In this document: one piece after another, positions 1 through 64,000 of the stretch
How positions within the stretch are numbered: position 1 is the first letter of the stretch
How the letters are laid out: each line of letters starts with the position of its first letter
Origin: Mobula hypostoma
Lineage: Eukaryota
DNA: 64,000 nucleotides
Assembly (NCBI RefSeq): GCF_963921235.1
Contig: NC_086097.1
Location: forward strand, 93,064,001 to 93,128,000
Direction of reading: 5' to 3'
Notes under the pieces: model-generated
What the model saw: the letters and a program-made list of their open reading frames with translations, nothing else
The model's database searches: none
What the model was told of the DNA's origin: nothing
Position numbers and translations under genes: made by a program

Positions 1-156
1 TTGGATTGTGGGAGGAAACTGCAGCACCCAGGGAAAATCAACGCATTCCACATGGAGAATATACAGAGATTCTTACAGAAGATGCTGAGATTGAACTCTG
101 AACTGTGACACCCTGAGCTGTACTGCATCATGCTAGCTGCTACACTACCATAGCGC
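1..156 (-). mobile_element. V-SINE/HE1-like tRNA-derived SINE fragment
   Basis: ttggattgtgggaggaaactgcagcaccc..gaaaatcaacgca is the reverse complement of the V-domain motif. Similar pieces occur at about 42740-42830, 47330-47590 and 53695-54540. Confidence 0.6.
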
Positions 157-699
157 CTTGTGGAATATACCTAATATCAATCAAAACAGTAGAAGGTGCC
201 ACCGACAGTTCCCACCTCACTGATACACAGTTGTGAATTCCTCTTGACTCTTATTCCAGGCGTCATCTTATCCTTGAACTAAACATGGAGAAAGGAAATG
301 AATTCCAGGCGCTAGATGCCTTCTTTGTGAAGGCAGCATTTAACTGACTGTACATAAGGGAGTTCTAATAAAATTGAAATGGGGTTAGAAGAGGGAATAG
401 CTTTCACTAGTTTGAATCCTGCTTTTCACCAAGGAGAGTGGTTGAAAGTTGTGAAAGAAATGTTGTGAACAATCTTTTAAGGGGGTCACCAAGGCCAGCT
501 ACTTGTTCTCACATTTTCCCACCTCCCCCAGATATTGATAATATTCAGGCAAATGCTGACAAGTGTTGGTTCCTGCCTGAATTTGTTTTTATTGATGCAA
601 CAAGTGTCTAACTGTTTCTTTAGCCATTCAGTAGCATTTCCAAATTAGCCTAAAGTAATTATTGTAGGGTTTTCCTTTAATTTAAAAGGAATTAGACAA

Positions 700-1190
700 G
701 CTACACACAGCAGGTCAAAGGCTGGTTGTTCTGCAACTCCTGTCCCACCTCATGACTTTTCAACTTATTCCACCACTTACAGTAATCAGGGATGCATGGA
801 TAAGCACAGCTCCACCTATACAAAAACTACATAGAATCCAGGACAAAGCAACTACTTTTGTAGGCATTCCATGCATCCCACCACCTCCTCTGCAATGTAC
901 CTTTTTTAAGGTGCTCTCAAGCCATTTAAAATTTCATTTTGATGGCTGTTGTCAGTGATCACCTGGATGGGCAAAGGTAGGAGTGTCATCGGAGCCTGCA
1001 AGTGTCCTTCCATGTCACAACATCCTGACTTGGAAATATTTTGCTTCATTATCACTGTGTCAAAATTCTGAAGCTTGGTCTCAGTTCTTTCAGAGTTGCA
1101 GTGGTTCAAGGTGAAAGTTCACCACCATCTTACAACTGCCCTTGAGATAGCTGATACTTACTTGCTTTAAATTAGAAGAGATTGTCTGTA
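700..1190 (+). mobile_element. Decayed CR1/L2-group LINE 3' end
   Basis: Degenerate C-terminal ORF (AWISTAPP..QKLHRIQDKA) followed by a gcagtggttcaag..caccaccatctt tail. Confidence 0.45.
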
Positions 1191-1584
1191 ATGCCCATAT
1201 CTCTTAATAAAACCAAAAAATAAATAATAAACTGAATTCATTCTCAAATTACCATGATTATATTTCATTTGGTGTTCTTTTGTTGAAAGACAGTTGCCCT
1301 AGTGATACACTTGGGAAATAGTACGCTATCAAAATTATTGTCTTTAAAATACGTTAAATTGCTCTGGCAGAAGCACAAGCCCTCCCATGCTATTCCTTTA
1401 TTTTTCAAGGGAAAAATGTTGAAAGTAGTGTGGAAATGTTAGTTGAGGTGATGTTGTATTTATGTCCTCCTCAGTGCCCCTTTAACATTGTACAGTGTCC
1501 TTCCAATGGAGCAGTTTTTAAAAAAAAAAAGAGCACATGACTGAAGCCGGTTTGTTGACAGGGCTCATTCATTATGCACCAAGT

Positions 1585-1925
1585 CTTCTGTTGTGGGCAA
1601 TCATGGTCTTACCATGATTGTTCTTGACAGATTTTTCTTGCAGAAGTGGTTTGCTATTACCTTCTGGGCTGTGTCCTTACAAGACTGGTGAGCCCAGCCA
1701 TTATCAATACTCTTCAGAGATTGTCTGCCTGGTGTCAGTGGTTGCAGAACTTCTGATATTCACCAGCTGCTCGTACAACCATCCACCACCTGCTCTCATG
1801 GCTTCACGTGACCCTGCTCAGTAAATAGGTGCTACACCTTGCCCAAAGATGACCTGCAGGCTAGCGGAGAGCAGGAGTGCCCCACACCTCCCTTGGTAGA
1901 GGTGTATCTCCCACTCCGCCACCCA
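1585..1925 (-). mobile_element. RTE-related non-autonomous retroposon/SINE
   Basis: Reverse-complement copy of 23655-24030; carries an RTE/BovB-like gaagg(c/t)aatagcaaaccacttc motif. Confidence 0.6.
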
Positions 1926-2944
1926 AGTTAACAGAGCAGAAGTGAAAAAGGATGAAGTAAGACTGGCAGCAAACATAAAAGGGAATCCAGAAACATTCTG
2001 TAGGCAAGTGAAGAGGAGAAGGTTGTAAGAGGCGAGTTGCTGGGGCTAATCAGAGATCAATAAAGAAATCTTGCGCAGGCAGAAAGCATGGCTAATATAC
2101 TGAATGAGTATTTGTGCCGATCTTCGTCACAGAAGTTGTTACTCAAGCCTCAGAAAGGATGAAGTGGTTAATTTTCTGAAAAGGTAGTGGGGAGGCACTC
2201 GGAGCAATAGGTCAAAATCAGCGGTCACTTCGACTGATGGATTGATTGGAGAAAGCCAGCATGATGTGGTAAACTAACCAGCAACAGAGTTTTTGATGTG
2301 TAAGGAAATTGATGAGACATAGTTATTTTATATATGGACTTCCAGAAGGCAGTTGAATGGCATCAACAGAAATTGTTAACTCTTATCAGTTGTCACGTAT
2401 TTGCAGCATTTTCTGTTTTCTGTTTTATTTCTGATTACTAGTTTTTTTTTATTATTTACAAACATGTCATCAATGTTGAAGGCAGTGGAAAGAAAGGTGT
2501 ATCAACCCTGCTCTAATTGCCACCCCTTAGGACAGATGTGAAAGTATCAGAGAGCTACCCTAGTGATTTACCAACATTGTTCCCGCGCTGAGGAGCTAGT
2601 TATTGTATGTTGATATACTGAAGAAGTTGGATTGTTCTTTTGAACAGCGGAAGTTGTGAGGGGTTCTTAGTCGACATTTTTCATGATTTTGAACATTAAG
2701 TAGAATGAACATTATTCCCAGTAGCCAGGGGAATGAGGTGTTTTAACAGAAGAGCAATCAGTGAAATAGGGAGGGGGAATTATCTGAATTGTTAGTGGAA
2801 GTGTATTTAAAGGGGAGTTTCCTCAGCATCTTTAAAGAAAATTTACAGGACCACTGCCATGAGGGCAGTGGTGTGAAACTACCTAGATTGTTACTTTGAA
2901 GCGAATATAGACTCAGTGGGCCATAAGTAGTGATGCAGTAAATC

Positions 2945-4036
2945 CTATTATCACTGTCATATGTTGTAAAATGTGTTTGGTAGCAGTACAGTGCAATGCA
3001 TTAAATACCATGTTACAATAAGAATCTCAAAAATAAATAGTGCAAAAAGAGCAAAATAATATGGCAGTGTTCATGGGCCATTCAGACATCTAACTGAGGA
3101 GGGGAGAAAGCTGTTCTTAAAACATTGAGTGTGCTTCTTCAGGCTTTTTGCCTCTGCCTAAAAGTACTAATGAGAAGATGGCATGTACTGGATGGTGTGT
3201 CCTTAATGGCAGATGGCTGCCTCTTCGAGGTGCCATTTTATGAGGATGTTGTCAATGATGGAGCTGGCTGAGTGTTCAACCCTCTGCAGCCTCTTGTGAT
3301 CCTGTGCATTGGAGGCTCCGGATCTGGCAGTGATTCAACCAGAAAAATGAAGTACATGGTACATCTGTAGAAATTTCTTAGAGTCTTTGACATACCAAAT
3401 CTCAAAATCTTCATGAGATATAGTCGTTGGTGTGCTGCCTTTGTAATTGCATCAATATGTTGGGCCCAGGGTAGGTCCTTCGAGATGTTGATGCCCAAGA
3501 ACATGAAGCTACTTACCCTTTCCAGTACTGACCCCTTAATGAGGACTGGTGGGTATACTTCTGACTTCCCCTTCCTGAAGTTGACAATCAATTCCTTGGA
3601 CTTACTGACATTGAGTGCAAGGTTGTTGTTGTGACATAACTCAACCAGTGATCTCATTCACTCCTCGTCACTACCTGAAATTTGGCCAGCAGCAGTTGTG
3701 CCATTGGTAAATTTACAGGTGATGTTTGAGCTGTGCCAAGCTACATTGTCATGTTTATAGAGAGTAGAGCAGTGGGAAAGGCACTCATCCTTGAGGTTCA
3801 GCTACGTTGATTGTCAGTGAGGAGATGTTATTTCCAATCTGGATTGGCTGTGGTCTCCTAGTGAGGAAGTTAAGCATTCAGTTGCAGATAGAGGTACAGA
3901 GCCTCAGGTTTTGAAACTTGTTGATTAATACTGGGGGAGTGATGAAGTTGAATGCTGAGATGTAATCAATTAACAACTTGAGGTGGGTACTGCTATTGTC
4001 TGTCAGATGGTCCAAGGCCGAGTGGAGAGCTAGTGA
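2945..4036 (-). mobile_element. Rex1/Babar-type LINE (RT C-terminus + 3' UTR), resuming at about 5240-5390
   Basis: ORF 3238-3657 has LALNVSKSKELIVNFRK..FMFLGINIS..HQRLY..NFYRCT; the segment after 5240 encodes a VMKCFER-like motif on the minus strand. Confidence 0.8.
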
Positions 4037-5240
4037 CTGTAAATTCCGGTGTATAAGCCAAGAATTTGACCCGAAATTTTGGTCCTAAAATTAGGGGGTC
4101 GGTTTATACAGAGGGTGCCAACTTTGGAAAAATGAATACACTGAAGACAGGCAGTAATTATTGGCTGTTTTTGAGTCAAATTCGTTCCACTGTCAACGCA
4201 TGAATTCTTTGAATGGTTTGTTTAAACTCGCATCTAGTGGCTGGAGCACAGACATCAAACCATCGGGGATGACTGCAGTGTCCGTATTTTCAACCTTCAG
4301 TGCTGCTTTTGTCTCACCTGACAAGTGTGCTTTGAATATGTCCCAGACAAGTAGCAACTTTTCCTTCCCGAAACCTTCGGGATGTCAATGCCACACCTCT
4401 TTAACCCACTTCAAGCAACCTGCTTCGTCCATCCCGCAGCGTTTTTGGACGTAAGCAACAACACCTCGTGGGAATTTTCTGAGCAGTCTTTGTTTTTGTC
4501 TCAACACAAGATCACGTCTATTCATAAATCAGGTGCACCAACTTCGCGTAGCTTTGAAATTTTCGCTGACCTCACATTGTTTTTCATCCCATTTCAACGC
4601 TTGAACTCGAATCATTTCTCTGGTGACAATGTATCCAGACAATCGCTGGTGATTCACCCACTCTAAAACTTTTTCTTCCAGTTCTGGCCACTGGCATGTT
4701 TTCCCGCGGTTTGCACATTTCTCCATTCTCTCACTTGTTTCTCGTTTACACTAAACTTCTTAACAGCTGCAGAATTATTCGTTCCTTTAGCAAAATCAAC
4801 AACCTTCAGCTTGAAGCCAGCATCATATCACATTGGTTTTAATCTTTTGTACATGGTGGTTGCAAACTCAATACTGAGTACACGTACTGATCCCGCCACC
4901 CTGGGTTCTGTTTTAATGAGATTGTGATGGGCGCTAAATGGTTTCACGGGGGTTACATTTCAGAGGATTCTTTACCATTGGAGACCTAATCCAAAATTTC
5001 CCTCCCTGATTTATTTATTAAGAATTCGCTTATAACGCTGTACAATGTTGTAGGCCTGTTTTCTTAGCAGGTACTGGTTCACAAAATTTCCAGGTTCCGG
5101 ATCCGGCAAAGCTGAGTACCGGCATGTGAGATCTTGTGATCTTTTCTGGTTAAATCAAAAACCTCTACAAAAGAGGTCGGCTTATACAAAAGTAACATGA
5201 AAAGGTTACTTTTTTTAACCTTGAAAATGGAGGGTCGACC
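4037..5240 (-). mobile_element. Internally deleted pogo-superfamily DNA transposon (DD35D, Passer/POGK-like)
   Basis: Minus-strand translation gives a Brinker-type DBD (YDAGFKLKVVDFAKGTNNSAAVKKFSVNEKQVREWR), a CENP-B HTH (WPELEEKVLEWV..VTREMIRVQA) and a DDE piece (LLVWDIFKAH..VIPDGLMSVLQPLDASLNKPFK) with 35 aa between the Ds. TIR-like CTGTAAATTCCGGTGTATAAGCC at 4037; ggtcgg(c/t)ttataca subterminal repeats. Confidence 0.85.
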
Positions 5241-6629
5241 TGCAGCAGGTTCAGGTCCTTTTTAGGGAGTTAATTCTAAACATGATTAAATCGCTCAAAG
5301 CACTTCATCACAGAATGTGTGAATGCTCCCCAGATAATAGTCAATTGAGGCAGCTCACCTCGCTCTTCTTGGGCACTGGTATGATTGAGCACAACTTCTG
5401 GAGGTAAATAGTAATCTGTTTCCACAACAAGATTGCACTACAGCTTTGAGGTAATTGAAAAACTGATCTGCTCTGGTGTTGTTTATGAAGGCAGAATGCC
5501 GCCTATCTAGCTGGAGAGCTTTGCTCCACGAGTTGCATTGTGAGAACTTGAGTATGACAGCATGTTATTTTGACATCACAAAGTATTATCACAGAAAATC
5601 CTGGGAACACTCAGGATAGGTGACTTCTGTGGAAAAAGAAACAGTGTTAAAGGTTTAGGTCTGAGACCACACCGTTCTCTCCCACCTGAAATATTAGCTT
5701 TGTCTTTTTCAAGAAATGCTGTCTGACCTGCTGAGTGTTTCCAGCTTTTTCTGTTTCTATTTTTGATTTACAACATCAGGAGTAGCAGTCATTTAACCAC
5801 GGAGTGATTATTCAAGCCACAATCTTCTGACTTGGAGATGACTGCAATAAGTTGAGTAATCAAGCCACATGTTTGGCTGATTCCTCGAAATACTATATTT
5901 GTCCTTGGCACTCATCAGGCAAAAGAATAACAAGGTTGAGGCATGGTTAACATCTACTGTAGCACCGTATCCAAAACTAGGACCATCTTTACAGAATAAT
6001 AATTAGTATAAAATCCAGTGGGAAATTTGAGCCAAGTATCTTTAGTCACAAGGAAGAATTTGACATTGAAGCTTGGTGAAATAGTTGGGGTTGCAGGCTT
6101 AAGCATGTCTAAGGGGAAGCTGGATAAATGCACAAGGGAGAAAAGACAAGTTAATAGATGAGTTAAGTTGTGTGGAGTAATAGAATGTCATGAATCTATT
6201 GGGCCCAAAGTAACTTCGCTGCACTTTCTAGTGTCTATTGTTAGGTGAGAACAAGATCTCTTTGCTTTAAGGCATTTCATAATATTGTCAAATAAGTGAT
6301 TTTATATGTTAATAAATTTTGATATTAATATGAATAGAGGGTTAAAGGGAAATCAATTGTGGAAAAAGAAACTAGTTGCTCATTAGTTGGTGGAATATTA
6401 TTCGCATGGTACCACCAGGCCAGTACTGGGTGCTTAGCCGTTCACAAATTGCACTGGCTGGAGATAGCATTCACCTTAAGCAGCTTATATTACTTTATGG
6501 ACTAAGTGAGAAGGTGCTTCACCTTTCTTCCTGCTTCCATACACAGGAGAACACCTGCATTTCCACACAGGACTCTTGGTGTTGCCTCTGATAACTTGCA
6601 TGAAAATACAGATGGTAATTGCATCAAAT

Positions 6630-8403
6630 AAGTACTTTAATAAGTACTTTGTAAGTATCAAAGTACTTTAATAAGTACTTTGGATCTGTCTTCACTAGGG
6701 AAGACACAAGCAATCTCCCAGATGTATGGATGGGCCAAGGACAGAGGGTAACAGAGGAACTGAAACAGATTGACATTAGGAAGGAAACGGTGATGAGTAG
6801 ACTGATGGGACTGAAGGCTAACACATCCCCAGGTCCAGATGGTCGGCATCCTAGGGTACTAAAGGAGGTGGCTCTGGAAATTGCAGATGCATTGGTGATC
6901 ATTTTCCAATATTCCTTAGATTCAGGATCAGTTCCTGAGAATTGGCGAATGGCTAATGTTATCCCACTTTTTAAGAAAGGAGGGAGGGAGAAAACAGAGA
7001 ACTATCCCCCTGTTAGCCTAACATCAGTAGTGGGGAAGATGCTAGAGTCCATTATTAAAGATGAAATAGCGGCATATCTTGATAGCAGTGATAAGATTGG
7101 GCTGAGCCAGCATGGATTTACCAAGGGCAAATCATGCTTGACTAATCTATTGGGAGTTTTTCGAGGATGTAACCAGGAAGGTAGACGCGGGAGATCCAGT
7201 GGATGTGGTGTACCTTGACTTTCAGAAGGCATTTGATAAGTACCACGTAGGAGATTGGTGGGTAAAATCAGAGCTCATGGCATTGGTGGGGAGGATATTG
7301 ACATGGATAGAAAACTGGTTGGCAGATAGAAAGCAAAGGGTAGCAGTGAATGGGTGTTTCTCGGAATGGCAGGTGGTGACTAGTGGGGTGCCACAGGCCT
7401 TGGTATTGGGACCCCAGCTGTTTACGATTTACGTCAATGACTTAGAGGAAGGCATTGTGAATAACATCAGCAAGTTTGCTGATGATACTAAGCTGGGTGG
7501 CAGTGTGACGTGATGAGGATGTTAGGAGAATTCAAGGTGACTTGGATAGGTTGGGTGAGTGGGCAGAAATTTGGCAGATGGCGTTTAATGTGAATAAGTG
7601 TGAGGTTATTCACTTTGGGAGCAAGAATAGGAAGGCGGATTATTATGTGAACAGTGTGGAGTTAGGTAAGGGTGAAATACAAAGAGATCTAGGAGTACTT
7701 GTTCATCAGTCTCTGAAGGTGAATGAGCAAGTGCAGCAGGCAGTGAAGAAGGCTAATGGAATGTTGGCCTTTATTACAAAGGGAATTGAGTACAAAAGCA
7801 AGGAAATCCTTTTGCATTTGTACAGGGACCTGGTGAGACCACACCTGGAGTATTGTGTGCAGTTTTGGTCTCCAGGATTAAGGAAGGACATCCTGGCTGT
7901 GGAGGAGGTGCAGCGTAGGTTCACTAGGTTAATTCCTGGGATGTCCGGACTGTCTTACGCAGAGAGGTTAGAGAGACTGGGCTTGTCCACGCTGGAATTA
8001 AGGAGATTGAGGGGGGATCTGATTGAGACGTATAAGATTATTAAGGGATTGGACAAGATAGAGGCAGGAAATATGTTCCAGATACTGGGAGAGTCCAGTA
8101 CCAGAGGGCATGGTTTAAGAATAAGGGGTAGATCATTTAGGACAGAGTTGAGGAGGAACAACTTCTCCCAGAGAGTTGTGGAGGTGTGGAACGTGCTGCC
8201 TCAGAAGGCAGTGGAGGCCAATTCTCTGGATGCTTTCAAGAAGGAGCTAGATAGGTAGATAGGTATCTTATGGCTAGGGGAATCAAGGGCTATGGGAACA
8301 AGGCAGGAACCGGCTATTGATAGTAGATGATCAGCCATGATCTCAGAATGGTGGTGCAGGCTCGAAGGGCGGAATGGTCTACTTCTGCACCTATTGTCTA
8401 TTG
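6630..8403 (+). mobile_element. 5'-truncated CR1 LINE (RT), frameshifted
   Basis: SPGPDG, SQHGF.KGKSCLTNL, YLDFQKAFD, SGVPQ, FADDTK, RPHLEYCVQFWSP motifs; (ctattgt)n tail; candidate TSD TCAAAT at 6624-6629 and 8404-8409. Confidence 0.92.
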
Positions 8404-8666
8404 TCAAATTTACAAGCAATGCTTGTAGGTCAATGGAGTTGGAACATTTCATCTTTGACCTGGAAAGTTAACTCTGTTTCTTGTCCTACAAATGCAGCCT
8501 AGCCTGCAGAGTATTTCCAGCAATTTTTATATTTTAGTTGTCTATATAAATTAATGATGATTAGAGCTGGAGTTTGATGGAACAAGAAAAATACGGCAAG
8601 GGTCTCCTGGTTTACTTGAATTGTCAAAGACTCTTACAATTTAACTGTTGAATGTTCATTTAGAAA

Positions 8667-10638
8667 TAAATGATAAAGAAGAGAGAGATGTATGACATGT
8701 ATAGGAAACAGGGAGCAAATAAGGTGCTTGAGGAGTATAAAAAGTACAAGAAAATACTTAAGAAAGAAATCAGGAGGTCTAAAAGAAGACATGGGGTTGT
8801 TTTGGCAGTCAAGGTGAAGGATAATCCAAAGAGCTTCCACAGGTATGTTAAGAGCAAAAGGATAATAAAGGGTAAAATTGGTCCTGTTGAGGATCAGAGT
8901 GGTCGGCTATGTATGGAACCAAAAGAAATGGGGGAGATCTTGTGGGTTTTTTGTGTCTGTATTTACTAAGGAAACTGGCATGGAGTCAGTGGAAATAAGG
9001 CAAACAAGCAGTGAGGTCAGGAAACCTATACAGATTGAGGAGGAGGAGGTGCCTGCTACCTTGAGGCAAATCAGAGTAGATAAATCCCCAGGACCTTACA
9101 GGGTATTCCCTCGGACCTTGAAGGAGACTAGTGTTGAAATTGTAGGGGCCCTAGCAGATATATTTAAAATGCCGGTATCTACGGGTGAGGTGCTGGAGGA
9201 TTGGAGGATAGCTCATGTTGTTCTGTTACTTTAAAAAAAAAAGGCTGTAAAAGTAATCTGGGAAATTATAGGCCGGTAAATTTAACGTCGGTAGTAGGTA
9301 AATTATTGGAAGGAGTACTGAGAGATAGGATCTATAAGTATTTGGATAGACAGGGACTTATCAAGGAGAGTCAACATGGCTTTGTCACATTTAATCTATC
9401 TATTAGAATTTTTCGAGGAGGTTACCAGGAAAGTGGATGAAGGGAAGGCAGTGGATGATGTCTATATGGACTTCAGTAAGGCCTTTGACAAGGTCCCGCA
9501 TGGGAGGTTAGTTAGGAAGATTCAGTCGTTAGGTATGCATGGAGAGGTAGTAAATTGGATTAGACATTGGCTCAATGGAAGAAGCCAGAGAGTGGTAGTG
9601 GAGGATTGCTTCTCTGACTGGAGGCCTGTGACTAGTGGTGTGCCACAGGGATCAGTGCTGGGTCCATTGTTACTTGTCAACTATATCAATAATCTGGATG
9701 ATAATGTGGTAAATTGGATCAGCAAATTTGCTGATGATACAAAGATCGGAGGTGTAGTGGACAGTGAGGAAGGTTTTCAAAGCTTGCAGAGGGATTTGGA
9801 CCAGCTGGAAAAATGGGCTGAAAAATGGCAGATTGAGTTTAATACAGGCAGTGTGAGGTATTGCACTTTGGAAGGACAAACTGAGGTAGAACATACAAGG
9901 TAAATGGTAGGGCACTGAGGAGTGCAGTGGAACGGAGGGATCTGGGAATACATACAAAATTCCCTAAAAGTGGTGTCACGGGTAGATAGGGTCGTAAAGA
10001 GAGCTGTTGGTACATTGGCCTTTATAAATCAAAGTATTGAATATAAGAGTTGGAATGTTATGGTGAGGTTGTATAAGGCATTGGTGAGGCCAAATTTGGA
10101 GTATTGTGTTTAGTTTTGGTCACCAAATTACAGGAAGGATATTAATAAGGTTGAAAGACTGCAGAGAAGGTTTACGAGGATGTTGCCGGGACTTGAGAAA
10201 CTGAGTTACAGAGAAAGGTTGAATAGGTTAGGACTTTATTCCCTGGAGCGTAGAAGAATGAGGGGAGATTTGATAGAGGTATATAAAATTATGATGGGTA
10301 TAGATAGAGTGAATACGAGCAGGCTTTTTCCACTGAGGCTAGGGGAGAAAAAAACTAGAGGACATGGGTGAAGGGGGAAAAGTTTAAAGGGAACATTGGG
10401 GTGGGGGGGCTTCTTCACACAGGGAGTGGTGGGAGTATGGAATGCGCTGGCAGCTGAAGTGGTAAATGAGGGCTCACTTTTAACATTTAAGAAAAACTTG
10501 GACAGGTACATGGATGGGAGGTGTATGGAGGGATATGGTCCAGGTGCAGGTCAGTGGGACTAGGCAGAAAAATGGTTCGGCACAGCCAAGAAGGGCCAAA
10601 AGGCCTCTTTCTGTGCTGTAATGGTCTATGGTTCTATG
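8667..10638 (+). mobile_element. 5'-truncated CR1 LINE, second subfamily
   Basis: KDNPKSFHRYVKSKR, YMDFSKAFDKVPH, SGVPQGSVLGP, FADDTK, RPNLEYCV motifs; ctatggttctatg tail. Confidence 0.92.
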
Positions 10639-12687
10639 AATCTGAATCAAGATCAATATGTTCAACAGCGATAGCAGTGTTTCTCTGAAAGTTCTGTCGT
10701 TACTTCTCATAAACGTACAAGTTAAGAAGCCTTTGTGTTCTCAAAAGTTAGTGAGCAACCTTAGATTTTGCCAAACCGACATTTTCTAAGAATCAAGAAA
10801 TGTCCCAATTGGATTAATTCCAATCGCAAATCTTTTTTTTAAAGTTTCCTTTTTCTGTTCTATGTAATTAAATTCAGAAATTTGGACTTATAATTATAAG
10901 TTGTGTCCTTTTGACTTCAGTTTATCATTCAGCTGATTACTTCTGTTTTGCTGTTTCTTTGCAAGCTAAAGCAGGATTTTTTATTTTTGGAGATAAAATT
11001 TTGTTTTATTTTCGACTAGATATTTGGCTAGAGTTTCTAATGCAATTTTATGTCTGAACCCTAAAGCTAAATAAAAAATTCTTATTTGAGGTCCATACTT
11101 ATCTGAAGGTGAGGTTATGGTCCACTTATTTCATCCTATCTGTTAATTATTGTCAGAGCCTTTTACTACTTGATATGTCTACTGAGATGCACACACCAAA
11201 TCGGGTGTCATTTTGAGACTATTTCATTAGTTAATCGTAGCAGGAAGAATTTACTATAATTTTCTGTGGTAAACTGTTTACGATCTCAGATGTTTTTCAT
11301 GCTTCATATTTGCTCATCATTTAAGGAGGAAGCTCTTTATCCTATTAAGCCTGTTTCAACATTCAGACCAATCCTATCATCAATTCCATTCCTTCAGTTA
11401 CTTCCCAGTAACCTATTCTTTCATATTCCCATTAACCACACCGCCCCACCTCTGGTATTAAAGCTCCAGGCATTTTTTTGAATGCGCTAACAATTTAGGT
11501 TTTGATTTGAGTGCATGAAGGAGTATGTTGCCTCTCTGTCTGTACACTTGGCACCCTTGTGCCTGCTGGTTTGCATTGTCTTCTGATCCAGAAGTACCTC
11601 AAATTTAAAATCCTTGTACTAGTGATCACGTTTTCCATGGCTTTGGCCCTTCGCCCTCTATTCATCTTCAGACATAATAACTCTGGAGTTCTTTGACCTC
11701 CATGGTTTCTGCCATCTGAGCCCAAACTCTGTAATTTCCTTTCTAAACGCCTGCTCTAAGCTGCTCCCAGAGACCAAATTTTCACCAAATTTCATTGCAT
11801 ATGATGATGTACTTTAATGTTGCTCAAGTTGTGTGAATATTACTTCTGTAAAGTGCTCCAGGGAAGTTTTCAGGGGCACTTGAAAATGCACTATCAGTGC
11901 ATCAGGTTGTCAAGGATCAGGTTGAAATTGCCTAGGATGTACCTTTGCAATTGCACAATCATTCAACATCATTGGGGTGAAGTTTCGTAGGTAGAAAAAT
12001 ACTTCACATAAATTGGTGCTTTAGTTGAAGACTATATAGGGATATTATGAATACCATGATGTAGTGAGATTGAGAGACTGCTATTCTGGATTAAGCTACT
12101 TAACTCTATTGAGGCCTGTTTCCTGTAAGCAAGCTTTGTACAGTTGGTACCCTGCACATTGATGAGAGAAATATGGAGATTATCTACATTGATAAGTTTT
12201 GGATACTTACCCTTAGTAGACTGCATACCAGAGGAGGCATCATAATTTTATGTGCAAAGTTGTGCTAATACACACTGAGATTCATATTACTTTTCAGGAC
12301 AGGTATAGAAAACTCTTTCAAAGCACCTTTCACAAGCAAGATACCGCAAACTTTAATAGTGTTTGAATTTTAGCCACTATTTTGAGTGTAAACAGCAAAT
12401 TGCTATGCAGTGCTGTTTTAGACAATACAATCCTGTCCATATAATACAGAATCTCATATTTTTGCAAGAATATATTCTGCCTATTACCATAGGAAGAACT
12501 AGGTTCCTGTAATTTTTTTTTAGTATTTGTTTGAGAGATCAAATGAGTGTGCTTGGTTTAACACTTCATAGAAAAGATATTAACTTCTGATACGTGGTAC
12601 TTCCTCAGTACCAAATTCCATGCAGCTGACTGGATTTTCTTTTACAAAGTCTGTGATCTGGACCTCAACCTGCCCCCTTCTGAATGA

Positions 12688-14067
12688 CAAACAGAAGATC
12701 TGTAGATGCTGGAAATCCAAGCAGTGTACACAAAATGCTGGAGGAACTTTGCAGGTCAGGCAGTATCTCGGAAAAGAGTATAGATAACGTTACAGGCCGA
12801 AGCCCTTCGGCAGGACTGGAGATAAAAAAAAAGCTGAGGAGTAGATTTAAAAGTGGGGGGAGGGGAGAGAGAAACACCAGGTGACAGGTGAAACCTGGAG
12901 GGGGAGGGATGAAGTAAAGAGCTGGGAAGTAAAGTGGTAAAAGAGACAGAAACACTGGAAGAAAGAAAAAGGGGGAAGAGCACCAGAGGGAGGGATGGGC
13001 GGATAGGAGTTAAGTTGAGAGAGGGAAAAGGGGATGTGTCACATTCCGATATATCTATCCATGTCCTCCCCCACCTTCGGGATGAGGCTGCACTTGGGTT
13101 GGAGGAACAGCACCTTGGGTAACCTCCAACCTGATGGGATGGACATGGACTTCTCAAACTTCTAGTAATGGTCCCACTCTCTTCTCCCCACCCCGCCCCC
13201 CCCCCCCCACCATTTCCCATCCCTTTTTTCCTCTCATCTCCTTGCAGGTACTAGGGTAGGTAGTGGATACAAGAGAGAGGAAACTGTGTGGTTAAGGCTG
13301 GGGCACTGGGCATTAAACAAAACATTGAAAATGCTAAGGAAACACCAGACAGGATTGTGTGAGGAATGTCAGGAAGAGGAATCAGTAGAACATGTAATTC
13401 AGAGTTGCAGGAAGTATGGGATACAGAGACATGATGAAAATTAAGGGAATTGGGGGTGCAGGAATTCACATTAAAAGGGTTGCTGGGCATGGGTGAGAGA
13501 GCACAGGTCAGGGTATTTTTTGTTTTCTTAAGGGGTACAGGGTTTTTTTTTTAATAGGATATGACAAATAAGCAGGAATAGGGTACTAGGATGGCCAAAG
13601 ATGGGAGGATAAAATATAGGTTAGTGTGTGTGTGTGTCAGTGTCAGTGTCAGACAGACAGGGTGAAGGGATTTAGAATGTAAGTCTATTGCACACTCCGG
13701 AACAGAAGGTGGCGGTAGTGCATCGTTAAGCTGGGTGCTAACCGCTGTATAACAAGACTGAGAGAGAGAGATCTCCTTGCCCGTCCTTGACTCCCTTTGA
13801 TGCTCCTTTCTTCCCCCCCCCTTTCTTTCTTCCATGGCCTTCTGTCCCTTTCACCAATCAACTTCCCAGCTCTTTACTTCATCTCCTCCCCCTCCAGGTT
13901 TCACCGATCACCTGGTGTTTCTCTCCCCCCCTCCCCCCACTTTCAAATCTACTCCTCAGCCTTTTCTCTCCAGTCCTGCCAAAGAGTCTCGGCCCGAAAC
14001 ATCGATTGTACTCGTTTCTGGGATGCTGCCTGGCCTGGTAAGTTCCTCCTGCATTTTTTATGTGTTG
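12688..14067. mobile_element. Composite Penelope-derived insertion with inverted pLTR arms and a 13-bp TSD
   Basis: CCCTTCTGAATGA at 12675-12687 and 14068-14080. Left arm (~12688-13025, minus) is inverted relative to right arm (~13790-14067, plus). Penelope endonuclease C-terminus (SHSDISIH..LEEQHL) at ~13035-13170. Confidence 0.8.
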
Positions 14068-14146
14068 CCCTTCTGAATGAGTCACTTGACCTTTCTCCTT
14101 GTCCATGCTATTTCCAGTTGATCCTCTGATCCTTTTTGCTCTCCAG

Positions 14147-14306
14147 GGTGAAGTGCAGCCCCTGATTCGCAAGTGTTATTCAGCTGTTGAAAGAGATGGA
14201 GAAGTGGTCAAGGTTCGGGACACTGTTTTATTGAAGTCAGGACCTAGGAAGAAATCAATTCCATATGTTGCCAAGGTTTCTGCACTCTGGGAGGACCCTA
14301 CATCAG
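14147..14306 (+). CDS. BAHD1: BAHD1 internal coding exon (start of BAH domain)
   Basis: Pyrimidine tract + ctccag acceptor; reads [54 protein letters not shown]; donor g|gtaagt. Closely matches the vertebrate BAHD1 C-terminus as I recall it ([23 protein letters not shown]). Phase 0 in, phase 1 out. Confidence 0.95.
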
Positions 14307-16029
14307 GTAAGTCAATTGGTCCAACATAAAAGCAAAGCAAGGAGATATCGTGCCTCTTACCTATAAGACTTAAGAATCTGAACCATGTGAACCTGTTCCA
14401 AATGTTAACATGAAAGATGAGTTCTCATTGGTTTCTTTTTCCATCCTCCAGAACATTAGCACCAACTAGCCGAGTCCCAGCTCTCATCAGGGTCATTTTC
14501 CACATGCTTGTGTCTGCCGACCTTAATTGTTGCTGTTTGCAGAAGGCCATGATTTTAAAATGTTTGTGCTTCCATGACCTTGCCCCGTTCTATCTATTAA
14601 TCTTTTCCAGTTGTACAGTCCACCTCTGGCCTCCTGGTCATTCCTGCATTAATTGCTGCATCCTTTGGCCAGTAGAGGTGTAGCTGGAAGTCCTTTGCTA
14701 AAGCTCTCCACCTTGCCCAAAGGTATCCCTTACCAGTCTTCGGTCTCTCACATAGCGTCCCAAATTATTGGTATCACTTCTGTGAAGCCCCAGAGGATGT
14801 GTTTCCATGAAAGGTGGTTGTTATCCTTGGTGTAGTTGAATATCCTGTTTATTTAGGTATTCCAGAGAGCGAGAGAGAGAGGGAACTGCAAAGTAGGAAG
14901 TAGAGAAATTGAAAAGGATACAAATTCAGTGCAGTCACTGTTTAAAAGTAAAATAATGGGAATAATGAATCACTTATGCTTCTCCTTGATGTAACTTGGT
15001 TTTCTGCATGACCCTTCTGCAACACTCCTCAGTCCAACACTAGATCTTTCTGCTTGGCTGTTCTAATAGCTAGGGGTTAGAAATGGATTTCCTGTATAAT
15101 TGCTTCTGAAAGGTGCTGTTCCTATAAACTTCTTTTGTGAGGGCTGCCATGTAGGGATACCTGTGTTATTCAGGCAGGCAGTGTGCAGTTGGAATTTCAT
15201 GCCATATCCAGTGTTCCTGTCAATGAGGAAGTCCCCTTCAAAGCAGCATCAGCAAAGTGGGAGCTAAGGGTGTCTTAAGAGCAGTTAGTTTGTGCCCACC
15301 AGCATGTTTATTGCCTTTACAACTCAGCATTGTGTTGTTGCTACCCAACTGATTTCTGAGAACTCCCACAGAGCTGACCCAGATGGAGATGTTTTCGGTG
15401 TATATTGTGTCCAGTTCCTGTGCCTGTCCTCCTCTCCAGTTCAACTGTGGGTGTTGCATTTCTAGAAAAAGTGGCCTTCCACTTTGGTAAAGGGATTGAA
15501 GAGCTGAGAGCTCTCCAGTACTGCAATAGTGTCGGCTGGGAGATTGTGAAGGGACGTTTATTGCTTGGGAGGGTTATTGTGCTCAATAAGATGTCAAGGG
15601 AGTTGTGCAAGGCAGATGGCCTGTGAAATACCATAGTGATTGATGTTTGGTGGCAGGCAGCAGAAAGGAAATGGGACCACCCCTTTCTGTGCTCTGAGTA
15701 CCGTGCAGAAGCTTGCTATGGGAATGCTGTCACTCCATTGCTCAGCAGATATTATCGTCTGTCTGACTTTCAAATCTTCAGTCGGATTACCAGTAGCATC
15801 CGCTGCCAAATGCAGGACACTGGGAAACCACTTCAACCTTGGCTTGATCCATTTCTAAAGGCTTGGCATTAGAATTCAAATCATTGGATTCAGCCCTCCT
15901 TTCTTCTCTGTATGTCACTCTTAACAGTCTTCACAGTAGGCAATAGTGTAAGACTACAGGAGCAGACTAAGGATTCTAGTCTCTTGCTTTAATATAAAGG
16001 TAATGTCTTTACTCTTTAGCAAAGATTAT

Positions 16030-17009
16030 TACTTTACTTTATACTTTATTGTTGCCAAACAATTGATACTAGAGCGTACAATCATCGCAGCGATATTTGA
16101 TTCTGCACTTCGCACTCCCTGGAGTACAAATCGATAGTAAATATTAAAAATTTAAATTATAAATCATAAATAGAAAATAGAAAAGCAAAAGTAAGGTAGT
16201 GCAAAAAAACAGAAAGGTAGGTCCAGATATTTGGAGGGTACGGCCCAGATCTGGGTCAGGATCCGTTCAGCAGTCTTATCACAGTTGGAAAGAAGCTGTT
16301 CCCAAATCTGGCCATACGAGTCTTCAAGCTCCTGAGCCTTCTCCCGGAGGGAAGAGGGACGAAAAGTGTGTTGGCTGGGTGGGTCGTGTCCTTCATTATC
16401 CTGGCAGCACTGCTCCCACAGTGTGCGGTGTAAAGTGAGTCCAAGGACGGAAGGTTGGTTTGTGTGATGTGCTGGGCTGTGTTCACGATCTTCTGCAGCT
16501 TCTTCCGGTCTTGGACAGGACAACTTCTATACCAGGTTATGATGCACCCCAGAAGAATGCTTTCTACGGTGTATCTATAAAAATTAGTGAGGTTTTTAGG
16601 GGACAGGCCAAATTTCTTTAGCTTTCTCAGGAAGTAAAGCGCTGGTGGGCCTTCTTGGCAGTGGACTCTGCTTGGTTGGACCAAGTCAGGTCATTTGTGA
16701 TATTGACCCTGAGGAACTTAAAGCTTTTGACCTGTTCCACTTGCGCACCATCGATGTAAATGGGGTCGTGCGGTCCGCTACTTCTGAAGTCAACAACCAA
16801 TTTCCTCGTCTTGCTGATGTTGAGGGATAGGTTATTGTCTTCGCACCATGCCACCAGGTTCTTAATTTCCTCTCTGTACTCAAACTCATGATTACCTGAG
16901 ATAAGACCTACAATTGTGGTGTCATTAGCAAACTTCTATATTGAGTTCGATGGAAACTTGGCTACACAATCATGGGTGTACAGTGAGTACAGCAGGGGGC
17001 TGAGTACAC
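16030..17009 (-). mobile_element. Relatively young 5'-truncated Rex1/Babar-type LINE
   Basis: WCEDNNLSLNISKT, FLRKLKKFG..FYRYTVESIL, LPSGRR motifs; (tttac)n tail; TSD AGATTAT at 16023-16029 and 17010-17016. Confidence 0.88.
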
Positions 17010-18584
17010 AGATTATAATGTAGGAGGATACCACTCAGTCTATAATGTCTGTGCCAACTATTTGAGACGGAAGTATCCAGTTACTTTTACTTCTCTGCTC
17101 TTGGTCTGTGGCCCATTAACTTTATTATTTTTAAATTCCCCCCTTTTTTTTTGAAGCTTTCTATCCAGTCTATTTCTGCCATTCTTTCAGGACAACATTC
17201 CATTTCATCATAGCTCACTGTGCTTAAAAAAAAATGTTTCTTTCTGCCCCACTAAACTACTTCTTAGATTGCCAGATCCAGATTTAACCTCCCCTGGGCT
17301 ATGCTCAGATGGCTAGTTCTTCCATAATTTGAGGCTTTGTCATAAATATTTCACACATCTGCCACTTGTGATGTTAAGAGGTGCTTTCTGCTGTTCAATT
17401 GGTAACATTAAGCACTCATTACAGAAGGCTTTGTAAATCTCCCTAGTTGTGTCTCACTGCTCAGCCAATGAAAGGGAAGCTGCTGGACCCAGCCTTTACA
17501 CAGATTTACTGGGAATTTACAGCACAGAATTAGGTCATCCTTTGCACTTTTGACACTCTGCACAAGCTTCCTCTTGCACTCAACCTCATCCCTTATTCTT
17601 TCACACTGATCTGAATTCCTCTCAATCAGTTCTTTTGCTAATACGTTCCAATTTAAACCATACTCTGGTAACACAGAAGGAAAATTTGCATTAAATTTGG
17701 CTTTCCTTGTGTCCTTCTCAGGATGTTGTAGTTTACAGCCAGTGAAATAGTTGTGAAGTGTTATTATCCCTTAAAATATTCTACATTTTGTAGTCCGTTG
17801 GATGTGGTTTCAGCCTACACTGAACAGTTCTTGTCTAATTTTAAGGACTTCTGTTGACACCTTGTTTTTTTAAGAGAATTGAACACAGAATATTAAGTCT
17901 TCATTACTGCATCAGAGGCCTTTAATTTTCTTGGCTCTCTGAGCTGCTTAAAAGGGTCTCTGGATGGGTAGCTCTGCAAGGAGGCGGTTTGGAACCAAAT
18001 GCTTGTCCTTCCCATGATTTGAGTTTGTGAATCTAAGCTATTCAGTCAGTTGTGTTGAGGCTACTGTGAACAGCATTTCTAATGTTTTTATCCCATGTCC
18101 ATGTTCCTAGGTCTGCTGATGACTGGAGCTAGTGCAGTGTAACCAGTAGTGTTAGCTCCTTTGTGATGTTGGAGAAATGAATTCCTGTTTTCCTAATTTG
18201 CTTAGTGTGCTGGCGGATGATCTTAGACTGTGGCATTTGAGGAATTCTTTGGAATTCATGGGATGATTGCTGTTCAGTTCCAAGCCTGATCTCTTCTTTA
18301 CCAACCTTCACATGAGGGGAATAACTGGCTACCCGGTCTTTTCTCTGTCCTATTCATTTTTCCTTCTACTTTCAATCTAATGATCTAGAGTTTCTATTGA
18401 AGAGGAATTTTCAGCAATTTATTTAGGAGTGATTCCTGTATATTGTTGTTGAAACATTGTCAGTACTTGCACTGTCTTGCTGGTGTTGAGGACTCAGTAC
18501 TATCATTTTGATGCACTTCATACTAAACCAAAGGGAAGACATTGTCTGTTTTTAAAACTTAATCATTTTAATTATTTGCCATCT

Positions 18585-19325
18585 CTAAAGGGAGCCTATC
18601 ACTAAACATATCTTTACCTCCTCCGCTTTCCACAGGGATCAGTCCTTCCATGATTACCTTGTCCATTTGTCTGTCCCCACTTGTCTCACTCTGGCATTTA
18701 TCCCTGCAAGTGGCCTAAGTGCAACACCTACTAATACACCATCTCCCTCATCTCTGTTCAGAGCAGTCCTTCACCTGCAAATCTTCTGGGGTCATCTGTT
18801 GTGTCCAGTGCTCCTCTACATTGGTGAGACCTGTCATAAATTGTAACTGTTTCGTCAAGCACCTCTGCACCATCCACCACAAGCAGGACTTGCCAGTGGC
18901 CAAACATATTAATTCTGATTCTCATTCCTGTTCTAATGTGCCTTGTGCCAAGATGAGTCCACCCTGAGGGTGGAGGAGGAACACCTTGTATTGTTGTTCT
19001 GGGTAGCTGCCAGCCTGTTGGTATGAATATTGATTTCTCATTCCGGTAAGCAAATCCCCCTCTATTCCCCACTCTGACCTTTTACCTCTTACCCCTGGGA
19101 ACCCTCCTCCTTACCTTTCTCCTATGGTCCACTCTCCTCCTCTATCAGATTTCTTCTGTATCCCTTGACCTTTCTCACCTACCTGGCTTCACCTGTCACC
19201 TTTCAGTAAGCCTCTTTCCCCTCCCCCACCTTTTCCAGAAGAATGGTCTCGGCCCAAAACATCGACTATCTATTCATTTACGTAGATGCCGCCTGACCTG
19301 CTGATTTCCTCCAGCGTTTTATCTT
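18585..19325 (+). mobile_element. Penelope-like element 3' fragment (GIY-YIG region + pLTR)
   Basis: FTCKSSGVICCVQCS..KQDLPVAKHINS..EEEHLV motifs followed by a pLTR with a decayed hammerhead motif at ~19236-19270. Confidence 0.75.
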
Positions 19326-19689
19326 GCCATAAATTTTAACAATCATTTGAGAGTAAATTCTCTTTCTGGTTGACTGAAACAGTGGTAGAGTCTCTCTAGA
19401 GACTAGAGAGGGACCAGGTAATTAAAACACCCTAGTGTATCAGTGTATAAGTCGGGCACCAAGTGCTAATTACACCTGTTTATTTTGGTCAAATGTTAGT
19501 CTTGTCTGCTTGTAACATGTGGGCTTTGTTCAGCCATGTGCCCTTGCTGCTGTGAGAAATTCTCTGTACTACTGGCTCAGATTCAATAGTTGTGAAACAT
19601 GTGAAACAAGCACTGCTCTTTCTGGGGAAGCCAGTCTAATGTGGAGTTGCTGCAGGCTGAGAGAAATTCACAGAGCAGAAGTCAGTGCG

Positions 19690-20040
19690 GCCCTGTCTCA
19701 AAATGTTTGGGGTGCTTCTTCACAGTGTTGCATAGTTAATAAAACTATTTTGGATGCATAATCACTAGTGTGGTGAGCACAGCAGACATTTCACAAGTTC
19801 CCAGAAATGCCAGTGCAATGACCTGATAATCTCCCTTATTGATGTTGGTTGAAGAGTGAAAACTGGCTGGGATACCAGTGAGAGAGCTCCCTGTCTGTTT
19901 GGTGAATCAACAGAGCAGAGGCACTTTAAGAGTTGCAGTGCCATCATTCTGCAGTGGATTAACAACCTAAATCTTTGGAGTAAAAACACAAAACAAGAGC
20001 AGCAGTCTGCCACAAGTCCCTCAAGCCTGTTTTGCCATTA
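19690..20040 (-). mobile_element. Deu-domain SINE (SacSINE1-like), old
   Basis: Reverse complement contains agggagctctctcactggtatcccagccagtt..tcaaccaacatca..gattatcaggtcattg, matching the Deu-domain consensus as recalled. Confidence 0.55.
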
Positions 20041-20221
20041 AATAAGGTCATGGCTTATCTGTATTTAACTTTACTCAGAAACTACCAAATATCAAATATT
20101 TGGATGAAAGTTCCCAAAGGAGTTTTTTTTTACTCCATCTTTAGACATGTATGGTTTGTTGGTCTGATTTAGCGTCTTGGATAAACAAAAGAAAAGGCAA
20201 TATTGTTGCAACATTGTGTGT

Positions 20222-20836
20222 GTTCAAGTTCAAGTTGTCATTCAACCATACATGCATACTGATGAATACAGCCAAAAGAAAGTGTTACTCCAAGGTGCAA
20301 AACACAGTGCCAACAATCATACACAGCCCAGGCACACATAGCACGTGTAAGATAGCAGTAAAATACAGTCATACAGAAAAATCAGTCCGAGTCCCCGAGT
20401 GGCAGTCTGCAGTCGAACACAATACTGCTTGTCTGCAGCCGATTAAGCACTGTGGGCCAGCACAGGGTCCAGCATGGACACCATGCCGTGCTGCCTCCAG
20501 CACTCTGGCAGAGCGGCCAACTCCAACACTTCACCCTGGGCGGCTGCAAACGGGCACCACCACTGCTTGAGGCCTAGTCCTTAATACAACCGAGGATAGT
20601 TTCCCTGCTGTTTGCCAATAAACCAGTGAATTGTATTTGAAGCATTCTATATCACCAATGTCCAAGGGGGTCCTGCGATCACAAGACAAGCAACGAAGAT
20701 GATCACTCGCTGTTGGACTGCAATGTCCAGCAGGGTCTTAGGATCATAAAAATACATTTAAAAAAAAGACAATAACACCTTTAGTTGACCTTGTAGACGC
20801 CACTATGTCCAAGCACACTGCCATCTTACCAGAAGT
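20222..20836 (-). mobile_element. Non-coding retroposon with acttctggtAAGATGGC 5' end and (ttgaac)n tail
   Basis: gccatcttaccagaagt at ~20820-20836; ttcaagttcaagtt at the other end; no credible ORF. Confidence 0.5.
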
Positions 20837-21829
20837 GGAGTGTGTGTGTGTGTGTTGTGTGTGCTGATTTTACAATCATCTTAGTTGTCCGTGTGTTTAT
20901 ACATGCACCTGTTTCTGAATATTTGTCAGCAAGGAAACTCATGATATCAATCACAGAGGTGCACTGATGTGCTTATGACAGAACATTGAAAAGCCCATTC
21001 ACACAAGTCTGGCGCAGGTGGTAGGTTTGGATCAAAATGAATCATATGTCATTAATGTAACTCCTGATCTATCGAGTAGTTACAGATAATTGATGCATCT
21101 GTCACAGAACTTGGATTATAAGTGGATGCTGACCATGTGATAAAAGCTGATAAAAGGATGGTGTAGCGCAAAACATGGACTGAATAAGAAATGGTGGATG
21201 GAACAGATCTCTACCACAAGTGAAATGGTACATCACCAGACTGCATTATGTAACAGCATTCCAAGATCACAAGGCATGTCTTGTGCAAAGATGTATATGT
21301 TGTGCATTTTATTCTCTGGAGATCTCCATCTAATCTTGGGTGGAGCTAAGTAGCAACTTGTCATTTTTGTTAAATACACAATTGTTTTGTATCTTGAGTT
21401 CCCATTGTGGTAGTTTGGTGAGTGAATGAGGTATAAAATTCTGAGTGATCCCCGACTGATCATTTTATAGAACTCAGCAGTTCTGTCAACAATCAATAGA
21501 ACTATGGGCCATCCGTCTACATTTGGGCTTACCAAATGGTTGTGCTTGTTACTCATTTTCTATTCTCAAAAATGCATTAGCCACATCTGGATTCCCAGTG
21601 GCCACCACCATAGGGATTTGTTCTTCCCTGCTTTCATTCCAGCCATACCTTTCAAAGTAGCAGTGGCCCTGTGGCTAGTTTAAGGATTGAACTGTAAACC
21701 TTTATCTTTATGATTTAGATAGTTTAAAAAGAATGCTGCATAACAGTTTCATTAGTAAACTGCTTTAAACTTGCACCAAATCTAGTTCCTATTTCCTTTA
21801 TGTTCATGATTTTTGGACTCGGGTGAAGG

Positions 21830-22057
21830 AGATCACCAGGAGATCAGCTGTTTCTGAGATACCCAAACCACCCTGTATGGTACCAATAATATTTCTGTGT
21901 TCAAAGTCACTTAGATCACATTTCTTCTCCATTCTGATGTTTGGTCTGAACATCTTGACCGTGTCTGCATGCTTTTATGCATTGAGTTGCTGACAGGTGA
22001 TTGATTAGGTATTTACATTAATGAGCAGTTGTAACTAATAAAGTGGCCATTGAGTGC
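21830..22057 (-). mobile_element. Tc1-family fragment (CACTCAGTGGCCACTTTATTAG-type TIR)
   Basis: Homologous to 31812-32292 and 43832-44354; TIR ctaataaagtggccattgagtg. Confidence 0.75.
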
Positions 22058-22983
22058 ATGTCTCTAGCGGCAGTCAGTAGATCAACCGGGAATTTGCAGA
22101 TCTAGTCTTTGTTTTAATAAAAACTCTGTGTAGAATGTCAGTTATTACATGTGTGGAGATCAAGGAAAATTATGAGTTGCAGATGCAGTTTGGTGTACTG
22201 ATTTATAAAATACAGCTACACAAGTGGTGAGTGATGTTACATCTGTGTAACAGTCCCTGCCTTGTATCAACATACATTTGATCTTCCTCTCACATGGATC
22301 TACATAGTGCTAGATTTGCCGCCAAAATTATTGAATACAAATATTTTGTGAAAGGTTACATGGGGAACTGCATGCATAGAGCACTCTCCACTGTTTTAAA
22401 TATATAAATAATTTCTGATCTTGTGATTGGAGTGGATGCATTTTCTTCGATTTGAGATGGATTACAGCTGTCTAGTTTTCTATATTTTTTAATGTAGTTG
22501 TCAAGGATGAAGCTTGAATTATCCGCACAGCTGAGTTCCCTCAATGGGGTAATAGGGGTCTTTGCTGAAACTTGTAGAGACTAGAGGTCTGACGCAACAG
22601 AATGGCTTCTCAAGTCACTTTAGAATCCAGCTTGCAAACTAGACAGGACTGAAGCAACAATGGCAAAAATGTCAAATTTCTCTCAGTAAATGTTAATTGT
22701 GAGACCATTTGAGTTTTGAGAGTTTGATAGTTTTTTAATAAGTGAATTTATAGTCCCCAATTCATATCATGGGACTTGGACTAAGTTTGCTAGACAACTC
22801 AAAGCAAACCTACCATAGCAGCCCAGCAGCCCCTATGCAACAAACCCAATATAGTTGTTTGCAGGGGTGTTTATCAAATCCCTGGAGGTACCTGAAGTTG
22901 CCAGGTCTATTGTACAAGTTTGAGTGGTTATTGTAGCCTTCACCTGAGTTTGCGCTCACTAAAGTGTTACTTTCTTCTTGTAG

Positions 22984-23063
22984 GGGAACTCATGATGAGC
23001 CTTTACTGGTACTACAGGCCTGAGCACATCCAGGGAGGCAGAAATCCCAGCATTCACTGTGAG
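22984..23063 (+). CDS. BAHD1: BAHD1 internal coding exon (BAH domain)
   Basis: tttcttcttgtag acceptor; (G)[26 protein letters not shown]; donor gag|gtgagc. Phase 1 in matches the previous exon; phase 0 out. Confidence 0.95.
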
Positions 23064-23654
23064 GTGAGCATCACCATCCTTCCCTACAAAATTAGGCAGT
23101 CCTTTCTACATCTTCTCCCTTAACCTCTTGCTCTTTGCCTTTGACCCTATTCTGGTCTTTTCTCCTTATTCTATCTCTTGCTCGTTGCCTTTTGCAATAT
23201 TAGTGTCTCTCACTAGCACCGGTCTTGTGTCTTGATACGTGGTGGTGTGACTACTTGAACTTTATTGTGCTTTTGTCTTGGCTTTTTTTTAGGTGGTTAT
23301 TGCTTTTTGCTTTATTGCTATTACTTTCGCTGTATAATGAAATGGTGTTTAACGTAAACCGAGTGAAGTCAGAGGAAGAATTGGACTTTCCTTGTCCTGT
23401 ACCACATATAGCAAGGAGGTTAACATACTAATGAATTGGAAAGTATTATAGGTCATTAACTGTAACCATTTTTGAATACAGCAGGGTTATGAGCAGATGA
23501 GCAATGAATGACAGGTTTATATAGTTTAGCTGCTGCTTTTCATGGGACCTGAGAGAACCACTTTGCCTCTGGTGTAAGTAGGCTGAAACAAGGCAGAAAC
23601 TGACATGCACCAATTCACTACTGAAATCTTGACTTTCACGTAAGGTAGTGGAGC

Positions 23655-24030
23655 AAATAGGGGTGACAGGGTGGAGCTATGTCTCTAATGAAGGAGGTGT
23701 AAGGCTCTCCTTCCCTCTGCTAGCCTGCAGGTCACCCTTGGGCAAGGTGTAGCACTTGCCTAGGTCTCAATCATGATCAAGGGAAGCCATTGGAGCAGCT
23801 GGTAGATGGTCACATGAGCAGCTGGTGCATAATCTCAAATTCTGGTTATGTGACCACTGACACCAGGCAGACAATCTCTAAAGAGTATTGATAATGGCTG
23901 GGGTTACCCATCTTGTAAGTACACTGCCCAGAAGAAGGCAATAGCAAACCACTTCTGTAGAAATATTTGCCATGAACATTCATGTTCAGAAGACCATGAT
24001 CGCCCACGTCATATAGCACAACGCATAATG
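23655..24030 (+). mobile_element. RTE-related non-autonomous retroposon/SINE
   Basis: Inverted copy of 1585-1925; contains gaaggcaatagcaaaccacttctgtag; ends ataatgatga. Confidence 0.6.
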
Positions 24031-24388
24031 ATGAGTAAAGCAGACCGTGGGGCAGAACACAGCAAACTGAGGAAAACACTAACTCTCTCCCAACTCACTG
24101 TGTGTTGGCTCATGGTAGTTAGGTGCAATTAGGGACAAAGCCCGTCTTGATTCAGGGTCCTGACCTGAAACAACTTCAACAGTTCCTTCTCCACTACAAC
24201 CCCATCACCATTAATATTGTTTGACCAGCTGAGTTCCTCTAGTAATTTGTTGCTCAGATTCCAACATTTACAGTTGTTTGTCTGGAGAATAAATGTCTTT
24301 AAAAAGAAAATCAAAATAGAAGTAGATTTGAGGCATTTGGCCCCTTGTTACCCCTTTCCTGTGCAATTTCCATGTTCCTTGATAACTT

Positions 24389-25069
24389 TGTAGCCCCCTG
24401 GAAAGACTCGGGGTCGCTCAGCTCGCTGTCGTCTAGGGAAACAGCCCTCGGCCCCACCAAACTGGTTAATTAGTTTGTGTGGATGCTATGTGATGTACCC
24501 CACCCCGCCCAAATAACAGACAATACACCAGATACGATTAAATGAATTACAGTTTATAGATATTACTGGAACTATATAATTAATAGAGATAAAATATAAA
24601 AGGAAAATAAAAGGTGCCACACTTATCAAAGTTCAATCTCTTCGTGCACCAACAGTTGGAGCTCAGGACCCTCCTTCTTCACCCTGCGTCTCCCCTCCGA
24701 CCACCTCGACCTGCCGCCTGGGACCAACAACGGTGGTCGACCAGACGCTCCACACGAGTCTGTCTCCGTCTCCTCTCCTCGCCGAACACCCTGGACCTCG
24801 GACTTCTGTTTGGGGTCCGACCCTGTTAGCTGACTCACAGCACCTTGTCCATCCTCCTCCCTCTCTCTCTTGCCTTCTGCCCAAAAACCTGTGCATCACA
24901 ATAACTTACAGACACACAGAAAGAATAACATCTATCCCAATTGGTTCATTCACCCTCAGTAACATAATCCAAACAAACTGCTAGCGGGAGGACTTTCTCA
25001 ACAGTTAACATAACAAAGAAGCCATTTTAATTAGCCTACGCAGTAACATAAAAGAAGATACCCCTTACA
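24389..25069. mobile_element. Probable solo LTR
   Basis: TGTA...TACA termini, 681 bp, near-TSD AACTT/ACCTT, CpG retained, no credible ORF; interrupts a minus-strand CR1 tail. Confidence 0.6.
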
Positions 25070-25149
25070 ACCTTAAATCAAAAAGCTCTCAACCCCTGCC
25101 GTGAATGTCCTCAGCAACCAAGCTTCCACAGTCTTGGGTAGGAACTCCA

Positions 25150-26635
25150 AAGGAATTAATAGGCAGGATAGACAAAGGAGAGTCTGGATGTTGTTTACTT
25201 GGATTTTCAGAAGGCCTTTGACAAGGTGCTGCACATGAGGCTGCTTAACAAGATAAGAGTCCATGGTATTACAGGAAGATAGTACTAGTCATGCCCTTTT
25301 CTCGCTGTTACCATCAGGAAGGAGGTACAGAAGCCTGAAGGCACAAACTCAGCGATTCAGGAACAGCTTCTTCCCCTCTGCCATCCGATTCCTTAGACAT
25401 TACCTCATTTTTTAAAATATAGAGTATTTCTGTTTGCACGTTTTTTAAATCTATTCAATATACATATACTGTAATTGATTTACTTGTTTATTATTTTTAT
25501 TTTATCATTTTTTTCTCTGCTAGATTATGTATTGCATTGGACTGCTGCCGCTAAGTTAACAAATTTCACATCACATGCCAGTGATGATAAACCTGATTCT
25601 GATTCTGACCATGGATAGAAGATTGGATGACTGGCAGGAGGAAAAGGGTGGGAATAAAGGGCACCTTTTCTGGTTGGCTGCCGGTGACTAGTGGTGTTCT
25701 GCAGGGATTGGTTTTGGAACTGCTTCTTTTCACGTAATATGACAACAATTTAGATGGAATTAATGGCTTTAAGGCCATGTTTACAGATGATACAAAGATA
25801 TCTTGAGGGACATGTGCTGAAGCAGAGTCTAATGAAGGATTTAGATTGGGAGAATAGGCTAAGTGGCAGAAGGAATACAGTGCAGGGAAGTGTATGGTCA
25901 TGCATTTTGGTAGAAAGAATAAAGACAGAGTATTTTCTAAACAGGGAGAAAATTCAAAAATCAGAGGTGCAAAGTGACTTGGGACTCCTCGTGCAGGATT
26001 CTCTAAAAGTTAATTTGCAGATTGAATTGGTGGTGAGGAAGGCAAGTGCAATGTTGGCATTCATTTTGAGAGGATTAGAATATAAGAGCAAAGATGTAAT
26101 GCTGTAACTTTATAAAGCATTGGTCAGACCATACTTGGAGTAGTGTGAGCAGTTTTGGGCCCCTTATCTAAGAAAGGATGTTCTAGCATTGGAGAGGGTC
26201 CAGAGAAGGTTCATGAGAATTATTCTGAGATTGAAGCGGTTAACATTTGAGGAACATTTGATAGCTCTAGCCTGATCTTACTGAGTTTAGAATACTGAGG
26301 GGATGGGGCCTCATTGAAGTCCAAAATATTGAAAGGCCTGGATAGAGTGTATGTAGAGAGGACATATCCTATAATGGGTGAGTCTCGGACCAGAGGACAC
26401 AGCCTCGGAATAGAGGAACATCTATTTAGAACAGCGATTCTGTAATTCATTGCCATGGACAGCTTTGAATGCCAAGTCATTGATATTAAAAGCAGAGATT
26501 GATAGGTTCTTGATTAGTCAGGGTGAACAGTGAGAATAAATCCGTTTGAGAGGGATAATAAATCAGCCCTGATTGAATGGCGTAGCAGACTTGTTAGGCC
26601 AAATGACCTAATTCTGCTCCTATGTCTTATGGCCT
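25150..26635 (+). mobile_element. Degraded CR1 LINE with a nested Rex-type 3' fragment (~25290-25608)
   Basis: YLDFQKAFDK and RKASAMLAFI.RGLEYKSKDVML motifs; the insert ends in (gattct)n and has a reverse-complement homolog at 51280-51600. Confidence 0.8.
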
Positions 26636-27136
26636 AAACTTCAAGGTTCTCTAAAGAATTTTTTCCTCCTATCAGTTTTGAATGGTAAACCCCTTATTTT
26701 GATACTGACCCCCACCTCTAGATCTCCCAGCTGGAGAAACACCTACCCCGTCATGCCTCTTCAGAATTTCATACATTTCATTGAGCCATCTCTTTCATCA
26801 GTCTTTCAAGTTTGTAATGGAACCTTGATCTTTTTTTCACACAGGGAGTCCACTCCTGAAGAGCTTTGAATGTACTTTATTACTAGCAAAAATGGGCTCT
26901 GCCCTTGCATGACAAATAAAACTAGATCTTATTTACTCAAAATAACAATTCTGAACAGGCCTAGCTCCCTTTTTACTACAAGGGGGAAATTTCATTGTTG
27001 CTGGTAAGTGCACTGTTACTCTTTTGCTGCTTACCACAAGTTCCTTTGAAGTTGTGATGGCATCTTGTTTGAGCTGACTGAGACTGAATACATCAGTAAC
27101 TTCAGGTTTATTAATTTGTGTCTCCATCCCCACCAG

Positions 27137-27228
27137 AATGAAATCTTTGCTTCTCGGCACCAAGATGAGAACAGTGTCGCCTGCATTGAAGAGAAATGTT
27201 ATGTGCTGACTTTCTCTGAATACTGTAG
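27137..27228 (+). CDS. BAHD1: BAHD1 internal coding exon (BAH domain); absent from the ORF track
   Basis: ccccaccag acceptor; manual translation [31 protein letters not shown]; donor ag|gtgagt. Phase 0 in, phase 2 out. Confidence 0.95.
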
Positions 27229-27360
27229 GTGAGTAACACTGGGCTTTCCAGTTCTATGGCCAATGGAAAAGACAGTGGTTCAAAAAGGTGCTCAAAGTGG
27301 ATCCTTAAACGTAAAGTAGTAGCTAATAAATGGAATTAGAGAGACACCATTCCTTAATGG

Positions 27361-27994
27361 TAGGGGACCGTCAAGTCAAGTAGGGGACCGTGCGCAATTC
27401 TGATTTGATGGAGACGGATGTGAGAGTATGGAGGAACATCTGGAGAAACCTCTGAAATGCCTGCTTCACTGCCGCTGCTACTGTGTGGTAACCGTAATCT
27501 CTGGAGCAGAAGGCCCTGAGTCCTCGGCTTTGCTTGTTTCAATGGCTGGGGCTAGGTCGAAGGCGCTCGACAGAGGATGGCGCTCCGGAGGGAGGCTGTA
27601 TTGGAAGGGTTGGTCGGAGGCTCAAGGTTTTCAGATGGACGGACTTGGTGTCGGCTGTGGTCGGCTGCGTCCAAGGCATCGGCGGTTGTCGGTGCCTTGG
27701 AGGTTTATGGCAGGAAGTTTCTTCCTTTTGCCGCCTGCTATTGGGGACTCGGGAGTCAATCGGGACTTGAGACTTTTTTACCGTGCCCGTGATCTGTTCT
27801 TTATCAAATTATGGTGTTGCTTTGCACTGCTGTAACTATATGTTATAATTATGTGGTTCTGTCAGTGTCAGTCTTTGGTTTGTCCTATTTTTCTGTGATA
27901 TCACTCTGGAGGAACATTATCATTTCTTAATGCATGTATGCATTTCTAAATGACAGTAAAAGAGGATTGAGTGTTCTCATAAACTAATCTAATC
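27361..27994 (+). mobile_element. CpG-rich non-coding retroposon in the last BAHD1 intron
   Basis: (CTAAT)n tail; TAATGG direct repeat at 27355-27360 and 27995-28000; duplicated 5' GTAGGGGACCGT. Confidence 0.6.
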
Positions 27995-29056
27995 TAATGG
28001 CTGGAATAGGGAACGGAGTATCTCATAACTGGATAAAGTCAATATATACATGTACTGAAAAGGAAGTTGGGTAAAATCAGAGGATAAAAGAAACATGGAA
28101 GTAAAAGAACAGAAAGAGGTGGATGATCAGTCCCAAGAAGATAACCAGATAGGAACCAAAATGGAAGGGGTGGTTAGATGGGTGTCTTGTGTGTATTTTT
28201 TTTTCTTTGTATTTGCACTGCCCTTGGCCACACTTTTACATGGGAAGTAGGTCACTCCACCTCTTGAGCATGATTTACTCTCAGTTATATCAAGACTGTT
28301 TTAACTTTATGCACTGACCAGCAAAAAACATAACATCCTGAAGGGTCCAATTGATTCCCATTTTAGAGACCTCGAGGGAAAAGATTATATCAATTTTCCC
28401 TTCGTCATATGGAAAAGGTCTTCCTGATTTTGCTTCTGAACAACACAGCAAATTTTTTTCTCCCACAAATTCTGCAAATTGGAAATAATCACTAAATATA
28501 TATCTTCCTTGCTGTTTGTTGTTTTAAAAACCTGGGATAGATCTTCCATCCTCAATTTTAAGCCCAGCATCATTATGATGAATCTGTATTGTACCCGCTC
28601 TAAGATCAATGTATCTTCCTGACCCATGGTGTTCAGAATTGAATGCAGTAGCCAGATGGGACTTGACCAAGGCTGGCATAACAATCATCACCTTGTCCCT
28701 CTGAGATGCATTGAATGAAAGTTGTTAATTGTCTGCAAGTTTGCTTGCAATTGGGGCTTTGACGTGCACAGGTAGGCTCTGATATAAGATGCAGGAGATT
28801 CTGCAGGTGCTGGAGATCTTGAGCAACACATAAAATGCTGGAGGAACTCTGAAGGTCAGGTAGCATCTATGGAGGGGAATAAACTGTCAACATTTCTGGC
28901 TTATGAAGAATGAAGCCCCAAGTGTTAGCATTTTTTCCCCTCCATAGATACTGCCTCCAGCATTTAGCGTTTATTGCTCTTGTACAAAATGTTACTGGTG
29001 TAGAGTCCTTTCGGACTTGTCATTCTCATTCATCTTCTCATCTTGGCTTTCCACAG

Positions 29057-29243
29057 ATTCTGTGCCTTGGCAAAATGGCGAGAGGAAGGGTTTCCTGATC
29101 AGAGGCTAGTGGTACCACCTTCTGAAGAGTATTCTACACCTTCACACCGCAAGGTGCCAGAAAACACAGATCCTGATCTGGTGTTCATTTGCAGGCACGT
29201 TTATGACTTTCGTCATGGCCGAACTCTGAAAAACCCGCAATAG
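29057..29243 (+). CDS. BAHD1: BAHD1 last coding exon
   Basis: ttccacag acceptor; (R)[64 protein letters not shown] at 29241-29243. The ending [15 protein letters not shown] is characteristic of BAHD1. Confidence 0.95.
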
Positions 29244-30340
29244 TTATGGCACTTCCCAGATTCCAAGAGACCTCAGGTGTAAAAAAAAAATGAGCACGCA
29301 GCAACAGAAAGAAACCAGAATGAATGGATTTTGACTGGAGATGTAATTCCACAAAGCCTTCCTGATGGACAACTGATACTCTTACCTTTGCCTTATGTAC
29401 ATAGATTAGATGAATTTTTATGACCTGCTCAATTGACTGGATACCAAAGGACAGTGACCGACCTGAAGACTGGCTCCTGAGAAATGGTGCTAGTTTCTGC
29501 ACTAACCAATTCAACTGTCATCGCAACACTCGAGTCACTTTTCTCATCCTCATCCTTCATCACCACTAACAACGGGTCCCATTTCCCAAAAGATTGCTGA
29601 TGCATTTCACAATTTCTATCCATTAAACGCAGCGACAAGAGATATTGCACTTGTATTCCAAACCAATTTATTTCTCAAATGACCTTTGCCCAATTTCCAA
29701 GCTGGCCATCAGTGAATGCCAGCACTAAAATGTTTACGTCTGAATTCGGATATCATTCCAAATTCTTTCTCTTTTTTCTTTATTTTTAATTATTATTTCA
29801 AAGAAAATTGCTTATTGGAATTAAATTTCAAAAATGTATTGACTTTTGAGGAAGAAAAATTAATATATGATTTAAGTTTGATAGCTATGTTTGAAGAGAC
29901 CTTTTTAAAAAAAAATAGTTCTTTCTCTACTGATGTTCTGATGTTTTCACTTGAAAGGTTTAATAATGTTTGAAGTGTTAGGCCCATGGTCAATAGAATT
30001 AAAGATGTTTCTTGAGGAACTATAGTTTCTTAGTTTTTTGGTCTTTAAAAGGAGTAGCCTATGCATTTGTCATGCTCTTCACTAATACTTCTGCCATTAT
30101 TCAGTGCCATGAGTTCTTATTGAGAATTGCCAGAATCGCAAGCTCTGGTCATCTGATTTAAAATGGACATCAGCCTCTGACAGATTTCAGCTAACCTGGC
30201 ATCAGAGTGTCACCAGCGACCTGACTCAGTTTTAAGGCACCAAGGAAATAGTCGATGTTATTTTCTAAAGAGCCATTTGCAATACCTTGAATCATTTTGT
30301 AGACATTAAAAATACTTCAAATAAAAGGCAGAAGATGCCT
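29244..30340 (+). other. BAHD1: Probable BAHD1 3' UTR; candidate polyA signals ATTAAA 30305 and AATAAA 30319-30324
   Basis: Sequence after the stop codon with no recognised repeats and AT/U-rich tracts. The 3' end is inferred from hexamers only. Confidence 0.4.
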
Positions 30341-31811
30341 GGAATGACAGACATCTAAGAGAAATGAAGGTAATGTATTGGGTGGACTTGGAAAAGCAGG
30401 TTTTAAAAATTGACGAGAGATCAGCAATTAGATGAAGGCAAAAGAGAACATGGTATTGGGGATCACAGTGCAAGCTAAATGGACAAGCAATAAGAGATGG
30501 GTTGGAGGTATTAAATTCATTGTCACAGCAACTGTCTTAGAAATAGACCAATCTGGAAGACTGTGGAGCACCTTATTGAAAACTGAAGTAGTGGTTCACT
30601 GGAGCCTGAAACACAAGACAGGGAAAGGATGTGAAGTTACAGTGACCAAAAGCGCTGGATTATGCTTGTAGACCGAGCAGTAATAATTCACAAAACAGTC
30701 AGTCCATATTTGATTTCCCCAGGATAGAAGTATTGTGAATAAGTAAATTGAAGGTTGTGAAATTAAATTGCTAATCTGCAAACTGGGGGAACATGGTAGC
30801 CTTGGACTACAGAAAAGATGGGAAATAAAAGAGCAAGTATTTTGTACGCATACTACTTGTACAGAAAGAAAGGGAAATAACTAGCAATGTAGTTGTACCG
30901 CAGGTGACAAAGAAAGTTGAGTGGTGTGGAATGTTCTTCAGAAAAAGTACAAGGAATAGTTCTTCAAAATGTGAGGAATGGGAGTGAAAATTGGATCATG
31001 GGTTCACACAGGATGTAGAGGCTTTTAAGGAAGAAGGTGTCAATAAAAGAAACCCTATAATGTATCTGACATGGAATACAAGATGTGAGCAGTTTAAATG
31101 CAATGAATTGAGAGTTCTCTGCATACAGGAGCAGCATCAGTTGAGGAAAGGGCCGTTAGAAGTATTAGTGGTGCAGTAAGAACATACAAAGAAGCAAGGT
31201 GTTGAATCTTCACTGGAAGTAGGGTAAAAACAAGAACCTGTGGGGTAAGTCTTGTGCTTTCGATTAATATGCAGGTGTATCTCAGAAAAGAACATAGCAA
31301 AAAGGAGGAATCAAGCAAAGGGAAGGAAACATGGAAATAAAAGCAAAGTTGACACCTTTAAATTGGGAGGACAGGAGACAGCAGCAGTAGTCCTTCACAC
31401 TGCGTAAGGAGGGAAAGGTAGAGAAAAAGCCTGGACTACGGATAGGAAAGAAATGTTCTACATGCTACAGAGAATGTAAACTGTTTAAGTCCCTACTAGT
31501 TGTTGGTGAAGGAGCAACTGTTGCAGCTCCTGAGATTAGAAAAGAGTTGCCAGGGATCAAGGAGGGGTAAGTGAGAGACATGAGCATACCTGCAAGTGAA
31601 GAAGAGAATGGTCCGTTTGTAAAGTAGAAAGGGGGGTGGGGGAGGGGTGGTGAGGAGATGTGGCCTGTAGTGGGATCCTGTTGGAGCTGGCAGATGTGTC
31701 ACTCAGTATGCTGGATGTGGAAACCATTTGGGTGCTAGGTCAAAACCAGGGGAAATCCATCTCTTTTCTGCCTGAGGGGTGAGAACAACTGCAAGATGTG
31801 GAGGAAATGTA

Positions 31812-32292
31812 CATCCAGTGGCCACTTTATTAGGTATAGGACTGGAATCCAGTGTGGTCTTCTGGAACTGTAGCCCATCCACTTCAAGGTTTGACGTGTA
31901 AAATGTGGTTATTTGAGTCACCCTCAGCTTCCTGTGAGCTTGAACCAGTGTGGCCATTCTCTTCTGGTCACTCTCATTAATAAGGCTTTTTCGCCCACTT
32001 AACAGTGGGTGTTTTTTGCACCTTTCTCTGTAAATTCTAGAGACTTGTGTGTGAAAATCCCATAAGATCAACAGTTTTTGAGATGCTCAGACCACTCTGC
32101 CTGGCACCAACAATCATTCTGCAGTCAAAGTCACTTAGATCACATTTCTTCTCCTTTCTGATGTTTGGTCTGAACAACTGAACCTTTTGACTCTGTCTGC
32201 ATGCTTTTGTGCATTGAGTTGCTGCCACATGATTGGCTGATTAGATGTTTGCATTAATGAACAGCTGTACCTGATAAAGTGGCCACTGAATG
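31812..32292 (-). mobile_element. Non-autonomous Tc1-family element
   Basis: TA|CATCCAGTGGCCACTTTATTAGGTA ... TACCTGATAAAGTGGCCACTGAATG|TA; minus strand encodes the transposase N-terminus KKCDLSDFDCRMIVGARQSGLSISKTVDLMGFS. Confidence 0.85.
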
Positions 32293-32294
32293 TA

Positions 32295-33463
32295 CAGTGG
32301 CATGCAAAAGTTTGGGCACCCCGGTCAAAATTTCTGTTACTGTGAATAGCTAAGCGAGTAAAAGATGAACTGATTTCCAAAAGGCATAAAGTTAAAGACG
32401 ACACATTTCTTTAATATTTTAAGCAAGAAAACTTTTTCTTTTACAGTTCTTCTTCTTTTACAGTTTCAAAATAACAATAAAGGGAAAAGGCCCAAAGCAA
32501 AAGTTTGGGCACCCTGCATGGCAGTACTTAGTATCACCCCCTTTGGCAAGTATCACAGCTTGTAAACGCTTTTTGTAGCCAGCTAAGAGTCCTTCAATTG
32601 TTTTGGGGGATTTTCGCCCATTCTTCCTTGCAAAAAGCTTCTAGTTCTGTGAGATTCTTGGGCCGTCTTGCATGCACTGCTCTTTTGAGGTCCATCCACA
32701 GATTCTCGATGATGTTTAGGTCAGGGGACTGTGAGGGCCATGGCAAAACCTTCAGCTTGCACCTCTTGAGGTAGTCCATTGTGGATTTTGAGGGGTGTTT
32801 AGGATCATTATCCTGTTGTAGAAGCCATCCTCTTTTCATCTTCAGCTTTTTTACAGACGATGTGATGTTTGCTTCCAGAATTTGCTGTTATTTAATTGAA
32901 TTCATTCTTCCCTCTACCAGTGAAATGTTCCCTGTGCCACTGACTGCAACACAAGCCTAAAGCATGATCGATCCACCCCCATGCTTAACAGTTGGAGAGG
33001 GGTTCTTTTCATGAAATTCTGCACCCTTTTTTTCCCCCGACCTATGCATCGTTGAGAATCTGTGGATAGACCTCAAAAGAGCAGTGCATGCAAGACGGCC
33101 TAAGAATCTCACAGAACTAGGAGCCTTTTGCAAAGGAGAATGAGTGAAAATCCCCCAATCAAGAATTGAAAGACTCTTAGCTGGCTACAAAAAGCGTTTA
33201 CAAGCTGTGATACTTGCCAAAGGGGGTATTACTAAGTACTGACCATGCAGGGTGCCTAAACTTTTGCTTCAGGCCCTTTCCCTTTTTTGTTATTTTGAAA
33301 CTGTAAAAGATGGAAATGAAAAAAGTTTTCTTGCTTAAAATATTAAAGAAATGTGTCATCTTTAACTTTATGCCTTTTGAAAATCAGTTCATCTTTTACT
33401 CGCTTAGCTATTCACAGTTACAGAAATTTTGACCAGAGGTGCCCAAACTTTTGCATGCCACTA
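32295..33463. mobile_element. Tc1 (DD34E, IR/DR type) fold-back derivative
   Basis: TIRs CAGTGGCATGCAAAAGTTTGGGCACC and GGTGCCCAAACTTTTGCATGCCACT; inner direct repeats near 32498 and 33249; QQDNDPKH..SPDLNIIE with 34-aa spacing; transposase 3' end present on both strands. Confidence 0.9.
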
Positions 33464-33469
33464 TCTATA

Positions 33470-34560
33470 AGAGCTTTGTCAATGATGGAAGAGGGGAAGC
33501 CATGCTTCCTGAAGAACCCAAGAGGAAAACCTCATCTTGAGTATAGATGCAACTAATGGAGAAACTGAGAGTGGGGAATAGTTTCCGTACAGGTGGGAGG
33601 AAGTATAGTTGAAGTAAGTGTGGATTCTACTAGCTTATGGTAGATATTGGTGAATAGTTTGTTTCCTGAGAGACAGGTCCAGAAAAGGAAGAGGTGTAAA
33701 ATGGTCCAAGTGAATTTGGGCAGGATGTAAGTTGATGGCAAAGGTAATAAAATTGAGTTCTGCAGAAGCACGGTTATAAGTGTAGCAGAGAAAAAATTTG
33801 AGGAGGGCTACCAGAGTAGATTTGAAGGCTGTTCCACATAGTCAACGAAAAGACAGGCACTGCTGGGGCCCACGTGAGTGTCCATGAATACACCTTTGAT
33901 AGGCAGATTGTGAAGTTGAGGTGGTTGGAACCAGAGAATTGGCAGTAATCAAAATAATGTAAAGCTTTGGTGTGCAGTATGTAGATAGGAAGAAACTGGG
34001 TAAGGGGGAGATAGAATAGTTGAGGTATGAAGAGATGCATTTGGTTGGGCAAGAGCTGGCAGAAGCAATAGGTCAACCAGCGCAATCCTTTTTGTGGATT
34101 TTGAAAGAAGGAAAGGGCTACGTCAGGCTGGAGACAGTGGGTGGATCATGTCCTGAAGCATTGAGATTTGTAAATGTCCAGGAGACAGTGATCTTGTGTT
34201 TGTTCATGGAGTCTTGGCTTCTGGAAGTCAGTGTGCCAGACTACAACAGCTCTCCTGTCTTATCTGCAGGTTGGGATTGGTGTGAACTGAGTGGAGCACT
34301 GCATATTGGGAAGTGAGTAAGCTTGGAATGGCTGGGGGAGTTAACGCCATGTAATGTCAGCAATTAAAGCTGAAAAGGGCAAAAGGCCAGAAGGGCTGTC
34401 CAAATGGAAGGGATGTGCTTGAGGCATTAGAAAGGGTCATCGGTGGGGTGGGAGGGGTGGTGTGAGGAGGAGAGGAATGATTTCCTGACAGATCATGGAG
34501 GTGAAGGTAGCAGAAGAGCTCAGCATCATCTTGGGACAAACTCATTGAGGTGCAGGCATA
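33470..34560 (-). mobile_element. Old Penelope-like RT fragment
   Basis: Degenerate similarity to the Penelope RT region also seen at 36077-36640. Confidence 0.45.
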
Positions 34561-35989
34561 AATGTACAAAACTGAGTTTGAAAGTTCCGTTTCAGTAAAT
34601 GGGTGGATGTGGAGCTGAAGCTAACCATTGCAACTGGGGAATTTATATCTGTGTCATTAAATGCATCTCTAACATGAAGCTTGCATTTGTATGGTAACTG
34701 AATGAGGCAATTATCACATAATGACACAAACAACCCATGTACAGTAGTTCACTGATATATTTTAGGGACAAACATCTCATCCTTAACTAGTTAGGTTCAA
34801 GAACTGTGATCGATGAAATGTCAATGTCAGGAATTAAATTTTTGTTTTTTAAAGTTCTTGGGTTAACATCTTGTGAAAGATGGCACCTCCAACCATGCAG
34901 GACCACTTTAGTCCTGCAGTGAGGGATGATCCGAGTTTTTGCTCAAATGTTTGGAATGGGCTTTCAACCCACAACCTTGCAGCTGCAAGATTGCCCACTC
35001 AACCATTCAGAAGCAGAATAACACGAGAAACACTGAAAAAGACAAATCAGTCCACATTCAAAATGGAGAAAAGGTAGGTTGGTGTTTGTTTTTGATGTCC
35101 TTTTGTTAGAATTGGGTAACCAATAAATATGTAGGGGGTGTGGTGAAAGAACATTAATAGAGTGAGCTCAATGATGTAGAATTGCACTGTTATGTACAGC
35201 ATTCATCATTGGATTGACAAATGTTTTGTGCACAGACCTTGGTTAAGTATCAGATTCAGATATATCACATGTACATCGAAACAGACATTTGCGTTGCGAG
35301 GGGCAGCCGGCAAGTGTCGCCACACATTCCAATGGCAAATAGCATGCCCACTCTGCTCAGCAGAACATAACAAGCAATGAAACAACAACAGCAAATCAAG
35401 CCCTTTTCCTCCGTCACATCTATGCAGGCAGTTTTCAAACCACAGGACAGTCTGTACCACCGACAGACTCGCCGACAATGGGCTTCTGACTTTCCTAGTG
35501 GCTTCAGCCATTGGATTTCAGCTTCTGAACTTGCAATCGGGTATCGGGCTTTGATTTTTCAATAGCTGATGACAGGTCACAAACTCCAGACCATGAGCAC
35601 TGGACTTGCCAATTCACTTTCGTAGGGGTCACTGGCTGTGGTGTCCTTTGCTCACACAGACATACAATCTCAGGGCCCACTGATCTGGGGGTCTAGCTGA
35701 TCTAGTGGGCCACCAGTACTCCTCCTTGTCCTCATCCATAGCACTAACCAGCTCGACATCCACAGATGTCTTTCATCACCACATTGGCCATATGGCATGG
35801 AGGCATGGACTGCAGATGTCTTCTGTCCCATGTCCACATTGCTGGCCTGTAACCATGAGTGGAAGCCTAGATTTTAGACACCCATTCTGGTAACTGGCCT
35901 TTGAGCTCAGAGTGAAGGCCTGGATTCTGGATGACATTTGCTCCATTGCATATTGCTGGTCTTTGAGCATGGAATGAAGGCCTGTACTC

Positions 35990-36660
35990 CAGCCTGACCT
36001 CTAACTTCTCCATATCCCTGTCCCTAAACCCTAACCTGACTCCTAACTTCCCCATCTGCCTTCAAAATCATCCCAACTACGAACGTAAATCTGGGCCACA
36101 ACCTCGACGAAAACCACAGATTGACGCTGCCTTGGGGTGGCTTAAGTGGTGCTTCAGTGGAAATATGCTGGCATCTATCAAAAAATCGTAAGATATTTGA
36201 AATGGAGATACTGAGAAAGGGAAAAGTAGAGTCAGAGATGTAACCACATGGAGGTTGAATACAGATTCTATCTGAATGCAGGGAGGAATACCAATGCAGT
36301 CATTGCTGTACCTAAAAGAGTTGATAGGTATTGAATAGGACTGAAACAAAGATTCCAATTACTATATAGAAAGGTATGAGTCTGAGCTACACGAGTCTCT
36401 TTAATCTGGAAAAAGTGGAGCTGAAGGAGAAAGTTGTTTAATGTGAAAACAAGTTCAGCCAAGCCTGAGTGTTGGTGCAGGGAATGGTCTGAGCCTTATT
36501 GGAGAAAGATGCAGAGGTCTCTTGGACCACCCTGGTGTGGGATGGATGTGTAGAGGGATTGTTATATGTCTGTGGCAAAGTGATCTGGTAGGGACCAAGG
36601 AATTGCCCACTGTCAAAGGTGGAAAAAGGCATCAGAGGTATCACAAGTGTTGGAATGAAC
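35990..36660 (-). mobile_element. Old Penelope-like RT fragment
   Basis: AELVFTLNNF..HFFQIK and ESLFQSYS..FRYSNDCIG (degenerate RYIDD). Confidence 0.6.
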
Positions 36661-36679
36661 TGGATCAAGACTTTCATAT

Positions 36680-37098
36680 GAAGAAAGACTGGATGAACTG
36701 GGCTTGTACTCGTTGGAATTTAGAAGATTGAGGGGGGATCTGATTGAAACGTATAAGATCCTAAAGGGATTGGACAGGCTAGATGCAGGAAGATTGTTCC
36801 CGATGTTGGGGAAGTCCAGAACGAGGGGTCACAGTTTGAGGATAGAGGGGAAGCCTTTTAGGACTGAGATTAGGAAAAACTTCTTCACACAGAGAGTGGT
36901 GAATCTGTGGAATTCTCTGCCACAGCAAACTGTTGAGGCCAGTTCATTGGCTATGTTTAAGAGGGAGTTAGATATGGCCCTTGTGGCTACAGGGGTCAGG
37001 GGGTATGGAGGGAAGGCTGGGGCGGGGTTCTGAGTTGGATGATCAGCCATGATCATAATAAATGGTGCAGGCTCGAAGGGCCGAATGGCCTACTCCTG
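36680..37098 (+). mobile_element. CR1 3' fragment
   Basis: YSLEFRRLRGDLIETYKI..RGHSL..FFTQRVVNLWNSLP; ctattttctatgtttcta tail. Confidence 0.9.
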
Positions 37099-40000
37099 CA
37101 CCTATTTTCTATGTTTCTAAGACAGAAAAGATAGATTTCAGGCATAATGAAATAATTGCACTGTGGCAAGAGCAAGCTAATACCATGGGTCTGACTGTGC
37201 AATCCTACAACTGTATATGGACAGAAGCTTGGATGATGATCTAGGAGTGTTCTTAAGTAGAGGCATAGCCAGTTCTCTCACTACCATACTTGTTCATCTG
37301 GCTGCACATGTTCTACAACTCCAATTAGTTTTTCCAGATGAAAGGCATAGTTGTGGGGACTTGCATGAGCCCAAGCTACCTCTTTTGTGGGAAACAAAGT
37401 AGTCTTTGTTTCATTTTACCTGTCCAATACCAGGCTGGCATATAAACAGCATCCCCACCACTGAAATCCCCCTAATCAACAGCTGCCTTTCCCTTTGCTT
37501 AATTCTACACTTTGGTTTCTTCCTCATTCCCTAATTTTGAGCTTTCTTCTCTGCTCCATTGCGAGGGCTTTGACGCTTGCAGGTATGAGAACCTTGTAGA
37601 CCAGCAGTTATCTCTGCCTGTCTGTTGAAATCCCCATCACTGCCACTTCTCAGCTTCCCTGGATCAAGACTGGAAAACCTCAATCCCACCATTAAATTTC
37701 TTCCTGCACCCTTGCTGTTCAGAGGAATTTTCCCCAGCCTTTAACGTACCATGCGTTGAAGCACCCTTTCTCTACAGCTGGTTTTTGGTTGACTGGGTTT
37801 TGTCCTCTCAATGGGATTTTCCCATTGCACAGGAAGCTGCCCCCTTCCCCAACTAATCTATTCATCTATACATTTCCTGACAATTTCCTTTATAACCACA
37901 GCAGATGTGACATGTGTTTCTTGCATGTTTGGTTGTCCAGAGGTCTTAATCCCCCCAATGGAAGGTGCATTTGTATGTATTCTGCTTTTAATTAAGTGTA
38001 TGCTACTCATGGCTTGACATAAGGTAAAATCCAAGATTACCTGTCTGTTAGATCACTCCTAGTAACTTGTCAATTCATCTCCCTTATTCCCATTCCTAAT
38101 ATATTTCAATTACTTCCTAATCAAGCCAAACTTTGCAAACTTTAGGGCAGTATTACATTTCCTTAACAGCATATAGCCTTGAGGTGCTGCCTATTTTTCT
38201 ATGTTGAGTGCTTCATTTTGGATCTGTACCAGCACCTTTCTGATGACTCCATTGCCTGAGTAATATTACCCAGAACACACTGTCCCTCGGTAATGATCAG
38301 GTCCTATTTTTGCAGATGTTCACAAGTCAATTTTGTTTGTCATGGGGGAAATTTGCAAAGAATCACTTAATACAGTAACAATGCTTCCACAGTATGATAA
38401 TGAATGGCATCAAAAACACAAGACTGGTAAGAAAGAACAGTTAGCAAAAATGGAAAGAGAGGAAACTAGTTTTGCTATGTGTAGGAACAAATGTACGTAC
38501 ATAAAAGTTTTAAATGTAATAGTATTTATGAGAGCTTGCTCATATGCACAGCTGTCTATAAATTTTACGTACATAAACCAAGGATGGTCTGTAGTTTTTC
38601 ACTCCTAACCAAGAACCTCTCCATGCCTTGTCTCTCTGACCGGAAGCTTTTTATTAAAATGACACTAGTGTTGGCAAAATGAATTTGCCAAGCCACTTTA
38701 AAGTGTACCACTCTATCTGGTGAAAATACTCCACAATGTTCTTAGGTGTGACTTCTAAGATTTCCAAGCAGCAGCAAAGGTTTGGTGATACATATCCAAA
38801 TTGTGAGTTGTGTGCTGTGGATGCTGAACCTCCTTCAGCTGACAGCCTAGCAAGCCACTAAGAGTTTGAGGTGCTGTCTAACAAGGCTTGGTAAGTTACT
38901 GTGGTAGATCTTGAAGATAAACCATGTTTTACCTTTGGCATTTGCCCTCTTCCCCCATTCACTTAAGTCCATCCTTTTTTATTTCTGGTTCCTTTTGGAT
39001 AGTTGTCCATTTATTGAGCTGTAAATTTTCAGCACCTTTTTCTTATTTGATATTTAGTTGTGTTATAACAGTCTTTAATCCCTTAGCTGTTTTCGTAATG
39101 AAACAGAATATAGCAACTGGTATGTGCAAAGTGGTCCCACAGTCAGCTACATGAACATGACTAGATTCCTTTATTGTTGGTATGTGTAATTCAGGAATAA
39201 GTATTGGTTGGGGAGGGCAGGGAATTGACCACCATTTGGAAGTGCTGCCTTTCCCCTATAACAATTATTGCCTCCTTGGAATTTGGCCAACCTCTCTTTC
39301 TATCTGGCTATCCAGCTGTTAGAGACCACCCAGTCAAAAACCTGCTCCCTCCTGTGATACTTTCTCCCAGCACTCCCCAATCAATTACATTCCAATTTAA
39401 CAAGGCCCATTGGGGTTTTGTCAGAAACTAAGTTAATTGTCAAAGACTGGGGGCTTGGCAATTAATTGACATAGAGATTTCATCTCTCCACAGATTCTAT
39501 GTAAAGAGACTCCCCACAAACTGAAGTGTACTGCCTGAAAGTGATTGAAACAACAGAAAAGAAATGGTTAATTATTTGGAAAAGAAAATTTGCATTACTA
39601 GGGGGAAAGAACAAGGAAGTAAAATTGACAAAGTCTCTTTCAAAGAATATGCATAAATCTGTTTATCCTAATGAACCTAAGTACTGTAAGATTCAATGAA
39701 CTGAAGTTTTCATCTGTAGTTTTAACATAGATTGCTGGTGGTCTAAACCCCCTGAATATTTAACAACAGAAAAACTAGAGCAGGCAAACTCTTTCTGGCC
39801 CTTGAAGTGATATGGCTGATCCACTTTCCCACATTATCTTGAAATACTTGAACATTCGTCATATTCCGACTCATTATCAACCTGTCATACTGAACTTTTG
39901 GGTTGAGAGAGAATTCCAGCATACTTTGAATGAAAAGAATGTCCAAAATGGTTCATCTTTAGACACTAACTTTTAGTTCAGGAAATACTGAAAAAGGAAA

Positions 40001-40711
40001 ATAAGTGTCTAAATATAAAACAAGCCCAGACCTTTAAAATTTGTGTGTGACAATGACATCATCTCTCATTCTCCTAAACTCCGGTAAATATAGACCCAAT
40101 TCTCTTCATAGGACACTCACTGCTAACTGCAACCCAGAAATCAACTTCTGCTGTTTTCTCTGTAAGGCCTTCTACTCTGCCCCAGCTGAACAGACCAAAA
40201 CTGAATGCAGTGCTCCAAGTATAGTCTCACTGAGGCTTCATATAACCGTTTGGAGATCTGTTTGTTTTTCAACTTCAATGCTTGGAAAATCACATCTCCA
40301 GTCTTTTAATGTTCCCAATTGTTCGCTGCATTTGCATGTTAAATTTCTGTGATTTAGGCACATAAACATTTAGGTCCCTCTGAATGGCAGGCAACATCTC
40401 CCCAGTCTATCATTTTTTTTAAATAACCCATATTTCTCCACATTATATTCCCATTTACACATTCATCACCTTACCTGTCTATATTCCCATGTAGCCTCTC
40501 TACACCTTCTTCACATCTCATTTTACGTCATTGAACTGTCCTAAGCACTGATTGTTGTGATTGTTGTAGTACCCCACATATTACACTCTACCAGCCTCTT
40601 GCCCTCCCCCCCCCCGCAAAATCCACTTATTCAAAATCTCTTCATTAATCCAATATTCAAGCTGTGCTGATGCTGTGCCCACAGTGATTTGATCCCATTT
40701 CTTAGAAATTG

Positions 40712-42280
40712 GACCATAAGATATAGGAGCAGAATTAGGCCATTTGGCCCATCGTCTTCTCCGCCATTCAATCATGGCTGATCCTTTTTTTCCCCTCCTC
40801 AGTCCCACTCCCCAGCCTTCTCCCCATAACCTCTAATGCCATAACCTCCAATCAAGAAGCTATCACTCTCTGCCTTAAATACACCCAATGATCTGGCCTT
40901 CACAGTTACTTATGATTACCACAAATTCACCACCCTCTGGCTAAAGAACTTTCTCTGAATCTCTGTTTTAAAATGGATGCCCCTCTATCCTGAGGCTGTG
41001 CCTTCTTGACCTAGACTCCCCCACCATGGGAAACATACTTTCCACATCTATTCTGTCTACGCCTTTCAAAATTCAAAAGATTTCAATGAGATCCCACCCT
41101 CATCCTTCTAAATTCTAGTGAGTACAGACCCAAAGCCATCAAATGTTCCTCGTGTGATAACCCTTTCATTCCTGGAATCATCCTTGTGAGCCTCCTCTGA
41201 ACCCTCTACAATTCCAATACATCTTTTCTTAGAAGCCCTAAACTATTCACAATACTCAGGTGAGGCCTCACCAGTGCCTTACAAAGCTTTGGCATCACAT
41301 CCTTGCTCTAGTATTCTAAACCTCTTGAAATAAATACTAACATTGCATTTGCCGCCTTCATCAACTCTACCTGCAAGTTAAACTTTAGCTTGTTCTGCAT
41401 AAGGACTCCCAACTCCCTTTGCTTCTCAGATTTTTGGATTTTCTCCCAATGTAGAGGATAGTCTGCACATTCTACTATCAAAGTGCATGGCCATGCATTT
41501 TCCAACATTGTATTTCACTTGCCACTTTCTTGCCCATTCTCCTAATCTGTATAAGTCCTTCTACATCCTACCTGTTTCCTCAACACTACCTGCCCCTCCA
41601 CCAATCTTCATGTCATCTGCTAACTTGGTAACAAAGCCATTTATTCCATCATTTACATAATTGATATGCAGCATAAAAAATGGTCCCAACACCGACCCCT
41701 GTGGAACACCACTAGTCACTGGGAGTCAACCAAAAAAAGAGTCCTTGTATTCCCACACGCTGCCTCCTACCAATTAGCCAATGCCGGAAACTTTCCTGTA
41801 ATACCTTATAAGCAGCCTCATATGTGGCACCTTGTCAAAAGCCTTCTGAAAGTCCAAATATGCAACATCTACTTCATATCCTTTATCTATCCTAGTTGTA
41901 ATCTCCTCAAAGAATTCCAACAAGTTCATCAGACAAGATTTTCCCTTAAGAAAACCATAATGACTTTGTCCTATCTTGTCTTATGTCACCAAGTACTCAT
42001 AACCTCACCCTTAACAATTTACTCCAACATCTTCCCAACCACTGAGGTCAGGCTAACTGGTCTATAATTTCCTTTCTACTACCTTCCTCCTCCCTTAAAA
42101 AGAGGAGTGACATTTGCAATTTCCAGTCCACTGGTACCATGCTAGAATCCAATAATTTTTGAAAGATCATTAACAATGCCTCCCCAGTCTCTACCGCTAC
42201 CTCTTTCAGAACCCTGGAGTGCAGTTCATCTGATCCGGGTGACTTATGTACCCTTGGGTCTTTCAGCTTTTTTAGTACCT
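40712..42280 (-). mobile_element. CR1 LINE, 5'-truncated, degraded
   Basis: Tail cataagatatagg; minus-strand RGLEY and NYRPVSLTSVVGKMLE motifs. Confidence 0.85.
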
Positions 42281-43129
42281 TCTGATTTAATGCTATTCTT
42301 TACCAGCAGAGGCATGCCATCCCCTCTGCCAATCTTGTATGATTTTACAAAAATATAAATATACTACAAGCCCCATCTGGTAATTAGAACTCGAACAAAT
42401 TTATCTGATGCTTCTAATGTTGACTCTACTGAAATGTATTACAATATTTCCCTGTTTCTGTCTCCACAATGTTTTAATGTTTTAATGTTTTCCCTGGCAG
42501 TAATGTCATGTTTTTTATTAAAGTAATTTTCTGTCCAACAATTTTCAATGGCGTTAAGGTTACTAATTCTCCCCATATGGTCCTGAACTGCAGAATGATT
42601 TATCTCTCAGGTTTCCAGGAGAGAAATCTTCATACTGGTTGCATTTCTGTGAGCTGTGAACGGTGTAGGGCGAAAACTGGAAAGTTTAGTGATGAACATT
42701 AGATGGCAGGAAGGATTTGTTCGAGATGTGTTCCAGTAACAGGGCCTTCCAGTCACATCACCCAATGACACCCATGCAATCAATTAACCTACTAACCCAT
42801 ACGTCTTTGGAATGTTGGAGGAAAGCATAGGAGATTCTAAGTAATTAAATAATGTATACATAATATTTATAATACCACATTGCATAAATAGGATGTGTAT
42901 CTGAAGAGGCAGTGGGAACATTAAAGCAGTTTTATCATGCAAAGAGGAAGATCTTTTGCTTCATCAGTCCCTTTGCTTCATTAACATAATGACCTAAATT
43001 TGGAAATACAAGCATCATTTCAAAGTTTGCCAAGTAATAGCAAAACTCTTAGATTATTAAGTCTGGAAAATACCAATGGTTTTCAGAAAAGGCATGAGAC
43101 AGCTAACGTTGTGGAGTAAATTTAGCCGG

Positions 43130-43710
43130 GAAGATGAACAACAACACTATGAACCAAATGGTATAATGTTAAAAAGAGGTATAGGGACATGACCTGAAGT
43201 GTTCATTCCCAAATCTTTGAAGGTGGAAGGTTGATGAAAGGTGTGTGGAATTATTGGTGTTATTAACAGAGGCATTGAATGTAAAAGCAAAGCAGTTCTG
43301 CTGAAACTTAGAGCCGAGCTGGGTGTTGTGTCCATTTCCGGGGATAACCCTGCAGGGAACATCTAGAAGTGCAGAGAGCATTGTCTGGAATTGGCAAGAG
43401 ATAAAAGGCTTCAGTAAGCCTTTATGACTCAAATGAGGGGACATAGCCTCAAGATTCGGGGAGTAGATTTAGGATGGAGATGAGGAGGAACTGCTTTTTC
43501 CAGAGAGTGGTGAAGCAGTGGAGGCTACCTCAGTATTTAAGACAAGGTTGGATAGATCTTTGTGTAGTAGGGAAATTAAGGGTAATGGGGCGAAAAGGCA
43601 GGTAGGTGGAGATAAGTCCATAGACAGATCAGCCATGATCTTATTGAATGGTGGAGCAGGCTCAACGGGCCGGATGGCCAACTCCTGCCCCTGTTTCTTA
43701 TGTTCTTATG
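43130..43710 (+). mobile_element. Degraded CR1 3' fragment(s)
   Basis: RGHSLKIRGSRFR..FKTRLDR motifs; ttcttatgttcttatg tail. Confidence 0.7.
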
Positions 43711-43831
43711 TGAGCATGGAAATTATAGAAGAGGAACAGCTAAAAGGGAGAAAACATTCAATAATCTGAATTAAGGTTATTATATAAAATATAATTTTCT
43801 TATTTTAAAATGATATAAATAAAAATAAATG

Positions 43832-44354
43832 CATTCAGTGGCCACTTTATTAGGTACGTCTTGTATTTAATAAAGTGGCCACTGAGTGTTTGTGGTCTTC
43901 TGCTGCTGAAGCCCATCGACGTGTCATGTGTTCAGAGATGTTCTTCAACACATCACCATTGTAACGTGTGGTTATTTGAGTTACTATCACCTTCCAGTCA
44001 GCTCGAATCAGTCTGAAAGTTGTGTTCCATCCTCTCTAATTGACTAGGGGTTTTCACCCACAGACCTGCCCCTCACTGGATGTGTTTTGTTTCTTGCATC
44101 ATTCTCTGAAAACTCTAGGGACTGTTTTGTGTGAAAATCCCAGGAGGTCAGCAGTTTCTGGGATACTCAAACAACCCCATCTGGCACCAGCAATCGTTCT
44201 TCGGTCAAAGTCACTTCTTCCCCATTCTGATGTTTACTCTGAATAACAACTGAATCACTTGACCACGTCTGCATGCTTTTGTGCATTGAGTTGCTGCCAC
44301 GTGATTAGATATTTGCATTAATGGAGTTGTACCTAATAAAATGGCCATTGAGTG
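43832..44354 (-). mobile_element. Non-autonomous Tc1-family element with an extra internal TIR
   Basis: CATTCAGTGGCCACTTTATTAGGTAC at 43832, an inverted TIR copy ending at 43888, and the terminal TIR ending at 44354 followed by TA. Confidence 0.8.
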
Positions 44355-45628
44355 TATATTACAAAATTATGAAAATAAAGGTAAACGAAGGGTCATCTGA
44401 AAGAATGGTGGAAGGAAGTGGTTCCTTTGGCTTCCCAGTACCTCACCTAACCATTGCAAGCACTGTGTTTGCATTATCTCATAATCCTTTGCATTTGAGA
44501 CACTTGCTGGACTGGAACAGGAATCCTGTCCCCACATTGTGACCCTTTCCGCATGTAAAACTGCTCCGTGACACACTCCCTCAGGTGTTGTCTCCTGGTG
44601 ACGATCTTCACTGCACATAACAGAGCAACACTGAAGGTCCTGACTGAAAGCAAATTGTTTCGGGACGACTGTTGGAGAGCCAGAAATTCATATTCCAGGG
44701 ACTGCTTGTCCCAAGGTTCTGGTCTGTTCAGCACTCTGCATAATGGCGGAACTTGTAAGTAAAATATCAGAGAGCCTGGCCGCTCCTGAAATATTTCTTT
44801 CCATTCAGAACAACCCCAGTTCAGTACAGCTGCATTTCCAACGCCGCTGTTTTCTGGACAAGATATTAATCCGAGGCACTCGGGTAGAGGGAAAGGGTGG
44901 CCTGAGAAAGGCTCTAACTATTGACTTAAAGGACAAGGAAGAGGTTTAGTGGAAGGAATGCCAGAGCTTTCTCTAATCATTTGAGGGTGCCAGTGGGGGT
45001 TGGGAATACAGACAGAAGCAGACTAGGTTAAGAGCAGACTATGATTTTGCTTCAATGTACACACACTTGGATCAGTGGGGAATAGTTTTTATTTTTTGTC
45101 CATTTTGCATCTCCAGTTGCACTCATAACTTCAAGAAAGGCAGTGAGGTGTTGAGAGTGAGAGAAAATAGGGGAAAGCCATGAGTGTGCAAGGGTAGTTA
45201 ATTGTCAGATTTCACTCTCTGTACTGGAGGCACCGAGACTGCAGATGCAGGAATCCAGAGCTAAAGCAAATCACTGGAAGAACTCGGCAAGTCAGGCAGC
45301 ATCTGTGGAGAGCAATGGTCAGTTGAAGTTTCAGGACAAGACCCTTCATCTGGACTGAAAGATAGGGCAGAGGTGGTCAGTATAAAATGGTGAATGGAAG
45401 GGCAAGTATTTGGTGGATCTGGGTGAGGGGAGAGATGGGGAGAAGGGGGGCGAGAACATCAGTCTGGATAGGTGGAGGCAACAACGGGCGGCATATGATT
45501 AAATCTGGTAGGAAAGGAAGGTAGAGCATGGAGCCAAACAAGGGAAATGGGTGAGTGGAGGAAGGGGTGGGTTGGATTGATAAGGAAAAGGGGGATATAA
45601 AGGATAGATTTCCATCAGAGTTCTTCTA

Positions 45629-45668
45629 GCAGTTCTGACGAAGGGTCTCGGCCTGAAACGTCGACTGC
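45629..45668 (+). ncRNA. Minimal type I hammerhead ribozyme motif (Penelope pLTR-derived)
   Basis: GCAGTT-CTGACGA-AGG GTCTCGG CCT-GAAAC-GTC^GACTGC: intact CUGANGA/GAAA core, 3-bp stem II, 6-bp stem I (one G:U), loopless palindromic ACGT stem III, GUC cleavage triplet. Confidence 0.75.
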
Positions 45669-46039
45669 GCCTCTTCCTATAGATGCTGCCTGGCCTGCTG
45701 CGTTCACCAGCAACTTTGATGTGTGTTGCTTGAATTTCCAGCATCTGCAGAATTCCTGTTGTTTTCTTCTAGCAGTTTGTTGTTTTGTTCTGTAATGGTT
45801 TCTTTCTGTGAGAAGTGCAGAATCCATTTCCCAACACTCTGCAGGTTCTGGTGAAGCCTTCCAGGGTATAGACCCAGTGATGGTGAAAGGACGGTGGCAT
45901 ATTTATAAGTGAGTGAATGGTGTGTCCAGCCCTTCCAGGTTAAACCAGCGCGGCAGGAATGGGGAGCTTGAAGGAGCTTTGGCAAGCAACAGCAGTACAG
46001 CCATGGTGCAGAGGTAGGAATGAATATTGGCACTTAGTC

Positions 46040-46610
46040 AGAATCATACAGCACTACAGCACAGAAACAGGCCCTTTGGCCCATCGAGTCTAGGCCAAAA
46101 TATGATTCTACCTAGTCCCATCGACCTGAACCATATCCTTCCATGTCCTTCTCATCCATGTACTTTTAAATGATTGAAATCTTTTCTTCTCAGCTGAAAT
46201 CAAATGACTCTTAAATACTGAAATCAAATTTGCATGCACTATTTCCACTAGCAGCTTGTGCCATGTTCTCACTTCCCTCTGAGTAAAGAGGTTCCCTCTC
46301 GTGTTCCCCTTAAATATTTCACCTTTCATTCTTAACCCAGGACCCTTAGTTCTAGTCTCACTCAACCTCAGTGGAAGAAGCCTGCTGGCATTCACCCTAT
46401 CTATACCCCTCATAATTATGTATACCTCTATCAAATCTCCCCTCATTCTGTGCTCCAGGGAATAAAGTCCTTTTCCCTATAACTCAGATCCTCAAGTCCT
46501 GGCAGTGTCCTAGCAGATTTTCTCTGTACTCGTTCAATATTATTGATCTCTTTCCTGGAGACAGGTGACCCATTAAAGTGCACGATACTCCAAATTAGGC
46601 CTTACGAACA
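46040..46610 (-). mobile_element. CR1 3' fragment
   Basis: ORF 46108-46446 MRGDLIEVYIIMRGIDRVN..; same subfamily as 8667-10638. Confidence 0.85.
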
Positions 46611-48474
46611 TCGGCAACGTCTTTCATCCAAGCAAGTGGAGGGTATACCATCATGGCTCATGAAGTTTGCAGTGGGAGTGAATGCTTCAGGCTTTTTAGA
46701 GGCACAGGATGCCCGGCCTCTGTAACTCTTACAGACCCACTATTCACGGTCCAACTGAATTTCTCCCAGTGGTAGCCCGGGATGGCTGTGGTAGTAGCTG
46801 TATGTGTAGCAGGTGCTGCTAAAAGGGTCTCAGCAGGTTGCAGTGGGGAGATGATGAAAACCATGTTCACCAGTAAGTAACAGCAGGGACAAAATAAGAA
46901 GAATCCCTCAGCCTTCCCTCTTTCTGAGCTGCAGAACTATCTGTTTCTGAGGAAGTCCTGCCTGGATTGAAATGTAGTTTGCTGGCTGAGCCCTGTCCCA
47001 TTTCTGGTTCCGAGGTTGGTGGTGGTGAACCATGGCGGGGGCAGCATCCACCTGCTTATGAACACAGCTGGCAGAATCCTGTGGTTGCCCAGGGTCCTGA
47101 CTCGTCTCTCCTGCTCTCCTGTCCGTTTGCAATGTTGGTCTCCTCTCACAGCTGAAGTCCCATCTACAGAACCAACATGGTTATTCCTGGACATTTCCAG
47201 GTATGATCCTACCGCCCAGCTTTCTGGAAGCCTACAGATGGCACAGAGAGATACTGTTGGGATTCGAATCCCTGCTGGCTCACTATAAAGCAGTCGATGG
47301 AAAGAGGCAAAATGAAAAAGGGGTCTTTGGCCAACAAAGCCCACACTGATCCGGTATTTCAAGCTGATCTTACAACAAACCCATTTTATTCTCCCACAAT
47401 TCCATCAACTCCCCACAGATTCCACCACTCACCTGACCAGGATGACTTGTGTAGGCCACTTCAGCTACTAAACCATACATCTTTGTGACATGGGGTGAAA
47501 TTAGAGTACCTGCAAACTTTACACAGACAGACAGACACAGCAGCTGAGCTGGGATTAGCTCCGGTGCTACCAGACAGCAGCTCTACAAGCTGATCCATTC
47601 AGTCCAGTCCCATTCCCTCTTCAGTCCCAGTCCCAGTCCCAGTCCCATTCCCTACCTCTCTCACTGCAACCCTAGAACCTACCCTCTTCCCTTCTGATGC
47701 CCCAATAGACTGTAGCCACCACCCCCTGCACTACAGATTGATTGGTCTAGATCATAGTCACTGCACGAAAGATTTTTCCTCACTGTTTCTTTTTCCCATC
47801 ACTTTGAATCTAAGTTGTCAGATCATGTTCCAAGTGGAGTAGCTTCTCCATGCTTATGGACACCCTGTACATATGAACCAGTGTTTGGGAGACAGGTGGA
47901 CGCTGTGGGGCTGCAGTCACCTTCGGCTCAGTGCAAACGGCTTCCCACCCACCGAGCCACGACACTCGGAGGCCGGACTGAGCCGAGCCAAGCAGAGCTG
48001 GGCAGCGCTCGGCAGACCCGCTTGCTGAGACTGGCTGGCTGGCATTCGCCCCTCCCACGCCTGCTCACTCTCCTGCCACAGCTGTTTCCATGATCCTCTC
48101 CCACATAATCTTCGTTCCTTATGAACAGCTCAGGTTACAAACGATTCTCGGGAATGGAACCCTTTTGTAACCTAAGGACTTGCTGCAGTAGATAAGATTC
48201 AACTGTGATCTTTTCCCTCTCCATCCGATCTACTTGAGAGCTGCTTTATTCTAAGGCAGTCACCCCCAGGTTCTCCACTCCAAATCATTCAGCTGGAGAC
48301 CTCATCCCAGAAAACATTCCTGTAAATCTTCTGTGCAATAATCATCTAATTTACCAGCCTCTCCAAATGGACAAATTACCTTAGTTGTGCTCTAATTCTT
48401 TGATCTTTTTGTTTCTGGAGCTGTGTGTGATGCTGCTGCAGAAAAGTGTTACATTGCACCTGTGCAGAAATGTG

Positions 48475-48865
48475 TATGTTCAAGATTGTTTACTGTCGCT
48501 GCCGGTAACAGAGAATGAAATAATTGTTACTCTGGATTCGAAGCAGCACAAAGAACATATTAAGAACACAATAAATATAAGTATATAAGAAAGCTTGCAT
48601 ACATAAAGTGACATTAGGCACAGGAGCGTCTGTACATAAGGTGACTCTGACAGGAAATGATGAAGTAATGGCGGAGGTGTGTGGGTGTGATGGAGGGTTT
48701 AATGGGTGGAGGTGTTGATCAGCTTTGCTGTTTGGGGAAAGTGACTGTTTCCGAGTCTGCTGGTCCTAGTGTGGGTGCTGTGTAGCCTCCTCGCTGACGG
48801 GAGTGGGACAATCACTCCATGAGGAGGGTGGGTGGGATCCTTCATGATGTTACTGGCCCTTTTAA
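48475..48865 (-). mobile_element. Rex-type LINE 3' end (second copy at 56460-56865)
   Basis: IMKDPTHPPHG..PLPSARR..FPQ; ttcaagattg tail. Confidence 0.7.
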
Positions 48866-48900
48866 CTTTTGACAGTAAATTTGACTTTGACAAGCTTTAT

Positions 48901-48911
48901 TGAAGTTCACC

Positions 48912-48945
<34 letters not shown>

Positions 48946-49973
48946 CTCACTCTCTCACTCACACACCACGCGCACACTCGCACACACTCCCCCCCCCTCC
49001 CCTCCATGAATCCTAGGACCATGAAGTTCACCATAACTCACTCACTCACTCACTCACTCACTCTCACACTCACACACTCTCTCACACACACACTCCCTCC
49101 CCTCCATGAATCCTAGGACCATGAAGTTCACCATACCACACACACACACTCACACTCGCTCACACTCGCACACGCGCACACACACTCACACTCACACTCA
49201 CTCCCCCTCCCCCTCCCCTCCATGAATCCTAGGACCATGAAGTTCACCATACTACACACACACACTCACACTTGCTCACACGCGCACACACGCACTCACT
49301 CCCCCCTCCCCCTCCCCTCCATGAATCCTAGGACCATGAAGTTCACCATAACTCACTCACTCACTCACTCACTCACTCTCACACTCACACACTCTCACAC
49401 ACACACACACTCCCCCCTCCCTCCCCTCCATGAATCCTAGGACCATGAAGTTCACCATACCACACACACACTCACACTCGCTCACACTCGCTCACACGCG
49501 CACACACGCACACACTCACACTCACACTCACACTCACACTCACACTCACTCCCCCCTCCCCCTCCCCTCCATGAATCCTAGGACCATGAAGTTCACCGTA
49601 CCCCCCACACACACACACACACACACTCTCACTCACACACCACACACACACTCGCACACACACGCACACACCACACACACACACACTCACACACCACGCA
49701 CACACTCGCACACACACCACACGCACACGCGCATGCACGCACACACACCGCGCACGCACGCACACACCGCACGCACGCACACACCGCACACGCGCACGCA
49801 TGCGCACACACACCGCACACGCGCACGCACGCACACACACCGCACACGCGCACGCACACACACTGCACGCGCGCGCACGCGCACTCACACTCACACCACG
49901 CACGCACACTCACACTCACACTCACACACACACTCACCCCCCCTCCCCCTCCCCTCCATGAATCCTAGGACCA
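48901..49973. repeat. Seven-unit array: constant core flanking variable CA/CACT/CGCA microsatellite
   Basis: Unit is TGAAGTTCACC(A/G)TA-(CA-rich)-CCCCTCCATGAATCCTAGGACCA, starting near 48901, 49022, 49122, 49238, 49337, 49446 and 49587. Confidence 0.95.
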
Positions 49974-51279
49974 CATTCACTTTGCTAACTGCTCACTCAG
50001 CTTGCCCTGTCTTGTTCAAGAATTTTTACACACATTGACCCGGGATCTGGTCCTTATGCCTTTAGAACTCTGCCATTTAATTGGCATTGTCTCTGCAAAC
50101 TATCTCCCTTCATGCATCTTTGTACTAACCTTCATCTGCTATTGGTCTGTCCATTCTAAAAGACCATATACTCTTGAGATCTATTACTATCCCCCTTGCT
50201 GTTTACCGCTCCTCCAAGTTGGAGCAGTGCACTGCACGTCCCTATCCAAATGATTCACATGTTTTCAAAAAAAGGGCACTGGTCCTGAGATAAGTAACTG
50301 CTTCCATTGATACAGATGAAAAGCTTTTCAAAGGTTCATTTATTATCAAAGTATACAACACTGAAATTCTTCAATTCTCTGCGTAGCCATGAAACCAAGA
50401 AAGAAAAGAAAGGGAGCTCAGTCATCAACCCCCAAATCCCAACTCCCCGCAAAAATACCGAACGAAAACGGAACAGGACCATTAATCCTCAAATCCCTCC
50501 ACCCGCACAAAACAATGAACAAAATGGATCATGCACATTGCCCCTCAATCCCTCCTCCCACACAAAACAAACAAAATGGATCAGGCACATCGATCCCCAA
50601 TCCCTCCTCCCGCACAGAAGAAACCCGAGAAGATCAGGCAGGAAAACACAATATAAAAACTATAAGACTGAATTTAAAAAAGAGTCTATAGTCACACCCA
50701 ACCCTGCACAACCATCATCATCCATGAAGGTTTGTTTAACTATAATGTTCAAATAGTTACTTTAAAAATAAATCATTTTTACGTTTTTCACTTTCAGTGT
50801 TCTTTGTGGTAGAGTTGTGGAGATTGATTTGTAATCCATGGGGAACTGACTGTCCACCAGGTGTATTAGACCACCAGGGAAGGAATGATCATGGCCACTC
50901 GGTCCCTCTAATGAGCAAGTAACACATGCACATTTCGGGAGGAGCTCAATACGTCATGCAGTTTCCATCAGAGGAATTAAACAGTCAATGTTTCAAGCTG
51001 AAATCAATCCTGATAAGGGGTCTCTGTCAGAAATGTTGACTGTTTATATCCCTCCACAGATCTGCCTTATCCGATTTCCAGCGTCTGCAGAATCTTTTGT
51101 GTCCCCCAATAAGTGCTCTGATGCATTCATGAGTGTCTGGTGCCCATCTGCCAGTGACCCAGCCTGACAAAAACAGCTCACTCAGACACCTATTAGACTG
51201 AATGTCCATCAACTCCATCACTGAAGAGTCAGAGGCTTTGGAGCGGAGTTTCACAGTCGCTGGGTTGCCAATGTCAGAA

Positions 51280-53695
51280 TCAGCTTTACTACCACCGGCA
51301 CGTTTTGTGAAATTTGTTCACTTACCAGCAGCAGTTCAATGTGACCCATAACATAGAAGAAAAAAAATTGTAATAAATAAATGATTTGATTCAATCAGTT
51401 ACAGTATACGTATATTGAATAGACTAAAAATCATGCAAAAACAGAAAAAATATATGTTTAGCAAGTGAAGTAGTGTTCACAAGTTCAATGTCCATTTAGG
51501 AATCGGATGGCAGAGGGGAAGAAGCCGTTCCTGAATCGCTGAGTGTGTGCCTTCAGGCTTCTGTACCTCCTACCTGATGGTAACAGTGAGAAAAGGGCAT
51601 GCCCTGCGTGCTGGAGGTCCTTAATAATGGACACTGCCTTTCTGAAACACTGCTCCTTGAAGATGTCCTGGGTATTTTGTAGGCTAGTACCCAAGATTGA
51701 ATTAAATTGAATGATCTCTTTTGTCGTTGTACATGGGTACAATGAAACTCTATTTGGCTTCCTCTCAGGCAATTAAATAAAGCAGGAGATAAAAACAAGA
51801 CAGTAATAGAAAAACAGTATTAAATAGATAAGTAGCAGAAAATAAGTTGCAGCAGCACCAGAATATCACAGTAATGCACAAAGTGCTGTTAGTGCAAGTA
51901 TTTGAGCGCTTGTGTGAGCTCACAGTTTCAGTCATTGTTCTGTGGGAGTGGTGTGATGGTGGCCACAGCTCCGGGATAGAAGCTGTTCCTCAGTCTATTT
52001 GTTCTGGCTTTTAGTGTCCTGAACCTTTTGCTGGACGGCAGTGGGTCAAACATGGAGTGGCCGGGGTGTGTGGTGTCTCTGGTTATGCTGGTTGCTTTCC
52101 TCCTGAGTCTGCTGGAATACTTTCCACACTTTCCACTACCTCTCCATGCGTATGGACTCTGTCCTTTGATCTCCTGAAGTCAATGATCATCTCTTTTGTT
52201 TTAGGAGTGTTAAGGACCAGGTCGTTGTCCTTACACCACTCCGTCAGATGATCCACCTCAAGCCTGTAGGCTGTTTCATCCTCGTCCGAGATCAGGCCAA
52301 CCACTGTGGTATCGACCGCAAATTTAATTATGGAGTTGGAGGTGTAGATGGGGGTGCAGTCATGTGTGAAGAGTGTGTAGAGTATAGGGCTCAGCACCCA
52401 CCCCTGTGGGGTGCCTGTTTTTAAGATGAGGGTGGTGGAGGTGTGCTTACCAATTCTGACCTGCTGTGGTCGGTCTGTGAGAAAGTCCATGACCCATGAG
52501 CACAGGGGGGATCCAAGGCCAAGAGTGTTCAGTTTGCCGACCAGTTTATGGGGAATGACTGTGTTAAATGCAGAACTGAAGTCCACAAATAACATCCCCA
52601 CGTAAGTGTTCGGTTCCTCTAAGTGAGTCAGAGCAATATGGAGGGCTGTTGTGATTGCATCATCTGTGGAGTGGTTTGCCTGGTAGGCAGACTGGTGTTT
52701 GTCCAGATCAGGTGGGATTATAGCCTTCATGTGTGAGCGCACAAGTCTCTCAAAGCACTTCATGGCTGTGGGTGTCAGCGCTACAGGGCGACAGTCATTC
52801 AGGCACCTCACAGCTGATTTTTTGGGCACTGGGATGTTGGTGGAGGTTTTAAGGCATGCGGATGGAGCCGACTCTCTACAGCTTATTTCACTCCTGTGCA
52901 CTAGTCCCCCCACCCCCATAGCAGACAGTGATGCAGCCTGTCAGCATGCTCTCCACGGTACATCTATAGAAGTTTTGTTGACATACCAAATGTCTTCAAA
53001 CTCCTAATGAAGTACAGTCACTGTCTTGCTTTCTTTATAGCTGCATCGATATGTTGGGACCAGGTTAGGTCCTCAGGTTTTGACACCCAGAAACTTGAAA
53101 CTGCTCACTCTCTCCACTTCTGATCCCTCTATGAGGATTGGTATGTGTTCCTTCATCTTACCCTTCCTGAAGACCACAATCAGCTCTTTTGTCTTACTGA
53201 CGTTGAGTGCCAGGTTGTTGCTATGACACCACTCCACTAGTTGGTATTTCTCACTCCTGTACACCCTCTCATCACCATCTCAGATTCTACCAACAATGAT
53301 TGTATTGTCAGCATAGTTATAGCTGGTATTTGAGCTGTGCCTAGCCACACAGTCATGTGTATATAGAGAGTAGAGCAGCGGGCTAAGTACACACCCCTGA
53401 GGTGAGCCAGTGTTGATCATCAGCAAGGAGGAGATGTTATGACCAATCTGCACAGATTGTGGTCTTCTGGTTAGGAAGTCGAGGATCCAATTGCAGAGGA
53501 AGGTACAGAGGCCCAGCTTCTGTAATTTCTCAATCAGGATTGTGGGAATGATGGTATTAAATGCTGAGCTATAGTCAATGAACAGCATCCTGACACAGGT
53601 GGTTGTGTTGTCCAGGTGGTCTAAGACTGTGTGAAGAGCCATTGAGATTGTGTCTGCCGTTGAGCTATTGTGGCGATAGGCAAATTGCAGTGGCA
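51280..53695 (-). mobile_element. Rex1/Babar-type LINE interrupted by a second Rex-type LINE (51697-52860)
   Basis: Outer element: [56 protein letters not shown]. Inner element: [27 protein letters not shown] with a ttgaattaaattgaa tail. The outer sequence resumes at gatggagc, 52861. Confidence 0.85.
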
Positions 53696-53813
53696 GCATA
53701 GCAGTTAACGAGATGCTATTAAAACTCAGAGCATCGGAGTTAAGAGTTCAATTTTGGTACTGTCTGTAAGGAGATTGTACATTTTCCCTGTGACCTTGCA
53801 TTTCCTCTGAGTG

Positions 53814-54401
53814 ACACACACAAAATGCTGGTGAACGCAGCAGGCCAGGCAGCATCTATAGGAAGAGGTACAGTCGACGTTTCGGGCCGAGACCCTTCAT
53901 CAGGACTAACTGAAAGGAGAGAGAGTAAGAGATTTGAGGGGGGAGGGAGAGATCAGAAATGATAGGAGAAGACAGGAGGGAGAAGGGATGAAGCTAAGAG
54001 CTGGAAAGTTGATTGGCAAAAGGGAGAGGATCATGGGACAGGAGGCCCAGGGAAAAAGAAAGGGGAAGGGGAGTGCCAGAGGAAGATGGAGAGCAAGCAA
54101 GGAGTAATTGTGAGAGGGACAGAGAGAGGAAAAAAAAAGGAGAAAAATAATAAATAAATAAATAAATAAATAACGGATGGGGTACGAGGGGGAGGTGGGG
54201 CATTAGCGGAAGTTAGAGAAGTCAATGTTCATGCCATCAGGTTGGAGGCTACGCAGACGGAATATAAGGTGTTGTTCCTCTAACCTGACTGTGGCTTCAT
54301 CTTTACAGTAGAGGAGGCCGTGGATAGACATGTCAGAATGGGAATGGGATGTGGAATTAAAATGTGTGGCCACTGGGAGATCCTGCTTTCTCTGGTGGAC
54401 A
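53814..54401 (-). mobile_element. Penelope-like 3' fragment + pLTR inserted into a V-SINE
   Basis: KQDLPVATHFNSTSHSHSDMSIHGLLYC..LEEQHLIFRL..QPDGMNIDFSNF; GAGTG at both junctions (53809-53813, 54402-54406); SINE halves at ~53695-53813 and ~54402-54540. Confidence 0.85.
53872..53907 (-). ncRNA. Minimal type I hammerhead ribozyme motif (Penelope pLTR)
   Basis: Minus strand reads AGTC-CTGATGA-A-GGG TCTCGG CCC-GAAAC-GTC^GACT. Confidence 0.75.
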
Positions 54402-55409
54402 GAGTGCTTCAGTTTCCTCCCACAGTCCAAGGACATCCTGGTTAGTAGGTTAATTGGCATTGTAAATTGTCCTGTGATTAGACTGGGGTTAATAGGTGGG
54501 CTGCTGGCCAGCACGGCTCATTGGGCCAGAGGGAACTCCTCCAAGAAAATAAACAAACGGTGTCCAAACTTGTTTTAATTACAGTTCGCAGCAAGGTTTG
54601 GATCCTGGCCCGCTTTTGCCTGATTCCGGGTGAAGGGGACCAGTCGAGGTACAGAAGGCCAAGCTCAGCACGGAGATAAACGTGACTCTGTGGGTAGAGC
54701 TCTCAGCTCCGACCCTGGCTGAAAGCAGCCCATCCACTTCAGGGCACACAGAAACTTCTGGCACAGCAGGAAGTCACAGTGCCTAGGGAAGTCCAGGAGA
54801 ACTCTTCAGTAGAGCAGTGGAAAGTGCTTCACCGTTAGAAAAGCTGGCTCTCAAATATGACATTGTCTTTAAGTCATACAGCACAGAGAAAGGCCCTTCA
54901 GTCCAACACACCCATACTGACCACCGTGCCTAATCAAGCCCATATCCTCCCAAACCTCCCATTCTGCCATCTGACTCTTTGCCTGTGAAATATGCCATGC
55001 CACTCTTTTGAAGAGTTAGGGGGCTTGGCAGGCAACTATTTCATTATTTAGAGGGACTCGCCATTCCTGAAATAACTGCCATATTTTTTTGAATTACAAC
55101 AGGGATACGAGGTCAGTGGTAAAGTAGGAGAGCTGACAGCCCTGTCTGTTCGCGGTGTACTCGAGTGTGGCGCCCCGCGGCCCTGCGAGGAGCTGTGTAA
55201 ACACAAGTTCCTTTGCAGGGGAACAACAACTCGTACAGCGAATGGGACACAAGCAAACGAGGAGCGGTGCTTAAATGAGCAGGAAGCCGCCGAGGGCTGG
55301 GCATTCCCCCTGTCCTAGGCTCTGCTGCCACCTGCTGGTCATCCTGCTCAGGAAATATGAGCAGCACCAGCGACTGAAAGGAGCCCAAGGAATCAGACTC
55401 AGGTTTATT

Positions 55410-56110
55410 AGCTCTGAGACGTGTCGTGAAATTTGTTTTGCGGCAGCAGTACAGTGTAAGACATTACAAATACCAAAGATACAGAAAATAAGGAATGCTC
55501 AATAATAAGTAACAAGGTGGTGTTTATGGAGAGTTCAGAATTCTTATGGTGGAGGGGTATTGATGGTGAAGCTCTTCCTTAAATTGTTGGGTCTGGGTCT
55601 TCACGTTCTTGTACCTCCACGTCAATGGTAGTAATGTGAAGAAGGCAAGTCCTGAATGATGGATATCAACTTCTTAATATTGTCCACGTGATCCATTGGC
55701 CTTGGGTCACATGGATGATACTAATACTTAGATCCGGCTGTTTATAGCTCAGCCTTTAACACAATCATTCCCACAACTCTGACCAAAAAGCTCCAAAACT
55801 TGGGCCCCTGTACTTCCCTCTGCAACTGGATCCTCAGCTTCCTCACCAGGAGGACAGATCAGCATGGATCGGAATTAACATCTCTATTTCTGTGATAATC
55901 AACACTGGCGTAGATCAAAGATGCGAGTTTAGCCCTCTGCTCATGACTGTGTGACTAGGCACAGTTCAACTGCCAGCTGTATATCTGCTGATGACTGAAC
56001 TATTGTTGGCAGAATCTCAGATGGTGATGAGGTATACAGGAGTGAGGTAGCTCAGCTGATTGGTGAAACAGCAACAACCTCTCACTCAACGGCAATAAGA
56101 CCAAAGACAC
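55410..56110. mobile_element. Rex-type fragments in opposite orientations (3' end on minus, RT piece on plus)
   Basis: aatcagactcaggtttatt tail on minus; [21 protein letters not shown] on plus (~55740-56105). Confidence 0.6.
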
Positions 56111-56864
56111 AATAGTAGGCAGCTATCGATTCCAGGGGATCATGGGTTTTCTCCTCTGGTGGACTGTGTCCTCTCCAGGGTGCAAGCCTGGGCAGGAAGA
56201 TGTTTCATGAGATTCCTCTCCCATCTCACAGGTTACCATTACCTCCAGTGTTCCCCTACCATTCTTCTTCCCATCTACTTCTGCTCCTCCCATTTTTAAT
56301 TCCTACCTGATATCCCCTCCAGCCTATCCCCGCACCCAGTTTTCGCCCTCTTCCTTGGTTTCATCCACTTGCTACGCCACAAATGTCGCCCACAACATCC
56401 CTCCCCACAAATGTCGCCCACAACATCCCTCCCCCATTTGGTTCCATCTGCCCACCACCTCTCAAGATTCAAGATTGTTTAATGTCATTTCCAGAACACA
56501 AGTGTTAAGGAGAACAAAATAATTGTTAATCTGGATCTGATACAGCATGAAAAAAAAACCACAAAAGATAAAGGAAACATAAGTATAATTACATAAGATA
56601 ACTTATATTCAGAGACCGATTGTATCGCCAAAAAGTGACGCTTGGCACAGGAGTGTCTGTATATAAAGTCAGTAACAGGAAATGATGATGTGGTGGAGGG
56701 GTGTCGAGGGGGTGGGTTAGTGGGTGGAGGTGTCGATCAGCCTGACGGCTTGGGGAAAGTAACTGTTTCCGAGTCTGCTGGTTCTGGTGTGGATGTTGCC
56801 TAGCCTCCTCCCTGATGGGAATGGGACAAACAGTCCATGAGCAGGGTGGGTGGGATCCTTCATG

Positions 56865-59225
56865 AAGTTGCTACAGAGAATAGTTTGTTCACCAAGTTCT
56901 GTGGGACAATGGTGTTGAATGTCAAACTGAGATCAAAAAGTTGCATTCTGACATGTGTCCTTGTTTTCTCGGTTTGTCAGGGCCAGGTGCGTGGCAGATG
57001 CTATGGCATCTATCATAAAGCTTCTCTGTTGGTAAGCATATTAGTGAGTGTCTAATATGGCAGGATTGGAGTTTTTGATGTGTGCCACTACCAGCCGTTC
57101 AAAGCACTCCATGGTGAGTGTGTCAGTGCCGCTGGGTGGGGGTCGTTTAGTTCTGAAGGTGTAGAGTTCTTTGGCGTAGGTATGATGGTGGCTGATTTGA
57201 AGCACGTGAGGACAGCAGCCTGGATGGGTGAATCGTTGAAGATATCAGTGAGATAGTGTGCACACTCCGAGTGCTCGGCTTGCAATGTTGTTTGGCACAG
57301 CCACCTTACAGGGGTTGACTCTCTGTAGAGTCCGTCACGTGTCTGGTGCTGTTGCACACAGTGGCTACTCAACTGGGGAAGGGGCAGCTTTCACAGCCAG
57401 TGTTGTGTTTCCTGCTTTGAAGATGCGTAAAGTTTTTTTCAGAGCCTCAGGGAGGGGAGGCATCACTGGTACAGTCAGCACTTGTTTCCCCTTGCATAGT
57501 CACTGATGCCCAGGGTTTGTTATCGGACAAGTGTTCCCAAATTATTTGTGCTTAAGCAGTCTTTGTCCTCCTGATGCCTGAGATGAGGCTTCTCTTGGCT
57601 GTTCTGAGAACTGTGGTGTCACCAGACTTGAAGGCAGCATCCTGGGCTTTTAATATAAAGTACACCTCTGCGTTCAGCCAGGGCTTCTGGTTGGGCCACG
57701 AGATGACCGTTCCTGAGATGCCAACATCGTCTACACTCTTACTGATGTAGCTGGAGACAGATGAGGCATATTCCTCACGGTCTGTGTCTTTTCTGTTTGT
57801 TGAGAATGGACTAACACCTGCCAGTCAGTCCATTCAAAGCAGTGCTGGAGCATGGAGGTGCCTTATTAGGCCATACAGTGATGGCCCTCTTAACTGGTTT
57901 CTCCACCTGCAGCAGTGGTCGGTATGCTGACATTAACGTCATGGAGATGTGGTCAGAGAGGCCAAGATGAGGATGTGGGGTGGCTTTGTAACTACCATGT
58001 CTGTTTGTATAACAATGGTCCAGTCTGTTTGTTCCCTGGTGGTCATGATGATGTGTTGGTGGAATTTGGGTAAAATTTCCTGTAGTCTCCTGCTAATATG
58101 AAGGGACTTTCCAGATGTTTGTTTTATAGGAGCTGATAATACTCCCAGTATATCCTTGGCGTTTGTTCTCGGGGTGGGGAGATGTGGACAGCGGTAATGA
58201 ACACAACAATAAACTCCCTGCTCAGGAAACATGGCCAAATTTGACGGTGAGATGTTCAATTACCCCAGAACAGTGACTGCTAATTACAGGTCAGTTTATG
58301 CACCAACCTTTGTTAATGTTCACACTGATTCCACCTCCTCTGCATTTCCCCAGCATGGAGTTTCTGTCTGTATGGAGCAGAGTCATCCCATCAAGTTGAA
58401 ATACTGGTGTTGTTCAAAGGTCCAATTTAATGTCCGAGAAATGTATACAATTTACATCCTGAAATGCCTTTTCTTCACAAACATCCATGAAAATAGAGGA
58501 GTCCCCCAAAGAGTGAAGGTTAGTTAAATGTAAGAACCCCAAAGTACCCCCCAGCTCCCCTCCCTCCCATGGTTAAGCGACAGCAAGCAACAATCCCCTC
58601 TCCCCCACAGGCCACTGAGCACTCGAGTGTGAGCAAAGCAATGGCAAAGACTCAGACTTGCAGTTACCCCAAAGACTTTGCGTTTCACCCAAAATTCAAC
58701 ATACCACAGGTTCTCTCACCCTAATGAGGGAGAAGGAGGTGTCTCCATTTTCCCAGCGAGTGGGGGGACATAACAAACAACTCATTGGTTTACAATGTTA
58801 GAAGTCCGTTACGTCTCTTTTTCCAAGCTCTGTTCCCAAAGATCGCAAAGATCCCGGGTCTTCGGGCACGCAGCAGTAGGTTTTCCGACTCCACCAATGA
58901 CACACAAGTCTCCTGCCATGACATCGACTCTCGATCCACCCGTCTCCAGAGCCCCAGGATTTTAGGCTTCCAAATCCAAGCTGGACTCTCAGGCCGAACC
59001 CTTGGCGTGCCGAACAACGGCCAGTCCTGAAACCCCGAGAACAGGTCCCATTCCCGCAAAGAACTGAAGATAGTGTCTAATTCCAGGTCAGGGTCTTCAA
59101 AAGAACACTGAAAGGGAAAAATAAAGAAGTAGAGCTGTTTCTGAAGGTGCAAGCAAAGGAGTTGCCGTTTAGTTCCATCTTAACTTCGCTCTGCCTCTGT
59201 TAGCCATGTTTCAGTGAAAACCAAA
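56865..59225 (-). mobile_element. Degraded Rex1/Babar LINE (endonuclease + RT), interrupted at ~58413-59190
   Basis: Minus strand: CFKSATIIP.PK, NQKPWLNAEV..AAFKSG, GKCRGGG..NKGWC, and ILVFTETW near 59205. Confidence 0.7.
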
Positions 59226-60004
59226 ATGTAACAGTTTGTCATCTCTTCCATCTCCCCTGATGGTTCCCATTTCCACCTTCTGCATCAGATTCTAGCACCT
59301 TTGTATTCCTGATCAACTCTCCCAGAGCTTTCTCTAACCTTTACCCTTCTCTCCCCCACCTGGGTCCACCTGCCCTTCCTGTTGTCCTTTTCCTGTCTGT
59401 TCCCCACTTGTCACCCTCCTGCCTCTGTCTCCCAACTCCACCCATCACACCTTACCCCAGCTCATTCAATTCGGCCATTATTCCCCATCTTTCCTCAGTA
59501 TACCCCTTGCATATTAACCCCAGCTGAACACTTGCCCCCCAACCTTGTACTGGCCTTCTTCCATCTCCACTTTCAGTCCCTATTCAAGGCCTCAAACTGA
59601 AATGTCAGCACTTCTTTTCCATTCACAGACACTGCTCAACCCGTTGAGTTCCTCCAGTGGATTGTGTCACTCCTGATTCCAGTGTCTGCAGTCCCCTGTG
59701 TCTCAAAGCTCATGAGTTCCCCCTGGCCTGCCATTACAAGTTTACTCAGCTTCTTCAAAGGCCTTGGACTCTGCTTTGCTCTGTTTCCTGCCATGGCTCT
59801 GGGCTCACTGCTGTATTTGCCTCTGGTCACCAGCCTTAGTTAATGTAAAATCCATCTATGTGTTCCCATTCCAGAAGAGAGCATCAGGAGGGAACAACCA
59901 GGTAGCCAAGCACTTCCTGGAACATTGAGCTGGGAGTCATGGGAAGATTTGCCAAACTGACCAGGGACAAGTGGAAGGCCCAAACCTACAAAACTAAAGA
60001 TGCA

Positions 60005-61240
60005 AAGCTTCAATTATTATCAAAGTATACACCTCTGAAATTCTTCTTCTCCATGAAACTAAGAAAGAAAAGAATAGCAGCACGATGATCAACCCCCAAA
60101 TCCCTCTTCCCCCCGCAGGAAAAATAAACAAAAACTAAACAGTCACATCAACTTCCCCCCCCGACCCCCCCAAATCGCCCACCCCTGCACACACAAAACA
60201 TGAGAAAGATCACGTGAAAAACACAGAATATATAAAAAAAACATAAGGCTGGAAAATAAGTCTATCGTCCAAGTCCATATTCATATCCATATCCAAAACA
60301 CAGAAAACCTGGGCAACATTCTCCGGGCACAGCAACAACCTCTCTCCTTTCTGGCAGCAGAGCGATCAAAACGCAGTCTCCCCTCTCTGCTAGCAGAGCG
60401 ATCCCACCAGCGATCAAAACGCAGTCTCCCCTCTCTGCTAGCAGAGCGATCCCACCAGCGATCAAAACGCAGTCTCCCCTCTCTGCTAGCAGAGCGATCC
60501 CACCAGTGATCAAAATGCAGTCTCCCCTCTCTGCTAGCAGAGCGATCCCACCAGTGATCAAAACATAGTCTCCCCGCTCTGCTAGCAGAGCAATCTCACC
60601 AGCGATCAAAATGCAGTCTCCCCTCTCTGGTAGCAGAGCGATCTCACCAGTGATCAAAATGCAGTCTCCCCTCCCCAGTAGCAGAGCAATCCCACCAGCG
60701 ATCGAAAGGCAGTCTCCCCTCTCCATAGCGGAGCGATTTCCCCAGTGATCAAAACGCAGTCTCCCCTCTCTGGCAGCAGAGCGATCCCACCAGCGATCAA
60801 AAGGCAGGCAGCCAGCGCTCACCTTCCACATTCACCAGCAACTTTTATGTGTGTTGCTTGAAATTCCAGCATCTGCAGATTTCCTCCTGTTTGTACCTTG
60901 GTGTTTCAATCTCTTGTCACTTTAATTGGCGAACAATGGAAGCTTTAATTGGCGAAATGGAGTTGAACATCAGCCAACACCCCATCCCGTAGCCTTCTTC
61001 CTATGAGAGTTTGGGACACTGCCTCTGCCTCCCAGAATCCCCTCGGAGACTACAAAGTGCTGCAACACCCAACCGATCTCTAAACAGCAAATCACAGGCT
61101 CCAACAGTTCCAGAATCACAATCAAAATGAAAAACAAATGTAAAAGCCATGAAAGAAATGAAATATATGGTTTCATGATCTTTCCAGAAGATGCCGACCA
61201 TGGGAGCATTTTACACAGATGCCGTCTTGACTGGAAAAAC
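60005..61240 (-). mobile_element. Non-coding retroposon (3' part related to 50330-50740) carrying an internal minisatellite
   Basis: Shares ttattatcaaagtatac..tgaaattcttc and atcaacccccaaatcc with 50330-50420; 5' end on minus reads ttccagtcAAGACGGC. Confidence 0.55.
60340..60805. repeat. 48-bp minisatellite, about 9-10 copies
   Basis: Unit CTCTCTGCTAGCAGAGCGATCCCACCAGCGATCAAAACGCAGTCTCCC. Confidence 0.95.
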
Positions 61241-63109
61241 TACAGTAACTGGGCCAGACATTCAGTCAGAGCCCACAGGTTGGTGATACTATGGAGAGAA
61301 GATGTGTAACTGAGAGTGTGCAAGTCCATTTAATGGTGATTTGTTTCAATATCAATAAACACAAGAAATTCTGCAGATGCTGGAAATCCAGAGCAACCCA
61401 CACAAAATGCCCCAGCCTGTCTGAAAAGGAATAAAGAGTCGACTTTTCAGGACTGGAGAGGAAGGGGGAAGAAGCCAGAATAAAGTGGTGGGAGAGGGGA
61501 AGGAGCACAAGCTGGAAAGTGATAGGTGAAACCAGGTGAGGGGGAGGGGATCTGAAGTGAGAAGCCAGGAGGTGATAGGTGGAAAAGGTAAAGGGCTGAA
61601 GAAGGAGGAATCTGATAGGACAGGAAGATGCAAGATGGTGCAGGAGGGGAGACATGGATTCACTGGTGGGATCAGATGAAAGGTTCTCAACCGGAAACTT
61701 TGACAGTACATTTCCCTCTGCAGATGCTGCCTGGACTGCTGAATTCCTCCAGCACTTTACTGCTCCAGATTCAAGCATCTGCAGTCTTTTTAATATCAAA
61801 AATTAATGGAGTCTAGTGCAAGGAGCTGGACTGTGGACCTTCCCCACAAGCCTTTGTGTTGGCTATACCAAGCTTGAATGCATCCATCAGCACGTATTCC
61901 TGCAGCCTGGAATGTGCCAGTCCGCTGCATTCCCACTCAGAGGTCTCCCTACGCTGTGAGGCCAGACCTCAGAGCAGTCTTAGTCTCTTGTCTCCATCTT
62001 ATCTGGAGAGTTACACTCAAAACACATTACTTTCAAAGTGACCAGCAGTGGCCCTCCTGCTTTGCTTTCCAGTTGGTCAAACGAAGAGAAGTTTCTAAAA
62101 GGCCACAGCAGGGGTATAACTAACCCCTGATCAGCAAGGCAGGGGTAATAATTTTCCTGGTGCTGAGCAATGCAGTGGCTTACAGTAGGCGGTGAAGACC
62201 ACAGCGAGTGAAGGCCAGCTTGCCTACGCTCAGGGTTCCAGCTGAGTAGCAAAAATGGTATTGACATCCCCTGAGGCAGGAGACCAACCTTTGCGAGGAG
62301 CAGAAAACTCAGGAATGGTGCCTGTAATCAGCCCCAAACATGGGACTTTGGACAGACCGCCAGTGCCTATGTTAGGTGCTGCAGTGTGTGAATAAAGACA
62401 AGAGATGCTGGCACTCCGGAGTAGAACACACAAAATGCTGGAGGACCTCGGCATCTATGAGCAGAGTAAAGAGTCGATGTTTTGGGCTCTTTATTCCTTG
62501 CCATCGATGCTGCCTGACCTGCTGAGTTCCTCCAGCATTTTCTGCATGTGAATAAAGTTGCATTTTTATTGGGATGGGACTGGTATCATTTTGTTTCTCT
62601 CAAGTATAAAGAACCGGAGTAAAATTCATGTTAAAGGATGTAGGTTGAGCTGCTCAGAAAACTTGGAAGCACACCGGTTCAGACACCGACAGTGCAAGGG
62701 ACTCCTTGTTCAATCGCTCGTTCCTCCACGCCTCCAACGGGGAACACTCGGAAGTCAGCTGTTCTGCCAGAAGAGGGCTCTGCAGGCTGCGGACATTGGC
62801 GAAGAGTCCTGTGCCCAGCTTCTCCTCACAGCTCAGCCTTGAACTGGCTGAGGGCAAAGCACAGTCAGACACTGACAGCAACAGATAGGAGATGAATCTG
62901 TGCAGCCAGATTGGCTTTATCAAATGTTCCTTTGGCTCCTGCTAATAAAAGGAATAAAACACAGACATCCGCAGAAGTTTAGTAATAGAGCAAGTGAGTT
63001 ATGTGTTCATGTGGGTGTCATTGTGTACTGTCTGTGCCTTTTGTAGAAGGAAGATTAAGGGGGATTAGTTGAACTTAAAATGGGAAGAGGAGTGTATAGG
63101 TACAGCATA

Positions 63110-64000
63110 CAACATAGAGAAAAACAGCATAGGAAAGTCCATTTGCCAACCATGATGTCAATCTAAAACAATGCCATTGGTCTATAACACTATCCCCTGC
63201 TTGCTCATGTGTCTGTTTAAATACTTCTTAAATGTTATCTTATCTGCTTCCACCACCATCCCTGGCAGCCTGTTCCAGACACCTCTGCCGCTCTCCATGT
63301 GGGGAAAAAATACTTGCTCCATAAATCTCCTTTAAACTTTCCCCTCTCTCGCCGTAAAACTTGCCCTCTTTTATCTGACATTTCCACACCAGGGAAAGAC
63401 TCTACCTATCCTATCTGTGTCTCATAGTTTTATAAACTTCTCTCAGGTCACCCCTCAGTCTCTGATGCTCCAGAAAAAACTACTGTATCCAAGCCTGTTC
63501 AACCTCTCCTTTTGGCTAATACTCTCTAATCTAGGCAACCTCCTAGTGAACCTTCTGTAAGCCTGCTAGTTCCATCCTGTAGTGCAGCGACCGGAGCTGT
63601 ACACGATATAAGACATTGCAGCAGAATTAGGCCATTCAGCCCATCGAGTCTGCTGCACCATTTGATCATGGCTGATTCATTTCCCTCTCCATCCCATTCT
63701 GCTGCCTTCTCCCGTAATCTTTCATGCCCTGACTCATCAAGAATTTATCAACCTCTGTTTCAAATACATACAATGACCTGGCCTCCATAGCTGCCTGTGG
63801 CAAGGAATTCCACAGATTCACCACACTCTGCCCAAAGAAATTCCTCCTCATCTCTGTTCTAGATGGATGTCCCTTTATTCTGGTCCTAGATTCCCCCCCC
63901 CCCCACCCACCCCATCAAAGAAAACATCCTCTTCACATCCACTCTATCAAGGCCTTTTAACATTCAATAGGTTTCGACGAAATCACCCCTCATTCTTCTA
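63110..64000 (-). mobile_element. Two adjacent CR1 3' fragments (~63110-63605 and ~63607-64000)
   Basis: MRRNFFGQSVVNLWNSLP motif; CR1-type 3' UTR gcagaattaggccattcagccc. Confidence 0.8.

Follow-up and report, generated by a model that had tools for sequence, protein, structure and literature searches.

A 5′-truncated Penelope-like insertion in Mobula hypostoma begins at a hammerhead core and adjoins target bases that can pair as helix I

The insertion described here is, with high probability, the 3′-terminal 129–130 bases of an abundant Penelope-like element (PLE) placed in a site that a related organism has without it; target-primed reverse transcription is likely to have stopped at the front edge of the element's hammerhead motif, and the completion of helix I by target DNA is likely to be a by-product of that event. 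The analysis covered a 64-kb stretch of DNA (the window), and its relevant features are given below in window coordinates. Nucleotides of the motif are given in hammerhead numbering.

45239..45365, − strand: an earlier copy of this pLTR end, now decayed, 71–81% identity; the empty-allele contig covers the part from 45321 on
45621..45634, + strand: 5′ copy of the target-site duplication (TSD), 14 bp; the last 6 nt (45629–45634) can form the 5′ strand of helix I (sequence, pairing, single copy in the empty allele)
45635..45641, + strand: hammerhead core C3–A9 (CUGACGA), with which the insert opens (genome count of the 34-nt core region: 28,830 exact copies)
45642..45654, + strand: extra unpaired A, then helix II of 4 bp with a 4-nt loop, closed by G·U at 10.1–11.1 (pairing, folding)
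45655..45662, + strand: G12–A15.1, loopless palindromic stem III (ACGU), predicted cleavage after C17 at 45662 (from the min-HHR description, PMC4209133)
45663..45668, + strand: 3′ strand of helix I, GACUGC (pairing, folding)
45669..45763, + strand: remainder of the pLTR end together with the optional 30–40 nt PLE tail (3′ ends of 48 copies; the same sequence enters the ORF in full unit L081)
45764..45777, + strand: second (3′) TSD copy, in which the first T fits the element end too (sequence, full-unit comparison, empty allele)
53814–54404, − strand: same-family copy in the window, 590 nt, 85% identity; at 53903 it carries an intact hammerhead of the G-C type

The 14-mer TTCTTCTAGCAGTT was present at 45621–45634 and 45764–45777, and no further copy was found on either strand of the 64-kb window. 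The two copies are separated by 129 nt, the first bases of which are CTGACGA at 45635, so that the insert does begin exactly at the catalytic motif, straight after the 5′ 14-mer, as an earlier note on this sequence had claimed. In a related organism, contigs from one sample (runs X5 and X6) cover 45321–45620 and then resume without a gap at 45764. Position 45620 is thus joined directly to 45764, with exactly 143 nt missing and one intact 14-mer kept. This single-copy site, found in the contigs of one sample, is the empty allele that the note had proposed to look for, and the 14-bp repeat that it described is a true target-site duplication. In being inserted with a TSD into an empty site, again judged from these contigs, the insert behaves as an EN+ Penelope-like element.

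Because the related organism has the empty site, the insertion either postdates the divergence of the two lineages or is still polymorphic. Because the 14-mer is present in the empty allele, the 5′ strand of helix I, including its last T, is target DNA, and an element-derived origin of the 5′ repeat was ruled out. T45764 also matches the element's own 3′ end; the split may therefore be 129 + 14 or 130 + 13, and the reported insert length of 129 bp is borne out with the second division also possible. Contigs of the probable source sample span both junctions with 0 differences, and no empty-site joint was found among the listed matches of that sample; an unbroken contig crosses the 5′ junction, which fits a homozygous insertion without proving it. 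Runs X7 (98% likeness) and X10 left the flanks uncovered. The locus is a clean, dated insertion with a known empty site that shows exactly which bases are target-derived; as a single locus it has little weight, being one of tens of thousands of young copies.

Two neighboring repeats are distinct from the insert. The antisense copy at 45239–45365 represents a separate, earlier insertion, because the empty-allele contig covers its part from 45321; this coverage and its likeness of 71–81% ruled it out as an inverted arm of the insert. About 275 nt downstream, 46053–46608 is a different, older interspersed repeat with 69–75% identity to other loci.

Sequence comparison showed that the insert is the last 129–130 nt of a young family of Penelope-like retrotransposons. 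Its 130 nt were identical in 19 fetched loci (a set biased to the top matches), which amount to 15 distinct loci besides this one; the insert shows no decay. In the full unit L081 the hammerhead cores lie at 2610 and 6124, 3,514 nt apart, and L082 is arranged likewise, each being a pLTR–ORF–pLTR partial tandem with the hammerhead in the pLTR. Between the two hammerheads (L081/L053) is an open frame of 1,055 codons with RT motifs, a CX4CxxC linker, and a GIY-YIG domain, in which the motifs YIDD and YIGET are found. The assignment of the insert to a Penelope pLTR is supported by the full unit, in which the same sequence continues into the ORF with RT and GIY-YIG. Pfam matches of this frame to RVT_1 (E = 4.5e-6) and GIY-YIG (E = 2.4e-4) were both below the curated cut-offs. 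Atlas look-alikes of the parent protein, at 0.95–0.97, carry HTH_animal, RVT_1, DUF8422, and GIY-YIG; no match was found among PDB sequences. A search of the phage collection likewise gave no match. In the parent translations the CX4CxxC linker precedes the GIY-YIG part. A CX2-5CxxC linker between RT and EN defines the Neptune/Nematis type of PLE (PMC8557442), and the linker suggests that the parent is of this type.

Just before the core, the parent subfamily (L081-type units) reads TTAGTC. The pLTR had been described as reading CAGTC at this point, which does not hold for the parent subfamily; CCAGTC was found in more diverged motifs. The native pre-core sequence (L081:2570–2609) resembles a 3′ splice site, with a pyrimidine tract, a branch-point-like motif, and AG at −8/−7 and −4/−3; in Drosophila Penelope, an intron has been reported to end at helix I (PMC4209133). 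The 3′ ends of 48 family copies fell at +83 to +103 (25 copies), +129 to +141 (22), and +45 (1), and the locus copy carries the longer of the two main ends. These two clusters match the optional 30–40 bp tail known in PLEs (PMC8557442) and the two RT start sites observed in vitro for an anole PLE (PMC11167929).

The motif itself has the parts of a hammerhead. GUC ends at 45662, and cleavage is predicted after this C17. GCAGTT (45629–45634, in the TSD) can pair with GACTGC (45663–45668) through five Watson-Crick pairs and a U·G wobble next to the core, which is long enough for a helix I of at least 4–5 bp. The placement of the 5′ strand of stem I within the TSD, paired with GACTGC, therefore stands, with six pairs, the innermost being U·G, and with the strand present in the empty allele. 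Helix II proper occupies 45643–45654, followed by GAAA at 45655–45658. We found C3–A9, G12–A15.1, U16.1, H17, an extra base after A9, and a palindromic 15.2–16.2, and the sequence fits the description of minimal type I hammerheads (min-HHRs) with a loopless palindromic stem III (PMC4209133), as had been proposed. The G10.1–C11.1 pair, highly conserved in min-HHRs (PMC4209133), is G·U at this locus. Among 37 motifs from a random sample the pair was G·U in 23, making this the commonest sampled form, and G-C in the other 14. Judging from the conservation, G·U would be expected to lower activity; the accessible part of PMC2837043 contains no measurement for G·U at 10.1–11.1. The prevalence of G·U hints that full ribozyme activity may be unneeded for amplification. 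Rfam hammerhead models gave no match at the gathering score in the window and none to E = 10 in 45200–46300; loopless motifs may fall outside these models.

A start at the core is not special to this copy, because many core-bearing copies break off there. Of the 28,830 exact cores, 19,150 retain 11 native upstream bases, a loss of 33.6%. Point mutation amounts to about 0.5% per site (at position −1) and so accounts for about 5 points of this loss; by this count, about 30% of core-bearing copies end 10 nt or less upstream of the core. Copies starting at the core, for which a genome search had been suggested, are thus common. The 5′ ends were located for the first 48 listed cores, which come from 42 loci in the first 4.7 Mb of one contig (C1) and include 5 loci that each contain both arms of what was probably a single insertion. 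Eighteen ends fell between 0 and −10 (exposure, 432 nt), 9 between −11 and −30 (exposure, 491 nt), and 13 between −31 and −884 (exposure, 11,138 nt), the last group consisting of 3 at −31 to −100, 0 at −101 to −300, and 10 at −301 to −884; 8 of the 48 ran past the reference. By junction type the same cores comprised 26 inverted, 8 TSD-flanked, 6 other, and 8 longer than the reference. The hotspot was weaker in a 794-kb random sample, a result that weighs against the preferred explanation: 3 of 30 core-covering matches (at least 88% identity) started at −10 to 0, the locus copy among them, and 12 further matches started at +2 to +76. Family copies as a whole form a length continuum from <100 nt to 3.5 kb.

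Cores preceded by a non-C base numbered 838. The first 70 listed were 35 inversions, 19 TSD-flanked starts, 12 point mutants, and 4 others, and scaling 19/70 to 838 gives about 230 TSD-flanked core starts. The commonest single junction among the 35 inversions is a fold-back, a near-perfect hairpin with a 2-nt spacer at the core start, which recurs in L107, L113, L114, L117, L122, L123, L125, L130, and others. Inversions in L255, L257, L260, L264, and L166 resume exactly at the 3′ strand of helix I, the pattern expected if cDNA self-primes through helix I complementarity.

Starts at the cleavage site were examined in the same way, and 75 of 13,407 matches followed a purine. The 30 of these that were examined comprised 14 point changes, 10 inversions, 4 others, and 2 TSD-flanked starts, both of which carry extra bases. 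TSD-type starts after a purine therefore amount to about 0.04% at the cleavage site vs. about 0.33% at the core (8/70, scaled). Because they are scarcer at the cleavage site than at the core, cleaved RNA was ruled out as the main template. Candidate causes of the hotspot are an RNA 5′ end and an imperfect hairpin, predicted in the parent by folding, with its loop at about −4 to 0. An incomplete search of main texts turned up no published account of 5′ ends piling up where the hammerhead begins; genomic copy ends are mapped in Fig. S2 of PMC11167929, which may be relevant to any earlier publication of the hotspot. These properties of the family, namely copies of uncleaved RNA, a pile-up of ends at the front edge of the ribozyme, scarcer ends at the cleavage site, and joining by CT(G) microhomology, bear on the open question of the role of the hammerhead in Penelope elements.

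The insertion can be explained by the following steps. The element's GIY-YIG endonuclease, assigned from the family ORF, would nick the target with a stagger of 13–14 nt, which is the length of the observed TSD. Copying would start at the tail end, at one of the two family 3′ ends, with priming presumed to resemble that of the anole element (PMC11167929). The template was uncleaved RNA, because the copy at this locus spans the cleavage site. The cDNA would then end, or be captured, at the 5′ edge of the hammerhead, the family-wide hotspot, and the target's free 3′ end would be joined to it, usually by 2–4 nt of microhomology as found in the family; at this locus the join would have used AGT plus a mismatch, or would have been blunt. 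The locus copy has neither an ORF nor an upstream pLTR, and therefore was probably dead on arrival and catalytically silent.

Joining by 2–4 nt of microhomology is, from the junctions examined, the norm of the family. In 14 of 19 TSD-flanked core starts the TSD overlaps the first 2–4 bases of the element (chance 7%; P = 5e-13); two of the other five have a one-base overlap, and three, including the locus copy, have no exact overlap. The locus copy agrees with native AGT at positions −4 through −2 and has T where the element has C at −1. A search for flanks with AGT plus a mismatch gave 48 matches in 46 loci, all of which were inspected. Among them, 14 were scored as TSD-flanked: 1 was a tandem trimer, 5 had the AGT outside the TSD, and 8, including the locus copy, had a target-derived AGT; 15 loci classed as "other" may hide imperfect TSDs. 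Target-derived AGT with the full 34-nt core was seen in 5 other copies vs. 3.2 expected (P = 0.22, not significant). The suggestion in the earlier note that microhomology guided integration thus holds for the family (14/19, at least 2 nt) and is only a possibility for this particular junction, which lacks exact overlap and where AGT plus a mismatch reaches only that P value.

There is a substantial possibility, though not quite an even one, that more extended annealing chose the junction: the target end would have paired over CAGTT and further upstream and then slipped by 4 nt, or would have paired over AGT with a terminal T·G mismatch. Restoration of helix I would then be a predictable outcome of 5′-end joining, and the proposal is a detail of the truncation model and compatible with it. 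Several observations point this way. With a shift of 4 nt, the TSD agrees with the native upstream sequence (−18 to −5) in 10 of its 14 bases, against a background of 0.7%, although this comparison was post hoc. The same 4-nt loss right before the core occurs within otherwise native pLTRs in 3 of 46 loci (L212, L275, and L284), where a 5-bp helix I remains. In L234 and L240, 6 of the 7 bases spanning the junction agree with the native sequence, and microhomology annealing has been reported at the 5′ junction of Penelope (PMC3846280). Weighing against extended annealing are the nonsignificant excess of target-derived AGT with a full core and the fact that the 4-nt-deleted copies differ from the insert at 3–5 of 80 positions, which ruled out a source element of that kind.

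Under the preferred model of truncation at the hammerhead edge, completion of helix I by target bases is likely a rare but accidental by-product. Among the 19 TSD-flanked core starts, helix I measured 0 bp in 8, 1 in 5, 2 in 4, 5 in L183, and 6 here, so that at least 5 bp were present in 2 of 19, the locus copy included. The native bases that were lost themselves make up the helix I strand, so a look-alike flank would restore helix I automatically, without selection. Of the 7 other TSD copies with target-derived AGT, three have T at −1, three have A, and one has G; a working helix is not favored, because A or G breaks the core-adjacent pair and T is no commoner than A. Against the by-product view stand the twin copy L226 elsewhere, whose 14-bp TSD ends in the same six bases (0.09 expected, P ~0.09), the weak 5-bp helix I of L183 (1 of 18 others, with a chance of ~0.5% each), the shifted 10/14 match, and the better predicted helix I.

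That last point emerged from folding predictions, in which the probability of helix I was 0.3–1.0 here (56–203 nt contexts) vs. 0–0.26 in the parent context, in which the core is tied up by a hairpin upstream of it. The predicted folds always paired core GACG with CGUC of the cleavage strand. The claim that insertion rebuilt a foldable ribozyme is therefore supported for helix I but not for the core, which is predicted to mispair with the cleavage strand. A hammerhead-shaped monomer had P = 1–4e-4, and 2e-10 with 400 nt of upstream sequence including the old antisense copy. For two RNAs, the double hammerhead was predicted at −20.1 vs. −39.9 kcal/mol for the best dimer (parent, −12.9 vs. −32.7), in models that ignore tertiary contacts of the core. 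In the double-hammerhead geometry, the TSD strand would contribute to cleavage of the partner RNA rather than of its own molecule.

Activity of the rebuilt hammerhead in read-through RNA of the host, whether as a homodimer or as an enzyme strand against other family RNAs, is very unlikely. Every core nucleotide is intact, helix I is predicted to form more readily than in the parent with its sequestering hairpin, and the predicted double-hammerhead shape is favored by 7 kcal/mol over that of the parent. However, the monomer shape is very rare in the predicted ensembles, the double hammerhead lies ~20 kcal/mol above the best dimer (in these models without core tertiary contacts), the 10.1–11.1 pair is G·U, and there is no nearby partner, since the window contains just one further intact core motif, which lies on the opposite strand. 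In addition, min-HHRs are described as having no activity as monomers and weak activity as dimers (PMC4209133), and in an anole PLE the ribozyme required the element's protein, while insertion in vitro could proceed without the ribozyme (PMC11167929). Ribozyme activity of the locus copy is doubtful on these predictions. Among the listed runs that contain the sequence, none is recorded as RNA. Runs X11 and X13 (guessed to be RNA) contained family sequence and no contig with the unique flank, a result neutral on transcription of the locus.

A broader proposal, slightly less probable again, is that the family, with thousands of copies truncated where the hammerhead begins, keeps yielding ribozymes whose helix I is completed by the host. 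The locus copy and L226 would outfold the parent, because truncation removes the hairpin that sequesters its core, and would cut RNAs in trans, the targets being family RNAs or host transcripts carrying copies. Should such copies prove capable of cutting in trans, insertion would give rise to new ribozymes within host transcripts. Least probable of all, and largely refuted, is the discrete, self-propagating, non-autonomous mini-retroelement (retrozyme- or SINE-like) with a fixed core start that the earlier note had favored: the ~230 TSD-flanked core starts and the non-autonomous PLE derivatives already described (PMC8557442; bioRxiv 2026.07.22.740005) would suit it, but long copies (L002–L011 and others) end in exactly the sequence of the insert, 5′ ends fall at varied positions from 0 to −30 and further upstream, each inspected TSD copy has its own flank, and the copy is solo rather than tandem, all as for a 5′-truncated copy in a length continuum. 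One tandem member of the family, L285 (G000:C91:48803343–48803933), is a head-to-tail trimer of 278-nt units that each start at the hammerhead core and join through short CTGA(C) homology inside the ORF; it is retrozyme-like and could bring cores close enough to dimerise.

Comparison with known systems places the insertion among the 5′-truncated insertions of EN+ PLEs (PMC8557442, PMC3846280, PMC11167929). These share with this family a frame with RT and C-terminal GIY-YIG, a pLTR–ORF–pLTR unit, heavy 5′ truncation, head-to-head inversions, short TSDs, two 3′ ends ~35 nt apart, and 5′-junction microhomology. They differ in that no pile-up of 5′ ends at the hammerhead front edge was found in the literature searched, and the anole PLE is a Poseidon element, whereas the linker here points to the Neptune/Nematis type. 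The metazoan min-HHRs (Cervera and De la Pena 2014, PMC4209133) have the same core, an extra base between 9 and 10.1, a palindromic 15.2–16.2, no loop 3, and a short helix I, and most of them are described as solo motifs from truncated PLEs, as here. Unlike them, this subfamily has G·U at 10.1–11.1 and a helix II of only 4 bp, and at this locus the 5′ strand of helix I is host DNA with a U·G wobble at 2.1–1.1. Non-LTR retrozymes (bioRxiv 10.64898/2026.07.22.740005) are likewise described as short, non-coding, and PLE-related with a type I hammerhead; they consist of tandem units with at least two complete hammerheads, whereas the insert studied here, identical in sequence to the end of the autonomous element, is a single TSD-flanked piece.
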